A stretch of DNA of 29,377 nt from a virus. The notes below the pieces were generated by a model. That model was not told the DNA's origin and ran no database searches. It saw nothing but the letters and a program-made list of their open reading frames with translations. A program made the position numbers and the translations under genes. Shown here piece after piece: positions 1-29,377 of this stretch (positions are counted from its first letter, which is position 1; the number at the start of each line of letters is the position of its first letter). The stretch is from the IMG/VR virus record IMGVR_UViG_3300045988_091431. One strand, written 5' to 3'.

Positions 1-139
1 CCCCGCAGGAATATCGGCGAAAGGCTCAATATCCTCAGGCTTCAAAATGATACCCATCAACACCACCCCCTGCACATAGTACACATTCGCTTATCTTATA
101 TCAGTTACCAGCCGGAGGATTAGGATCAGGCTTCGGGGC
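1..139. repeat. Terminal direct repeat of the contig (identical to 29239-29377). This is the circular-assembly overlap. Bases 1-84 are a partial second copy of the 5' end of the minus-strand head-tail connector gene
   Basis: Read directly: the first 139 nt recur verbatim at the window end, so the unique length is 29238 bp. Confidence 0.9.
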
Positions 140-1072
140 CGGAGGCTTCGGGGCAGCCTTCTTCTTCACAACAGCAAACGAATCAAGCGACTCGATAGCC
201 ACATACAGCACAGCCTCGGCACGAACCATAACCTCGTTATGGCCCTTCAGGTCACGGCCAGTCTGATCCGGATCACCATACTCGATGATCTCGATCGGGA
301 AGTTACGCTGGAAGCCCCAATGGACCGCAGAGAAATCACCCGCAATAGCCAAAACACCCGAGCCGCCATTAGCAATCTCCGGGGCGCCGGAAACAGTAGA
401 CGAGGCACCGACTTGCAGTCCACGCCAGCTATCAAGCCCGGAAAGGCCAGCATTCGGGTACATGGGCTGCCCGGCAAGCGGCGACCCCTTCGGATACACC
501 TCAGTAGACACGGCAAACGAAAACGCCGGATCCAAAGCAACCCCGTTAGGAACCTGCAAACCTGCAGCCGCAATCAGCCCTACCGCTTTAATCAGATCAG
601 CCGTAGCGCTATCGGTTGCATCAACAGTATTCTTCGTCTTATCCAGCGCAGTCTTAACCTGTGTAGCAGGCGACCCAGTGGCGGGATCAACACCATGGAA
701 AGCTATCAGGTCAACGGCGCGACCAATAGAAGCACCAAGAGCCGGAGAAATAAGATCCTGAAGAACACCAATACGGTAATCATTATCGGCCCACAGGAAC
801 TCATCCGAGACACGCTGCTGAGTCACAACCTTGATAGGCTGGGCCGTAAACCCAGAAATACTAACGCCGGCAGAAGGCTTCTTTTCATCCTCGCCCACAA
901 TCTTCGCACGGGGAACACCCGAGAAGGTTACCCCTTTAACCGGCCCGAAAATGGTCGGCTGCTCCGGCGAAAGCTTCGCCAAAACACCCGCATCGATAGC
1001 ACGATCCTTCACAATGCTCACAAAAGAGCCAGGAAGATCAATCTTTCCTGTATTAATTACATTGTCAGCCAT
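101..1072 (-). CDS. Major capsid protein (323 aa) with a proline-rich C-terminal tail (KKKAAPKPPAPKPDPNPPAGN)
   Basis: ATG start at 1072 preceded by GAGGAG 9 nt upstream. Long ORF immediately downstream of the scaffold gene in the canonical terminase-portal-scaffold-capsid order. Confidence 0.85.
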   Translation of the reverse strand: MADNVINTGKIDLPGSFVSIVKDRAIDAGVLAKLSPEQPTIFGPVKGVTFSGVPRAKIVGEDEKKPSAGVSISGFTAQPIKVVTQQRVSDEFLWADNDYRIGVLQDLISPALGASIGRAVDLIAFHGVDPATGSPATQVKTALDKTKNTVDATDSATADLIKAVGLIAAAGLQVPNGVALDPAFSFAVSTEVYPKGSPLAGQPMYPNAGLSGLDSWRGLQVGASSTVSGAPEIANGGSGVLAIAGDFSAVHWGFQRNFPIEIIEYGDPDQTGRDLKGHNEVMVRAEAVLYVAIESLDSFAVVKKKAAPKPPAPKPDPNPPAGN

Positions 1073-1078
1073 TTAAAT

Positions 1079-1630
1079 TCATCTCCTCGAATTCGTTACT
1101 AAAGCATCAGCAAAAGAAATGTTTTCTTGATGCTTTGCATCATTGACAGGGGTGCACCCTGCAAGACGACGAACACCATGCTCGCCGCGATCAATCAAAG
1201 CCTTCAAAGCCTTAGCAGACTCACCAATGGAATCCTCATCGCCACCCTGAAGGAAACCGATAGCCTCATCATCCAAACCATACTCGGATGCGATCTTGCG
1301 ACGCAGATTCTCTACCGTGAGAGCATTGAAACGCTCCTCCAACTCACTGTTACGCTGCCGCAACTCGTCGATAGCCGACTGCGACTCGCCACCCGTTTCA
1401 CGCAACTGCCTCAACTCTGCATAGTTGCTTTTAGCACGAGCCTCCCATTTACGGGCCTCAGCTTTCCAATCCGTGCCAGAAGAAGACTCCTCCTTCGAGG
1501 ACTCCTTTAGTGGCTCCCCTTTCGAAGCACCCTGCCCTTGTGGCTCTTCTTTCACGGTAGACTCTTCGACAACAGCCTCAACCTTTCCGGCCTCCTCGCT
1601 GCTGTTACCTATTTCACTTTGATCAACCAT
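1079..1630 (-). CDS. Capsid scaffolding protein (about 183 aa from the ATG at 1630; the ORF track's TTG at 1711 is less likely)
   Basis: Highly acidic, coiled-coil-like sequence (EE/KE-rich) between the MuF-like gene and the capsid gene. AAGGAG lies 10 nt upstream of the ATG at 1630. Confidence 0.7.
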   Translation of the reverse strand: MVDQSEIGNSSEEAGKVEAVVEESTVKEEPQGQGASKGEPLKESSKEESSSGTDWKAEARKWEARAKSNYAELRQLRETGGESQSAIDELRQRNSELEERFNALTVENLRRKIASEYGLDDEAIGFLQGGDEDSIGESAKALKALIDRGEHGVRRLAGCTPVNDAKHQENISFADALVTNSRR

Positions 1631-1738
1631 CTTGTTCTTTCTCCTTGCGGATAAACAACATTGACACTTTTTGTGGAGCACCCCTTGCGGAGACAACCAC
1701 AAAACCAACAACCCATGTGACTGCTGGAAAAACCATGT

Positions 1739-2503
1739 TTAGCGCATGTCAGAAATGTCACGCATCATCGCCAAAACGTTCACAGGCGACTCAGACAAAC
1801 CCTTCTCCGCGCACCGTTCACGAGCCTTCTGATATACGTCCATGTACCGCTGATCAGCCTTGGTGCGCTCCCACGGACCCACAACCTCAACCACCGTACA
1901 ACCACAATGATCATGATATCGGGCACCAACAGGCCGCTTGCCTTTACGACGATACCTACCAACATGCCCAGCAGAAATCGCCCGCTCCTTCGTGGTGTAA
2001 TCGTCACGAGTAGCCAACATGGCACAAAACGCGCACGGATCACCATCAGTCACCCTACGCCACGTCCGATGCTCCACACCAGCAGACCACTCAACCGTAT
2101 CCCGGGCCGCATTCATCACCGCACGCTCCATACCAGACGTCACGCTATTCACGATATGATTCGCATCATCCGGATTATCGCCCACTCTTTTCACAGCGAA
2201 CGCTGTACGGGCGAACGCGGCCTCCGGGGTGAAATCATCGACCACGATACGACCTACCTCAGCCCCACACATCCGCCGAAACTCGGACACAAAATCTACA
2301 GCCATCCCGGCAGAACCGTCATGGGCGGCACGCTCCAAAGCCACACACAAACGCATATACTGGCCATCAGTGATACGCCCAGCCTGCCACAAACGCCCCA
2401 GTTCGGTGTAGTATCCGGCGTATTTCCCAGCAAACCGGATCAAATCCTTTTGGAACGCCGCAGCGAACTCTCTAGTTTCAACCCCGGCAACCATACCAGT
2501 CAC
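1739..2503 (-). CDS. MuF-like minor head / head morphogenesis protein (254 aa)
   Basis: C-terminal PCAFC ... HDHCGC motif resembles the conserved H-x-x-C-x-C signature of the phage Mu F / SPP1 gp7 family. The gene sits directly after the portal with an ATGA overlap. Confidence 0.5.
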   Translation of the reverse strand: MTGMVAGVETREFAAAFQKDLIRFAGKYAGYYTELGRLWQAGRITDGQYMRLCVALERAAHDGSAGMAVDFVSEFRRMCGAEVGRIVVDDFTPEAAFARTAFAVKRVGDNPDDANHIVNSVTSGMERAVMNAARDTVEWSAGVEHRTWRRVTDGDPCAFCAMLATRDDYTTKERAISAGHVGRYRRKGKRPVGARYHDHCGCTVVEVVGPWERTKADQRYMDVYQKARERCAEKGLSESPVNVLAMMRDISDMR

Positions 2504-3819
2504 TCGCTAGTCTGCTTCGAAATAGCACCCGCCAGGGCCGCCAACGGATCCACCGATGTGGCACGATGATCCATCACCGCCTCAACCTGCGAATCATCCA
2601 AACCCAACATCTCCAAAACCGTGCGAGAATCCGCGGGAAGAATACCGGCACCAACCAGCTTCGTCACAGCATCAGCCGTAGCCGCCCGAGTTGGTGTGGA
2701 AGCATCACGCCAACGCAACCCCACATCACCGAAAAACTCTGCCCGATCAATACCCGGATCTAGCGCCTTAGCGGCTAGATACCCAGTAGACAGCCACCCA
2801 AGACCAAAAGAAGTCTGCCTCCGCTCGGCACGCTTAACCAGCCGAGACTCCTCAGCCGCAAGCGCCTCCCCCGACGGCGGATTCGATGTGATAAACCCGA
2901 AATAGCGTTCCGGCACCGCAGCCTCACCAGCCATCAACTGGGCCAGCAAACGAATCTGGTCACTATAAGGGGTAGGACTGTTAACTGGAAACGAACCCAC
3001 ATTCGGGGTGTCACCGTCATCATCCTTATCTACAGCCCAAATCGACGCCATAGACATCACCCAGCCAGGCTGCGAAAACTCGTCCGCCGAAACACCCGTC
3101 ACCCAACGCTGAGGGTAAGCGTAGAAATCTCGGTTCACAGACTGGCCCAACAATGTGCGCACAGCCTCATCCGTGTAAGAACGAATCGACCGGGTAATCT
3201 CCGAACGGCCATCAACCCGCGATGTGCGGCGCCGATTCACCAAAGGCACCAACGGCACCTCACCCAAAACATTCGGTATACGCCCAGCCTCTACCCAGCG
3301 GCCCCCCTGGCACACACACTGCACAATCACATCAGGAAGCAAAAGCTCCGCCTCTATAACGTCCTTATCCTTGGTGGGCTGCTCCACCAGAGCCGCCTCC
3401 AAGCGCTGCCCATCAGGACCAAAAACGCCGGTGCAATTCTTCGGCGACTGCGGGCGAACAACAACCCCACCCTCACCATCAGGAACCACCGCAATAAACG
3501 ACAACCCAAAAATCAGGGCATCAAGGTGCGCGTCACACGAAGTGGTAGCAAGCCGATTAGCCGCATACACGGCATCCAAACCATACTGGTCACCACCAGA
3601 CCATCCAAGCCAATCCAGACGCTCCTCCAAAGCATCCACCGCAATAGAAGGCCACGACACCACCGTCTGCACCCTTTGCAGCTCCCTAGGAATAGCAACC
3701 CCTAAATCGGCCACCCGGTGACTACCCTCATAGTAGCCCTCAATACGGCAATGCCACGAAGACAAGCCGCGAATCCGGTCATGCATACCCTCAATCAACG
3801 CCAACTCATCCGAGTTCAT
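2500..3819 (-). CDS. Portal protein (439 aa)
   Basis: Size and position immediately downstream of the large terminase. ATG overlaps the terL stop (ATGA). Confidence 0.8.
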   Translation of the reverse strand: MNSDELALIEGMHDRIRGLSSWHCRIEGYYEGSHRVADLGVAIPRELQRVQTVVSWPSIAVDALEERLDWLGWSGGDQYGLDAVYAANRLATTSCDAHLDALIFGLSFIAVVPDGEGGVVVRPQSPKNCTGVFGPDGQRLEAALVEQPTKDKDVIEAELLLPDVIVQCVCQGGRWVEAGRIPNVLGEVPLVPLVNRRRTSRVDGRSEITRSIRSYTDEAVRTLLGQSVNRDFYAYPQRWVTGVSADEFSQPGWVMSMASIWAVDKDDDGDTPNVGSFPVNSPTPYSDQIRLLAQLMAGEAAVPERYFGFITSNPPSGEALAAEESRLVKRAERRQTSFGLGWLSTGYLAAKALDPGIDRAEFFGDVGLRWRDASTPTRAATADAVTKLVGAGILPADSRTVLEMLGLDDSQVEAVMDHRATSVDPLAALAGAISKQTSE

Positions 3820-5327
3820 ACCACAGACACCCGCTTCCTACCAGACCGTTCACGCCGCCTAGCTTTCGCCATCTTCGCACCAAGATACGCCAACGACACA
3901 GCCTCCAACGGCACCTCACTGCCGTCCTTAAACGTCGAGCCCCAGCCCCACGCAGAGCCTTTCTTTTTCTGAACCGCCGACCTCACAGCAATATCCAACA
4001 TGTCACGCCTCGAATCGGCACGAGGATGAGAAACATTCCCAGACCTTACACCTTCCAGGAAGGCCTGACACGCCTCCACATACACCCCAGTATCAGCAAC
4101 CACCACGCCACGACCCGGAACACCACGATCCGTCAACGCCTTCTGCAACAACACCGCACCAGACCCGGCAACCATAATCTTTTCAGTGTCACCCCAACGA
4201 ACCGCCAACCAGTCAGCCAACCGGCCCACACCATCAACAATCGTTCCCGACAGCCCATCAATAACCTCAACATGAACCCCAGCATCAGTCCGGCCGGCAC
4301 CCGCCAACGCGACACGATCCCCAGAACGAGAAAACGAGACACCAAACACTTTACCGCCAACCAGAGCCGCCTCATCCACCGCAGACTGAGCCCACTTATC
4401 CGCAGGAATCACAGACGCAGCAGACTGGCCACGATCCCACCAGCCAAGCCGCTCCCGAGCAAACCCGGCAGCAGACATCGACTCATGCTCATCGCTCACG
4501 GTCCCAAAATTCAGACGACGACCCAACGCCGGATTAGTGTCACCCGCCAACTTCCGCCACTGCCGCGACACATCATCCGGATCAGACTCGTCAGGAATCG
4601 AAAACTCCGTCCACGCAAACCTTTTACCACCCGACAAAGCCTGCCCACGCAAACGCAACACCACAGACCCATCAGCCAACGGCCCCGGCGGCGTGCCAAG
4701 GAAAATCTGCTGCGGATCACCCGAAGGAGCCGCAGACACCGTAGGAAGCAAAGCCTCCAACTGCTCATCCGACAACTCCTGAGCCTCATCACACACCAAA
4801 TCATCAACAGTAAACCCGCGAGCAGAACCACGAGAACGGGCCACAAACTCCACCGAACCCCAACCCGGACAGCCACACTTCTTCTCAAACGTGGCACAAT
4901 CCGGGTGATGCAACACAATAGCCTCCTGGCCATTCGTCGCACGAATCGACTTCACCATACGATACAAGTCAGGAAACTGCCGCTCATTCTCAAAAAACGA
5001 CCTCAACCGCATAAACGCCTTACGAGCCGACTTCAACTCGTGAGCCGTATGCAAAATACGGCGACCCTGAATAGTCGCCTTAAACAACTCCACAATCTCC
5101 AAAATAGCGTTCTTGCCATTCTGGCGAGGCACAAACACCCCACACACACCCGAAGCAAGCCTGCCATTGCCACCGACAGCCAGCCAATCATCCAACACCT
5201 GCTGCTGCCACGGATCAGGCGTCAACCCATACGCACGACCCAACTCCCCAGCATCACCGCCAGCAGACACCGAATACGCCGCAGCCACACGATGACGAGG
5301 AACCTGAGAACCAACAACGCTCGACAT
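3816..5327 (-). CDS. Terminase large subunit (503 aa)
   Basis: ATPase motifs: Walker A-like VPRQNGKNAILE and Walker B-like LVCDEAQEL. C-terminal nuclease-sized domain. The terS stop and terL start overlap (TAATG). Confidence 0.9.
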   Translation of the reverse strand: MSSVVGSQVPRHRVAAAYSVSAGGDAGELGRAYGLTPDPWQQQVLDDWLAVGGNGRLASGVCGVFVPRQNGKNAILEIVELFKATIQGRRILHTAHELKSARKAFMRLRSFFENERQFPDLYRMVKSIRATNGQEAIVLHHPDCATFEKKCGCPGWGSVEFVARSRGSARGFTVDDLVCDEAQELSDEQLEALLPTVSAAPSGDPQQIFLGTPPGPLADGSVVLRLRGQALSGGKRFAWTEFSIPDESDPDDVSRQWRKLAGDTNPALGRRLNFGTVSDEHESMSAAGFARERLGWWDRGQSAASVIPADKWAQSAVDEAALVGGKVFGVSFSRSGDRVALAGAGRTDAGVHVEVIDGLSGTIVDGVGRLADWLAVRWGDTEKIMVAGSGAVLLQKALTDRGVPGRGVVVADTGVYVEACQAFLEGVRSGNVSHPRADSRRDMLDIAVRSAVQKKKGSAWGWGSTFKDGSEVPLEAVSLAYLGAKMAKARRRERSGRKRVSVV

Positions 5328-5635
5328 TAGGCCCCTTTACGCTTCCTATACCGGTCAATCATCGCCACCGCAGAACCCCCACCACGGCCACCAGACGCCA
5401 CATCAACCGAATACCGATCCAACATGCCCATAAAAGCCTTCACATGAGCACGAAGCGAAGCCACCAAATCCGCCCGGCCCTCACGCCACACACAATCATG
5501 AATCACCGCAGCATCCATGAGAAACAACCACTCCTCATCAGACACGTACTGCGCGCGACTATCCTCACCCCACACACGCCACCAACGACGCGTCTCCCCA
5601 CACCACTCACGACTATCAGGAAGCTCAGGCTGCAC
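5327..5635 (-). CDS. Terminase small subunit, start uncertain. The ORF track begins at a GTG at 5698, only 2 nt from the cos end. The most plausible start is the GTG at 5635 (GGTGGTGAG upstream; about 102 aa). The ATG at 5518 would give 63 aa
   Basis: Small basic-tailed ORF (C-terminus RYRKRKGA) between the cos site and terL. Its stop is translationally coupled to the terL ATG. Confidence 0.5.
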   Translation of the reverse strand: MQPELPDSREWCGETRRWWRVWGEDSRAQYVSDEEWLFLMDAAVIHDCVWREGRADLVASLRAHVKAFMGMLDRYSVDVASGGRGGGSAVAMIDRYRKRKGA

Positions 5636-5699
5636 AACACTCACCACCAACACAAAAAGTCGACAAACAGACAAAACCACAAAAGGGAGGTATTTCACT

Positions 5700-5710
5700 A
5701 AGCCGTACGA
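5700..5710. other. Cohesive-end (cos) site. AAGCCGTACGA on the plus strand is the complement of TCGTACGGCTT, which I recall as the 11-nt 3' single-stranded extension of C. acnes phages
   Basis: Exact 11-mer match. The minus strand immediately after it reads AGTGAAATACCTCCC..., matching my recollection of the left-end sequence. It lies directly upstream of terS. Confidence 0.6.
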
Positions 5711-5761
5711 GGTCTTGCACGCCTGTGCAGGGGGTGGTTCCCGTGGGGGTTGGCGGGTTTT

Positions 5762-6064
5762 TCACCATGGAATCAAGGTTTTTGTGGTTTGTTGTTGGAA
5801 TTTGATGTTTGGTTCGCTGCGATTGCCTTTGCTTCTGTTGCATGTTCTGCAGATGATTTGCCCGTTGTCGAGGGTGTTGAGTCCTCCCCTGCTGACGGGT
5901 GTGATGTGGTCGGCTTCGGGGCTGGTTGGAAGGTCGTGTGTGTTCCAGGTGATGGTGGCTCCGCAGAGTGGGCATTCGGTTTGGCCTTGTTGTCGGGCTT
6001 GGGTGATGAGCCTTGCCCGCCAGCGCCGGTGGGCTGATGATGCGGTGCGGTTGGTGTGTGCCAT
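5762..6064 (-). CDS. HNH endonuclease (100 aa)
   Basis: CPLCG ... DHITPVSRGG ... N-x-QIICRTCNRSKG: the two Cys pairs and H-N-N core of an HNH nuclease. ATG at 6064 with AGGAGA/AGGGGA upstream. Co-oriented with cos-terS-terL. Confidence 0.8.
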   Translation of the reverse strand: MAHTNRTASSAHRRWRARLITQARQQGQTECPLCGATITWNTHDLPTSPEADHITPVSRGGLNTLDNGQIICRTCNRSKGNRSEPNIKFQQQTTKTLIPW

Positions 6065-6254
6065 CGCGTCCCCTGATCTCCTATGGCCCCCGTGAGCCTC
6101 TCATTGCCTCTCTAAGGGCTTGGAATCGTCTGGGGGTAGGAATACTCTACCGGTGCCCTGCTATTCGATCCTAGGCCCTGTTTTGTTCGTTTGAGGGGGT
6201 GTTCTGTTTGTGCCGGGGTGTTTGTTTTCTCCACTACCCCCCTGGCATGTGAAA

Positions 6255-6283
6255 AATATCACATCGCCCCCCAGCTGTGTCAA
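6255..6283 (-). promoter_or_regulatory. Candidate sigma-70-type promoter on the minus strand, reading toward HNH, cos and the terminase genes. -35 TTGACA (6283-6278), 17-nt spacer, -10 GATATT (6260-6255)
   Basis: Perfect -35 hexamer and 4/6 -10 hexamer read from the reverse complement of 6255-6283. Confidence 0.3.
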
Positions 6284-6613
6284 AAGAAGAAGGACACGGA
6301 AGAAAAATGGGGGTGGATGGGTGTTCGCGTTTCACAGCTTAGCGCCTAGCGCCTAGCGTTAAAGGACACAGGCTAAGCGGGAACACCTTAAGGTTTTAAA
6401 GTCTTCTACATATAATATACACTTTAAGTCTTACCTCGTGTTAAGGGTTTAAGCGTGACACGCCGTACGCCTTCAGCCGAACACGCTAAGCCTGAAAGGG
6501 GCACGGGTGTAAGAGTGTGGGGAGTGTGCAACCGGGAGCGTGCGACCGGTGGTACACGAGTCACACGGTGAAAGCCCATCAGCGTTGACGGTAAAGGTTC
6601 CTCTTCTCCCCTG

Positions 6614-6668
6614 ATGAAGAAAAGAAGAGAAGAGAGAAAGAACCAAAGAGAGTAGAGAAGTAAAGAAG
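6614..6668 (+). repeat. 55-nt polypurine (AG) tract, preceded by the complementary CT-rich stretch TTCCTCTTCTCCCC (6596-6609)
   Basis: Read directly: atgaagaaaagaagagaagagagaaagaaccaaagagagtagagaagtaaagaag. Confidence 0.8.
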
Positions 6669-6890
6669 TTAACCCCTTAGCTCTTCTAAAACTTTTATAA
6701 CTTATAAGCTTTAAGACTTATAGGTTATAATATTAAAGTTTAAGACTGATGGTTAACTTTAAGTACTTAAGGTCTTTAAGGTCTTATAGTTATTTTAAGT
6801 TTTAAAGTCTTAAACACTGATGTTAAGTTTATATCCTTAAGTGCTTAGCCTTTAAGGTTTTATACTTAACTTAGGTGTTAAGGTCTTTAT

Positions 6891-6924
6891 ACTGATGCTG
6901 AGCCTTGAAGGGCTCAGTGCTAAG
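6891..6924. repeat. Hairpin element copy 1: CTGATG-ctgagcc-ttgaa-gggctcag-TGCTAAG
   Basis: 7-bp GC-rich inverted repeat, flanked by the same CTGATG and GTGCTAAG motifs as copies 2 and 3. Confidence 0.6.
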
Positions 6925-7001
6925 TGTGTAAGCCTTTAAGGTTATTAATTAACTTTAAGTGCTAAGCTCTTAAGTTTACTTAAAGTGTTTAAAGCTTTAA
7001 G

Positions 7002-7038
7002 ACTGATGCCGAGCCCTTGAGGGGGCTCGGTGCTAAGC
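7002..7038. repeat. Hairpin element copy 2: CTGATG-ccgagccc-ttgagg-gggctcgg-TGCTAAG
   Basis: 8-bp perfect GC-rich stem. 7003-7036 is near-identical to 7519-7552. Confidence 0.65.
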
Positions 7039-7519
7039 GTTAAGGTCTTAAGGGCTTAGCGCTAAGCCTTGAAGCTTTAAAGTCTTTGGTAGACTGATGG
7101 ATGTAAGGGTGAAAGCCGCGTCAGCGGATTTCGGCCTTGCGTCCAGCTGGCTACCTGTCCAGCCTATCATACCCCACCTGGGATGAGTCAAACTGGTGGA
7201 TTTGGCTCTATAGGCGGGTTTGAGGGGTGTAAACGGGTGTTTTTGGTAGTAAAGGTCCAAAAATTAAACCTAAACTTTTCCTTAAATTTTCTTAGAGTCT
7301 TGTAACCTTTGAGGGTGGTTAAGACTGAAACCCCTAGTCAGAACAGGTTTCACTCCCGGACAGCTCTCACACTGTACCCTTGTGTCCTTTCCGAACACGC
7401 TAGGCCCATCAGTGCTGATGGTCTTCCCTCAGGCTTTCGAGTACTCGTCGCTAGGGCTCCTCGTACTCTCAAGCCTTCCCTGATGGCGTGTACTCCTTTC
7501 AGGGCTGTGCCTGTTCGGG

Positions 7520-7555
7520 CTGATGCCGAGCCCTTGAGGGGGCTCGGTGCTAACT
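7520..7555. repeat. Hairpin element copy 3: CTGATG-ccgagccc-ttgagg-gggctcgg-TGCTAAC
   Basis: Same stem-loop as copy 2 located ~515 bp away, followed by further GTGCTAAG and CTGATG motifs (7561-7606). Confidence 0.65.
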
Positions 7556-7744
7556 GCTAAGACCATCGGTGCTAAGCGCTAAGACCTTAATGCTTGAAGG
7601 CTGATGCCCCCCTCTTTCTTTTACCGTGTCCTTCTTCCCCCTTAGTATCCCACACTGTCCACATAGTTGAGGCTTAGCTAACCAGGATAGGGGTTGATAA
7701 TCTATGCCGAGATGGCTGATCGTGTATCAGGCTGTGGGAGGCGT

Positions 7745-7778
7745 CTAGAATCGATCAGAATTGCTTGGGGGTATGAAT
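7745..7778 (+). promoter_or_regulatory. CTAGAATCGA box followed by the -10-like TATGAAT (7772-7778). Candidate early promoter or operator 1
   Basis: 10-mer CTAGAATCGA at 7745-7754 recurs at 8053-8062. Each copy lies ~20 nt upstream of a -10-like hexamer. Confidence 0.25.
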
Positions 7779-8052
7779 ACCTAGCCCCCACCCTGCAAGG
7801 CGCTCCTAGGCGTACCCCTGAGGCTTTAAACGGCATTTCTGGGCTACACCCTCCACGCCAGATCGACAGAGTGGCCTTGGGGGTGCACACCATACTAGGC
7901 GAATGTGGCCTATCTCACACAGTATGAGGGTGTGGATTCCATGCCCAGATCTGACACCTCGACCCCCGCCATGAAAGCCAAGGTAGATCTGCCGGGTCAT
8001 CTACCGGACCTGCTATCACCCAGACATACCCCTGAGACGCCCTAGAAGGCCC

Positions 8053-8086
8053 CTAGAATCGACTACCAGGGTCAACCCTGCATAAT
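8053..8086 (+). promoter_or_regulatory. CTAGAATCGA box followed by the -10-like CATAAT (8081-8086). Candidate early promoter or operator 2, ~185 nt upstream of the first early gene
   Basis: Same 10-mer as at 7745. Downstream leader contains ACACTCTAG x2 (8152, 8217) and the palindrome GTGAC-atcc-GTCAC (8134-8147). Confidence 0.25.
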
Positions 8087-8253
8087 CCTACCCCCAGAGG
8101 ATTTGAGGCGCTGAGAGAGGCAATAAAGGCTTAAGTGACATCCGTCACACCCAACACTCTAGCATGAAACGCTCAATCCGAATGAGCGAAGCATTGACTG
8201 TGGGGTCGCAACCTACACACTCTAGAAACCACAACAACCCCCACAACCACCGA

Positions 8254-8276
8254 AAGGAGCACACACACCATGGATG
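8254..8276 (+). promoter_or_regulatory. Start-associated cassette AAGGAGCACACACACC-ATGGATG (copy 1)
   Basis: 23-nt identity with 10112-10134. Confidence 0.6.
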
Positions 8277-8578
8277 GCGCACTCATCACCCCATCCTTCA
8301 CCAGCCTCTACGGGCAGACAGAAATCAACCCACTCCACCCCACACACCTGGTAGGATGTGACATAGGCAACACCCACACGTCTATCATCTGCCGCCTGCA
8401 CCGTGCCAAAGTCGAGGAAGCCGTACGGCTCATCCGGCCCCTGTGGACTGTCACCCTCGACGGTGCCATATACGGACCCCAGGACTGGCAGCCACTCACC
8501 GCGGATGAGGCCGAGGAACTCCACGACATGATCGACACGATCGACGTCGACGCCATCATTGCCGAAGCCACACGATAA
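8270..8578 (+). CDS. Hypothetical early protein (102 aa), paralog of the next gene
   Basis: ATG with AAGGAG 10 nt upstream. Shares ...LDGAIYGPQDWQPLTADEAEEL... with ...SDGTVFSHNEWKPLTGGEATQL... of 8610-8921. Confidence 0.65.
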   Translation: MDGALITPSFTSLYGQTEINPLHPTHLVGCDIGNTHTSIICRLHRAKVEEAVRLIRPLWTVTLDGAIYGPQDWQPLTADEAEELHDMIDTIDVDAIIAEATR

Positions 8579-8609
8579 AAACCATCCACACACCAGAAAG
8601 GAACCCGTC

Positions 8610-8921
8610 ATGCAAAAGATCGCCAACCACTTCACCCAGCTCTACACCCCCGCCAGCTACGACTGCCCCACACCCTTCGACCTGACACGCCTCGAAAACC
8701 TCTCCTGCGACCACATGGATTTTGAGGGCCTCGCCGAAGCCTACCGGCAGAGCGTGGAAGCCGAACTCCACAAGCTGCGCCCCAACACATTCATCGCATC
8801 CGATGGCACCGTGTTCAGCCACAACGAGTGGAAGCCGCTCACCGGCGGGGAAGCCACGCAACTCTACTGGAATGTGAGCCGCATCAATGTTGGCCACCTC
8901 CTCACCCTGTACAGCCGATAA
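8610..8921 (+). CDS. Hypothetical early protein (103 aa), tandem paralog of 8270-8578
   Basis: ATG at 8610 with AAAGGAAC upstream (the ORF track's earlier TTG at 8559 is unlikely). Sequence similarity to the upstream gene. Confidence 0.65.
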   Translation: MQKIANHFTQLYTPASYDCPTPFDLTRLENLSCDHMDFEGLAEAYRQSVEAELHKLRPNTFIASDGTVFSHNEWKPLTGGEATQLYWNVSRINVGHLLTLYSR

Positions 8922-9041
8922 AACCCATAGCCACACACGAATCGCTCACAATCGTTGAGCGCAGCCTTGACACGAGGTCCAGTCACTGGAAGTATTGATC
9001 ATGTCAGCAACGAACAACACCCCGGAAAGGGGACAACAGTC

Positions 9042-9575
9042 ATGAACAAGAAAAACGGCTACACCATCGCCGGAATCACAGCCGCCATCATTGCCGCCGC
9101 CTCATTCATGCCAGCCCCAGACGACAATCCGCCACTCGCCTCACAACCAGCCCCACAAGCCACCACAGCCAACACCGAATGGACCCCCAAAACCGTCCAA
9201 CAGCGCAAAGCCGAAAAGAAAGCACGGCAGGCAGCCGCAGAACAGTCACTGCGAGCCGAACAGCAGAAAGCCCACAAGCAAGCCCAAGCAAGGGGTGAAG
9301 AAACCTCACAAGGTCTCACCATGATCACCGCCGCCCACACCTGCAACCGCAAAGCCGAACAACAGGCCGCAGCACACGGTGTCAAATGGAACGGCAACCC
9401 CGACATCGACCTCCAACTCCACAAAATTATTGGCAAAGACACCTTCTCCATCGTCTACGGCGCCACCGTCCGCCAGCCGGGAGCATCCAAACTACCCGTC
9501 ACCGTCCACTGCCTCGTCACCGGAACAGAAGACCACCCGCACGTCACCGACCTCAACATCAACCCGCAACAGTAA
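9042..9575 (+). CDS. Membrane-anchored hypothetical protein (177 aa) with an N-terminal TM helix (GYTIAGITAAIIAAASFM) and a lysine/alanine/glutamine-rich linker
   Basis: ATG at 9042 with GGAAAGGGGA 8 nt upstream. The ORF-track extension to 8955 relies on a TTG with no RBS. Confidence 0.6.
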   Translation: MNKKNGYTIAGITAAIIAAASFMPAPDDNPPLASQPAPQATTANTEWTPKTVQQRKAEKKARQAAAEQSLRAEQQKAHKQAQARGEETSQGLTMITAAHTCNRKAEQQAAAHGVKWNGNPDIDLQLHKIIGKDTFSIVYGATVRQPGASKLPVTVHCLVTGTEDHPHVTDLNINPQQ

Positions 9576-9597
9576 CCCGCCAAGGAGCATCCCCGCT

Positions 9598-9825
9598 ATG
9601 CCTCTCCTATCCCACTACGCTGTCACCACCGGACTCGCCGACACGGCACACATTATTCACCACACCGGCGGCACACTACGCACAGCCACCGATATTGCCT
9701 CCCGCATCAACACCCTCAACCCAGACATTGATCTCGACCACGAAATCCACCAACTGTTATCTATCGAAACCAACCTGTACAACATTTATAAAACCATCAA
9801 CACCATTCTTCAGGAGCAAGCATGA
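9598..9825 (+). CDS. Hypothetical protein (75 aa)
   Basis: Internal ATG of the 9379-9825 ORF with AAGGAG 8 nt upstream. Stop overlaps the next start (ATGA). Confidence 0.5.
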   Translation: MPLLSHYAVTTGLADTAHIIHHTGGTLRTATDIASRINTLNPDIDLDHEIHQLLSIETNLYNIYKTINTILQEQA

Positions 9826-10022
9826 ACACACCCAACAACATTGAGCTACACAGCTACGAAACGTTCTTCACCACACTGGCATGGATACAAGGCGCCATCA
9901 TCACATGGATGTACGCCACCGGCACCCCACACAAGGCAGCCCTCGCCATTATTGCCGCATGCGCCCTCACCACCCTCCTAGGAGCCTCAACCCTCACCAA
10001 CAATCCCCGAGACACTAAATGA
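9822..10022 (+). CDS. Small membrane protein (66 aa, two predicted TM segments)
   Basis: AGGAGCAAGC-ATG. Hydrophobic segments TLAWIQGAIITWMYA and AALAIIAACALTTLLGA. Confidence 0.5.
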   Translation: MNTPNNIELHSYETFFTTLAWIQGAIITWMYATGTPHKAALAIIAACALTTLLGASTLTNNPRDTK

Positions 10023-10105
10023 TCACAACACCCATACTTATTGCTGAAACCCTCGCCATCATTATTCTCGCCGTCGCCCTAGCCCATAACCCCAACCAGT
10101 AACCC
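10019..10105 (+). CDS. Possible 28-aa hydrophobic micropeptide (MITTPILIAETLAIIILAVALAHNPNQ)
   Basis: ATGA overlap with the upstream stop and a single TM-like segment. It is below the ORF-track cutoff and I translated it by hand. Confidence 0.2.
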
Positions 10106-10111
10106 ACACTC

Positions 10112-10134
10112 AAGGAGCACACACACCATGGATG
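10112..10134 (+). promoter_or_regulatory. Start-associated cassette AAGGAGCACACACACC-ATGGATG (copy 2)
   Basis: 23-nt identity with 8254-8276. Confidence 0.6.
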
Positions 10135-10487
10135 AACCAACCAGCATGTACACCGACCCTGATACTGGTGCCCGAAAAGAATTGAAACTTTGCAGGCTAT
10201 CCCTCATCGACCCTACAGCCTTGCACGCCCTCGGCACCGTGGCAGGCTACGGTGCCACCAAATACGGCGACAACAACTGGACCGGCGGCTACCCGTGGAG
10301 CCACAGTGTCGACGCCCTCTACAGGCACCTGCTATCATGGCAGCAAGGAAACAACCTCGATGATGAATCCGGGCTACCCCACCTGGCCCATGCTGCCTGG
10401 CACTGCCTCGCACTCCTCGCCTACCAGCAACACGATGCCGGGGTAGACACCCGCAACCCATGGAACACCCACAAAGGCGACAAGTAA
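10128..10487 (+). CDS. Conserved-looking hypothetical protein (119 aa) with a KYG-NW...ESGLPHLAHAAWH motif. It possibly resembles the N-terminal domain of phage dNTP-diphosphohydrolase-like proteins, but the assignment is unverified
   Basis: Identical 23-nt RBS/start cassette to gene 8270. The motif is read from the translation; the family assignment is from memory only. Confidence 0.6.
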   Translation: MDEPTSMYTDPDTGARKELKLCRLSLIDPTALHALGTVAGYGATKYGDNNWTGGYPWSHSVDALYRHLLSWQQGNNLDDESGLPHLAHAAWHCLALLAYQQHDAGVDTRNPWNTHKGDK

Positions 10488-11428
10488 TGCCTCTAGCACA
10501 ATACCCGAAAACCATCCACCATCCAGGCCACATCTCCTACAGTTCACTCACCCAGTGGGCCGAATGCGGAGAAAAATGGCGCCTCTCACACGGCTACCAC
10601 ACCCAACACCACACCTGGTACGCCACCATCGCCGGAAGCGCCATACACCACATCACCGAACAATACGACCTACACCTGTACAATCCCGCCGAATACCCTG
10701 CACTGCCAGACAAACTCTCATCCTTCAAAAACATTTTCGACACCCAAGTCGCCCTCGCCGAATCCGAAGGCACAGAAATCAAACCCTCCGGCAGGGTGTG
10801 CAAAAACATGTGCGAGTCGGGCGGGCCACACAAAAAAGACTACAATTGGTGGATGATATACGGCCCCACCTTTGTGGACAGGTGGAAAAACTGGAGGCGC
10901 AACCACCCAGAATACATCACCGCTGTTATTGACGGCCAGCCAGGCATCGAATACCCGGTAGAAACCACCCTCGACGACGGCACCCAGATCGTTGGCTACA
11001 TCGACCGCGTTTTCACCGACACCGACACTGGCGAAACCTTCATTCTCGACCTCAAAACCGGACGCCTACCCGCCGACAGTATGCAGCTGCACACATACCG
11101 GTACATGCTCAACCAACACGGCATCCATGTCACGAAAGGCATGTTTTGGACACCCGCCACCACCAAGGGAGACGAGCAATCGGTCGAACAGGGCACATCC
11201 ACCGAACTCTACGATCTTGACAACAACACCTACCGGCATGTATCATCCATGTACAGTCAAGCAATGAAAGGAATCAGCCAAGGCATCTTCGTCCCACACG
11301 TCACAGCACTCTGCAAAGGCTGCCCCTTCAAGGACGCCTGCTGGGCTGTCAACGGGAAAGACGCCTACAGGTACCCTATAGAAACCACCATCACAGCCCC
11401 AACAAAAGAAAGCAAGGAGCACCAGTGA
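10487..11428 (+). CDS. Cas4/RecB-family PD-(D/E)XK exonuclease with an Fe-S cysteine cluster (about 313 aa)
   Basis: YIDRV...ILDLKTG (D...D-x-K core), QLHTYRYM (QxxxY), one N-terminal Cys (AECGEKW) and C-terminal CKGCPFKDAC. The ATG at 10487 overlaps the upstream stop (TAATG). Confidence 0.8.
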   Translation: MPLAQYPKTIHHPGHISYSSLTQWAECGEKWRLSHGYHTQHHTWYATIAGSAIHHITEQYDLHLYNPAEYPALPDKLSSFKNIFDTQVALAESEGTEIKPSGRVCKNMCESGGPHKKDYNWWMIYGPTFVDRWKNWRRNHPEYITAVIDGQPGIEYPVETTLDDGTQIVGYIDRVFTDTDTGETFILDLKTGRLPADSMQLHTYRYMLNQHGIHVTKGMFWTPATTKGDEQSVEQGTSTELYDLDNNTYRHVSSMYSQAMKGISQGIFVPHVTALCKGCPFKDACWAVNGKDAYRYPIETTITAPTKESKEHQ

Positions 11429-11829
11429 CCGACAACACAGACGACGACCGATTCACCGTCACCCTCAAATACGGAGGCGACTACGCCGCACCCTGGACCG
11501 TCATCCGCGGAGACACCGCCGACCAGGTAAAGAAGACTATCATCGACCTGCTAGGCGGACTCAAAAACAGCTCCGCGGCAAGGAACTGGGACCTGGCAAC
11601 ACTGATCGCCACAGCATCCATCATCCTCCAAGACCGATACAACCAGGCCGCCAAAGACTACGTAGACAACATCGCCTCAGAAGGAAACAACACCATCATC
11701 GACCAGATCAACAATGCCACAAGCAAGGCACAGCTAGCCGACCTCCTCAAACAGTACAAGAAGACCATCACTAGTAACAGTGACGTGTCAGAGGCGTTCC
11801 GCACTAAACGAAACAGCCTCACCCGATAA
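11425..11829 (+). CDS. Hypothetical protein (134 aa)
   Basis: GTG start overlapping the upstream stop (GTGA), AAGGAG 5 nt upstream. Confidence 0.55.
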   Translation: MTDNTDDDRFTVTLKYGGDYAAPWTVIRGDTADQVKKTIIDLLGGLKNSSAARNWDLATLIATASIILQDRYNQAAKDYVDNIASEGNNTIIDQINNATSKAQLADLLKQYKKTITSNSDVSEAFRTKRNSLTR

Positions 11830-11880
11830 AAACCGACACAAACCAACAAACAAAACAACACAAACAGTAAAGGAAACAAC

Positions 11881-12352
11881 AATGGGACTCGCAAACTACC
11901 GCAACAACAGCAACAGCACCTTCTTCAACCCATCCCGAAACCAGGACGCTACCGCCATCGCCTTCAAAATCCGCGACGTCCAGCACAACACCGAAGGCTA
12001 CGGCGGACAGGTCGCCGATCGCATCTACGCCGACGTGACCATCTTCCACACCCTAGACGACCTCAACAACGGCACCCCAGAAACCATCCCCAACGCTATT
12101 ATCGAGAAAGCACGCGGCAACAACAACCGCCCACACTCCATGATCCGCGACCTCGAAGCCTACCTTGGCGAAGAACAAGCCTTCAAACTCGCCACCGTGC
12201 GCACCAAAAACGGCTTCAACGCGGTCGTGCTCAAACCCCTCGATGACGCCATCTACGATAAGGTTGCCGAATACGTAGACAAGCGCGACACCGGCCAGCT
12301 AGACGACACCACAGCCCCTGCTGATGCTGACATCGATATCGACTCCATCTGA
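11881..12352 (+). CDS. Hypothetical protein (157 aa) with an acidic C-terminal tail (DDTTAPADADIDIDSI)
   Basis: ATG at 11881 with AAAGGAAACAACA upstream (the ORF-track start at 11780 has no RBS). It follows an AC-rich spacer. Confidence 0.6.
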
Positions 12353-12398
12353 CCACCAAAACATCATCCAACCGATAGACAGATAGATTAAGGCTCCG

Positions 12399-13352
12399 AT
12401 GCTCTCTCTCCAACGATCCTTCGAGAGAGCCTCCCAAACAGCCGCCGAACTGCCCCGCATACCACAACTAGAACCCCTCTACCGCAACCTGGACATGCAC
12501 ATTCACAAAGGGGATCTCGTCATGATCGCGGGGCGGTCCGGCAGCCAAAAATCCGGGCTAGCCATGTTCATCACCGCCATGCTCAACCAGCCCGCCCTCT
12601 ACATATCAGGGGACATGACACCCTGGGAGGCCTCCACACGAATCATCTCACTCAACACCCAACACACCACCGCCCAGATACAACAAAACATCGACGACTA
12701 CGGGCCAGAATACTATCGAGACAGCATCCACCACGGCCAACACATCACATTCTCATTCCAGTCACCCATCACATGGACAGACATCACCATGGAACTGCAA
12801 GCCTACATGGAAATGTGGAACACCTTCCCACCACTCATTGTTATCGACAATCTGATGGACATTCAAGACTGCGAATCCGACTATCAGGCCCAGCAAGAAG
12901 CCATGCAATGGATCACAGCATTAGGCAGGGACACGGGCTCCACCATTATTGTCACACACCACGCAACCGACAAAACCGGCTCCGACATAGAACACCCCCC
13001 GGCTAGGCGGGAAATCAAAAACGGCCTCTCCGAAAAACCACAACTCATATTGGGAGTCTCCCTGTATGGTGGCGAAGATAACGGCAACGGGCTCACCATC
13101 CCCGCCGAGGCACGCATCGCCGTACTCAAACAGCGCACCGGCAAATCCAGCCCAGACGGAACACGATACGAAAGACTCAGAGCCTACCCCGAATACACAT
13201 TCTTCGGACCACTCGCCGAAAAACAGCCATGGAACATGACCGAACACCACAAAGGACTATCATGTCGACACAACAGTCACGCAACCGCCGGGCCGGCGCA
13301 GAATGGGAAACACGACTCCTCCACCAGCTACGCGACACCGGCTATGATATAG
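12399..13352 (+). CDS. DnaB-like replicative helicase, RecA-fold ATPase domain only (317 aa)
   Basis: Walker A GRSGSQKSG and Walker B LIVIDNLMD. The last ~30 codons overlap the next gene out of frame. Confidence 0.75.
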   Translation: MLSLQRSFERASQTAAELPRIPQLEPLYRNLDMHIHKGDLVMIAGRSGSQKSGLAMFITAMLNQPALYISGDMTPWEASTRIISLNTQHTTAQIQQNIDDYGPEYYRDSIHHGQHITFSFQSPITWTDITMELQAYMEMWNTFPPLIVIDNLMDIQDCESDYQAQQEAMQWITALGRDTGSTIIVTHHATDKTGSDIEHPPARREIKNGLSEKPQLILGVSLYGGEDNGNGLTIPAEARIAVLKQRTGKSSPDGTRYERLRAYPEYTFFGPLAEKQPWNMTEHHKGLSCRHNSHATAGPAQNGKHDSSTSYATPAMI

Positions 13353-13618
13353 AACGCCTCCACCTCAACGGCCGCGAAGACGAAGGCGACCTCATCCTCA
13401 CAACCGGCAACAAAACATATGTGATCGAAGCCAAAGCCGGACAACCCCACCTAGCCCAATTCGTGAAACAAGCCAGCCGGGAAGCACGCAACTACGAAAC
13501 ACACCGAAACAAACAAAACAATTCCACCATCGGACTCGTCATCATGAAACAGCGCAACAAACCCTGGAGCGAAGCCTATGTGGTATCAACCCTCAACGAG
13601 CTCCTCCCACACCTCTGA
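13262..13618 (+). CDS. Hjc-like / PD-(D/E)XK Holliday-junction-resolvase-type endonuclease (118 aa)
   Basis: AGAEWE ... DEGDLIL ... VIEAKAG (E...D...E-x-K). ATG at 13262 with AAAGGA upstream. Overlaps the helicase 3' end by 91 nt. Confidence 0.55.
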   Translation: MSTQQSRNRRAGAEWETRLLHQLRDTGYDIERLHLNGREDEGDLILTTGNKTYVIEAKAGQPHLAQFVKQASREARNYETHRNKQNNSTIGLVIMKQRNKPWSEAYVVSTLNELLPHL

Positions 13619-13979
13619 CACCCGCCGCCTCCTCGACACCTACCAGATACGGTACAATCCATCCAAGAACGAGCAACACATCCTCTGCCCGTTCCACGAC
13701 GACCACCAGCCCTCCATGAGCATCAACCTCGACAAGGGCGTATGGTACTGCCACACATGCGGCATCGGAGGAGGACTCCACAAACTGAAACAACAATTAG
13801 AGAAAGAAAACCCTAATGTACGACTCACTACAACCCTACAACATTGCGGAACGCCGCCGAATCCAGAAAGCCTCAGCCCTCTACGAAACCCACCTCGAAA
13901 ACATACTCGACCTGCTCTCAGCAAGAGGCATCAGCGAAGAAACAGCCCGGCTCCACCACCTTGGATACATCGACAATGA
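13578..13979 (+). CDS. DNA primase N-terminal zinc-binding domain ORF (CHC2 finger: CPFHDDHQP...WYCHTCGIGGG), frame 0. Only the first ~75 codons look protein-like; the ORF runs to 13979 as low-complexity sequence
   Basis: Classic DnaG zinc-ribbon motif. The downstream Toprim domain is in the +1 frame. Confidence 0.6.
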   Translation: MWYQPSTSSSHTSDTRRLLDTYQIRYNPSKNEQHILCPFHDDHQPSMSINLDKGVWYCHTCGIGGGLHKLKQQLEKENPNVRLTTTLQHCGTPPNPESLSPLRNPPRKHTRPALSKRHQRRNSPAPPPWIHRQ

Positions 13980-14487
13980 CCCCATACCAGGCCACGAAGA
14001 CTACAACCAGTGCATCACCATCCCCTACATGTACCCCGTCTGGGGGGAGCCAGCCGAAATACGAAAAATGCGTTTCCGCTGCTCACTCCAGCATGATTGC
14101 AAAACCCACAACCACCCCAAATATCTAACCCCGGCAGGAGACACAGGCTCCATCTACAACATGGCCGCCATGGCCAACCCGGCAGCCGAAATGCACATTT
14201 GCGAAGGCGAATTCGACTCCATGATCCTCGAACAATGCGGATGGTCGGCCGTAGCACTACCCGGCGCAACCTCGTGGCAAACTTTCTGGACCAAATTTTT
14301 TGAAGGCTACGACCGCATCTACATCTGGTCCGACCCAGACAAAGCAGGCGACCAGATGGCACAAACCCTCCAGACGGCACTCCCCCAAGCCATACACGTA
14401 CCCCTCACTGTCGGGGATGTCACAGACACCTACCTGAAAACAGGCAAAACAGGGTTGACACAAGCACTAGACACAGTGCTACAATAA
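13816..14487 (+). CDS. DNA primase catalytic (Toprim) domain ORF (223 aa), frame +1 relative to the zinc-finger ORF
   Basis: ICEGEFDSM and SDPDKAGD Toprim motifs. ATG at 13816 with a GAGAAAG purine stretch upstream. Confidence 0.75.
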   Translation: MYDSLQPYNIAERRRIQKASALYETHLENILDLLSARGISEETARLHHLGYIDNDPIPGHEDYNQCITIPYMYPVWGEPAEIRKMRFRCSLQHDCKTHNHPKYLTPAGDTGSIYNMAAMANPAAEMHICEGEFDSMILEQCGWSAVALPGATSWQTFWTKFFEGYDRIYIWSDPDKAGDQMAQTLQTALPQAIHVPLTVGDVTDTYLKTGKTGLTQALDTVLQ

Positions 14488-14533
14488 AACCAGACAAACA
14501 AAACATCACTCCAAGAAAGGCATAGAAAACATC

Positions 14534-15091
14534 ATGGACCCCCTCGACACATGCCCCATCCCCGGCCGCCGCGACACCAGCAAAGCCGCCAGGAGGCGTA
14601 TCCGCCTCGCCATCTGTGCAGAAAAATGGGCCGACGGCGTGGACCCACTCCACATCATGCACACCTGGGGCACCACCTATGATGGGATGCGATCCATGAT
14701 CCGCGCCAACCCCGACATTAGGCTACCCGACGACATGGCAAAACGGTTACACAAAATCTGCCGGGAAGCCTACCCCAAAAACCAGCCCAACAGGCACCGA
14801 AGCGGATGGGACCAATACGAAAAACAGTACTACACGGAGGAAATACTATTCCTCAACTCCTTCAACGTGCCAGCCCTCGAAATCCTTAACCGGCTCGACG
14901 TCTCGTGGACCATGTGGAAACACATCATCAACGAACAACACCTGACACGTTTACAGCAGGAAACCGACAACGCCTGCCAATGGGCAAACCTGCGAAAACA
15001 GCACCCCGACAAAACGGATCAGGAAATCACCCAGATGATGTACAGTAACCAAGTAACGTTCAGCAAGGTGATGAAAACCATACCCGCATAA
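14534..15091 (+). CDS. Hypothetical protein (185 aa)
   Basis: ATG with AAGAAAGG upstream, follows an AC-rich spacer. No recognisable motif. Confidence 0.6.
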   Translation: MDPLDTCPIPGRRDTSKAARRRIRLAICAEKWADGVDPLHIMHTWGTTYDGMRSMIRANPDIRLPDDMAKRLHKICREAYPKNQPNRHRSGWDQYEKQYYTEEILFLNSFNVPALEILNRLDVSWTMWKHIINEQHLTRLQQETDNACQWANLRKQHPDKTDQEITQMMYSNQVTFSKVMKTIPA

Positions 15092-15145
15092 ACATCCATG
15101 ACACCTGCATAGTATTTGCACACTCTTTCACACATAGGAGACATG

Positions 15146-15358
15146 ATGGTAGCCAAAACCCAACACGTGATCGACACGAACGGAAACAACAACGATAAGT
15201 TTCCCGAACACCTACGTGACGTCATATGCGGCCGCGCCATCATCCACAATGCCGGCGAAGTCTCATGGTGCACACGCAAACCAGGACACGACGGCGACTG
15301 CCGCACAGGATGGCAGCCCACCACACAACCCCTAGGACATCATGGCAACCAAAACTGA
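15146..15358 (+). CDS. Small Cys/His-containing hypothetical protein (~70 aa; possibly metal-binding: C...H...C...C)
   Basis: TAGGAGACATG-ATG start. CGRAIIHNAGEVSWCTRKPGHDGDC. Confidence 0.4.
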   Translation: MVAKTQHVIDTNGNNNDKFPEHLRDVICGRAIIHNAGEVSWCTRKPGHDGDCRTGWQPTTQPLGHHGNQN

Positions 15359-15539
15359 AACCCTTATCCAACGCTACGGTGATAAAGCCGCAGACGTGCT
15401 CGCCGACAGGTCTATCCCCGCCACACAGCTAGCCCAAATGCTCACTGAAGCCGGATACCCCATCTCCGCCACCGTCATTAAAGACTATCGCCGCAAACAA
15501 GCCAACACCACCCCACAAACAGAAGAGGAAAACCAGTGA
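15342..15539 (+). CDS. Small helix-turn-helix DNA-binding protein (65 aa)
   Basis: IPATQLAQMLTEAGYPISATVIKDYRRK resembles an HTH. Stop overlaps the next start. Confidence 0.5.
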   Translation: MATKTETLIQRYGDKAADVLADRSIPATQLAQMLTEAGYPISATVIKDYRRKQANTTPQTEEENQ

Positions 15540-16582
15540 TAGACAATATAGACCGGCTCCTCACACAGCTAGCCAACCACGACAACGCCATCGACACCAT
15601 CGACGACAATCTAGCCAATGGTACTGTACGCCGCACACGCATCTCCGAATGGACCTTACCGAACGGAGAAACAGGCCGATCCATACAAAAAATAATCGAC
15701 CACCAACCCGCAACAAACCCCTACCCTGTAGACGAACTCGTCGATAAACTAGCCGAATGGACACCCCCAAAACCCGAACCAGACACCCGCACCGACTACA
15801 GCACTGCGGCCTTCGTCATCGGGGCAGGCGACTTCCAAATCGGCAAAGGCATCCCCGGCGGAGAAACATCACACTTCGCCGACGACTACCTACGCTCCCT
15901 CATAGTCGCAAAACACTACTGGCAACAGGCAGGCAAACCGCAACGGGTCCACATCGCCTTCCTCGGCGACATGATCGAAGGATACGTGTCACAAGGAGGC
16001 AACAACGCCTGGCGCACACAAACACCCCTCACCGAACAAATCAGGCTCACCCGCATGGCCATGATGCAACTCATCCACCAATTCGACCACTGCAAAAATG
16101 TGACCATCACATCCATCCCCGGCAACCACGGGGAAGCCGTACGCTTCGGCAAAGGCGTCACCACCTACGACGACTCCTTCGACGTGGACTGCTGCCGCGC
16201 CATCGCAGAAGCCTACCAGCTCAACAACCAATACCCCAACCTACACTTCCACTTCCCCAGCCGAGACGAAATGACCACCACCGTCGACGTGGCAGGCACA
16301 CAAATACTGCACGCCCACGGGCACCAATGGCGCACCGGCAAACACTATGATTGGTGGCGCGGACAAGAATTCCACAACGGCACCACATCCCATATTCTCA
16401 TGGCCGGGCACCGGCACCACCTCGAAATCTCCGAGCAAGGACAACGCACCTTCATCCAATGCCCATCCATGGAAGGCGAATCCACATGGTACCGGCACAA
16501 GACAGGCACCACCGGAAACCCCGGACTCGTGTGCTACACTATCAACAACAAAACACCAAACAACTACCAGATAGCCAGGTAA
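15536..16582 (+). CDS. Calcineurin-like metallophosphoesterase (348 aa), possibly an SbcD/Mre11-like nuclease
   Basis: Phosphoesterase motifs GAGDFQIG, LGDMIEG, GNHG, HAHGH, GHRHH in canonical order. GTG start with GAGGAA upstream. Confidence 0.8.
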   Translation: MIDNIDRLLTQLANHDNAIDTIDDNLANGTVRRTRISEWTLPNGETGRSIQKIIDHQPATNPYPVDELVDKLAEWTPPKPEPDTRTDYSTAAFVIGAGDFQIGKGIPGGETSHFADDYLRSLIVAKHYWQQAGKPQRVHIAFLGDMIEGYVSQGGNNAWRTQTPLTEQIRLTRMAMMQLIHQFDHCKNVTITSIPGNHGEAVRFGKGVTTYDDSFDVDCCRAIAEAYQLNNQYPNLHFHFPSRDEMTTTVDVAGTQILHAHGHQWRTGKHYDWWRGQEFHNGTTSHILMAGHRHHLEISEQGQRTFIQCPSMEGESTWYRHKTGTTGNPGLVCYTINNKTPNNYQIAR

Positions 16583-16589
16583 TAGTGCC

Positions 16590-16910
16590 ATGAGCAGACG
16601 ACCAACAAAAGCCGACCTCGCCACCACCGCATCGTGGGTGTGGGCCACAGACCATCATCTACGCACACTCAACCGGGCATGCACCAAAACAGCCGCACAC
16701 TACCCCGCAATCAGTGCAGACGACCTCTACCAAGACTCCCTACTATATATTGCGGTGCGGGAACAATACCACAACCTAGACAACAAACACTACACCAAAA
16801 TGTGCTACAGGGTAGCCAAACGACTAGCCAACAAAACCATACAACACCTAGACCAGCCGAAACCTTTAACCGATATCATTCATCTAGCCGACAACCAAAC
16901 AAGCATTTAA
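16590..16910 (+). CDS. Sigma-70 region-2-like protein (106 aa). Putative transcription factor fragment
   Basis: ADDLYQDSLLYIAVRE ... HYTKMCYRVAKRLANKTIQHL fits the sigma region 2.1-2.4 pattern. Recognised by eye only. Confidence 0.45.
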   Translation: MSRRPTKADLATTASWVWATDHHLRTLNRACTKTAAHYPAISADDLYQDSLLYIAVREQYHNLDNKHYTKMCYRVAKRLANKTIQHLDQPKPLTDIIHLADNQTSI

Positions 16911-16930
16911 AAGGAGAACACACACCATGG
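16911..16930 (+). promoter_or_regulatory. Start-associated cassette AAGGAGAACACACACC-ATGG (copy 3, one mismatch)
   Basis: 19/20 identity with the other two copies. Confidence 0.55.
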
Positions 16931-17211
16931 TCACAACCATCCTCGACGACGGCACCCAAACCACCAGGCTACAAACAGTAGGCGCCACCACCACCGCCAT
17001 CATCACCAACACAGAAACACCCGAAACCATCACCGCCAAATACACCATCAGTAAAGACGGCACAGCCACCTACAGCATCAGCGGAAACACCTATTTGGGA
17101 GACCACCAACACATTATCAAACTCATGTACGACTACTGCCACTGCGTGGGACGATTCGACACCATCAACACCAGCAACCCAGACAACCTCGACAACCTAT
17201 TCAGGGGATGA
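16927..17211 (+). CDS. Hypothetical protein (94 aa), Thr-rich N-terminus
   Basis: Start carries the conserved AAGGAGAACACACACC-ATGG cassette. Confidence 0.55.
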   Translation: MVTTILDDGTQTTRLQTVGATTTAIITNTETPETITAKYTISKDGTATYSISGNTYLGDHQHIIKLMYDYCHCVGRFDTINTSNPDNLDNLFRG

Positions 17212-17214
17212 CCA

Positions 17215-17613
17215 GTGAACCGAACCTACACCACCGCCGACATCATCCAAGCCGCCCAATGGATCTGGAACGGAGGCCCATGGAAACCCTCCGTGGAGCC
17301 GGGCATGCCACCACCACCAACCGCGCCACAACACCACGGCAACAACATCGTTACCATGATCGATCTACAGCTAGCCATCGACGACTACACCCTCACCTGC
17401 CAGCCATCCAAACAGCGAAAACATTTAGCTAGGCTGGCAGCATTCCGGGAAGTATACGGGTATGACCAAACCTATTCGGTGGCAGCCCAACGACTCGGAG
17501 TCACCCGGCAGACGGTGAAACAGTGGGCAGACCAAACACTCATCACCCTAACAGGCTACGCAAACAGTAGATACTATCCAGACGATAGCGACGACAGCAC
17601 AAGGATGGGATAA
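17215..17613 (+). CDS. HTH protein with a sigma-70 region-4-like C-terminus (132 aa)
   Basis: LARLAAFREVYGYDQTYSVAAQRLGVTRQTVKQWADQTLITL resembles sigma region 4.2 / HTH. GTG start with AGGGGA upstream. Confidence 0.55.
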   Translation: MNRTYTTADIIQAAQWIWNGGPWKPSVEPGMPPPPTAPQHHGNNIVTMIDLQLAIDDYTLTCQPSKQRKHLARLAAFREVYGYDQTYSVAAQRLGVTRQTVKQWADQTLITLTGYANSRYYPDDSDDSTRMG

Positions 17614-17617
17614 AACC

Positions 17618-18130
17618 ATGGACAACACAACCAATATCCCCTACACTGCCCTCAAAACAGCGGTACACCGAATCATCCAACAACAGCCCACCAACATGAA
17701 CCAGCTGCAAAACATTGTTGACAGTGTCGAAAACCAGTACCGTGTACCCATCTCACTCGACAACGTGAACCTTACCGTCAAAGAAGTCAGCCTCGACAAC
17801 CTTGCTATCGACCAGGACACGCTAGACGAGTGCAGCGAAATCTTGTGGGACTGCGACAGTGCAGGATACCCAAACAACAGCAACACCCGTGGCATTCCAG
17901 ACGACACACAGGCAAGCCAGGAAGCCATAGACTGGCTCGCCGGAATCGCATACCAGGCAAAACTACTACAATCGGAAGCCGACGATATCATGCAGTCAAT
18001 CATCTGCCACCGCGACAACCACAAAAACGTTATCGGCCAGGATGTTCTAGATCAGGCCAACGAAACGATCTCCGCCTGCCTCCACCTGGACCAGCTGATC
18101 GAAGAAACCATCAACAACAACGAATCATAG
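17618..18130 (+). CDS. Hypothetical acidic protein (170 aa). Last gene of the plus-strand operon
   Basis: ATG 5 nt after the upstream stop. No recognisable motif. Confidence 0.6.
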   Translation: MDNTTNIPYTALKTAVHRIIQQQPTNMNQLQNIVDSVENQYRVPISLDNVNLTVKEVSLDNLAIDQDTLDECSEILWDCDSAGYPNNSNTRGIPDDTQASQEAIDWLAGIAYQAKLLQSEADDIMQSIICHRDNHKNVIGQDVLDQANETISACLHLDQLIEETINNNES

Positions 18131-18151
18131 AATACTATAGACACAAAAATA

Positions 18152-18199
18152 GTGCCCCAGCGGCAACCACCACAGATCGTGGCAGCACCGCTGGGGCAC
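18152..18199. terminator. Hairpin terminator between the convergent operons: 12-bp perfect stem GTGCCCCAGCGG / CCGCTGGGGCAC with an inner CCAC...GTGG stem. On the minus strand it is followed by TATTTTTGTGTC
   Basis: Read directly. The T-tract is on the minus-strand side, so it mainly terminates the late operon after the holin. Confidence 0.55.
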
Positions 18200-18211
18200 A
18201 CACATATTCAA

Positions 18212-18613
18212 TTATGCAACAGTAGACTCTACCGTGCCAACCTCAGACTCGGCAGCACGCCGAGGCTCATAGCCTACACCAAGATCCGCATCATCCATCG
18301 GCTCGATCATGCCAGGATCCGACACATCCACCGAGTGCGGCTCAACCAAGCCCCCATCATCCGGTGGAACCAAACCCGCATCAAGCTGAGGCTTGCCGGG
18401 CTTGCCGGCCACAAACGACGGGCTACCAAACGATGTAGCAACCGACAGCACCGCAGCCACCGTAGCTGTGATCAGGGCAGACTCCCACGGCAAACCGCGA
18501 AACGACTCCGCAGTATACGTGACACCCGCCGTCACCCCCAACACAGCAACAAACGTTTGCACAAAAGTCTTAGCCGCCCGCTCCAGTAAACCTAACCAAA
18601 ACTGTTTACCCAC
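18212..18613 (-). CDS. Holin (133 aa, two TM segments, charged C-terminus)
   Basis: Hydrophobic segments FVQTFVAVLGVTAGV and ALITATVAAVLSVATSF. Immediately downstream of the amidase. GTG start with GGTGG upstream. Confidence 0.6.
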   Translation of the reverse strand: MGKQFWLGLLERAAKTFVQTFVAVLGVTAGVTYTAESFRGLPWESALITATVAAVLSVATSFGSPSFVAGKPGKPQLDAGLVPPDDGGLVEPHSVDVSDPGMIEPMDDADLGVGYEPRRAAESEVGTVESTVA

Positions 18614-18625
18614 AACAAACCACCA

Positions 18626-19489
18626 TCACTTTTTCAAACCGTTAACAGCAGACTCAAGCCTGTCAATACGGCTACGACACTCCAACACGTAATACCAGAC
18701 ACTCCACAGGGCATCCTTAGTGCGCCACAGCTTCCCCGTCACCGGATTCTTCACCCACGACAAAGCCTCCACACGTTTACCCAAATCACCATTCTGAACC
18801 TGAACCACACCAACATCGTGATGCAGCTTATTCACCGAACCAGTAAGCTGAGCAGACAATTGTTTAATCTGATCATGTAACGCTTTCACATCAGCCACCG
18901 TTAACTCCTCACTACTTGAACCGCCGCCGTGGCCATTCACCACAGCCATAAACCTGTCCCACGGAAACCACGGCCCCGGATCGTCATGATCCGACTGATG
19001 CCACGCATCCGTCACATCAGTATGCCCGCAGATGCCCCGCCTACCCGCTTTCAGATCGGATACGCTAAGCTTCCTTTTCGGAACACCATGCTTGTCACAC
19101 AACTGCCGGCACAGGACAGCCGCCCTCTCCACTGCGGGCCACACCCGCGGATCAAGCCACTGCTCCCTCGTGTAAGCATGCCCTGGCACACGGAACGAGG
19201 CGTGCGAACCCCCATCCGCGCAAATCTCTATACCCAAACTATGCGGATTCGGCGGGGCATGCCAACCAATCGTAGACTCGGACAGGCACTGCACCGTCTC
19301 CCCAATATCACACACATAATGGGCAGAACCACCCGACGATGGGGACGCAAAATAGTTCGCCGTGGACACCGCCCGCCCCTTACGCGAGGCAGACGGAAAC
19401 CCCACATCCGGGCATGTCGCGTGAATCACAACACGGTTCACCGGCTTATTTGATCCGGCAGAGTGATGCGCCGCTGGAATGTATCTCAC
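18626..19489 (-). CDS. Endolysin, N-acetylmuramoyl-L-alanine amidase (Amidase_2/PGRP fold) (287 aa)
   Basis: VVIHAT...SAHYVCD...GWHA...NPHSLGIEI...ICGHTDV amidase signature. GTG start with GGGGGTGG upstream. Confidence 0.85.
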   Translation of the reverse strand: MRYIPAAHHSAGSNKPVNRVVIHATCPDVGFPSASRKGRAVSTANYFASPSSGGSAHYVCDIGETVQCLSESTIGWHAPPNPHSLGIEICADGGSHASFRVPGHAYTREQWLDPRVWPAVERAAVLCRQLCDKHGVPKRKLSVSDLKAGRRGICGHTDVTDAWHQSDHDDPGPWFPWDRFMAVVNGHGGGSSSEELTVADVKALHDQIKQLSAQLTGSVNKLHHDVGVVQVQNGDLGKRVEALSWVKNPVTGKLWRTKDALWSVWYYVLECRSRIDRLESAVNGLKK

Positions 19490-19540
19490 AACACGCCACC
19501 CCCAAACACTACTATCAACACTAGTAACACCCTTCCTCTT

Positions 19541-20347
19541 TTACTTGTGGGATGATACGGTAACCACCGGCGATGGTTTCACACCCTGGCAGGCCACCGA
19601 ACCCGCTATGGTAGAGGCCGCACCGTCACTATATTTCACAACCAGGCGGCCCCCGGAACAGTACACAGACACCACCGAGCGCCCATCCTTACCATCTTTA
19701 CCATCGGATCCGTTCGCACCGGCAGAACCCTGCGGCCCCTGAGGCCCAACAGGGCCACGCTCACCCTGTGCACCGGCTACACCAGGGGGGCCAACAGGGC
19801 CACGGCCACCATCAGCCCCATCAGCGCCATCCCTACCTGGCACGCCATCCCGGCCATCAGCCCCGTTCACACCATCACGGCCATCCGAACCGTTCGCGCC
19901 AGGCAACCCGTCAGGACCTTTCACACCATTCAAACCCGGGGAACCCTGCGGACCAACAGGGCCAACCAGCCCAGCCGAACCATTAACACCATCCCGGCCG
20001 TCAACCCCTGCAGGCCCTTGCGGGCCGCGCACACCAGCAGGACCCGGCACACCCTGCACGCTACGCTCAACACGCTGAGCATCCACACACAAGCCAGACC
20101 GGTGAAGACGCACCGACTCCTGCCCGCCAGAGGCACACACCTGCCGCACACGGCTGGCCAACCCTTTAGCGGCTGTACCATTCGACTGGGCTTTAGCCTG
20201 CTCCGAATCCCGCTGGGAAGCCACAGCACCGAAACGTAAAGCACCCCCAGCAACCACCGCCAACAGCACAAGCGACAGGAACAACAGTATCAGGGAAGCC
20301 TTCTCAAACGAGCGGCGCTGCCGCTTCTCTTCCTCCAACTCCCTCAC
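19541..20347 (-). CDS. Collagen-like (Gly-X-Y repeat) protein with an N-terminal TM anchor (268 aa). Putative tail fibre / host-adhesion protein
   Basis: About 45 consecutive G-X-Y triplets (GPQGPAGVDGRDGVNG...). N-terminal ASLILLFLSLVLLAVVAGGAL. GTG start with GGGGGGTGA upstream. Confidence 0.8.
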   Translation of the reverse strand: MRELEEEKRQRRSFEKASLILLFLSLVLLAVVAGGALRFGAVASQRDSEQAKAQSNGTAAKGLASRVRQVCASGGQESVRLHRSGLCVDAQRVERSVQGVPGPAGVRGPQGPAGVDGRDGVNGSAGLVGPVGPQGSPGLNGVKGPDGLPGANGSDGRDGVNGADGRDGVPGRDGADGADGGRGPVGPPGVAGAQGERGPVGPQGPQGSAGANGSDGKDGKDGRSVVSVYCSGGRLVVKYSDGAASTIAGSVACQGVKPSPVVTVSSHK

Positions 20348-20350
20348 AAT

Positions 20351-20614
20351 TCACCCCCCACCACCATCAACAGTATCCTTCAAAAACTCGGGCAAATCAG
20401 GCATCTTTACAGGCTCAACATTCTCCGGTAGATTCGCGTTATAGCGATGAACAATATGGCGAATATTCCACGTGTATTCTTCCATCGCATCAACCTGCGC
20501 AGACAACTGCCTAAGCCTCTTCTTCGACCTGTACGTAGCCGCCTGAATCGAACCAAGGACAGTAGCGATAGCGGTACAAATAGAGGCTACGAGTGTGGGT
20601 GTAAGCCATGACAC
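20351..20614 (-). CDS. Small membrane protein (87 aa)
   Basis: GTG start with TAGGGGG 5 nt upstream. N-terminal TM segment. Confidence 0.5.
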   Translation of the reverse strand: MSWLTPTLVASICTAIATVLGSIQAATYRSKKRLRQLSAQVDAMEEYTWNIRHIVHRYNANLPENVEPVKMPDLPEFLKDTVDGGGG

Positions 20615-20670
20615 TACAGCCCCCTACCACTACAACCACCACAACATGTCACATACCCGCAAGCCGCGCA

Positions 20671-21489
20671 TTACACGCCGACAGCAATCCAGTTAGCTAT
20701 CGCAGGCACACCATTCGGCTTAGACCCATCATTCGTGATAAACGCCAACTGAAAATCCTTGGCAGTAACATTGTAGGCTTTCACATTAATCTGCTGCGTG
20801 CCCCCAGCCGCCGTAGCCATAGACGCCACCACCACAGGCGGACTACTGAACTGGCGCTCAAACGGGATCGTGTAAGCATACACAGCAGACCCGCCAAACT
20901 GGATCTGCTTAGAACCCGTCTCAATCCTGGGGGACAGCAACATCCACTCGTTAGCATGATTAGCCCACACAGCCCCAGAAGGAACCATCACCCGGTCACC
21001 CTCCACAGGGGTAGGATCACACGCAGCAGACTCGCCAAACGCCACACGGGCCGCCACAGCACGCCTGTCAAGCTGCTGCTGCAACCCGTTAGACGACACC
21101 ACCAAAGTAGCCAACAACTGCTGATGAAACACGCCAGGCTCAGCCCTTAACACATCCCTGGCACGCTCCGCACGCCCCCCAGGAACAATCTCCAACCTGG
21201 CCGTATTCTGCTCCCAATCCCGAGACAGGACAACATAGTCATAACGGGTCTCGCCAGGACCAGGCAGCTGCCCCGTCACCGTCTCAACACTATTCGACGT
21301 GCACATCACCCCGTGAGCCCAAGCCTGCCCCGGCAAAACACTACACAACACTGTGGCACCCTGAACAGTAGTGCCGACACGAAAATCGTCCGGGCCCTTC
21401 ACGGACGGCATATTACCCATCAGACCAGACATTTGAGCCCAATCATACTCGGTCAACACACCATCAAAACCCTTGCACACAATACCCAC
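20671..21489 (-). CDS. Minor tail protein (272 aa)
   Basis: Position between the tail-lysin-like protein and the lysis cassette. GTG start with TTGGGGG upstream. Confidence 0.5.
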   Translation of the reverse strand: MGIVCKGFDGVLTEYDWAQMSGLMGNMPSVKGPDDFRVGTTVQGATVLCSVLPGQAWAHGVMCTSNSVETVTGQLPGPGETRYDYVVLSRDWEQNTARLEIVPGGRAERARDVLRAEPGVFHQQLLATLVVSSNGLQQQLDRRAVAARVAFGESAACDPTPVEGDRVMVPSGAVWANHANEWMLLSPRIETGSKQIQFGGSAVYAYTIPFERQFSSPPVVVASMATAAGGTQQINVKAYNVTAKDFQLAFITNDGSKPNGVPAIANWIAVGV

Positions 21490-21509
21490 AACAAACCCCC
21501 AATTCTTTT

Positions 21510-22667
21510 CTAAAATTTTTGCAAATCCCGCACACCCGCAGCCAAATCAGCCACACGGCGAGCCAACAGGGCCGACGGATTATCCTCATAATCCCCCGCA
21601 ATAGGAGTCACCTTCGTCCACCCGTCACCAGGCGAATCGCACTCCACATCAATCTGCCGAACAATCTCCGCAATAGGCCCCGAGCCCACATCCACATAGA
21701 TCAAATCACCCGGCATCAGATTGCCTGGCCCAAACCGCAACACATCCGACTCAGCCAACTCGATCTTAAACCCCGACGTGGCCCCCGACTCGGACAACAC
21801 CCGCTCCGCCTCATCAATAAGATGCACATGCTCAGAATCCGTGTTACGGGCATCCTTAAACACCTCGACACGATCAAACCACTCATCCTCGGCCAACGCG
21901 TCAAAATCCTCACAAAACAGACGATCTTTGCCCTCGCCGCGGCCACCCACAACCACCGCCGTAGCCTTCGGGGCGTCACGCACATACTCCCACGACACAA
22001 TCGAACCAGACTCGGCAGTCAACACATGGTCACGCGTCACAGCAGGCACACAATCAAACAGTAAACCCCGCTGATCCTGCTTCACATTCTCAAACTGTTT
22101 CACCGTGACAGTCATCCGAGCCCACGACAACACCGGCAACAACTTATCGGCAAACACGTGAAACCGCGCCTGAAAATCCTTAATATAGCGGCCACGACTC
22201 TTATCATCCACCATAAATATATCAGGCGGAAAACGCCAAGTATTATCCCGCAACGCCTTCTTAGCGACCGACTCCGCCGCACCCGAATAGTGGGCATAAT
22301 CCCTATTGGCACGCCACTCCATCCCAATGATGCTGGAACGATTAGGCACAGGCCACAACAGCATACGCCACAACAGCCGGATATCATCCTCACACGTGAT
22401 AGTCACCCGAGAGGACTGCCACGGACCCACACCATGAACCCGACGCACAGGCCCAGAAAAAATCTGGCCACCACCATAATCAACAACCAGCCGTGCACCC
22501 GGCCTAGTCAACCCGTCAAGCCTAGAATGATCACCCGACACCACCAACTCCAAAGTGGACAAACCATTCCACTTCAACGACAACTTCAATGATTCAAAAA
22601 AATTGATAGGCGCCACACGGCGATAATCCGGCGTAAACAACGTTACATGCGGAACAAGACCAGCCAT
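21510..22667 (-). CDS. Minor tail protein, Tal-like (385 aa)
   Basis: Position downstream of the Dit-like protein. ATG at 22667 with GGTGA upstream. Confidence 0.55.
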   Translation of the reverse strand: MAGLVPHVTLFTPDYRRVAPINFFESLKLSLKWNGLSTLELVVSGDHSRLDGLTRPGARLVVDYGGGQIFSGPVRRVHGVGPWQSSRVTITCEDDIRLLWRMLLWPVPNRSSIIGMEWRANRDYAHYSGAAESVAKKALRDNTWRFPPDIFMVDDKSRGRYIKDFQARFHVFADKLLPVLSWARMTVTVKQFENVKQDQRGLLFDCVPAVTRDHVLTAESGSIVSWEYVRDAPKATAVVVGGRGEGKDRLFCEDFDALAEDEWFDRVEVFKDARNTDSEHVHLIDEAERVLSESGATSGFKIELAESDVLRFGPGNLMPGDLIYVDVGSGPIAEIVRQIDVECDSPGDGWTKVTPIAGDYEDNPSALLARRVADLAAGVRDLQKF

Positions 22668-22674
22668 CAACTAT

Positions 22675-23616
22675 TCACCAAGCCCTCAAAAACCTGTACT
22701 GCACCGACACAACAATGGCACCCAAACCAACCATCTCAATATTCACACTCCGAGAACCGCCAGGCGGGATAGGCGCAAACTCCCACTCCGTCAAACGATC
22801 CATCACATCCTCAAACCCGTTCAACAACGCAGACTGTTTACGAGGATCAGTGTCAATAGTGATCCAATCATACTCCTCGACAGGATAGTCTGATGACACA
22901 CACAAACCATCAATCTGCACAGACCACGACTCCAAAGGCCCCTCAACACGAATCACAGGCCACGCAGGCACATCACCCCTGTTAGACAGATTATCCCAAC
23001 CCGAGCCCACACCCGGTGTTAACACCACAGGAAACGCCGTGCCATCCTTGCCGACAGGGCCGCCACCCAACCAATCCTGCAACTTCGCATTACTAAAACG
23101 AAACTTTTGCTCATCCCCATACCAAAACGGGTCATAGGCTGTCAAATGCAACACATAGCGGGCATAACCCCTGTTCACCGGATCAACCGTAAACGTGTCA
23201 TCAGCAGAATCAAACCGGCACCGCAACACACGCTCACGACCGGCAGGAGTCTTCACCGACAACTCCCCCTCCTCCCCGGGAGGAAAAGCAGACCACAACT
23301 CGTCATAGGCTTTCAAAAAACCGTCACGAAACCCGCCCACCGGATCCGGGTCAACACCCGACACCAACACCGGCAGCGTCACCTCGCGAGGCTTCACATT
23401 AAACCCGCGCCACTCCGAACCGTGCACCCCAACATGAGTTTGAGAAAAATGCTCAACCTCAGGAACACCCAAACCGCGCAACGAATCATTCAACAACATG
23501 ACAGGAGACGCACCCGTATAATCCGTCAAATGAAGCACACGCTCATCGCCAAACCGCGGATCCATAGACCAGGTCACAGTCAAACCAGAACGATCAGACT
23601 GGTCAGGAATAAACAT
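22675..23616 (-). CDS. Distal tail protein (Dit-like) (about 313 aa)
   Basis: Immediately downstream of the tape measure. ATG at 23616 with AAAGGGG 5 nt upstream (alternative GTG at 23634 overlaps the TMP stop). Confidence 0.55.
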   Translation of the reverse strand: MFIPDQSDRSGLTVTWSMDPRFGDERVLHLTDYTGASPVMLLNDSLRGLGVPEVEHFSQTHVGVHGSEWRGFNVKPREVTLPVLVSGVDPDPVGGFRDGFLKAYDELWSAFPPGEEGELSVKTPAGRERVLRCRFDSADDTFTVDPVNRGYARYVLHLTAYDPFWYGDEQKFRFSNAKLQDWLGGGPVGKDGTAFPVVLTPGVGSGWDNLSNRGDVPAWPVIRVEGPLESWSVQIDGLCVSSDYPVEEYDWITIDTDPRKQSALLNGFEDVMDRLTEWEFAPIPPGGSRSVNIEMVGLGAIVVSVQYRFLRAW

Positions 23617-23630
23617 GCATACCCCTTTAC

Positions 23631-26396
23631 TCACATATAAGCCAACGCGTTCAAAGCGTCACGCTGCTGCCGCTCAATCCGCTTCGCAAACTCGGCAGGA
23701 TCACCATACGTCGGGCCATTCACATTCACCACAACACTCTTATCATTCTCACGCCGATACCGGTCATACGGGGTAAACGAGCCCACAGACGATCGCACAC
23801 CAAACCGGGCATCAACAGCATCCGGAAGCTGCGAAGCAACACCCGACATCGCATCCAACGCCAAACCAGCATTACCAGTAATACCCTCAGCCAAACCGGC
23901 AACAACCTGCCGGCCAACCTCGTCACGAAACACCCGAGACGGGGAATGAATACCCAGAGCAGACTTCGCCGCACTAGCAATCTGGGAACCCATGTTACGC
24001 ACCGTATCCAACAGTCCACTCATAGCATTCTTAATACCGTTACCCAAACCGGCAACAACATTATGGCCAGCAGACACCAACAGGGACCCCATGTTACCCA
24101 AGGCGCCCCTAATATTACTGGGAAGATTCCTGAAAAAACCTATCACACTATGCACACCACTAGACACAGCCGAGCCCATAGCATGCATAGCAGAAGAAGC
24201 CGCACCCCTCGCAGCGTTAAACCCGGACGAGGCAGCACCACGAACCCTAGACGCCATCGACCCGAAAAACCCGCCAACAGCAGACGCCACCGAAGACACA
24301 ACACTCCGGATAGCATTCATCGCAGAAGAAACAGCGCCACGAGCCGCGTTAAAACCAGACCTCACATGGCTAGCCACTGAAGAACCCAGCCGGGCAAAAA
24401 ACCCAACAACAGCGTTCACACCGCCAGAAACAATCGACTTGAAACCGTTAATAAACGCAGACGTAAACGCCCTAATATGATTCCAGCCAGCCTGAACCAC
24501 CGAACCCATACGCGCCAAACCAGACACAAAATGGGCAACAACCCACGAGATGACACGGGCAACAGCGGCAATAACACGGGCCACAGCCGACACGACAGCA
24601 CCAACAATACGGGCAACAAACCCGACCACGGCCGCCACCATCGGAGCCACAACAGCAAGAATACGGGCAACCACCTGTATCACAACCGCAACAACCTGAA
24701 CCACCACACGCATAACAGACATGATGACTGGTATCAACGACCGGATCAGGCCAATAATCGGTGGCAGCACAGACATGACAGCACCCAAAATCTGCTGAAT
24801 CACAGGCATCAACACCGGCACCAACTGCATGACCACGCCAACAACCTGACGTATCACAGCCACAACAGCCTGCAACACCGGCATAAGCGCAGGCAACAAC
24901 ATGGCAGCAACCTGCGTCACCGCACCAATAATCTGCGTGATCACAGGAACCAGCCGGGCGACAAGCATACTAATCACAGGCATAAGCTGCGCAGCCAACC
25001 CGGCAACCATACCGATAATCTGGCCAAACACTGGCGCCAACCGTGCCACCAAACCAGCAATTAGACCAAACAGCGGCTGAATAGCGGCCATGATCTGGCC
25101 CAAAGCCTGGCCAACCACAGCCACAAGCTGCATCACCGCGGCACGGAACTGGGCGTTCGTAGCAAACATTGCCGCAAACAGCCCGATCACAATCCCGACA
25201 GGGCCACCCAGGGCGCGAAACACGCCGCCAAGCCCGCCAGCGGCACCCTTCAAAGCACTAAACGACGGCAACAGATTCTTCAACGACACCGCCAACGGGG
25301 CAAACCCCGCAACAAGCTTCCCCACACCGGCAGCAACAATACCAAACACTGCGGTGCCGCCAGCAAACATGGCAGCCAAATTCACTTTAGGGACAGGCAA
25401 ATGCATTCTCGCAAAAATGCCCTTCAACTGCTCCACCTTGGCGCGCATCTGTGCATTCATTCTTGTGATCATGCCCGGCATACGGTTAATCCACGCCAAA
25501 ATAGACGGCATCATCCGCTGAATACCCTGATCCACCGACGCAAACAGGGGCTTCACAGACTCCGTGATAGACTTGATAACCGGATTCAACGCAACAAAAA
25601 TCTGCCTCAGGCCGTTAAGAAACGGCGCCATAGCCGTAGCACCAAGATAGCCCAGGGCGCTCTTAACATTCTTCATGGCGCCCTCAAACGTCTTTCCAGA
25701 CGCCTGCGCAGCACCACCCATGCCAAGCTTCATCGCAGCCGCAAACGTGTTAAAATCAATCTGCCCCTTCGACACCATCTGCGACACCTCAGCCGAGGTT
25801 TTACCCGTCTGCCTGGCAAGCAAAGACAGCACAGGAACACCCGCCATCGTAAGCTGCAACATGTCATCGCCCTGCAACTTACCGCGAGCCATCACAGACG
25901 TAAAAATAGCGCCCGTATCCTGAAACGACTTACCAGAAATATAAGACACATCGGCGACAGTCTTCAACACATCCGTCATCTGCCCGCCAGACTTCACACC
26001 CGAAGCAGACAACGCCGCAGCCGTAGACGCCGCATCACCCAACGCATACGACGTACCAGTCACAGCCTCAATAGCCGAATTCATAATCGAAGACGTGTCA
26101 GACGACGTGTGACCCAAACCAGTCAGTTTAGCCTGAGCCTCATCAATAGCCATCGCCCTAGCTATACCGCCACCAATAGTCACATCATAAATCGACTTGA
26201 GGCCCTTCTTAGCAACATTGATGGCGCCCACCATTGCGGCACCACCAAGAGCCAACTTCATACCCTTAGCAAACAGACCACCCGAACGCTGACCCTCCGC
26301 AGGCATCACCCCAGAAAGCTGTTTACCAACATCACTTTTAAGGCCAGGCATCTTCGTATACAACGACACATATGCGGAAGCAATCTCACCAGACAT
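23631..26396 (-). CDS. Tape measure protein (921 aa)
   Basis: Longest gene. Extended hydrophobic repeat region (VARL/PV.. repeats). Follows the chaperone pair. Confidence 0.85.
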   Translation of the reverse strand: MSGEIASAYVSLYTKMPGLKSDVGKQLSGVMPAEGQRSGGLFAKGMKLALGGAAMVGAINVAKKGLKSIYDVTIGGGIARAMAIDEAQAKLTGLGHTSSDTSSIMNSAIEAVTGTSYALGDAASTAAALSASGVKSGGQMTDVLKTVADVSYISGKSFQDTGAIFTSVMARGKLQGDDMLQLTMAGVPVLSLLARQTGKTSAEVSQMVSKGQIDFNTFAAAMKLGMGGAAQASGKTFEGAMKNVKSALGYLGATAMAPFLNGLRQIFVALNPVIKSITESVKPLFASVDQGIQRMMPSILAWINRMPGMITRMNAQMRAKVEQLKGIFARMHLPVPKVNLAAMFAGGTAVFGIVAAGVGKLVAGFAPLAVSLKNLLPSFSALKGAAGGLGGVFRALGGPVGIVIGLFAAMFATNAQFRAAVMQLVAVVGQALGQIMAAIQPLFGLIAGLVARLAPVFGQIIGMVAGLAAQLMPVISMLVARLVPVITQIIGAVTQVAAMLLPALMPVLQAVVAVIRQVVGVVMQLVPVLMPVIQQILGAVMSVLPPIIGLIRSLIPVIMSVMRVVVQVVAVVIQVVARILAVVAPMVAAVVGFVARIVGAVVSAVARVIAAVARVISWVVAHFVSGLARMGSVVQAGWNHIRAFTSAFINGFKSIVSGGVNAVVGFFARLGSSVASHVRSGFNAARGAVSSAMNAIRSVVSSVASAVGGFFGSMASRVRGAASSGFNAARGAASSAMHAMGSAVSSGVHSVIGFFRNLPSNIRGALGNMGSLLVSAGHNVVAGLGNGIKNAMSGLLDTVRNMGSQIASAAKSALGIHSPSRVFRDEVGRQVVAGLAEGITGNAGLALDAMSGVASQLPDAVDARFGVRSSVGSFTPYDRYRRENDKSVVVNVNGPTYGDPAEFAKRIERQQRDALNALAYM

Positions 26397-26403
26397 ACAC
26401 TAT

Positions 26404-27086
26404 TCACCCCATAATATTAATCTCGCGAGACACCCCGCCACCGGCACGAACACGCGCCAAAATATCGTCCACCTGCCCAGACGTAAACCGGGCCCTACGC
26501 TCATCCGTAGGCCTCGCCACAGGCTCCGGCTGCCCCTCACTATTAGCAGACCTGTAATGATCCAACATGTCCAACACAGCCCACTCGCACCACTCAAACG
26601 GGCGCTGCCAACCATTCAGGTGGGCCGCCAACTGGCTAGACGTATCGGTACACAACACGCCAGCCAGCCGGACAGCCTCACCCCAACACATCTGCGGGCC
26701 ACCAACACTATAAACAGAAACACCAAACTTGGTGCGGAAATCGTATTCGATGGCCCCACGATAATCATCAATCAGGCCGTGGAGCCAAACTATTCCCCCA
26801 GCGAGGCACCCTTACCGTCAGGCTTATATTCCATCCACTGGCGGAAAATCTCGGCCACACGAACCATAGGAAGCCCCTCCAAGGCCTCCACAGCATCCTC
26901 TGGGGCGGCAGCCTCCAACATGGAAAACATCACCTCAACCTGGGCGAAATCAGCAGACTCCCCAGACTGGGCAATCCTGGCGGCACGGCGAAAAACGCGG
27001 GCAGGAACAGCCTGCGCTGTTTCCTCCGCATCCGCCAACACCCAGCTACGGTCACCAATCTTCAACGTGTAACCTGTGTCACTCAT
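26404..27086 (-). CDS. Tail assembly chaperone, G-T fusion made by -1 programmed frameshifting at CUGGGGGAAUAG (26793-26802). The T frame is open from 26811 to 26404
   Basis: I hand-translated the -1 frame: ...GCLAGGIVWLHGLIDDYRGAIEYDFRTKFGVSVYSVGGPQMCWGEAV... reads through in-frame. The frame relationship is exactly -1. Confidence 0.7.
26790..27086 (-). CDS. Tail assembly chaperone, G-type product (98 aa)
   Basis: Short acidic ORF between the major tail and tape measure genes, ending at a G5 run before its stop. Confidence 0.75.
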   Translation of the reverse strand: MSDTGYTLKIGDRSWVLADAEETAQAVPARVFRRAARIAQSGESADFAQVEVMFSMLEAAAPEDAVEALEGLPMVRVAEIFRQWMEYKPDGKGASLGE

Positions 27087-27114
27087 CTATCAACAATCCC
27101 TCAAACTATGTGTA

Positions 27115-27771
27115 TCAGTTATTAGACGGCGGATTCGGATCCGGCTCAGGCTTAGGCGGCTTAGGAGGCTCCGGCTTCGGAGAAGGAGGAACCGGGGGAG
27201 TATCAGCTTTTAAAGCCGTCATCCACCCCCGACCAGACACCGCATCACCCTTCTTATTAATCTGGGCAGGGTAAGCCTTCAACGTCACACCATACCCGTA
27301 CACTTCGCCATTCTTGCCCTTGATCTCGTCACGATCGATCAACTCAACCTCAGGGAAATAGTAGCGAATAACCTGATCGCCATCAATAATATCCATCAAC
27401 AGGGCGTGCACGCCAGTGGTGGCACCCGGAGAAATATCGAACGAACCCGAATCGGCTCCGGCAGTAACCTTCGACTGCCAAAACAGTTCGATAACCTCCT
27501 TCTTAGACTCGATCAGCTGGAAAGAAATCTCGATAGACGACTCGGTGGCAACCGTGCGAACAACATCCGCATTCTGCCAAGCCTTCAAATCATCCGTTTT
27601 ACGCTCAGGCTTAATCTTAAACCCGTCATCAGACAGATACCCTAAAGCGGTAAGACCGTCAGGAACCGTCTTCACACCATCAATAGTGTCACCGGCATGA
27701 GCTTTACCAATATAGACGTCACCCGTAACAGCAGAGCGAACATTAGACGCTTTACGTGTTGCAGCCATCAT
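27115..27771 (-). CDS. Major tail protein (about 218 aa) with a proline-rich C-terminal tail (PPVPPSPKPEPPKPPKPEPDPNPPSNN)
   Basis: Position upstream of the chaperones and TMP. The ATG pair at 27771/27768 is preceded by GGGGG; the ATG at 27780 has no SD. Confidence 0.8.
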   Translation of the reverse strand: MMAATRKASNVRSAVTGDVYIGKAHAGDTIDGVKTVPDGLTALGYLSDDGFKIKPERKTDDLKAWQNADVVRTVATESSIEISFQLIESKKEVIELFWQSKVTAGADSGSFDISPGATTGVHALLMDIIDGDQVIRYYFPEVELIDRDEIKGKNGEVYGYGVTLKAYPAQINKKGDAVSGRGWMTALKADTPPVPPSPKPEPPKPPKPEPDPNPPSNN

Positions 27772-27780
27772 AACCCCCAT

Positions 27781-27819
27781 TAAATATCAAACAATTACAT
27801 TAAAACAAAAACAATAAGC
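27781..27819 (-). promoter_or_regulatory. AT-rich intergenic region upstream of the major tail gene (TTGTTTTTGTTTTAATGTAATTGTTTGATATTTA on the minus strand). Possible internal promoter or expression enhancer
   Basis: The only strongly AT-rich intergenic spacer in the late operon. Contains TTGTTT and TAATGT / ATATTT-like hexamers. Confidence 0.25.
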
Positions 27820-28191
27820 TTATTCAGACTCCGCAGGCCTACATATAAGCTCAAAAAGCGAATACACATCAAACCTTGCGCCATCAACCAGCAAATCAGG
27901 GCCAGTAGACCGTTTACAGTACACCACAGGGTCACCGTCCACACCATCAGCCAGCACAGCCTCAACACGACGCGCCAACGACATAGCCCGATCAGGCATA
28001 TCAGAAAACACGTTCACCCGCAAAAACACTCGCTCACGAACATGCAACTGCGGGCCACCATCCAACGCCAACCAAATCAGATCACCGCCGAAATCGTCAG
28101 GCACCGTCCCAGTACACGGTATATCAGACAGCCAGCCATCATCCGCCAGGACACGTTTAGCCCACACACGCGGATCACCGTAAACGATCAC
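27820..28191 (-). CDS. Tail terminator / neck protein (123 aa)
   Basis: Position in the head-tail joining block. GTG start overlapping the upstream stop (GTGA). Confidence 0.55.
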   Translation of the reverse strand: MIVYGDPRVWAKRVLADDGWLSDIPCTGTVPDDFGGDLIWLALDGGPQLHVRERVFLRVNVFSDMPDRAMSLARRVEAVLADGVDGDPVVYCKRSTGPDLLVDGARFDVYSLFELICRPAESE

Positions 28192-28478
28192 GACGCAGCC
28201 CCAATCGAACGAGCCAACGTGCCATGCTTCGCCTCAATACGCTTCCCACCCTTATAGGTGGTGCCAATACGGGCCACAGCCTCAACACGGTGAACCTGCA
28301 CCTCCGACGACAACCCTGCACGATACTGGGCCCTATCGAAAGCATTACCGCCCACATTCGCCGAGGCTGCACGCCTCACACGCTCACCACGCTCAGCCAA
28401 CATAGCCTGCACCCCAGAAGACTTCAACACCTCACGAATACCCGGCAAGTTCAGCTTCACACTCACATCCTGAGCCAC
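28188..28478 (-). CDS. Head-tail joining protein (96 aa)
   Basis: Position. GTG start 6 nt after the upstream stop. Confidence 0.55.
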   Translation of the reverse strand: MAQDVSVKLNLPGIREVLKSSGVQAMLAERGERVRRAASANVGGNAFDRAQYRAGLSSEVQVHRVEAVARIGTTYKGGKRIEAKHGTLARSIGAAS

Positions 28479-28484
28479 AACCCA

Positions 28485-28832
28485 TCAGCCCTTCTTACGC
28501 TTCACATTGATCTGCGTACCAGCATCCCAACCGGACATGGGGTGATGCCACACGATAGGAGACCCGTCAGCCTCCCACACAACACCCCGGATACGCCACC
28601 GGCAACGATAATCAGCACCCACAACAGGGGACTTGAAAAGCATCGACCAATGCTCATAATCAGAGTCACGCCCCGCGGCCTCATCCTCCTGCGACAACGA
28701 AGCATAGATGGCCACGTTATGGTACACAGTCTCGACAGGCTTAGACCAGTCTTCCACCTTGTCGCCAAGATCATCGACACGAACAGTCGGTTGAAGCATC
28801 ACAACCGTTTCACCGTAAGGAAAACTGGTCAT
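28485..28832 (-). CDS. Head closure / head-tail joining protein (about 115 aa from the ATG at 28832)
   Basis: GGGAGA 6 nt upstream of the ATG at 28832. The ORF-track extension to 28988 would overlap the connector gene by 150 nt. Confidence 0.55.
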   Translation of the reverse strand: MTSFPYGETVVMLQPTVRVDDLGDKVEDWSKPVETVYHNVAIYASLSQEDEAAGRDSDYEHWSMLFKSPVVGADYRCRWRIRGVVWEADGSPIVWHHPMSGWDAGTQINVKRKKG

Positions 28833-28833
28833 A

Positions 28834-29295
28834 TCATATCTCCCACAAAGGGCCAGCGTAGCCGTTAATATCAGATCCGCACGAGCAACCCTCACCCCAC
28901 ACAGTGGAACACACCTCAGAATGTGCATATCGACCATTAATAGTGGGTGTGATAGTGAACGCTTTACCAGCCCCACCATCACCCTCACACAACTTCTTCA
29001 ACGCAGCAATCTCAGAAGGCCACAACAAATTCGTGGGAGTATTAGACCGTGTAGTCTGAGCAAACGGGCCCGCAGACTCATACTGCACCTGACCCGAAAC
29101 CCCGGTATCATTCCAGCGCAACAAAGCCCTACGCAGAATAGCCTTAGCGGCATCCCTATATTTGAAATCCGGTTTAGCGATACAGGGGGCGACACTGACA
29201 GCCACAGCCTCCACATCGGCAATCATCGCCTCAAGCTTCCCCGCAGGAATATCGGCGAAAGGCTCAATATCCTCAGGCTTCAAAATGATACCCAT
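28834..29295 (-). CDS. Head-tail connector / adaptor protein (about 153 aa from the ATG at 29295; the ORF-track GTG at 29322 lacks an SD)
   Basis: AGGGGGTGG 9 nt upstream of the ATG at 29295. Directly downstream of the capsid gene on the circular map (capsid stop at 98-100 corresponds to 29336-29338). Confidence 0.6.
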   Translation of the reverse strand: MGIILKPEDIEPFADIPAGKLEAMIADVEAVAVSVAPCIAKPDFKYRDAAKAILRRALLRWNDTGVSGQVQYESAGPFAQTTRSNTPTNLLWPSEIAALKKLCEGDGGAGKAFTITPTINGRYAHSEVCSTVWGEGCSCGSDINGYAGPLWEI

Positions 29296-29377
29296 CAACA
29301 CCACCCCCTGCACATAGTACACATTCGCTTATCTTATATCAGTTACCAGCCGGAGGATTAGGATCAGGCTTCGGGGC
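29239..29377. repeat. Second copy of the 139-bp terminal overlap (same sequence as 1-139)
   Basis: Verbatim identity with 1-139. Confidence 0.9.

Follow-up and report, generated by a model that had tools for sequence, protein, structure and literature searches.

An AT-rich repeat island in the gene-free control region of a Pahexavirus genome: a candidate replication origin

A gene-free control region beside the cohesive end

The window analysed here, virus record IMGVR_UViG_3300045988_091431 (29,377 nucleotides), is a whole Pahexavirus genome in permuted and reverse-complemented form, and comparison with relatives matches it at this locus to the final ~2.3 kb of canonical genomes. The cohesive end (cos) was located with the overhang sequence taken from PMC13022010 (Table 1). 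Close to it lies a gene-free stretch of ~2.2 kb (6065–8269) between the HNH endonuclease gene, which forms its left boundary, and the early/replication genes, whose first conserved open reading frame (ORF) spans 8270–8578; the island under study (6340–7110) lies inside this stretch. The flanking units are divergent, with the HNH gene, cos and the structural genes running one way and the early/replication genes the other. The island is upstream of both divergent sets of promoter-like modules and so is not obviously a leader or coding segment. The module upstream of the HNH gene is also conserved in the Cutibacterium avidum phage, and its other two copies are oppositely oriented. The distance from island to HNH gene is always about 920 bp in deposited genomes and IMG/VR contigs, and the annotated gene-free gap of SKKY corresponds to ~6235–7322 of the window.

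Both the locus and the hypothesis of an origin are already known and have been in the literature since 2012, and our analysis opens no new question about them. Marinelli et al. (2012, mBio) described the same region as noncoding over >1 kb, with GC below 25%, conserved low-complexity runs and a GC-skew switch, which in their words "suggests an origin of replication" (PMC3448167), and Brüggemann & Lood (2013) described a 1.4 kb noncoding region with a regulatory function (PMC3652107). The island occupies the position of the published region, near the right genome end, flanked by the rightmost gene (HNH) and by early genes transcribed leftward, and shares with it the GC drop below 25–30%, the conserved low-complexity runs, the change of skew sign and the standing of most variable part of the genome; we see no difference in kind. 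The island is the AT-rich heart of a ~2.2-kb gene-free control region present in every C. acnes phage. To the published account we add motif statistics, a division into conserved core and variable array, hairpin and promoter-like modules, a critique of the skew polarity and a comparison with the C. avidum phage. C. acnes phages persist as unintegrated episomes and are candidate agents for phage therapy of acne and for DNA delivery to skin bacteria; knowledge of where replication starts, or of how the carrier state is controlled, would bear on vector building and on the prediction of pseudolysogeny.

The first-pass annotation had called the island free of genes, and this is borne out: it holds no conserved ORF, no tRNA (ARAGORN) and no Rfam match, a search of Rfam 15 at a permissive E-value returning two chance-level matches only (E about 0.9). 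Its ORFs are all ≤57 aa, are intact in 7–21 of 78 genomes and, in contrast to the HNH gene and gp44, carry no codon-position pattern. Five candidate hidden small genes, at 6424–6579 (−), 6473–6646 (−), 6112–6234 (−, gp46-like), 7309–7560 (+, gp45-like) and 7694–7927 (+), were likewise rejected: none has a coding substitution pattern, intact copies are found in only 5–22 of the 78 genomes, relatives carry frame-breaking deletions, and the gp45-like ORF is wholly absent from PAS50. A blastn search of PLSDB found no match that would indicate similarity to a plasmid origin. Nor is the block an artefact of assembly, as the same island occurs in 228–232 deposited phage genomes and 77 IMG/VR contigs.

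Composition, short motifs and hairpins

GC content is 0.409 across 6340–7110 against 0.544 for the whole window. This interval had been described as low-GC throughout, which is true of 6600–7000 (0.29–0.30) but not of 6340–6600, where GC is 0.52. The lowest value, 0.23, falls in the 100-bp window 6693–6792, and 6693–6892 comprises the least stable duplex of the genome (z = 5.3 for the first hundred base pairs and 4.5 for the second), as is characteristic of an AT-rich unwinding element. The minimum of GC in 200-bp windows (0.18–0.28) lies at the same position in 78 of 78 genomes. The region also contains both the most purine-rich and the most pyrimidine-rich tract of the genome.

Short motifs are strongly over-represented. 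Relative to 2000 dinucleotide-preserving shuffles of the region, we counted 20 copies of TTAAG (4.0 ± 1.9 expected), 8 of CTTTAAG (0.38), 5 of ACTGATG (0.01), 4 of AAGGTCTT (0.04) and 3 of GTGCTAAG (0.04), and for all five the observed count was reached in 0 of the 2000 shuffles; the abundance of TTAAG and CTTTAAG noted on first reading is thus far above chance. The segment 5700–8222 holds 22 of the 25 TTAAG, all 8 CTTTAAG and 5 of the 6 ACTGATG in the whole window. The motifs are also strand-specific, with 20 TTAAG against 8 CTTAA in the region, and per-genome means among relatives of 19.6 TTAAG against 9.3 CTTAA and of 4.2 ACTGATG against 1.0 for its complement. Repeat units measure 5–9 bp and are irregularly spaced (peaks at 8, 15, 19, 27–29 and 35 bp), and ACTGATG punctuates the array at 6745, 6816, 6891, 7002 and 7093, recurring each 70–110 bp.

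TRF finds two tandem repeats, the TAGCGCC repeat of Table 1, around the tandem reported at 6343–6358, and TTAAGGTCT ×2.1 at 6767–6785, overlapping the duplication placed at 6771–6789. Several other repeats in the first-pass annotation required adjustment. The 14-mer CTTTAAGACTGATG, said to occur twice, has a single copy (6995), and the two copies (6739 and 6996) are of the 13-mer TTTAAGACTGATG; GTGCTAAG, credited with at least five copies, has four (6917, 6959, 7030 and ~7568, the last outside the region). Of the listed TTAAGAC/GTCTTAA sites, TTAAGAC was located at 6711, 6740, 6997 and ~7320 and GTCTTAA at 6807 and 7045, but the entry at 6783 has no match.

Longer repeats frame these motifs. 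A contiguous second copy of the split "box A" was found at 7391–7422 by the repeat search, and the two 31-nt inverted-repeat arms bracket the core noncoding region, the left arm ranking with the genome's most strand-asymmetric windows of 50 nt. We considered and rejected a transposon or MITE with these arms as its ends: by inspection the flanks show no target-site duplication, and every Pahexavirus relative examined has the segment.

Table 1 Features of the control region and its borders (window coordinates)
Feature	Position	Strand	Basis or remark
cos, 13-nt cohesive end	5700–5712		Exact match to AAGCCGTACGAGG; canonical genome ends and sharp GC-skew switch here
HNH endonuclease gene	5762–6064	−	Pfam HNH E = 2e-11; HNH annotation in relatives; coding substitution pattern
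Promoter-like module CTAGrATCGA...CCTACCCCCAGA...GAGAGAGGCAAT, upstream of HNH	6085–6174	−	One of three copies
31-nt long-range inverted repeat, left arm	6286–6316		Purine-rich; 81% complementary to 7607–7637
Tandem TAGCGCC ×2.7	6340–6358	+	TRF
Promoter-like site, perfect −10 TATAAT at 6411–6416	6388–6416	+	Putative; −35 weak, variable
Split "box A", CCGAACACGCTAAGCC (6477–6492) ... GCCCATCAGCGTTGACGGT (6574–6592)	6477–6592	+	Repeat search; variants in relatives
Pyrimidine arm (6596–6611) and 53-nt polypurine tract (6616–6668)	6596–6668	+	Tract 92% purine, most purine-rich of the genome
Near-invariant AT-rich core	6670–6760	+	Identity 0.95–0.98, ≤2% gaps; contains TTTAAGACTGATGG
Variable array, strand-specific TTAAG / CTTTAAG / AAGGTCTT	6761–7002	+	Indel hotspot
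GC-rich hairpin, CTGAGCC...GGCTCAG type	6897–6918		Folding z = −3.7; flanks ACTGATG and TGCTAAG
Y-shaped composite palindrome	6982–7087		z = −6.8, RNA or DNA, both strands
Hairpin module copy 1, 83-nt direct repeat	7003–7085	+	Repeat search
Hairpin module copy 2, 83-nt direct repeat	7520–7602	+	Hairpin at 7525–7548
31-nt long-range inverted repeat, right arm	7607–7637		Most pyrimidine-rich stretch of the genome
Two promoter-like modules, ~7745–7800 and 8053–8125	7745–8125	+	Face early/replication genes; right boundary of control region

The hairpins are maintained by paired changes. The one at 6897–6918 differs from other copies by a compensatory change of C-G to T-A, and the same double change keeps the stem paired elsewhere, 23 copies reading CTGAGCC...GGCTCAG, ~135 reading CCGAGCC...GGCTCGG and only 2 being mixed. 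Downstream of the hairpins the sequence reads TGCTAAG on the + strand and CATCAG on the − strand. In the Y-shaped palindrome a long AT-rich stem closes a hairpin (7008–7031) and a second palindrome (7047–7074); the first is almost invariant, and the second keeps its GCTAAG/CTTAGC stem with loops that differ among relatives. We therefore rejected a single conserved RNA structure for 6982–7087, since relatives fold in several ways and only the first hairpin and the GCTAAG/CTTAGC stem persist.

An invariant core beside a variable array

Identity, motif counts and ORF integrity were compared across 78 genomes of relatives. The 165-bp core at 6596–6760 is 95–98% identical among them, a conservation comparable to or above that of most of the adjacent HNH coding sequence, and deletions almost never touch it. 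Within it, the polypurine tract (6616–6668) is 95–98% conserved and is present in the C. avidum phage also, and the AT-rich part (6670–6760) overlaps the least stable duplex of the genome, which makes it a candidate DNA-unwinding element; one relative only has a deletion there (23 bp). The TATAAT at 6411–6416 is identical in 97% of the 78 genomes, with the polypurine tract ~200 nt downstream.

The array next to this core varies in length and copy number. The equivalent of 6596–7110 measures 328–659 bp in relatives, many independent indels of 15–207 bp and unit-like insertions fall in the array, and up to 207 bp is missing from viable relatives. Comparison with relatives had been proposed as a check on motif copy number, which does vary, from 8 to 29 TTAAG per genome. 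The opposite outcome, an island absent or unrepeated in close relatives, was not seen: every relative has the island, and every genome at least 8 TTAAG.

The C. avidum phage, with a helicase at 70% identity, has a gene-free stretch of 1.5 kb with matching architecture, including the same polypurine tract beside a core of 27% GC and hairpin modules in direct repeat, and its short motifs are different from those of the C. acnes phage array. A kept layout with different motifs is expected if the sites co-evolve with a binding protein, and this comparison faintly suggests that the array may serve as binding sites for a phage helix-turn-helix (HTH) protein. Searches for more distant relatives returned Pahexavirus only from IMG/VR (with the C. 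avidum phage helicase), none from GTDB genomes, and generic HNH genes only from a metagenome scan with the C. avidum phage HNH.

A candidate replication origin and its alternatives

As the best reading of these features we infer, tentatively and a little short of thinking it probable, that the island is the phage replication origin. The first-pass annotation had suggested an origin of iteron type. What stands of this is an unstable duplex beside strand-specific repeats and hairpins, between divergent units and in every relative; on the other side, the repeats are not classical iterons, an initiator gene could not be recognised, there is no enrichment of DnaA boxes and the polarity of the skew fits awkwardly. 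Since its genes include those for a helicase, a primase and exonucleases but none for a polymerase, the phage probably directs the host's replication machinery to a specific site. A scan of 40 ORFs (Pfam, with PHROGs for ten right-arm ORFs) revealed no recognisable initiator or origin-binding protein. DnaA boxes (TTGTCCACA-like, ≤1 mismatch) number 3 in the whole genome against 6.1 expected, with none in 6340–7110 and one at 7655. A literature search for experimental origin mapping, a description of iterons or a transcriptome in these phages found none.

Known origins resemble the island in part. Classical iterons, such as those of lambda ori, pSC101, R6K and P1 oriR, are 17–22 bp long, regularly phased, fixed in number and adjoin or lie inside the initiator gene. 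The island shares with these plasmid and lambdoid phage origins its oriented short direct repeats beside the least stable duplex, but its units are 5–9 bp, irregular and variable in number (8–29 copies), with no direct repeats of 17–22 bp in regular helical phasing and no recognised initiator gene. In the origins of phage P4 and the staphylococcal pathogenicity islands, repeats of 6–8 bp in both orientations flank an AT-rich stretch and are bound by an initiator of primase/helicase type. Very short repeats in two orientations around an AT-rich core, and an own helicase and primase with no polymerase, are common to those systems and to this phage; here, by contrast, the repeats lie mostly on one side of the core, and an origin-binding domain in the helicase or primase would be purely hypothetical.

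We infer protein binding, unwinding and priming at the island from these features, and the process could run as follows. The duplex would open at the 165-bp core (6596–6760), which consists of a pyrimidine/purine hairpin, the 53-nt polypurine tract and a ~90-bp segment of ~20% GC, the part of the genome that melts most readily. The flanking copy-variable array (TTAAG-type motifs and ACTGATG) and the GC-rich hairpins would bind a phage or host protein, and this protein may help to load the phage DnaB-like helicase (12399–13352) and Toprim primase (13816–14487). More speculatively, a transcript from the TATAAT at 6411 might carry the purine tract as RNA, and a stable hybrid of purine RNA and pyrimidine DNA (an R-loop) bordering the melting region might prime or open the origin.

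Transcription-primed (R-loop) origins are known from ColE1 (RNA II), T7 (the primary origin) and T4 (oriF/oriG). Along the + strand the order here is similar, a conserved −10 (6411–6416) aimed at the purine tract (6616–6668) and then an easily melted AT segment (6670–6892), and the C. avidum phage has the same order; against this, the −35 is weak and variable, and the likeness is putative. That the core common to the C. acnes and C. avidum phages could be an R-loop-type origin, with a purine-rich RNA from the TATAAT at 6411 opening the neighbouring AT-rich DNA to the phage helicase and primase, and with the lineage-specific arrays of short repeats and hairpins as binding sites for a phage protein, is to our minds a doubtful proposition. 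Were it true, ~0.8 kb of the region and a few phage genes would constitute a portable Cutibacterium replicon.

GC skew has been the published argument for an origin here. In the window, skew is positive only from 5700 to ~7250; the switch at cos (5700) is sharp, and the second change, gradual and inside the region, is diffuse (~7250–7900) and lies rightward of the island. The usual polarity rule takes the leading strand to be G-rich, which points to cos as the origin-like point and to ~7255 as the terminus-like one. The noncoding region of the C. avidum phage has no skew switch. The GC-skew case for an origin is weaker than published, and the published argument alone does not put the origin in the island.

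Among the alternatives to an origin, a platform for transcription control is unlikely but the one that survives best. In such a platform, AT-rich and probably bent DNA would bind an Lsr2-like host silencer or a phage regulator, either to set the balance of early and late expression or to silence the genome while the phage is in its carrier (pseudolysogenic) state. Xenogeneic silencers (Lsr2/CgpS) prefer low-GC islands of this kind, and here an island of 20–30% GC lies in a phage of 54% GC whose host has about 60% (literature value). Divergent promoter-like modules on both sides of the island, conserved −10-like hexamers within it and a sigma-r4/HTH-like phage protein (17215–17613) would also fit, but the modules are 170–1600 bp away, and a need for AT-richness in general would not account for 165 bp of near-invariant sequence. 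Operator-like palindromes are poorly conserved; CCATCAG-NN-CTGATGG at 7406, which we rejected as a palindromic operator, is imperfect in most relatives.

It is improbable, in our estimate, that the variable half (6761–7002) has no sequence-specific function and is low-complexity DNA prone to slippage and recombination beside a functional core, either tolerated or selected for AT-richness only. Its ~two-fold length variation, many independent indels (15–207 bp), irregular spacing and entirely different motif family in the C. avidum phage are what such DNA would show, but the strong strand specificity (19.6 TTAAG against 9.3 CTTAA per genome), the recurrence of ACTGATG each 70–110 bp and an array that is never wholly lost (at least 8 TTAAG in every genome) argue against it.

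We give somewhat less credence still to one or more noncoding RNAs, for example one transcribed from near 6424 as far as hairpin 6897 or 7008, where the hairpins would serve as actinobacterial-type terminators that lack a U-tract. The conserved TATAAT at 6411, the strongly negative folding z-scores over 6815–7164 with much lower energies on the + strand, and the compensatory change that keeps hairpin stems would agree with this; on the other hand, the significance of the folds is the same for either strand and for DNA, as it would be for plain palindromes, relatives do not preserve the larger Y-shaped fold as a single structure, Rfam gave no match, a consensus scan of 6065–8400 found no canonical intrinsic terminator (GC-rich stem and T-run), and the literature search turned up no transcriptome for these phages.

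The skew pattern raises a further, very unlikely alternative, that replication forks set out from the vicinity of cos and converge on the repeat and hairpin region, which would then be a replication terminus, a fork barrier or a site of concatemer processing. Cumulative GC skew does have a local minimum at cos (5700) and a local maximum at ~7255, just right of the island, but the skew, which is very large, may have a cause unrelated to fork direction, the pattern is absent in the C. avidum relative, no gene for a terminator protein is recognised, and a terminus would not be expected to carry an AT-rich unwinding element.

Least credible of all is the partition role that the first-pass annotation had also proposed, a centromere-like site through which carrier cells would retain the unintegrated phage genome as they divide. 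Centromere sites typically contain short-repeat arrays, and the island resembles the plasmid and phage partition sites P1 or N15 parS and F sopC in having clustered short repeats on an extrachromosomal replicon; the phages are also reported to persist as episomes and have no integrase. Yet ParA/ParB, ParM/ParR and TubZ/TubR families are absent from the 40 ORFs scanned, the host-type parS (TGTTTCACGTGAAACA, a general consensus from which that of C. acnes may differ) has no match at ≤3 mismatches, the carrier state is reported to be unstable, and Marinelli et al. (2012) report that the genomes have no partitioning systems and that attempts to isolate stable lysogens did not succeed (PMC3448167).

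For the candidate origin, our analysis gives a sharper experimental target in the 165-bp invariant core, as against the dispensable array and the 7040–7538 segment. PAS50 lacks this last segment, a loss consistent with recombination between the two 83-nt hairpin module copies, and on the evidence of its genome sequence 7040–7538 is dispensable.

Genome identity and the gene-free stretch

Megablast of window positions 5600-8000 matched, with identities of 80-95%, 232 Propionibacterium/Cutibacterium acnes phage records; in those with the canonical orientation, the match lies on the minus strand and reaches the final base of the genome. Positions 5700-5712 are an exact match to the 13-nt cohesive end (cos) reported for C. 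acnes phages. The window is thus the whole genome of a Pahexavirus in circularly permuted, reverse-complemented form; its canonical right end lies ~0.65-1.4 kb from the low-GC, repeat-rich island at 6340-7110.

No conserved ORF was found between 6065 and 8269 in 78 genomes (the window and 77 IMG/VR relatives); therefore, this stretch of ~2.2 kb is gene-free, which extends the first-pass annotation of an island without coding sequence. Candidate ORFs within it, including gp45 and gp46 of some records, were rejected as genes: they are intact in only 5-22 of the 78 genomes, carry frame-breaking deletions in several relatives, and show no excess of third-position substitutions, unlike the HNH gene and gp44. 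No tRNA or Rfam family matched the region. The stretch contains three copies of a promoter-like module (CTAGrATCGA ... TAwT-CCTACCCCCAGA ... GAGAGAGGCAAT), with the island upstream of each, and a long inverted repeat encloses much of it (see table). The gp46-annotated ORF of some genomes overlaps the left module (6085-6174), and the left inverted-repeat arm adjoins a promoter-like site, TTGACA-17-TGtGATATT (6283 to 6255, minus strand), whose -10 reads GATCTT in most relatives.

Among neighboring genes, the first two early ORFs (8270-8578 and 8559-8921, plus strand) both match phrog_919 (PHROG) and look like tandem paralogues; only 50 of the 78 genomes have the first one intact. The 132-aa protein at 17215-17613 (plus strand), first annotated as HTH, shows weak similarity to sigma-70 region 4 and to a sigma-factor PHROG, and could direct phage-specific promoters.

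Features of the noncoding region and its surroundings (window coordinates unless stated)
Feature	Position	Strand	Remarks
Small terminase gene	5327-5698	-	
HNH endonuclease gene	5762-6064	-	
Promoter-like module	6174 to 6085	-	faces HNH, cos, structural genes
Inverted repeat, 31 nt	6286-6316 (purine-rich); 7607-7637 (pyrimidine-rich)		encloses 1.3 kb of noncoding region
Pyrimidine arm, short	within 6596-6760		
Purine tract, 53 nt	6616-6668		92% purine; most purine-rich stretch of the genome
AT-rich segment, ~90 bp	within 6596-6760		roughly 20% GC
Hairpins with mirror-form loops	6897-6918; 7008-7031; 7525-7548		plus homologues in relatives L004-L083
Block CTGTCCAGCCTATCATA ... TTTGGCTCTATAGGCGGGTT	7155-7224; 7277-7295		31850-31782; 31739-31721 in C. 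avidum phage CA1NRNZ (L084)
Promoter-like module	about 7745-7800	+	faces early genes
Promoter-like module	8053-8125	+	faces early genes
Early/replication genes	from 8270 onward	+	

Conserved core, variable array and hairpin modules

The island has a GC content of 0.41, falling to 0.29-0.30 in 6600-7000, compared with 0.54 for the whole window. This bears out the AT-richness noted in the first-pass annotation, except that the left part (6340-6600) is not AT-rich. Relative to 2000 dinucleotide-preserving shuffles of the island region, TTAAG (20 observed vs. 4.0 +/- 1.9 expected), CTTTAAG (8 vs. 0.38), ACTGATG (5 vs. 0.01), AAGGTCTT (4 vs. 0.04) and GTGCTAAG (3 vs. 0.04) are enriched to counts equalled in 0/2000 shuffles, and the noncoding stretch holds 22/25 TTAAG, 8/8 CTTTAAG and 5/6 ACTGATG of the whole genome. 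The motifs are strand-specific, with ACTGATG on the plus strand in every case at intervals of 70-110 bp. TTAAG spacing peaks at 8, 15, 19, 27-29 and 35 bp and is therefore not phased like regular iterons. Small tandem repeats, also anticipated, were found by TRF at 6340-6358 and 6767-6785. Other details required correction: a 14-mer thought to occur twice has one copy (a 13-mer is what occurs twice), GTGCTAAG was found four times rather than at least five, and a few motif coordinates were off by 1-3 bases.

An assembly artefact is ruled out, since a GC trough of 0.18-0.28 lies at equal distance from the HNH gene in 77/77 IMG/VR relatives, together with the motifs, and the 165-bp core (6596-6760) is present in 228 GenBank phage records. 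Motif copy number varies among the 77 relatives (TTAAG 8-29 and ACTGATG 2-6 per genome).

A MAFFT alignment of the window with these relatives resolves the anatomy of the island. Positions 6400-6760 are 93-98% identical across genomes, similar to or above most of the HNH coding sequence, and deletions are almost never seen within the core. A perfect TATAAT at 6411-6416, oriented toward the purine tract, is kept in 97% of genomes, and no 100-bp duplexes in the genome are less stable than those at 6693-6792 and 6793-6892. The adjoining array (6761-7002) is an indel hotspot: insertions and deletions of 15-207 bp are composed of its own TTAAG-type units, and the segment corresponding to 6596-7110 measures 328-659 bp among genomes.

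A hairpin unit, ACTGATG-C[CT]GAGCC(C)-loop-(G)GGCTC[GA]G-TGCTAAG, occurs 163 times in the 78 genomes, with window copies at 6891, 7002 and 7520. A matched C-G to T-A stem change in 23 copies, with mixed stems in only two, probably goes back to one inherited event. Among genomes, the loop has two mirror-image forms, CTTGAGG/CCTCAAG (CCCTTGAGGG, CCCTCAAGGG), which look like flip-flop inversion of the palindrome center. These GC-rich hairpins are stable on either strand, and none is followed by a T-run. The second module lies within a composite palindrome with a Y shape (6982-7087), which scores z = -6.8 whether folded as RNA or as DNA and for both strands, and which is not preserved as one structure in relatives.

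Two hairpin modules form 83-nt direct repeats (7003-7085 and 7520-7602), between which falls the natural ~500-bp noncoding deletion of phage PAS50 (Lood & Collin 2011). PAS50 lacks 7040-7538, as would be expected from recombination between the repeats, and this 0.5 kb is therefore dispensable. The deletion also takes out the gp45-annotated ORF and a block conserved even in a C. avidum phage, so that block is conserved yet dispensable for plaque formation.

Comparison with a Cutibacterium avidum phage

Of 233 phage records carrying a close helicase homologue, phage CA1NRNZ (PV441878.1) is the lone outlier, with 70.5% identity. Its layout matches that of C. acnes phages, with a 1.5-kb gene-free gap (GC 0.42, trough 0.275) between early genes and a methylase-plus-HNH pair. 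Common to both are promoter-like modules (30864-30930 in CA1NRNZ), a 70-nt block equivalent to window 7155-7224, and a polypurine tract, GAAAGwACCAAAGA...GTAAAGAGTTAA, of which CA1NRNZ has direct and inverted copies on either side of a ~120-bp AT core. In contrast, TTAAG and CTGATG are not enriched in its noncoding gap (3 and 0 copies), which has its own repeats (GTTAT x12, GTTAATC x4, TAGTA x9) and its own GC-rich hairpin, GCCGCCCC-TTAA-GGGCGGCGG, in two copies within a ~70-nt direct repeat. Thus, both kinds of phage keep the architecture and the sequence of the purine tract, but each lineage has short repeats of its own.

The inverted polypurine copies (31310-31269 and 31112-31145) enclose a core of 27% GC with TAGTA-type repeats and form a potential cruciform around a melting region. 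The noncoding, GC-normal block shared by the two groups is 79% identical (E = 2e-10), and a small stem-loop inside it appears to be retained via different flanking pairs.

Proposed replication origin and alternative readings

The locus has already been described in print, and the origin reading already proposed (Marinelli et al. 2012, PMC3448167); we found no experimental mapping of origin, transcripts or repeats for C. acnes phages in the literature. To that description we add the distinction between an invariant core and an array that is dispensable and varies in copy number, the hairpin modules together with their recombination, the promoter-like modules that face in divergent directions, the retention of architecture, though not of short motifs, in the C. 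avidum phage, and a caveat on GC skew.

A replication origin remains the best-supported reading, plausible on circumstantial evidence. The duplex would melt at the conserved purine tract and AT core, and the repeat/hairpin array would provide accessory binding sites for a candidate phage or host protein; more speculatively, TATAAT at 6411 might supply an R-loop-type origin. The phage encodes a DnaB-like helicase, a Toprim primase and nucleases, and no polymerase. Counting against an origin, no initiator was recognized among 40 ORFs scanned, DnaA boxes are not enriched, and the repeats are unlike classical iterons. GC skew also counts against it: the skew switches sharply exactly at cos (5700; -0.43 to +0.27) and changes again only gradually, over about 7250-7900, right of the island; by the usual skew rule, cos would be the origin-like and about 7255 the terminus-like point. 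CA1NRNZ has no switch in its noncoding region. The published skew argument for an origin therefore needs a caveat.

Among the rivals, the island may instead be a transcription-control or silencer platform, and its variable half may be neutral low-complexity DNA. The island could also be an ncRNA, or a terminus or fork barrier. Weakest, and unsupported, is a partition site, suggested alongside an origin in the first-pass annotation: no par genes were recognized among the 40 ORFs scanned, no consensus parS matched, and stable lysogens could not be isolated (Marinelli et al. 2012, PMC3448167).

Skew on the window plus strand is very strong, about -0.3 to -0.45 in both gene arms, and that of the HNH gene is opposite to every other gene on its strand. 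In the C. avidum phage, skew switches at the junction of the two gene arms.

Follow-up and report, generated by a model that had tools for sequence, protein, structure and literature searches.

The analysis confirms that the GC-rich stem-loops repeated between flanking CTGATG and GTGCTAAG motifs are real, and that they are common to every sequenced Cutibacterium acnes phage. They look like a variant of a familiar kind, that of structured cis-acting or non-coding RNAs from the regulatory or origin regions of phages, and not like something categorically new. The best-supported reading covers modules B, C, D and, nominally, A; it holds, with what we judge to be about an even chance of being right, that each module forms a stem-loop in RNA, either in the untranslated leader of the early operon or in a non-coding RNA of that operon. 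In the literature that we searched, the modules, their flip-flop behavior, the concerted evolution of copies C and D, the non-coding status of “gp45” and a neighboring hairpin, termed hairpin E, look to be undescribed.

The window analyzed is the whole 29,377-nucleotide stretch of the IMG/VR record IMGVR_UViG_3300045988_091431. The 1.9 kb around the modules matched 231 phage records, all of C. acnes phages, at 80-93% identity, and the matches sit on the minus strand of these records near the right genome end. Outside these 231 Pahexavirus records, the phage collection contained no match to the region. The published cohesive-end sequence TCGTACGGCTT was found at 5700-5710 and, taken with the Pahexavirus matches, it indicates that the window spans an entire genome of a Pahexavirus (a Cutibacterium/Propionibacterium acnes phage) in reverse-complemented and permuted form. 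Structural genes lie on the minus strand, and the replication and early genes, including a DnaB-like helicase, a split DnaG-like primase, exonucleases and RusA, lie on the plus strand from 8270 on. The plus strand of the window corresponds to the GenBank minus strand and runs in the same direction as the right-arm, presumably early, genes.

The modules are located in the known non-coding region of the genus, which exceeds 1 kb and lies near the genome end, so that the published region and the present finding concern the same DNA. This large region was described as having low GC, conserved low-complexity runs and a GC-skew switch (PMC3448167; PMC3652107), and it was proposed to be an origin or regulatory region (Marinelli 2012, PMC3448167; Bruggemann & Lood 2013, PMC3652107). 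For its AT-rich center, Lood & Collin 2011 (PMC3094311) predicted divergent, sigma-70-like promoters. Hairpins, stem-loops and CTGATG/GTGCTAAG modules are not mentioned in PMC3448167, PMC3094311 or PMC3652107, nor are covariation and the plus-strand hairpin E, and our literature search on these phages found no transcriptome, transcript data or RNA elements. Long stretches of the region are at least 97% conserved, above gp44 itself. The first-pass annotation, made from the letters of the sequence, had missed both this location in a published putative origin or regulatory region and the larger array to which the modules belong. The features of the region are listed in Table 1.

Table 1. Coordinates of the modules and associated features in the window
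Feature	Position	Strand	Description
CTGATG array	6611-7606	+	Motif starts at 6611, 6746, 6817, 6892, 7003, 7094, 7415, 7480, 7520, 7601
AT-rich, TAAG-rich stretch	6650-7000	.	GC ~0.37; modules A-C embedded; length and sequence variable
Putative promoter toward modules	6703-6731	+	Perfect -10 TATAAT at 6726-6731; weak -35
Module A	6817-6848	+	CTGATG, TTAAG-TTTATATC-CTTAA, then GTGCTTAG; frame and spacing as in the other modules, weak AT stem
Module B	6892-6924	+	CTGATG 6892-6897; stem CTGAGCC/GGCTCAG 6898-6904/6911-6917 (7 bp); loop TTGAAG; then TGCTAAG
Module C	7003-7037	+	CTGATG 7003-7008; stem CCGAGCCC/GGGCTCGG 7009-7016/7023-7030 (8 bp); loop TTGAGG; then TGCTAAG
C unit	7003-7085	+	First copy of 83-nt direct repeat, module plus TAAG-rich tail (repeat family D3)
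Hairpin E	7088-7155	+	68 nt, 27-bp interrupted stem-loop; CUGAUGG 7094-7100 in the 5' arm; covariation-supported
ORF annotated gp45 in some records (SKKY gp45)	7309-7560	+	Not protein-coding; ends just past copy D
Module D	7520-7554	+	CTGATG 7520-7525; stem as in C, 7526-7533/7540-7547; 3' flank TGCTAAC
D unit	7520-7602	+	Second copy of 83-nt direct repeat; 78% identity to 7003-7085

All three module copies that the first-pass annotation had reported are present, its first two starts (6891 and 7002) including the A before CTGATG. The near-identity that it had noted between C and D was borne out, with 34 identical nucleotides and starts 517 bp apart (515 had been stated), as were the perfect GC stems of 7-8 bp within the same flanking motifs: 7 bp in B and 8 bp in C and D, with 6-nt loops. 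The 3' flank of the modules reads (G)TGCTAAG, or TGCTAAC in D, and no further copies were found elsewhere in the window. The repetition exceeds chance: only eight distinct hairpins in the 29.4 kb pair perfectly over 7 bp or more with a loop of 3-8 nt, and B, C and D account for three of them. Folded as RNA, the GC hairpins reach -19 to -21 kcal/mol on the plus strand (z-scores -2.2 to -4.0), and their minus-strand versions are 3.5-7 kcal/mol less stable. Module A folds at a z-score of -0.76 and its stem is not conserved, as TAAAG and TGAAG variants disrupt the pairing without compensation.

To compare relatives, we assembled 80 IMG/VR loci via gp44 and approximately 64 metagenomic phage contigs, yielding approximately 135 distinct versions of the region. 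C and D occur in nearly all of these ~135 distinct Pahexavirus regions, and B in about one third of relatives (24/67 in one set; 34 copies in the larger set). A perfect 7-bp stem was found in 262 of the ~280 GC-type copies (94%), and 96.3% of the cells in the module arms were paired, compared with 11-51% when the partners were slid. Three arm types coexist among the paralogues: CCGAGCC/GGCTCGG, CTGAGCC/GGCTCAG and, in one phage, CTAAGCC/GGCTTAG. The B stem thus differs from that of C and D by a compensatory C:G to T:A change, and between paralogues the paired changes fall at pair 2 (CG/UA) and pair 3 (GC/AU). Within the stems of C and D, no compensatory change was found across ~240 copies, the arms being invariant. 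Compensatory change, a check that the first-pass annotation had suggested, was found between paralogues and in hairpin E, with nothing but invariance within C and D. Single stem mismatches likewise displayed no strand bias, with about eight G·U pairs on the plus strand and about eight on the minus strand. Because C and D never compensate and their rare mismatches are without strand bias, the modules themselves yield no RNA-specific signal, and their invariant arms could equally reflect sequence-specific recognition of DNA.

One such form of recognition had been proposed in the first-pass annotation, which read the modules either as sites for a dimeric protein or as hairpins within a non-coding RNA. 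As double-stranded DNA operators, they would be bound at CCGAGCCC-N5-GGGCTCGG by a dimeric regulator, for example a small HTH/sigma-region-4-like protein (a weak match) encoded in the right arm at 17215-17610. The perfect dyad symmetry, the invariant arms and the presence of this gene are in line with such a role, but the natural loop length is 4, 5, 6 or 7 nt, so that half-site spacing varies and a 4-7 bp spacer would rotate the half-sites relative to each other. Furthermore, the flanks are asymmetric and fixed, and the three coexisting arm variants always change symmetrically, which is expected of pairing and not of degenerate recognition. A central spacer should also flip freely between operator half-sites, yet its forward orientation is maintained, as described below. 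We thus find that a dimeric-protein site fits poorly and consider it very unlikely. A hairpin, by comparison, tolerates a variable loop of 4-7 nt that a rigid dimer site on double-stranded DNA would not. Overall, the RNA half of the earlier interpretation is the better supported one, given the pairing kept between paralogues, the tolerated loop lengths, the maintained orientation and the covariation of hairpin E.

Examining the loops revealed that in many phages the whole palindrome is reverse-complemented, such that the loop reads CTCAA for TTGAG and the flanks are unmoved. The loop is inverted in 6/91 scorable C copies and in 15/88 scorable D copies. On local trees of 95 genomes, these correspond to at least 5 independent inversions in C and at least 14 in D (at least 19 in total), and the flipped loop stays at 6-16% and never forms clades. 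Because a reversible, symmetric flip should equilibrate at approximately 50:50, we infer that the forward orientation (UUGAG) is selected, which would imply a strand-specific reading. In addition, the C and D copies of one genome share their variant in 57/97 cases, compared with 37.8 ± 3.5 expected, and this excess of identical variants within genomes indicates that the two evolve in concert by gene conversion. In one contig, a single chimeric module combines the left flank of C with the right flank of D, and the ~490 bp between them are gone, which is explained by recombination within the modules. This C x D deletion matches the one reported for PAS50 (PMC3094311) and is rare, occurring in 1/48 fully spanning regions. 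Since PAS50-type phage is viable, one module and 490 bp are dispensable for viability; this viable variant without one module is also without hairpin E.

These recombination events raise the question of whether the modules have any function. They could be by-products, either a palindrome duplicated by recombination or a selfish REP/MITE-like unit, with copies identical only through gene conversion. The concerted evolution of C and D, the deletion mediated by the direct repeat, the resemblance of the arms to the local word GCTAAGCC/GGCTTAGC and the coming and going of B among genomes are all compatible with this notion. Against it, nearly every genome retains C and D at unchanging positions, 94% of the stems being perfect, even as the AT-rich DNA around them turns over. 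The C x D deletion, moreover, is as infrequent as stated above, the loop orientation is biased, and neither the rest of the genome nor bacterial genomes contain copies. We therefore regard the absence of function as highly improbable.

Signals that favor RNA come from hairpin E, which lies ~50 nt downstream of module C. We scanned the aligned region on both strands with RNAalifold, and the segment 7086-7310 scored -43.4 kcal/mol with nine compensatory pairs on the plus strand, compared with -23.8 kcal/mol and two such pairs on the minus strand; hairpin E is the source of this covariation signal. Its two main haplotypes have wholly different apical stems, GAAAGCCGC...GCGGATTTC and GGGAAGTGC...GCACTTTCT, closed by the same GTCA loop, and rarer variants bring additional paired changes. 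Across 26 distinct sequences of hairpin E, 99.1% of cells in its 27 pairs were paired (27-49% when slid), five pairs showed double compensatory changes, and the covariation score was 0.225, compared with 0.141 ± 0.008 in shuffles. G·U pairs make up approximately 16% of the cells and would turn into A·C mismatches on the minus strand. As these pairs are valid only on the plus strand, hairpin E appears to bear the signature of a plus-strand RNA and not of a cruciform. Together, the covariation and the one-strand G·U pattern argue for a plus-strand RNA that covers the region downstream of module C and is read toward the early genes. Folding of both strands points the same way: the plus strand of 6738-7660 (923 nt) folds at -350.6 kcal/mol (z -9.3) and the minus strand at -308.4 kcal/mol (z -5.9), the modules too being more stable on the plus strand. 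In the AT-rich part that holds modules A and B, no conserved RNA fold was detected (alifold energy -0.4 for 6735-6900).

The modules and hairpin E are embedded in an array of short motifs. CTGATG occurs 10 times on the plus strand in 6300-7700, compared with 6 times in the remaining 28 kb, and the region contains 9/10 of the window's copies of GCTAAG and 5/5 of those of GTGCTAA. GCTAAG/TAAG words are interspersed among the CTGATG motifs, and the CTGATG motifs, the GCTAAG motifs and all modules share one orientation. Most motifs of the array are at least 97% conserved, and their spacing is irregular (40-321 bp). As in iteron-like sequences, the direct, co-oriented CTGATG repeats (10 in 1.0 kb) lie beside AT-rich DNA (GC 0.37). 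We also observed that the arms of the modules resemble the locally ubiquitous word GCTAAGCC/GGCTTAGC, and that GCTGATGG is one base different from the E. coli Chi sequence GCTGGTGG; orientation arguments for a Chi-like array are ambiguous. The near-palindrome CATCAG-TG-CTGATG of the first-pass annotation does exist, at 7407-7420 (one base from where it was placed), but it is not conserved: a minority of phages carry this inverted pair, and most have a CTGAGGG-TGTT-CCCTCAG hairpin at the site instead. The tails of the C and D units seemed able to pair over a long range, at -36.5 kcal/mol compared with -22.7 kcal/mol for shuffled sequences, but the tail of a random other genome reached -37.2 kcal/mol. 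Random-genome tails pair equally well, and we therefore rejected co-evolution of the C and D tails; the strong duplexes come from the self-complementary GCTAAG/CTTAAG vocabulary.

Such an array, in this location, is what one might expect of a replication origin acting at the DNA level. The CTGATG motifs would be iteron-like initiator sites, and the GC palindromes would extrude as hairpins or cruciforms, or fold in transient single-stranded DNA, by the AT-rich unwinding region and so aid origin opening or priming. The region is indeed the published putative origin, based on its GC-skew switch and low GC (Marinelli 2012, PMC3448167), and the ten co-oriented motifs, the one inverted pair in the window and the almost invariant arm sequence agree with such a role. 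The recurrent loop inversion and the C/D gene conversion, moreover, show that in vivo the palindromes engage in hairpin or template-switch events at the DNA level, and among the phage genes are those for a DnaB-like helicase and a DnaG-like primase but none for a recognised initiator. Several observations speak against this DNA-level reading, however. The G·U pairs of hairpin E are valid on one strand only and point to RNA, most phages are without the inverted CTGATG pair, selection appears to favor the forward loop, and one module with 490 bp can be lost. Searching the right-arm ORFs for an origin-binding or RNA-binding protein returned only the weak HTH/sigma-region-4-like match, and none of the right-arm proteins contained Rep, HUH, RAYT or initiator domains. 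The GC-skew argument for an origin here is itself weak, because genome-wide the skew never changes sign outside the non-coding region, whatever the gene direction. A structured RNA rich in G and U could be another explanation for the local switch to G > C, given the 42 kcal/mol by which the plus strand outdoes its complement in folding energy. Overall, we consider an origin made of DNA elements, the main rival of the RNA reading, rather doubtful; it stays viable, because the modules themselves are without an RNA-specific signal and the transcript is a proposed one.

Reading the modules as plus-strand RNA calls for a promoter upstream of them. The candidate facing the modules was predicted as the leftward “gp45” promoter by Lood & Collin 2011 (PMC3094311), and its -10 element is conserved; our consensus promoter scan did not call it. 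The product of that name is not supported. We rejected gp45 as a protein over copy D, since its frame is broken in 60/67 relatives and its diversity is flat by codon position (0.099/0.080/0.093), in agreement with the first-pass annotation, which had placed the modules in non-coding DNA. Small peptides starting at the AUG of CUGAUG were likewise rejected, as by-eye inspection revealed frames of 4-30 codons that are altered by the loop flips.

Lying as they do after a putative promoter and ahead of the first early gene, the very stable GC hairpins might also stop or pause transcription. The modules would then be factor-independent terminators or attenuators without a U-tract, the “I-shaped” hairpins proposed for Actinobacteria, and would set early-gene expression from within the leader. 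One precedent lies in the phage itself, whose one clear terminator (18153-18201, convergent) has a T-tract for the minus strand only and, on the plus strand, is also without one. Nevertheless, of the features of an intrinsic terminator the modules present the GC stem-loop and not the U-tract immediately 3' of it. No T-tract follows the copies on either strand (the minus-strand 3' flank being CATCAG) and a terminator scan made no call here, in accordance with the earlier statement that they are not ordinary terminators. In vitro, mycobacterial RNA polymerase reportedly requires a U-tract for intrinsic termination. In addition, hairpin E and module D are conserved downstream of C in the same orientation, so that transcription must pass C, and a terminator has no need of an invariant CUGAUG/GUGCUAAG frame or of a particular loop orientation. 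We thus deem a role of the modules as terminators unlikely.

Returning to RNA stem-loops in an early leader or non-coding RNA, we propose the following scenario. An untranslated plus-strand transcript would start in the AT-rich center, at or near the -10 element at 6726-6731, and run toward gp44; its existence is suggested by the plus-strand G·U pattern of hairpin E and by the predicted promoter. Each module would form a fixed frame, consisting of CUGAUG, a stable GC hairpin and then GUGCUAAG, and the modules would punctuate a long, highly structured leader or separate non-coding RNA that also holds hairpin E. Selection would maintain both the pairing and the loop orientation (UUGAG). Most likely, the modules would serve as recognition, stability or processing elements, by binding a phage or host factor or by protecting or structuring the leader; transcriptional pausing is a further candidate role. 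The invariant flanks speak for a partner that recognizes sequence. Membership of the modules in one RNA with hairpin E, the site of the promoter and the molecular role are all deductions. We favor a hairpin read on one strand in view of the framing, the selected pairing, the loop tolerance and bias, the orientation shared with hairpin E and the position downstream of the predicted promoter. We counted against it that the published putative origin, with its AT-rich DNA and iteron-like array, occupies this location, as well as the poor -35 element, the absence of a conserved fold around A and B, and the viability of the PAS50-type variant.

We also compared the modules with elements of known identity. 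Rfam 15 gave no match at the gathering threshold, and the best sub-threshold matches were at chance level, e.g., CRISPR-DR36 on hairpin E with 18 bits against a threshold of 38. Known RNA families, including the hammerhead that the CUGAUGA-like CUGAUG brought to mind, were rejected, as no Rfam match to them was found even at E <= 10. The host CRISPR repeat is GTATTCCCCGCCTATGCGGGGGTGAGCCC, and most C. acnes lineages are without CRISPR (PMC3316620). The modules share with this repeat only the general flank-stem-loop-stem-flank layout; in a by-eye comparison the stems, loop and handle all differ, and a CRISPR-repeat mimic (RNA anti-CRISPR) was rejected. A host-derived element was rejected as well: scanning bacterial genome contigs for GAGCC-N4-9-GGCTCRGTGCTAA returned 49 scattered single hits in unrelated taxa, fewer than the ~200 estimated by chance, with no hit in Cutibacterium. 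The layout of the modules, with inverted arms around an asymmetric spacer and arrangement as direct repeats, is similar to that of XerCD/dif or lox sites. We set aside a XerCD/dif-like or lox-like site, given that the arms are unlike actinobacterial dif and no recombinase is encoded.

A broader, more tentative and somewhat doubtful possibility is that the non-coding region is not mainly an origin spacer and may be the gene for a modular structured RNA of ~0.9 kb or longer. Repeated CUGAUG-hairpin-GUGCUAAG units and hairpin E would be read toward the early genes, and the units would give a host or phage factor several places at which to dock or to process the RNA. If true, this RNA could, for example, sequester a host RNA-binding protein or nuclease, or release small RNAs; it would represent a new class of phage non-coding RNA and would account for the local GC-skew switch that had served as evidence for an origin.

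For phage therapy of acne and for engineering of the skin microbiome, C. acnes phages rank among the leading candidates. In their tiny and unusually uniform genome, 5% is an unexplained non-coding block, parts of which are better conserved than the neighboring genes, and this block appears to contain selected RNA-type structure in the form of hairpin E and the framed hairpin modules. Our results supply defined elements for mapping the origin, the early promoter and leader, and pseudolysogenic maintenance, and they help tell the sequences that are probably deletable from those to keep in engineered phages.

Several known systems resemble the modules in part. Like the lambdoid nut sites (boxA and a boxB hairpin) and HK022 put, the modules would place a short conserved single-stranded motif beside a small stem-loop in untranslated RNA, downstream of an early promoter (here putative), in more than one copy per genome and in an orientation-dependent manner. 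They differ in that we identified neither an N-like protein nor a boxA consensus nor terminators downstream, the stem has 7-8 GC-rich bp compared with 5 bp, there is no Rfam family match, and four to five modules would stand in series per transcript compared with one per operon. They are also reminiscent of REP/BIME units and mRNA-stabilizing hairpins, which are imperfect to perfect palindromes of ~35 nt with a conserved head, repeated and without a U-tract; such units are transcribed and able to protect RNA, and transcription of the modules would add to the likeness. However, REP units number tens to hundreds of copies per chromosome and are linked to RAYT, whereas here 3-4 copies lie in one 700-bp stretch of phage DNA, with no RAYT or HUH gene in the phage and no modules in the bacterial genomes scanned. 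With the iteron-type origins of plasmids and phages, which combine direct iterons with an inverted half-iteron operator, the region shares a co-oriented array of short motifs next to AT-rich DNA within a putative origin; with ColE1 RNA II or the T4 ori R-loop it would share a structured transcript, here proposed, running through that origin. Unlike iterons, the motifs are irregularly spaced (40-321 bp) and not helically phased, the inverted pair is not conserved and no Rep-like initiator is present. Finally, the inversions are similar to the non-coding “flip-flop” micro-inversions of chloroplasts, in which a whole palindrome is reverse-complemented between fixed flanks, recurrently and in many lineages. 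There, both orientations are usually near-neutral, whereas in these phages one orientation accounts for 84-94% of copies, implying selection.

The 68-nt stem-loop downstream of module C (hairpin E) showed strong covariation between related phages, with double changes in five of its pairs. Two haplotypes of this hairpin were found, differing in their apical stems, and its G·U pairs are valid on the + strand only. A comparison of hairpin E with Rfam matched no family; it looks like a structured RNA element of Pahexavirus, hitherto undescribed. Hairpin E is absent from L058 (IMGVR_UViG_651703073, 29,017 bp), in which ~490 bp have been lost and a single chimeric module remains in place of C and D, the two CTGATG-framed GC hairpins. 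This deletion is the product of recombination within the 34-nt repeat that the two modules share.

Features of the non-coding region and of the adjoining gene arms
Feature	Window position	Strand
Outer inverted repeat	6103-6144 / 8083-8124
Left half of the non-coding region	6250-6620
Inner inverted repeat	6286-6316 / 7607-7637
Short tandem repeat	6340-6358
Polypurine tract	6612-6670
AT-rich promoter-like centre	6690-6740
Hairpin E	7088-7155	+
gp45 ORF	7309-7560	+
First two genes past the non-coding region	8270-8918	+
Terminator hairpin	18153-18201

The ORF annotated over module D, gp45 (PHROG 14941), appears in the SKKY record and in further records. Its frame was broken in 60 of 67 relatives, a search for a codon-position pattern in it revealed none, and the gene call is probably spurious. 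The first two genes past the non-coding region, of 102 and 120 amino acids, are paralogues that both belong to PHROG 919, the former varying unusually widely between phages (60–97% amino-acid identity). The two gene arms are separated by a large bidirectional terminator hairpin, which carries a T-tract for the late (- strand) transcript only, the early (+ strand) side having none.

Outside positions ~5500-8000, the + strand has a uniform GC skew of about -0.3 and AT skew of about +0.3, independent of gene direction, a pattern indicative of replication in one direction or of exposure as a single strand. The non-coding region is the sole exception; its switch could stem from a structured, G/U-rich + RNA. 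In the left half of this region, the alignment folded at -44 kcal/mol on the - strand versus -24 on the +, and one-sided changes in the - strand fold were often compatible with G·U pairing. These results fit transcription that diverges from the AT-rich centre, on weaker evidence than that for hairpin E. The centre itself contains TATAAT-rich insertions or duplications of ~13-56 nt that vary between phages.

Two nested long-range inverted repeats flank the non-coding region. Both outer arms hold a -10-like hexamer and CCTACCCCCAGA, and may represent paired gene-proximal promoters; both inner arms yield, on the strand transcribed outward, a tract rich in C and poor in G, a candidate rut-like element. 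The short tandem repeat (TAGCGCC TAGCGCC TAGCG) adjoins more GCTAAG words. The polypurine tract, GAAGAAAAGAAGAGAAGAGAGAAAGAACCAAAGAGAGTAGAGAAGTAAAGAAG, with the complementary CCTCTTCTCCCC upstream of it, is at least 97% conserved over nearly its whole stretch among 67 phages, and is probably among the “low-complexity runs” of Marinelli et al. (PMC3448167).

Follow-up and report, generated by a model that had tools for sequence, protein, structure and literature searches.

Organization of the primase locus

The window, which is the whole stretch of 29,377 nucleotides that was analysed, is from a Cutibacterium acnes phage of the genus Pahexavirus. Two overlapping genes on its plus strand encode DnaG-type primase domains. 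The gene gp31 (13578–13979) encodes a stand-alone DnaG-type zinc-binding domain (ZBD) protein of 133 aa, assigned from its ORF, Pfam, AF2, Foldseek and dN/dS. The gene gp30 (13816–14487) encodes a stand-alone DnaG-type RNA-polymerase domain (RPD) of 223 aa, composed of an N-terminal subdomain and a Toprim domain. A preliminary description of this DNA had placed a CHC2 domain in frame 0 from position 13578 and a Toprim ORF in frame +1 from an ATG at 13816, and both were found there. Since gp30 is in the +1 frame relative to gp31, the 164 nt shared by the two genes (13816–13979, plus strand) encode gp31 residues 80–133 in frame 0 and gp30 residues 1–54 in frame +1. The gp31 stop codon TGA (13977–13979, plus strand) is located within AAT|GAC, the codons of gp30 Asn53-Asp54. 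It is positioned one codon earlier in 2 of 73 sequences, in which the overlap is 161 nt.

At its other end, gp31 starts over the 3' end of the resolvase-like gp32 (13262–13618), as seen from the ORFs and the annotation of relatives. The 41 nt shared by gp32 and gp31 (13578–13618, plus strand) have a very low diversity of 0.013–0.027 across all three codon positions. The DnaB-like helicase, gp33, is encoded by a separate gene at 12399–13352.

The two-gene primase layout is real, ancient and already known, and two "DNA primase" genes are its existing annotation (Marinelli 2012). In phages P105 and Moyashi, gp31 (402 nt) and gp30 (672 nt) are each labelled 'DNA primase' and have a geometry identical to that of the window, which bears out the statement in the preliminary description that annotations of C. 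acnes phages often list two adjacent primase genes. Some annotators leave gp31 out, and the annotation of phage pa35 has an ORF on the reverse strand there instead.

Structures of gp31 and gp30

The gp31 protein is composed of a ZBD core (residues ~8–77), a possible short last helix (residues 81–85), and a disordered, basic, proline-rich tail that extends to residue 133. The protein carries the motif CPFH...CHTC and matches the Pfam family Zn_ribbon_DnaG (PF01807) over residues 20–77 with an E-value of 1.9e-10. The zinc ligands (13686–13760, plus strand) are C37 (13686–8), H40 (13695–7), C58 (13749–51) and C61 (13758–60), and all four are invariant both across 12 aligned lineages and across 44 aligned homologues. 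AF2 predicts the core with a pLDDT of 84–89 and the tail with values below 60. The top Foldseek match is 1d0q, a DnaG ZBD (E 3e-4). Outside the overlap, gp31 has a dN/dS of 0.19, which indicates purifying selection. The Pfam match stops at residue 77, upstream of the overlap, and no canonical last ZBD helix can be recognised in this phage. Relatives have a Pfam ZBD match that reaches 6–13 residues into the overlap.

The gp30 protein carries the motifs CEGEFD and SDPDKAGD and matches Toprim_2 with an E-value of 2.4e-6. Its AF2 model (pLDDT 94.7, pTM 0.90) retrieves in Foldseek the DnaG of Aquifex (2au3), the E. coli DnaG core (1dd9/1eqn) and the T7 primase (1nui), with TM-scores over the whole protein of 0.71–0.74 to 2au3, 1dd9 and 1eqn. 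A profile search matches the same PDB chains and aligns residues 28–52 with the start of the Aquifex RPD. The acidic residues of the Toprim domain (14203–14340, plus strand) are E130 (14203), E132 (14209), D134 (14215), D173 (14332) and D175 (14338), with a further acidic residue, D201, at 14416. In an alignment of 54 sequences, no variation is seen at E130, E132, D134 or D175 and almost none at D173 or D201. The acidic residues line up with the DnaG motifs EGxxD and DGDxAG. The dN/dS of gp30 is 0.12, which indicates purifying selection. A helicase-binding domain is absent from gp30, as the protein ends at residue 223, right after the Toprim domain. The hallmarks of a DnaG-type primase found here are the CHC2 zinc ribbon in gp31 and the N-terminal subdomain, Toprim domain and acidic residues in gp30. 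The ZBD and the catalytic domain are encoded by separate ORFs, and neither a helicase-binding domain nor a fused helicase accompanies them.

Conservation of the two-gene layout

The region is matched by 232 phage records, and its conservation goes far beyond chance. Among 73 distinct sequences of C. acnes phages (Pahexavirus), drawn from isolates and metagenomes, there is no indel in either ORF and the +1 geometry is the same throughout. The split is therefore not the product of an indel, an option that the preliminary description had left open. A tblastn search with gp30 retrieved 1,497 phage records from phages of Mycobacterium, Streptomyces, Cutibacterium, Rhodococcus and Gordonia, and most of these records carry two CDS named 'DNA primase'. 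The best 150 of 309 strong profile matches are mostly stand-alone proteins of ~200–230 aa. The corresponding ZBD search found 576 stand-alone proteins, including the 'Gene 58 protein' of D29 and L5, and the 120 listed are 117–145 aa long. Many database entries for the second primase gene are truncated or in the wrong frame.

The overlap of a ZBD gene with a following catalytic gene in the +1 frame recurs at only 33–48% identity in L5, D29 and Bxb1 and in phages of Streptomyces, Rhodococcus and Gordonia. Nine lineages with identities of at most 52% have a ZBD ORF and a +1 catalytic ORF that overlap by 34–60 codons. The window has all the features of the actinobacteriophage two-ORF primases: an upstream ZBD ORF, a catalytic ORF in the +1 frame, an overlap in the range of ~100–260 nt, and homology of both proteins. 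The suggestion that the split is conserved and biologically real is thus supported more widely than had been expected, in lineages with 33–48% identity. Our literature searches turned up no biochemical or proteomic work on gp31, gp30 or their counterparts in the family.

The L085/L086 lineage is arranged differently. Its ZBD gene ends with TAA. GAGAGG comes next, with an ATG 12 nt downstream, and the two genes stand in a different frame relation. This separation assumes the ATG at 880; the gene caller took a TTG at 856, which gives a 13-nt overlap with the ZBD gene. Under either start, the arrangement implies that separate translation occurs in the family. A homologue in which the two domains appear directly fused, P0115, was set aside, as its C-terminus is also out of frame and the sequence looks like a frameshifted assembly.

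The gp30 start codon and a proposed two-subunit primase

The +1 frame is closed by a TAG codon (13798–13800, plus strand) 15 nt upstream of the gp30 ATG. This TAG is present in most relatives, and the others have another stop 27–96 nt upstream. Therefore, any frame switch must occur at or after position 13801, in agreement with the interval of 13800–13818 given in the preliminary description. The purine-rich tract GAGAAAGAAAA (13800–13810, plus strand) is located within gp31 and is likely a Shine-Dalgarno-like element of gp30. A purine tract is found in every junction variant, similar tracts precede gp26 and gp29, and in distant relatives the corresponding position is occupied by GAGGAGG or GAAGGAG. 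The A-rich run at 13800–13812 has more the appearance of a ribosome-binding tract for gp30 than of a slippery run. The Shine-Dalgarno-like tract of this phage is weak, which counts against the synthesis of two polypeptides.

The gp30 start codon ATG (13816–13818, plus strand) is present in all 73 distinct sequences. The homologous codon was compared across 92 unique cluster-A-like sequences and is TTG in 47, ATC in 36, ATG in 6, GTG in 2 and ATT in 1, all of which are start codons of table 11. In the sequences examined, it is positioned 6 nt past a GAGGAGG-like tract. The codon is preserved because the ZBD frame uses TTT or TAT here and never the synonyms TTC or TAC, whereas elsewhere the ratio of TTC to TTT is 362:42 and that of TAC to TAT is 396:33. 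Comparison of these phages shows that the gp30 start codon is under selection. Approximately 40% of the unique cluster-A-like sequences, including Bxb1, offer only ATC or ATT, which are weak initiators, and this counts against two polypeptides.

We propose, with a probability of about three in four, that gp31 and gp30 form a two-subunit DnaG-type primase, whose overlapping genes would be translated separately and whose ZBD would act in trans. Initiation at the gp31 ATG would produce a free ZBD with a basic, proline-rich, disordered C-terminal tail. Ribosomes would initiate gp30 independently at the ATG inside gp31, in the +1 frame and behind a purine-rich tract that is itself gp31 coding sequence, and its product would be a complete catalytic RPD. 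The ZBD would select initiation sites and the Toprim subunit would polymerise the primer, presumably at the fork and together with the DnaB-like helicase, the product of a separate gene. The 164-nt overlap would represent true dual coding rather than recoding, with frame 0 finishing the ZBD and its tail and frame +1 encoding the first catalytic helices. When they belong to different primase molecules, a ZBD and an RPD are still able to cooperate in trans (Larson et al. 2010, PMC2978363).

The overlap and the tail of gp31

The frame-0 continuation of gp31 forms a 54-aa tail containing 11 prolines, 10 basic residues and one acidic residue. It is low in complexity, predicted by AF2 to be disordered, and not alignable between lineages. 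The preliminary description had dismissed it as proline-rich nonsense. The word nonsense is probably wrong, as stops are avoided and a tryptophan near the C-terminus is fixed by a rare codon. It is nevertheless conceivable that two polypeptides are made and that the tail (residues ~93–133) is a functionless read-on to the first off-frame stop, which would be 54 codons into gp30 by chance alone; we consider this rather unlikely. This judgement is conditional on the two-subunit model and is not additive with those on the other alternatives.

Inside the overlap, the gp30 frame is clearly selected, with a dN/dS of 0.28, and its dS is 0.108 vs 0.294 downstream, a 2.7-fold reduction. The gp31 frame has a dN/dS of 1.5, similar to the 1.2–1.4 of off-frame controls, as a functionless tail would have, although this similarity cannot decide whether the tail is selected. 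The trough in synonymous diversity over the overlap (0.071 in a sliding window) is matched in the helicase gene (0.069) and is therefore not decisive alone.

Synonymous T variants that would create a stop in the gp31 frame are found at 0 of 11 sites in the overlap vs 13 of 27 downstream (p 0.006), which argues against a functionless read-on. Similarly, the stop-free run is longer than expected over nine lineages, with a combined p of 7e-5. The signal of this test appears only when the lineages are combined. In this genome alone, the run is not significant: ~21% of 53-codon windows are stop-free in the same off-frame, as read-on would allow, the geometric P is 0.45, and a codon-resampling simulation, made with imperfect gene calls, gives a P of 0.03. 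The position of the stop ranges from codon 35 to 60 among lineages, which also fits a tail without function.

Close to the gp31 C-terminus, Trp129 is encoded by a TGG (13962–13964, plus strand) that is formed from the gp30 Leu49 codon CTT (13960–13962) and the GG of Gly50. The CTT of Leu49 is fixed in 73 of 73 sequences, whereas CTT accounts for only 1 of 67 leucine codons in neighbouring genes. The 120 best of the 576 stand-alone ZBD homologues have a tryptophan within the final 1–6 residues. In phages of cluster A, the tryptophan and the stop arise together from two rare codons, CCT and CAT. Across lineages, the tryptophan is produced by four different codon contexts, and the non-overlapping tail of L085 still terminates in ...RYVPSWRR. 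The fixed CTT, the coupled rare codons, the four contexts and the L085 tail argue against read-on. The terminal tryptophan is missing in the L102, L136, L211 and L254 groups and in Bxb1-like phages, whose tail is different and longer, and the other frame, through its conserved motifs LG[YF]V, RGI and PGHE, partly dictates the R-I/L-R and W motifs; both points favour read-on.

On balance, the gp31 tail, within which stops are avoided, seems to be maintained. We lean slightly towards the view that the tail with its near-terminal tryptophan is a functional peptide, which may, for example, act as a tether between the ZBD and either the catalytic subunit or the helicase. More speculatively, and with less than even confidence, we suggest that the tail could be overprinted yet selected, and that its disordered basic arm and tryptophan motif could dock the free ZBD on the catalytic subunit or helicase and replace the covalent linker of DnaG. 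The large actinophage family would then use a true two-subunit DnaG primase, in which some catalytic genes, such as that of Bxb1, start at AUC and neither a frameshift nor bypass is involved.

Recoding as an alternative

The Bxb1 homologues have been described as 'likely expressed as a single protein' through a frameshift or bypass whose mechanism is unclear (Hatfull laboratory, 2025, PMC12646305). By analogy with this proposal for Bxb1 gp50/gp51, a programmed +1 (or −2) frameshift or a bypass near 13801–13845 could fuse the ZBD to the catalytic domain in the window, alone or beside separate products. We consider this improbable. The +1 relation and the long overlap are kept over deep divergence, and a frameshift that is itself conserved could, in principle, leave such a +1 relation as its trace. 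The frame relation would, however, be locked anyway, because the sequence is constrained in both frames. Fused homologues occur in nature, the catalytic ORF of Bxb1-like phages starts without ATG, GTG or TTG, and a Shine-Dalgarno-like tract is positioned just upstream of the junction as in prfB, all of which would suit recoding.

The junction itself speaks against it. The codons vary within Pahexavirus (GAG AAA GAA, GAA GAA GAA or GAA GAA AGA) and are unrelated in other lineages, and we found no conserved slippery site or shift-prone codon among the Pahexavirus variants or between lineages. In this phage, there is no frame-0 stop before 13977 and no recognisable hungry codon at the junction. 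Folding of 13790–13920 gave no significant RNA structure (z = −1.44) that could act as a stimulatory element, and Rfam has no match in the window. A bypass take-off and landing pair with a stop after the take-off site is also absent, as frame 0 stays open for 54 more codons, to 13979, and the skipped stretch would encode the conserved gp30 residues 1–54. In cluster-A-like phages, TTT-G and TAT-C are incompatible with one slippage mechanism. Furthermore, the downstream ORF always opens with an initiation-type codon held in place by rare codons of the other frame, which a shift site would not need, and L085/L086 are non-overlapping with another frame relation.

In most lineages, one set of nucleotides encodes both the canonical last ZBD helix (F.EA..IAE.L) and, in the other frame, the first catalytic helix (LS.SQR..L..A), so that a ribosome cannot produce the two in a single pass. 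Any fusion protein would lack one of these helices, both of which are conserved, whereas naturally fused relatives have the two in tandem, joined by a basic linker of ~20–30 aa. This argument is drawn from relatives, as the last ZBD helix is not recognisable in the phage of the window. Two further mechanisms were rejected: transcriptional slippage, because no A run at the junction exceeds 4 nt, and a +1 shift at the PPPW/stop end of the overlap, because the fusion product would miss the folded first 50 catalytic residues, which fused homologues keep.

The preliminary description had weighed two polypeptides against +1 recoding without choosing between them. The comparative evidence, which includes the selected start codon, the lack of a conserved slippery site and the L085/L086 arrangement, is more in favour of two polypeptides than of recoding. 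A sequencing or assembly indel at this position, or a gp31 that is a decaying remnant so that only gp30 matters, is exceedingly improbable: gp31 is skipped by some annotators and an A-rich junction is an indel-prone kind of place, but the A run is at most 4 nt, the same geometry is found in 73 distinct sequences and in lineages 33–48% identical, and gp31 has a dN/dS of 0.19 and invariant zinc ligands.

Significance and the Bxb1 genome

The two-ORF primase is carried by ~1,500 sequenced actinobacteriophages, which include the therapeutic and biotechnological workhorses Bxb1, D29 and L5, and C. acnes phages considered for acne therapy. If the primase is a natural two-subunit DnaG enzyme, it would offer a clean system for studying the action of a ZBD in trans and an example of a conserved overprinted tail. 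A rule for genome recoding would also follow, which is to preserve both frames together with the internal start codon (ATG, TTG or ATC).

When the Bxb1 genome was synthesised, its failure to reboot was linked to a 'silent' change within the overlap (PMC12646305). We considered this as evidence of an essential tail in the ZBD frame and dropped it: the CAG-to-CCG change falls in the catalytic frame (ERWQVVSLRF) and therefore says nothing about the tail. The Bxb1 gene numbers in that report appear swapped relative to NC_002656.

Comparison with known systems

The DnaG primases of E. coli, Aquifex aeolicus and G. stearothermophilus share with the window the CHC2 zinc ribbon, the N-terminal subdomain with the Toprim domain, and the acidic residues. 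Their ZBD can act in trans on the catalytic domain of another molecule (PMC2978363), as is proposed for gp31. Bacterial DnaG is a single chain composed of a ZBD, an RPD and a C-terminal helicase-binding domain, whereas the window has separate ORFs for the ZBD and RPD and no helicase-binding domain. The catalytic core of gp30 is compact, with 223 aa compared to ~320 in DnaG.

The primase-helicase of T7 gene 4, with its 63-kDa and 56-kDa forms, is likewise a phage member of the DnaG family with a small ZBD and a Toprim RPD (1nui). A form lacking the ZBD is reportedly also made, by internal initiation, and the ZBD works across subunits of the hexamer (Dunn and Studier 1983; Bernstein and Richardson 1988). 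Both T7 forms are products of one gene in the same frame and are fused to the helicase, whereas the genes of the window are in different frames with a 164-nt overlap, and the helicase gene is separate.

The +1 frameshift of prfB/RF2 and the bypass of T4 gene 60 resemble the locus in that one functional unit is divided between two ORFs offset by +1, with a Shine-Dalgarno-like tract upstream. Unlike these systems, the window has no conserved shift codon before a slow or stop codon, no take-off and landing pair and no stimulatory structure, and its downstream ORF has its own conserved start codon.

The closest resemblance is to the two-ORF primases of actinobacteriophages, which comprise gp31 and gp30 of P100D and P105, gp58 and gp57 of L5 and D29, gp51 and gp50 of Bxb1, and the equivalents in Streptomyces, Rhodococcus and Gordonia phages. 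The Pahexavirus ZBD differs from the others in having lost the recognisable GD..I...EG..F.EA pattern of the last helix. The start codon of the catalytic gene is a plain ATG in Pahexavirus vs TTG or ATC in cluster A, and the tail ends in ...PPPWIHRQ vs ...RGRxTPWS. These actinobacteriophage systems share with the window homologous proteins, a ZBD-first gene order, the +1 frame, a long overlap, and a neighbourhood with a DnaB-like helicase and a resolvase, and the genes of the window are the Pahexavirus members of this family.

The two open reading frames and their products

The window comes from a Cutibacterium acnes phage (Pahexavirus), and 1.4 kb around its primase region matches 232 phage records at 80–98% identity. 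The gp31 ORF (13578-13979, plus strand, 133 residues) encodes a CHC2 zinc ribbon (Pfam Zn_ribbon_DnaG, E 1.9e-10, residues 20-77). The gp30 ORF (13816-14487, plus strand, 223 residues) encodes a Toprim domain in the +1 frame relative to gp31, which it overlaps by 164 nt. A TAG at 13798-13800 (plus strand) closes the +1 frame, and the frame-0 continuation of gp31 is a 54-residue tail containing 11 prolines and 10 basic residues. The preliminary description, which placed the CHC2 motif of a split primase in frame 0 and the Toprim domain in the +1 frame, is correct in all details.

The predicted structure of gp30 (pLDDT 94.7) superposes over its full length on the DnaG catalytic cores of Aquifex (2au3) and E. 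coli (1dd9, 1eqn), with TM-scores of 0.71–0.74, and also on T7 primase (1nui). A profile search matched the same PDB chains and aligned residues 28-52 with the first residues of the Aquifex RNA-polymerase domain. Alignment of 54 homologues shows the Toprim acidic residues to be conserved. The protein lacks a helicase-binding domain; a DnaB-like helicase is encoded by a separate gene at 12399-13352. The core of gp31 (residues 8-77, pLDDT 84–89) has the zinc-binding domain (ZBD) of DnaG, 1d0q, as its top fold match, and residues 83-133 are predicted to be disordered.

The first 41 nt of gp31 (13578-13618) overlap the 3' end of the resolvase-like gp32 (13262-13618; weak NERD match). Nowhere else in the region is diversity so low at each of the three codon positions (0.013–0.027), which fits a second short dual-coding segment. 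Directly downstream of the primase lies gp29 (14534-15091; full-length Pfam DUF7188 match, E 5e-113), which is kept there even in locus L084, where the gp30 homologue is 48% identical.

The overlapping layout among actinophages

The overlapping two-ORF layout is ancient and widespread. With tblastn, gp30 matched 1,497 phage records, from hosts including Mycobacterium (978), Propionibacterium/Cutibacterium (233), Streptomyces (206), Rhodococcus (45) and Gordonia (28). In most of these records two "DNA primase" coding sequences lie side by side, as in L5 and D29 (gp58 and gp57) and Bxb1 (gp51 and gp50). A profile search of 1.84 billion representatives gave 309 matches below 1e-30, and most of the best 150 are stand-alone proteins of about 200–230 residues. 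True fusions (P0013, P0029, P0055, P0088, P0136) are in the minority; in these, an intact ZBD is joined to the catalytic domain through 20–30 or so residues of basic linker. Stand-alone ZBD proteins number 576, the best 120 of which span 117–145 residues.

Nine lineages sharing no more than 52% identity have the catalytic ORF in the +1 frame relative to the ZBD ORF, which reaches 34–60 codons into it. The sole exception is L085/L086. There the ZBD gene stops at TAA, after which come GAGAGG and, 12 nt downstream, an ATG, and the frame relation differs; the gene caller chose a TTG at 856 instead of this ATG, producing a 13-nt overlap.

Many low-GC (43–45%) environmental phages from IMG/VR metagenomic contigs (L102-L134) have the same overlapping pair. 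Their catalytic-gene Shine-Dalgarno (SD) sequence GAAGGAG is formed by ZBD codons K-E-G (AAA GAA GGA G), and their ZBD tails end in ...PR[LI]R..., without Trp. Database annotations of the gene pair are often wrong. For gene 59 of Mycobacterium phage Et2Brutus (L141, MF140410.3, 758-1093), labelled "DNA primase", the annotated frame lacks the zinc finger. The catalytic genes of Streptomyces phage Sitrop (L142, 1138-1560) and Rhodococcus phage CosmicSans (L143, 1087-1560) are shortened by about 60–80 codons, so the overlap with the ZBD gene is lost as annotated. The gp30 homologues P0060 (533 residues) and P0127 (527 residues) are interrupted by inserts of about 300 residues; a scan of the P0060 insert found a LAGLIDADG domain, and it is presumably an intein or homing endonuclease. 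The N-terminal region is similarly disrupted or extended in three cluster-A loci (L276-L278).

Two polypeptides or a recoded fusion

Of the options first raised for the split, comparative evidence favours two polypeptides over recoding, and with it a natural two-subunit DnaG-type primase from overlapping genes. We put the probability of this two-subunit model at roughly three in four. All 73 distinct sequences (the window and IMG/VR loci) keep the gp30 ATG, which follows a purine tract resembling those before neighbouring genes. In 92 unique cluster A-like sequences, the homologous codon is TTG (47), ATC (36), ATG (6), GTG (2) or ATT (1), each a table 11 initiation codon, and lies 6 nt past a GAGGAGG-like tract in the sequences whose junction was displayed. 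Its first two bases come from a ZBD-frame codon that reads TTT or TAT in 90 sequences and CGT in the other two, never TTC or TAC, although elsewhere in these genes TTC:TTT is 362:42 and TAC:TAT is 396:33. The start codon, ATC included, is thus under selection. Two caveats are that the SD-like tract of the window phage is weak and that ATC is a poor start codon.

Joining of both ORFs by frameshift or bypass is unlikely, although a 2025 study put it forward for Bxb1, whose ORFs it regards as "likely expressed as a single protein" by a mechanism that is unclear (PMC12646305). Neither a shift nor a bypass would require selection on a start codon. The junction has no conserved shift-prone codon, within Pahexavirus or across lineages, no notable RNA structure (folding z -1.44) and no Rfam element. 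In most lineages, the last canonical ZBD helix (F.EA..IAE.L) and the first conserved catalytic helix (LS.SQR..L..A) are encoded by the same nucleotides, and in relatives the Pfam ZBD match reaches 6–13 residues into the overlap. A single ribosome pass therefore cannot yield both helices, which natural fusions carry in tandem. This dual constraint would explain why the +1 relation is frozen. A further caveat is that in Pahexavirus itself the last ZBD helix is degenerate, because the Pfam match ends at residue 77.

An indel or sequence error is contradicted by the same junction in relatives, as all 73 sequences lack gaps in either ORF and keep the +1 relation (overlap 164 nt, 161 nt in two). Purifying selection acts on both proteins, with dN/dS of 0.19 for the non-overlapping part of gp31 and 0.12 for gp30. 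As the preliminary description suggested, C. acnes phage annotations list two adjacent primase genes: P105 and Moyashi have gp31 (402 nt) and gp30 (672 nt), each annotated "DNA primase", in the geometry of the window, and genes 30 and 31 of P100D encode DNA primases (Marinelli et al. 2012, PMC3448167). The split is thus real, conserved and previously annotated, and is not new as an observation. In pa35 (L003, 1887-2066), a reverse-strand ORF is called where gp31 sits.

Possible maintenance of the gp31 tail

The frame-0 continuation had been called proline-rich nonsense; it is proline-rich, but several features point to a maintained tail. None of 11 overlap sites carries a T-ending synonymous codon that would place a stop in the gp31 frame, versus 13 of 27 comparable downstream sites (p 0.006), and "safe" T-ending variants occur at 10 of 32 overlap sites. 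Leu49 of gp30 is CTT in 73/73 sequences, yet nearby genes use CTT for one Leu in 67; CTT followed by GG produces Trp129 of gp31. Across the nine lineages, the stop-free run exceeds the prediction from local off-frame stop density (combined p 7e-5). All of the best 120 of 576 ZBD homologues have a Trp within six residues of the C-terminus, in endings such as ...RGRxTPW[STA] and ...RRTW[ND][IL]; the window phage has ...PPPWIHRQ. This Trp stems from four other-frame codon contexts (R-G, L-G, V-G, P-G). The Trp and the stop of cluster A arise jointly from the rare codons CCT (64% at this site versus 12% elsewhere) and CAT (67% versus 14%). The L085 tail, though non-overlapping, keeps a Trp in its ending, ...RYVPSWRR.

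Against a maintained tail, the motif is in part forced by the conserved other-frame motifs LG[YF]V, RGI and PGHE, and the terminal Trp is absent in Bxb1-like phages and the L102, L136, L211 and L254 groups. Two measures are not decisive: dN/dS of the gp31 frame in the Pahexavirus overlap is 1.5, equal to off-frame controls, and synonymous diversity as low as that of the overlap recurs in the helicase gene. There, third-position diversity at 12615-12776 is 0.069, versus 0.15–0.29 in the rest of the gene, although no overlapping ORF is annotated; a recombination tract, sweep or hidden constraint is possible.

Provided that there are two subunits, we lean slightly towards a functional tail, with an inferred role such as tethering gp31 to the catalytic subunit or helicase. 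The tail ends in APPPW (13950-13964), and both PPP and PPW strongly stall ribosomes in an EF-P-dependent manner. We speculate that a stall there, about 140 nt into gp30, could alter ribosome traffic across the overlap.

Comparison with Bxb1 and other primases

In Bxb1 (L144, NC_002656; reverse complement, about 1325-1345 and 1573), the N-terminus of the catalytic ORF lacks ATG, GTG and TTG, and an ATC lies 6 nt after GAGGAGG. The annotation places the start of gp50 at MYKGML, which is 60 codons too late. Gene numbers in PMC12646305 appear swapped relative to NC_002656. That study tied a failed Bxb1 reboot to a changed PaqCI site. The only such site in the overlap is GCAGGTG, in which CAG is a catalytic-frame codon (ERWQVVSLRF) and GCA and GGT are ZBD-frame codons. 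The reboot-linked Gln to Pro change therefore struck the catalytic subunit, not the ZBD frame, and has no bearing on the tail or recoding. A primase of two subunits departs from the frameshift or bypass idea of recent literature; also in favour of separate translation, cooperation in trans between ZBD and catalytic domains of different primase molecules has been described (PMC2978363).
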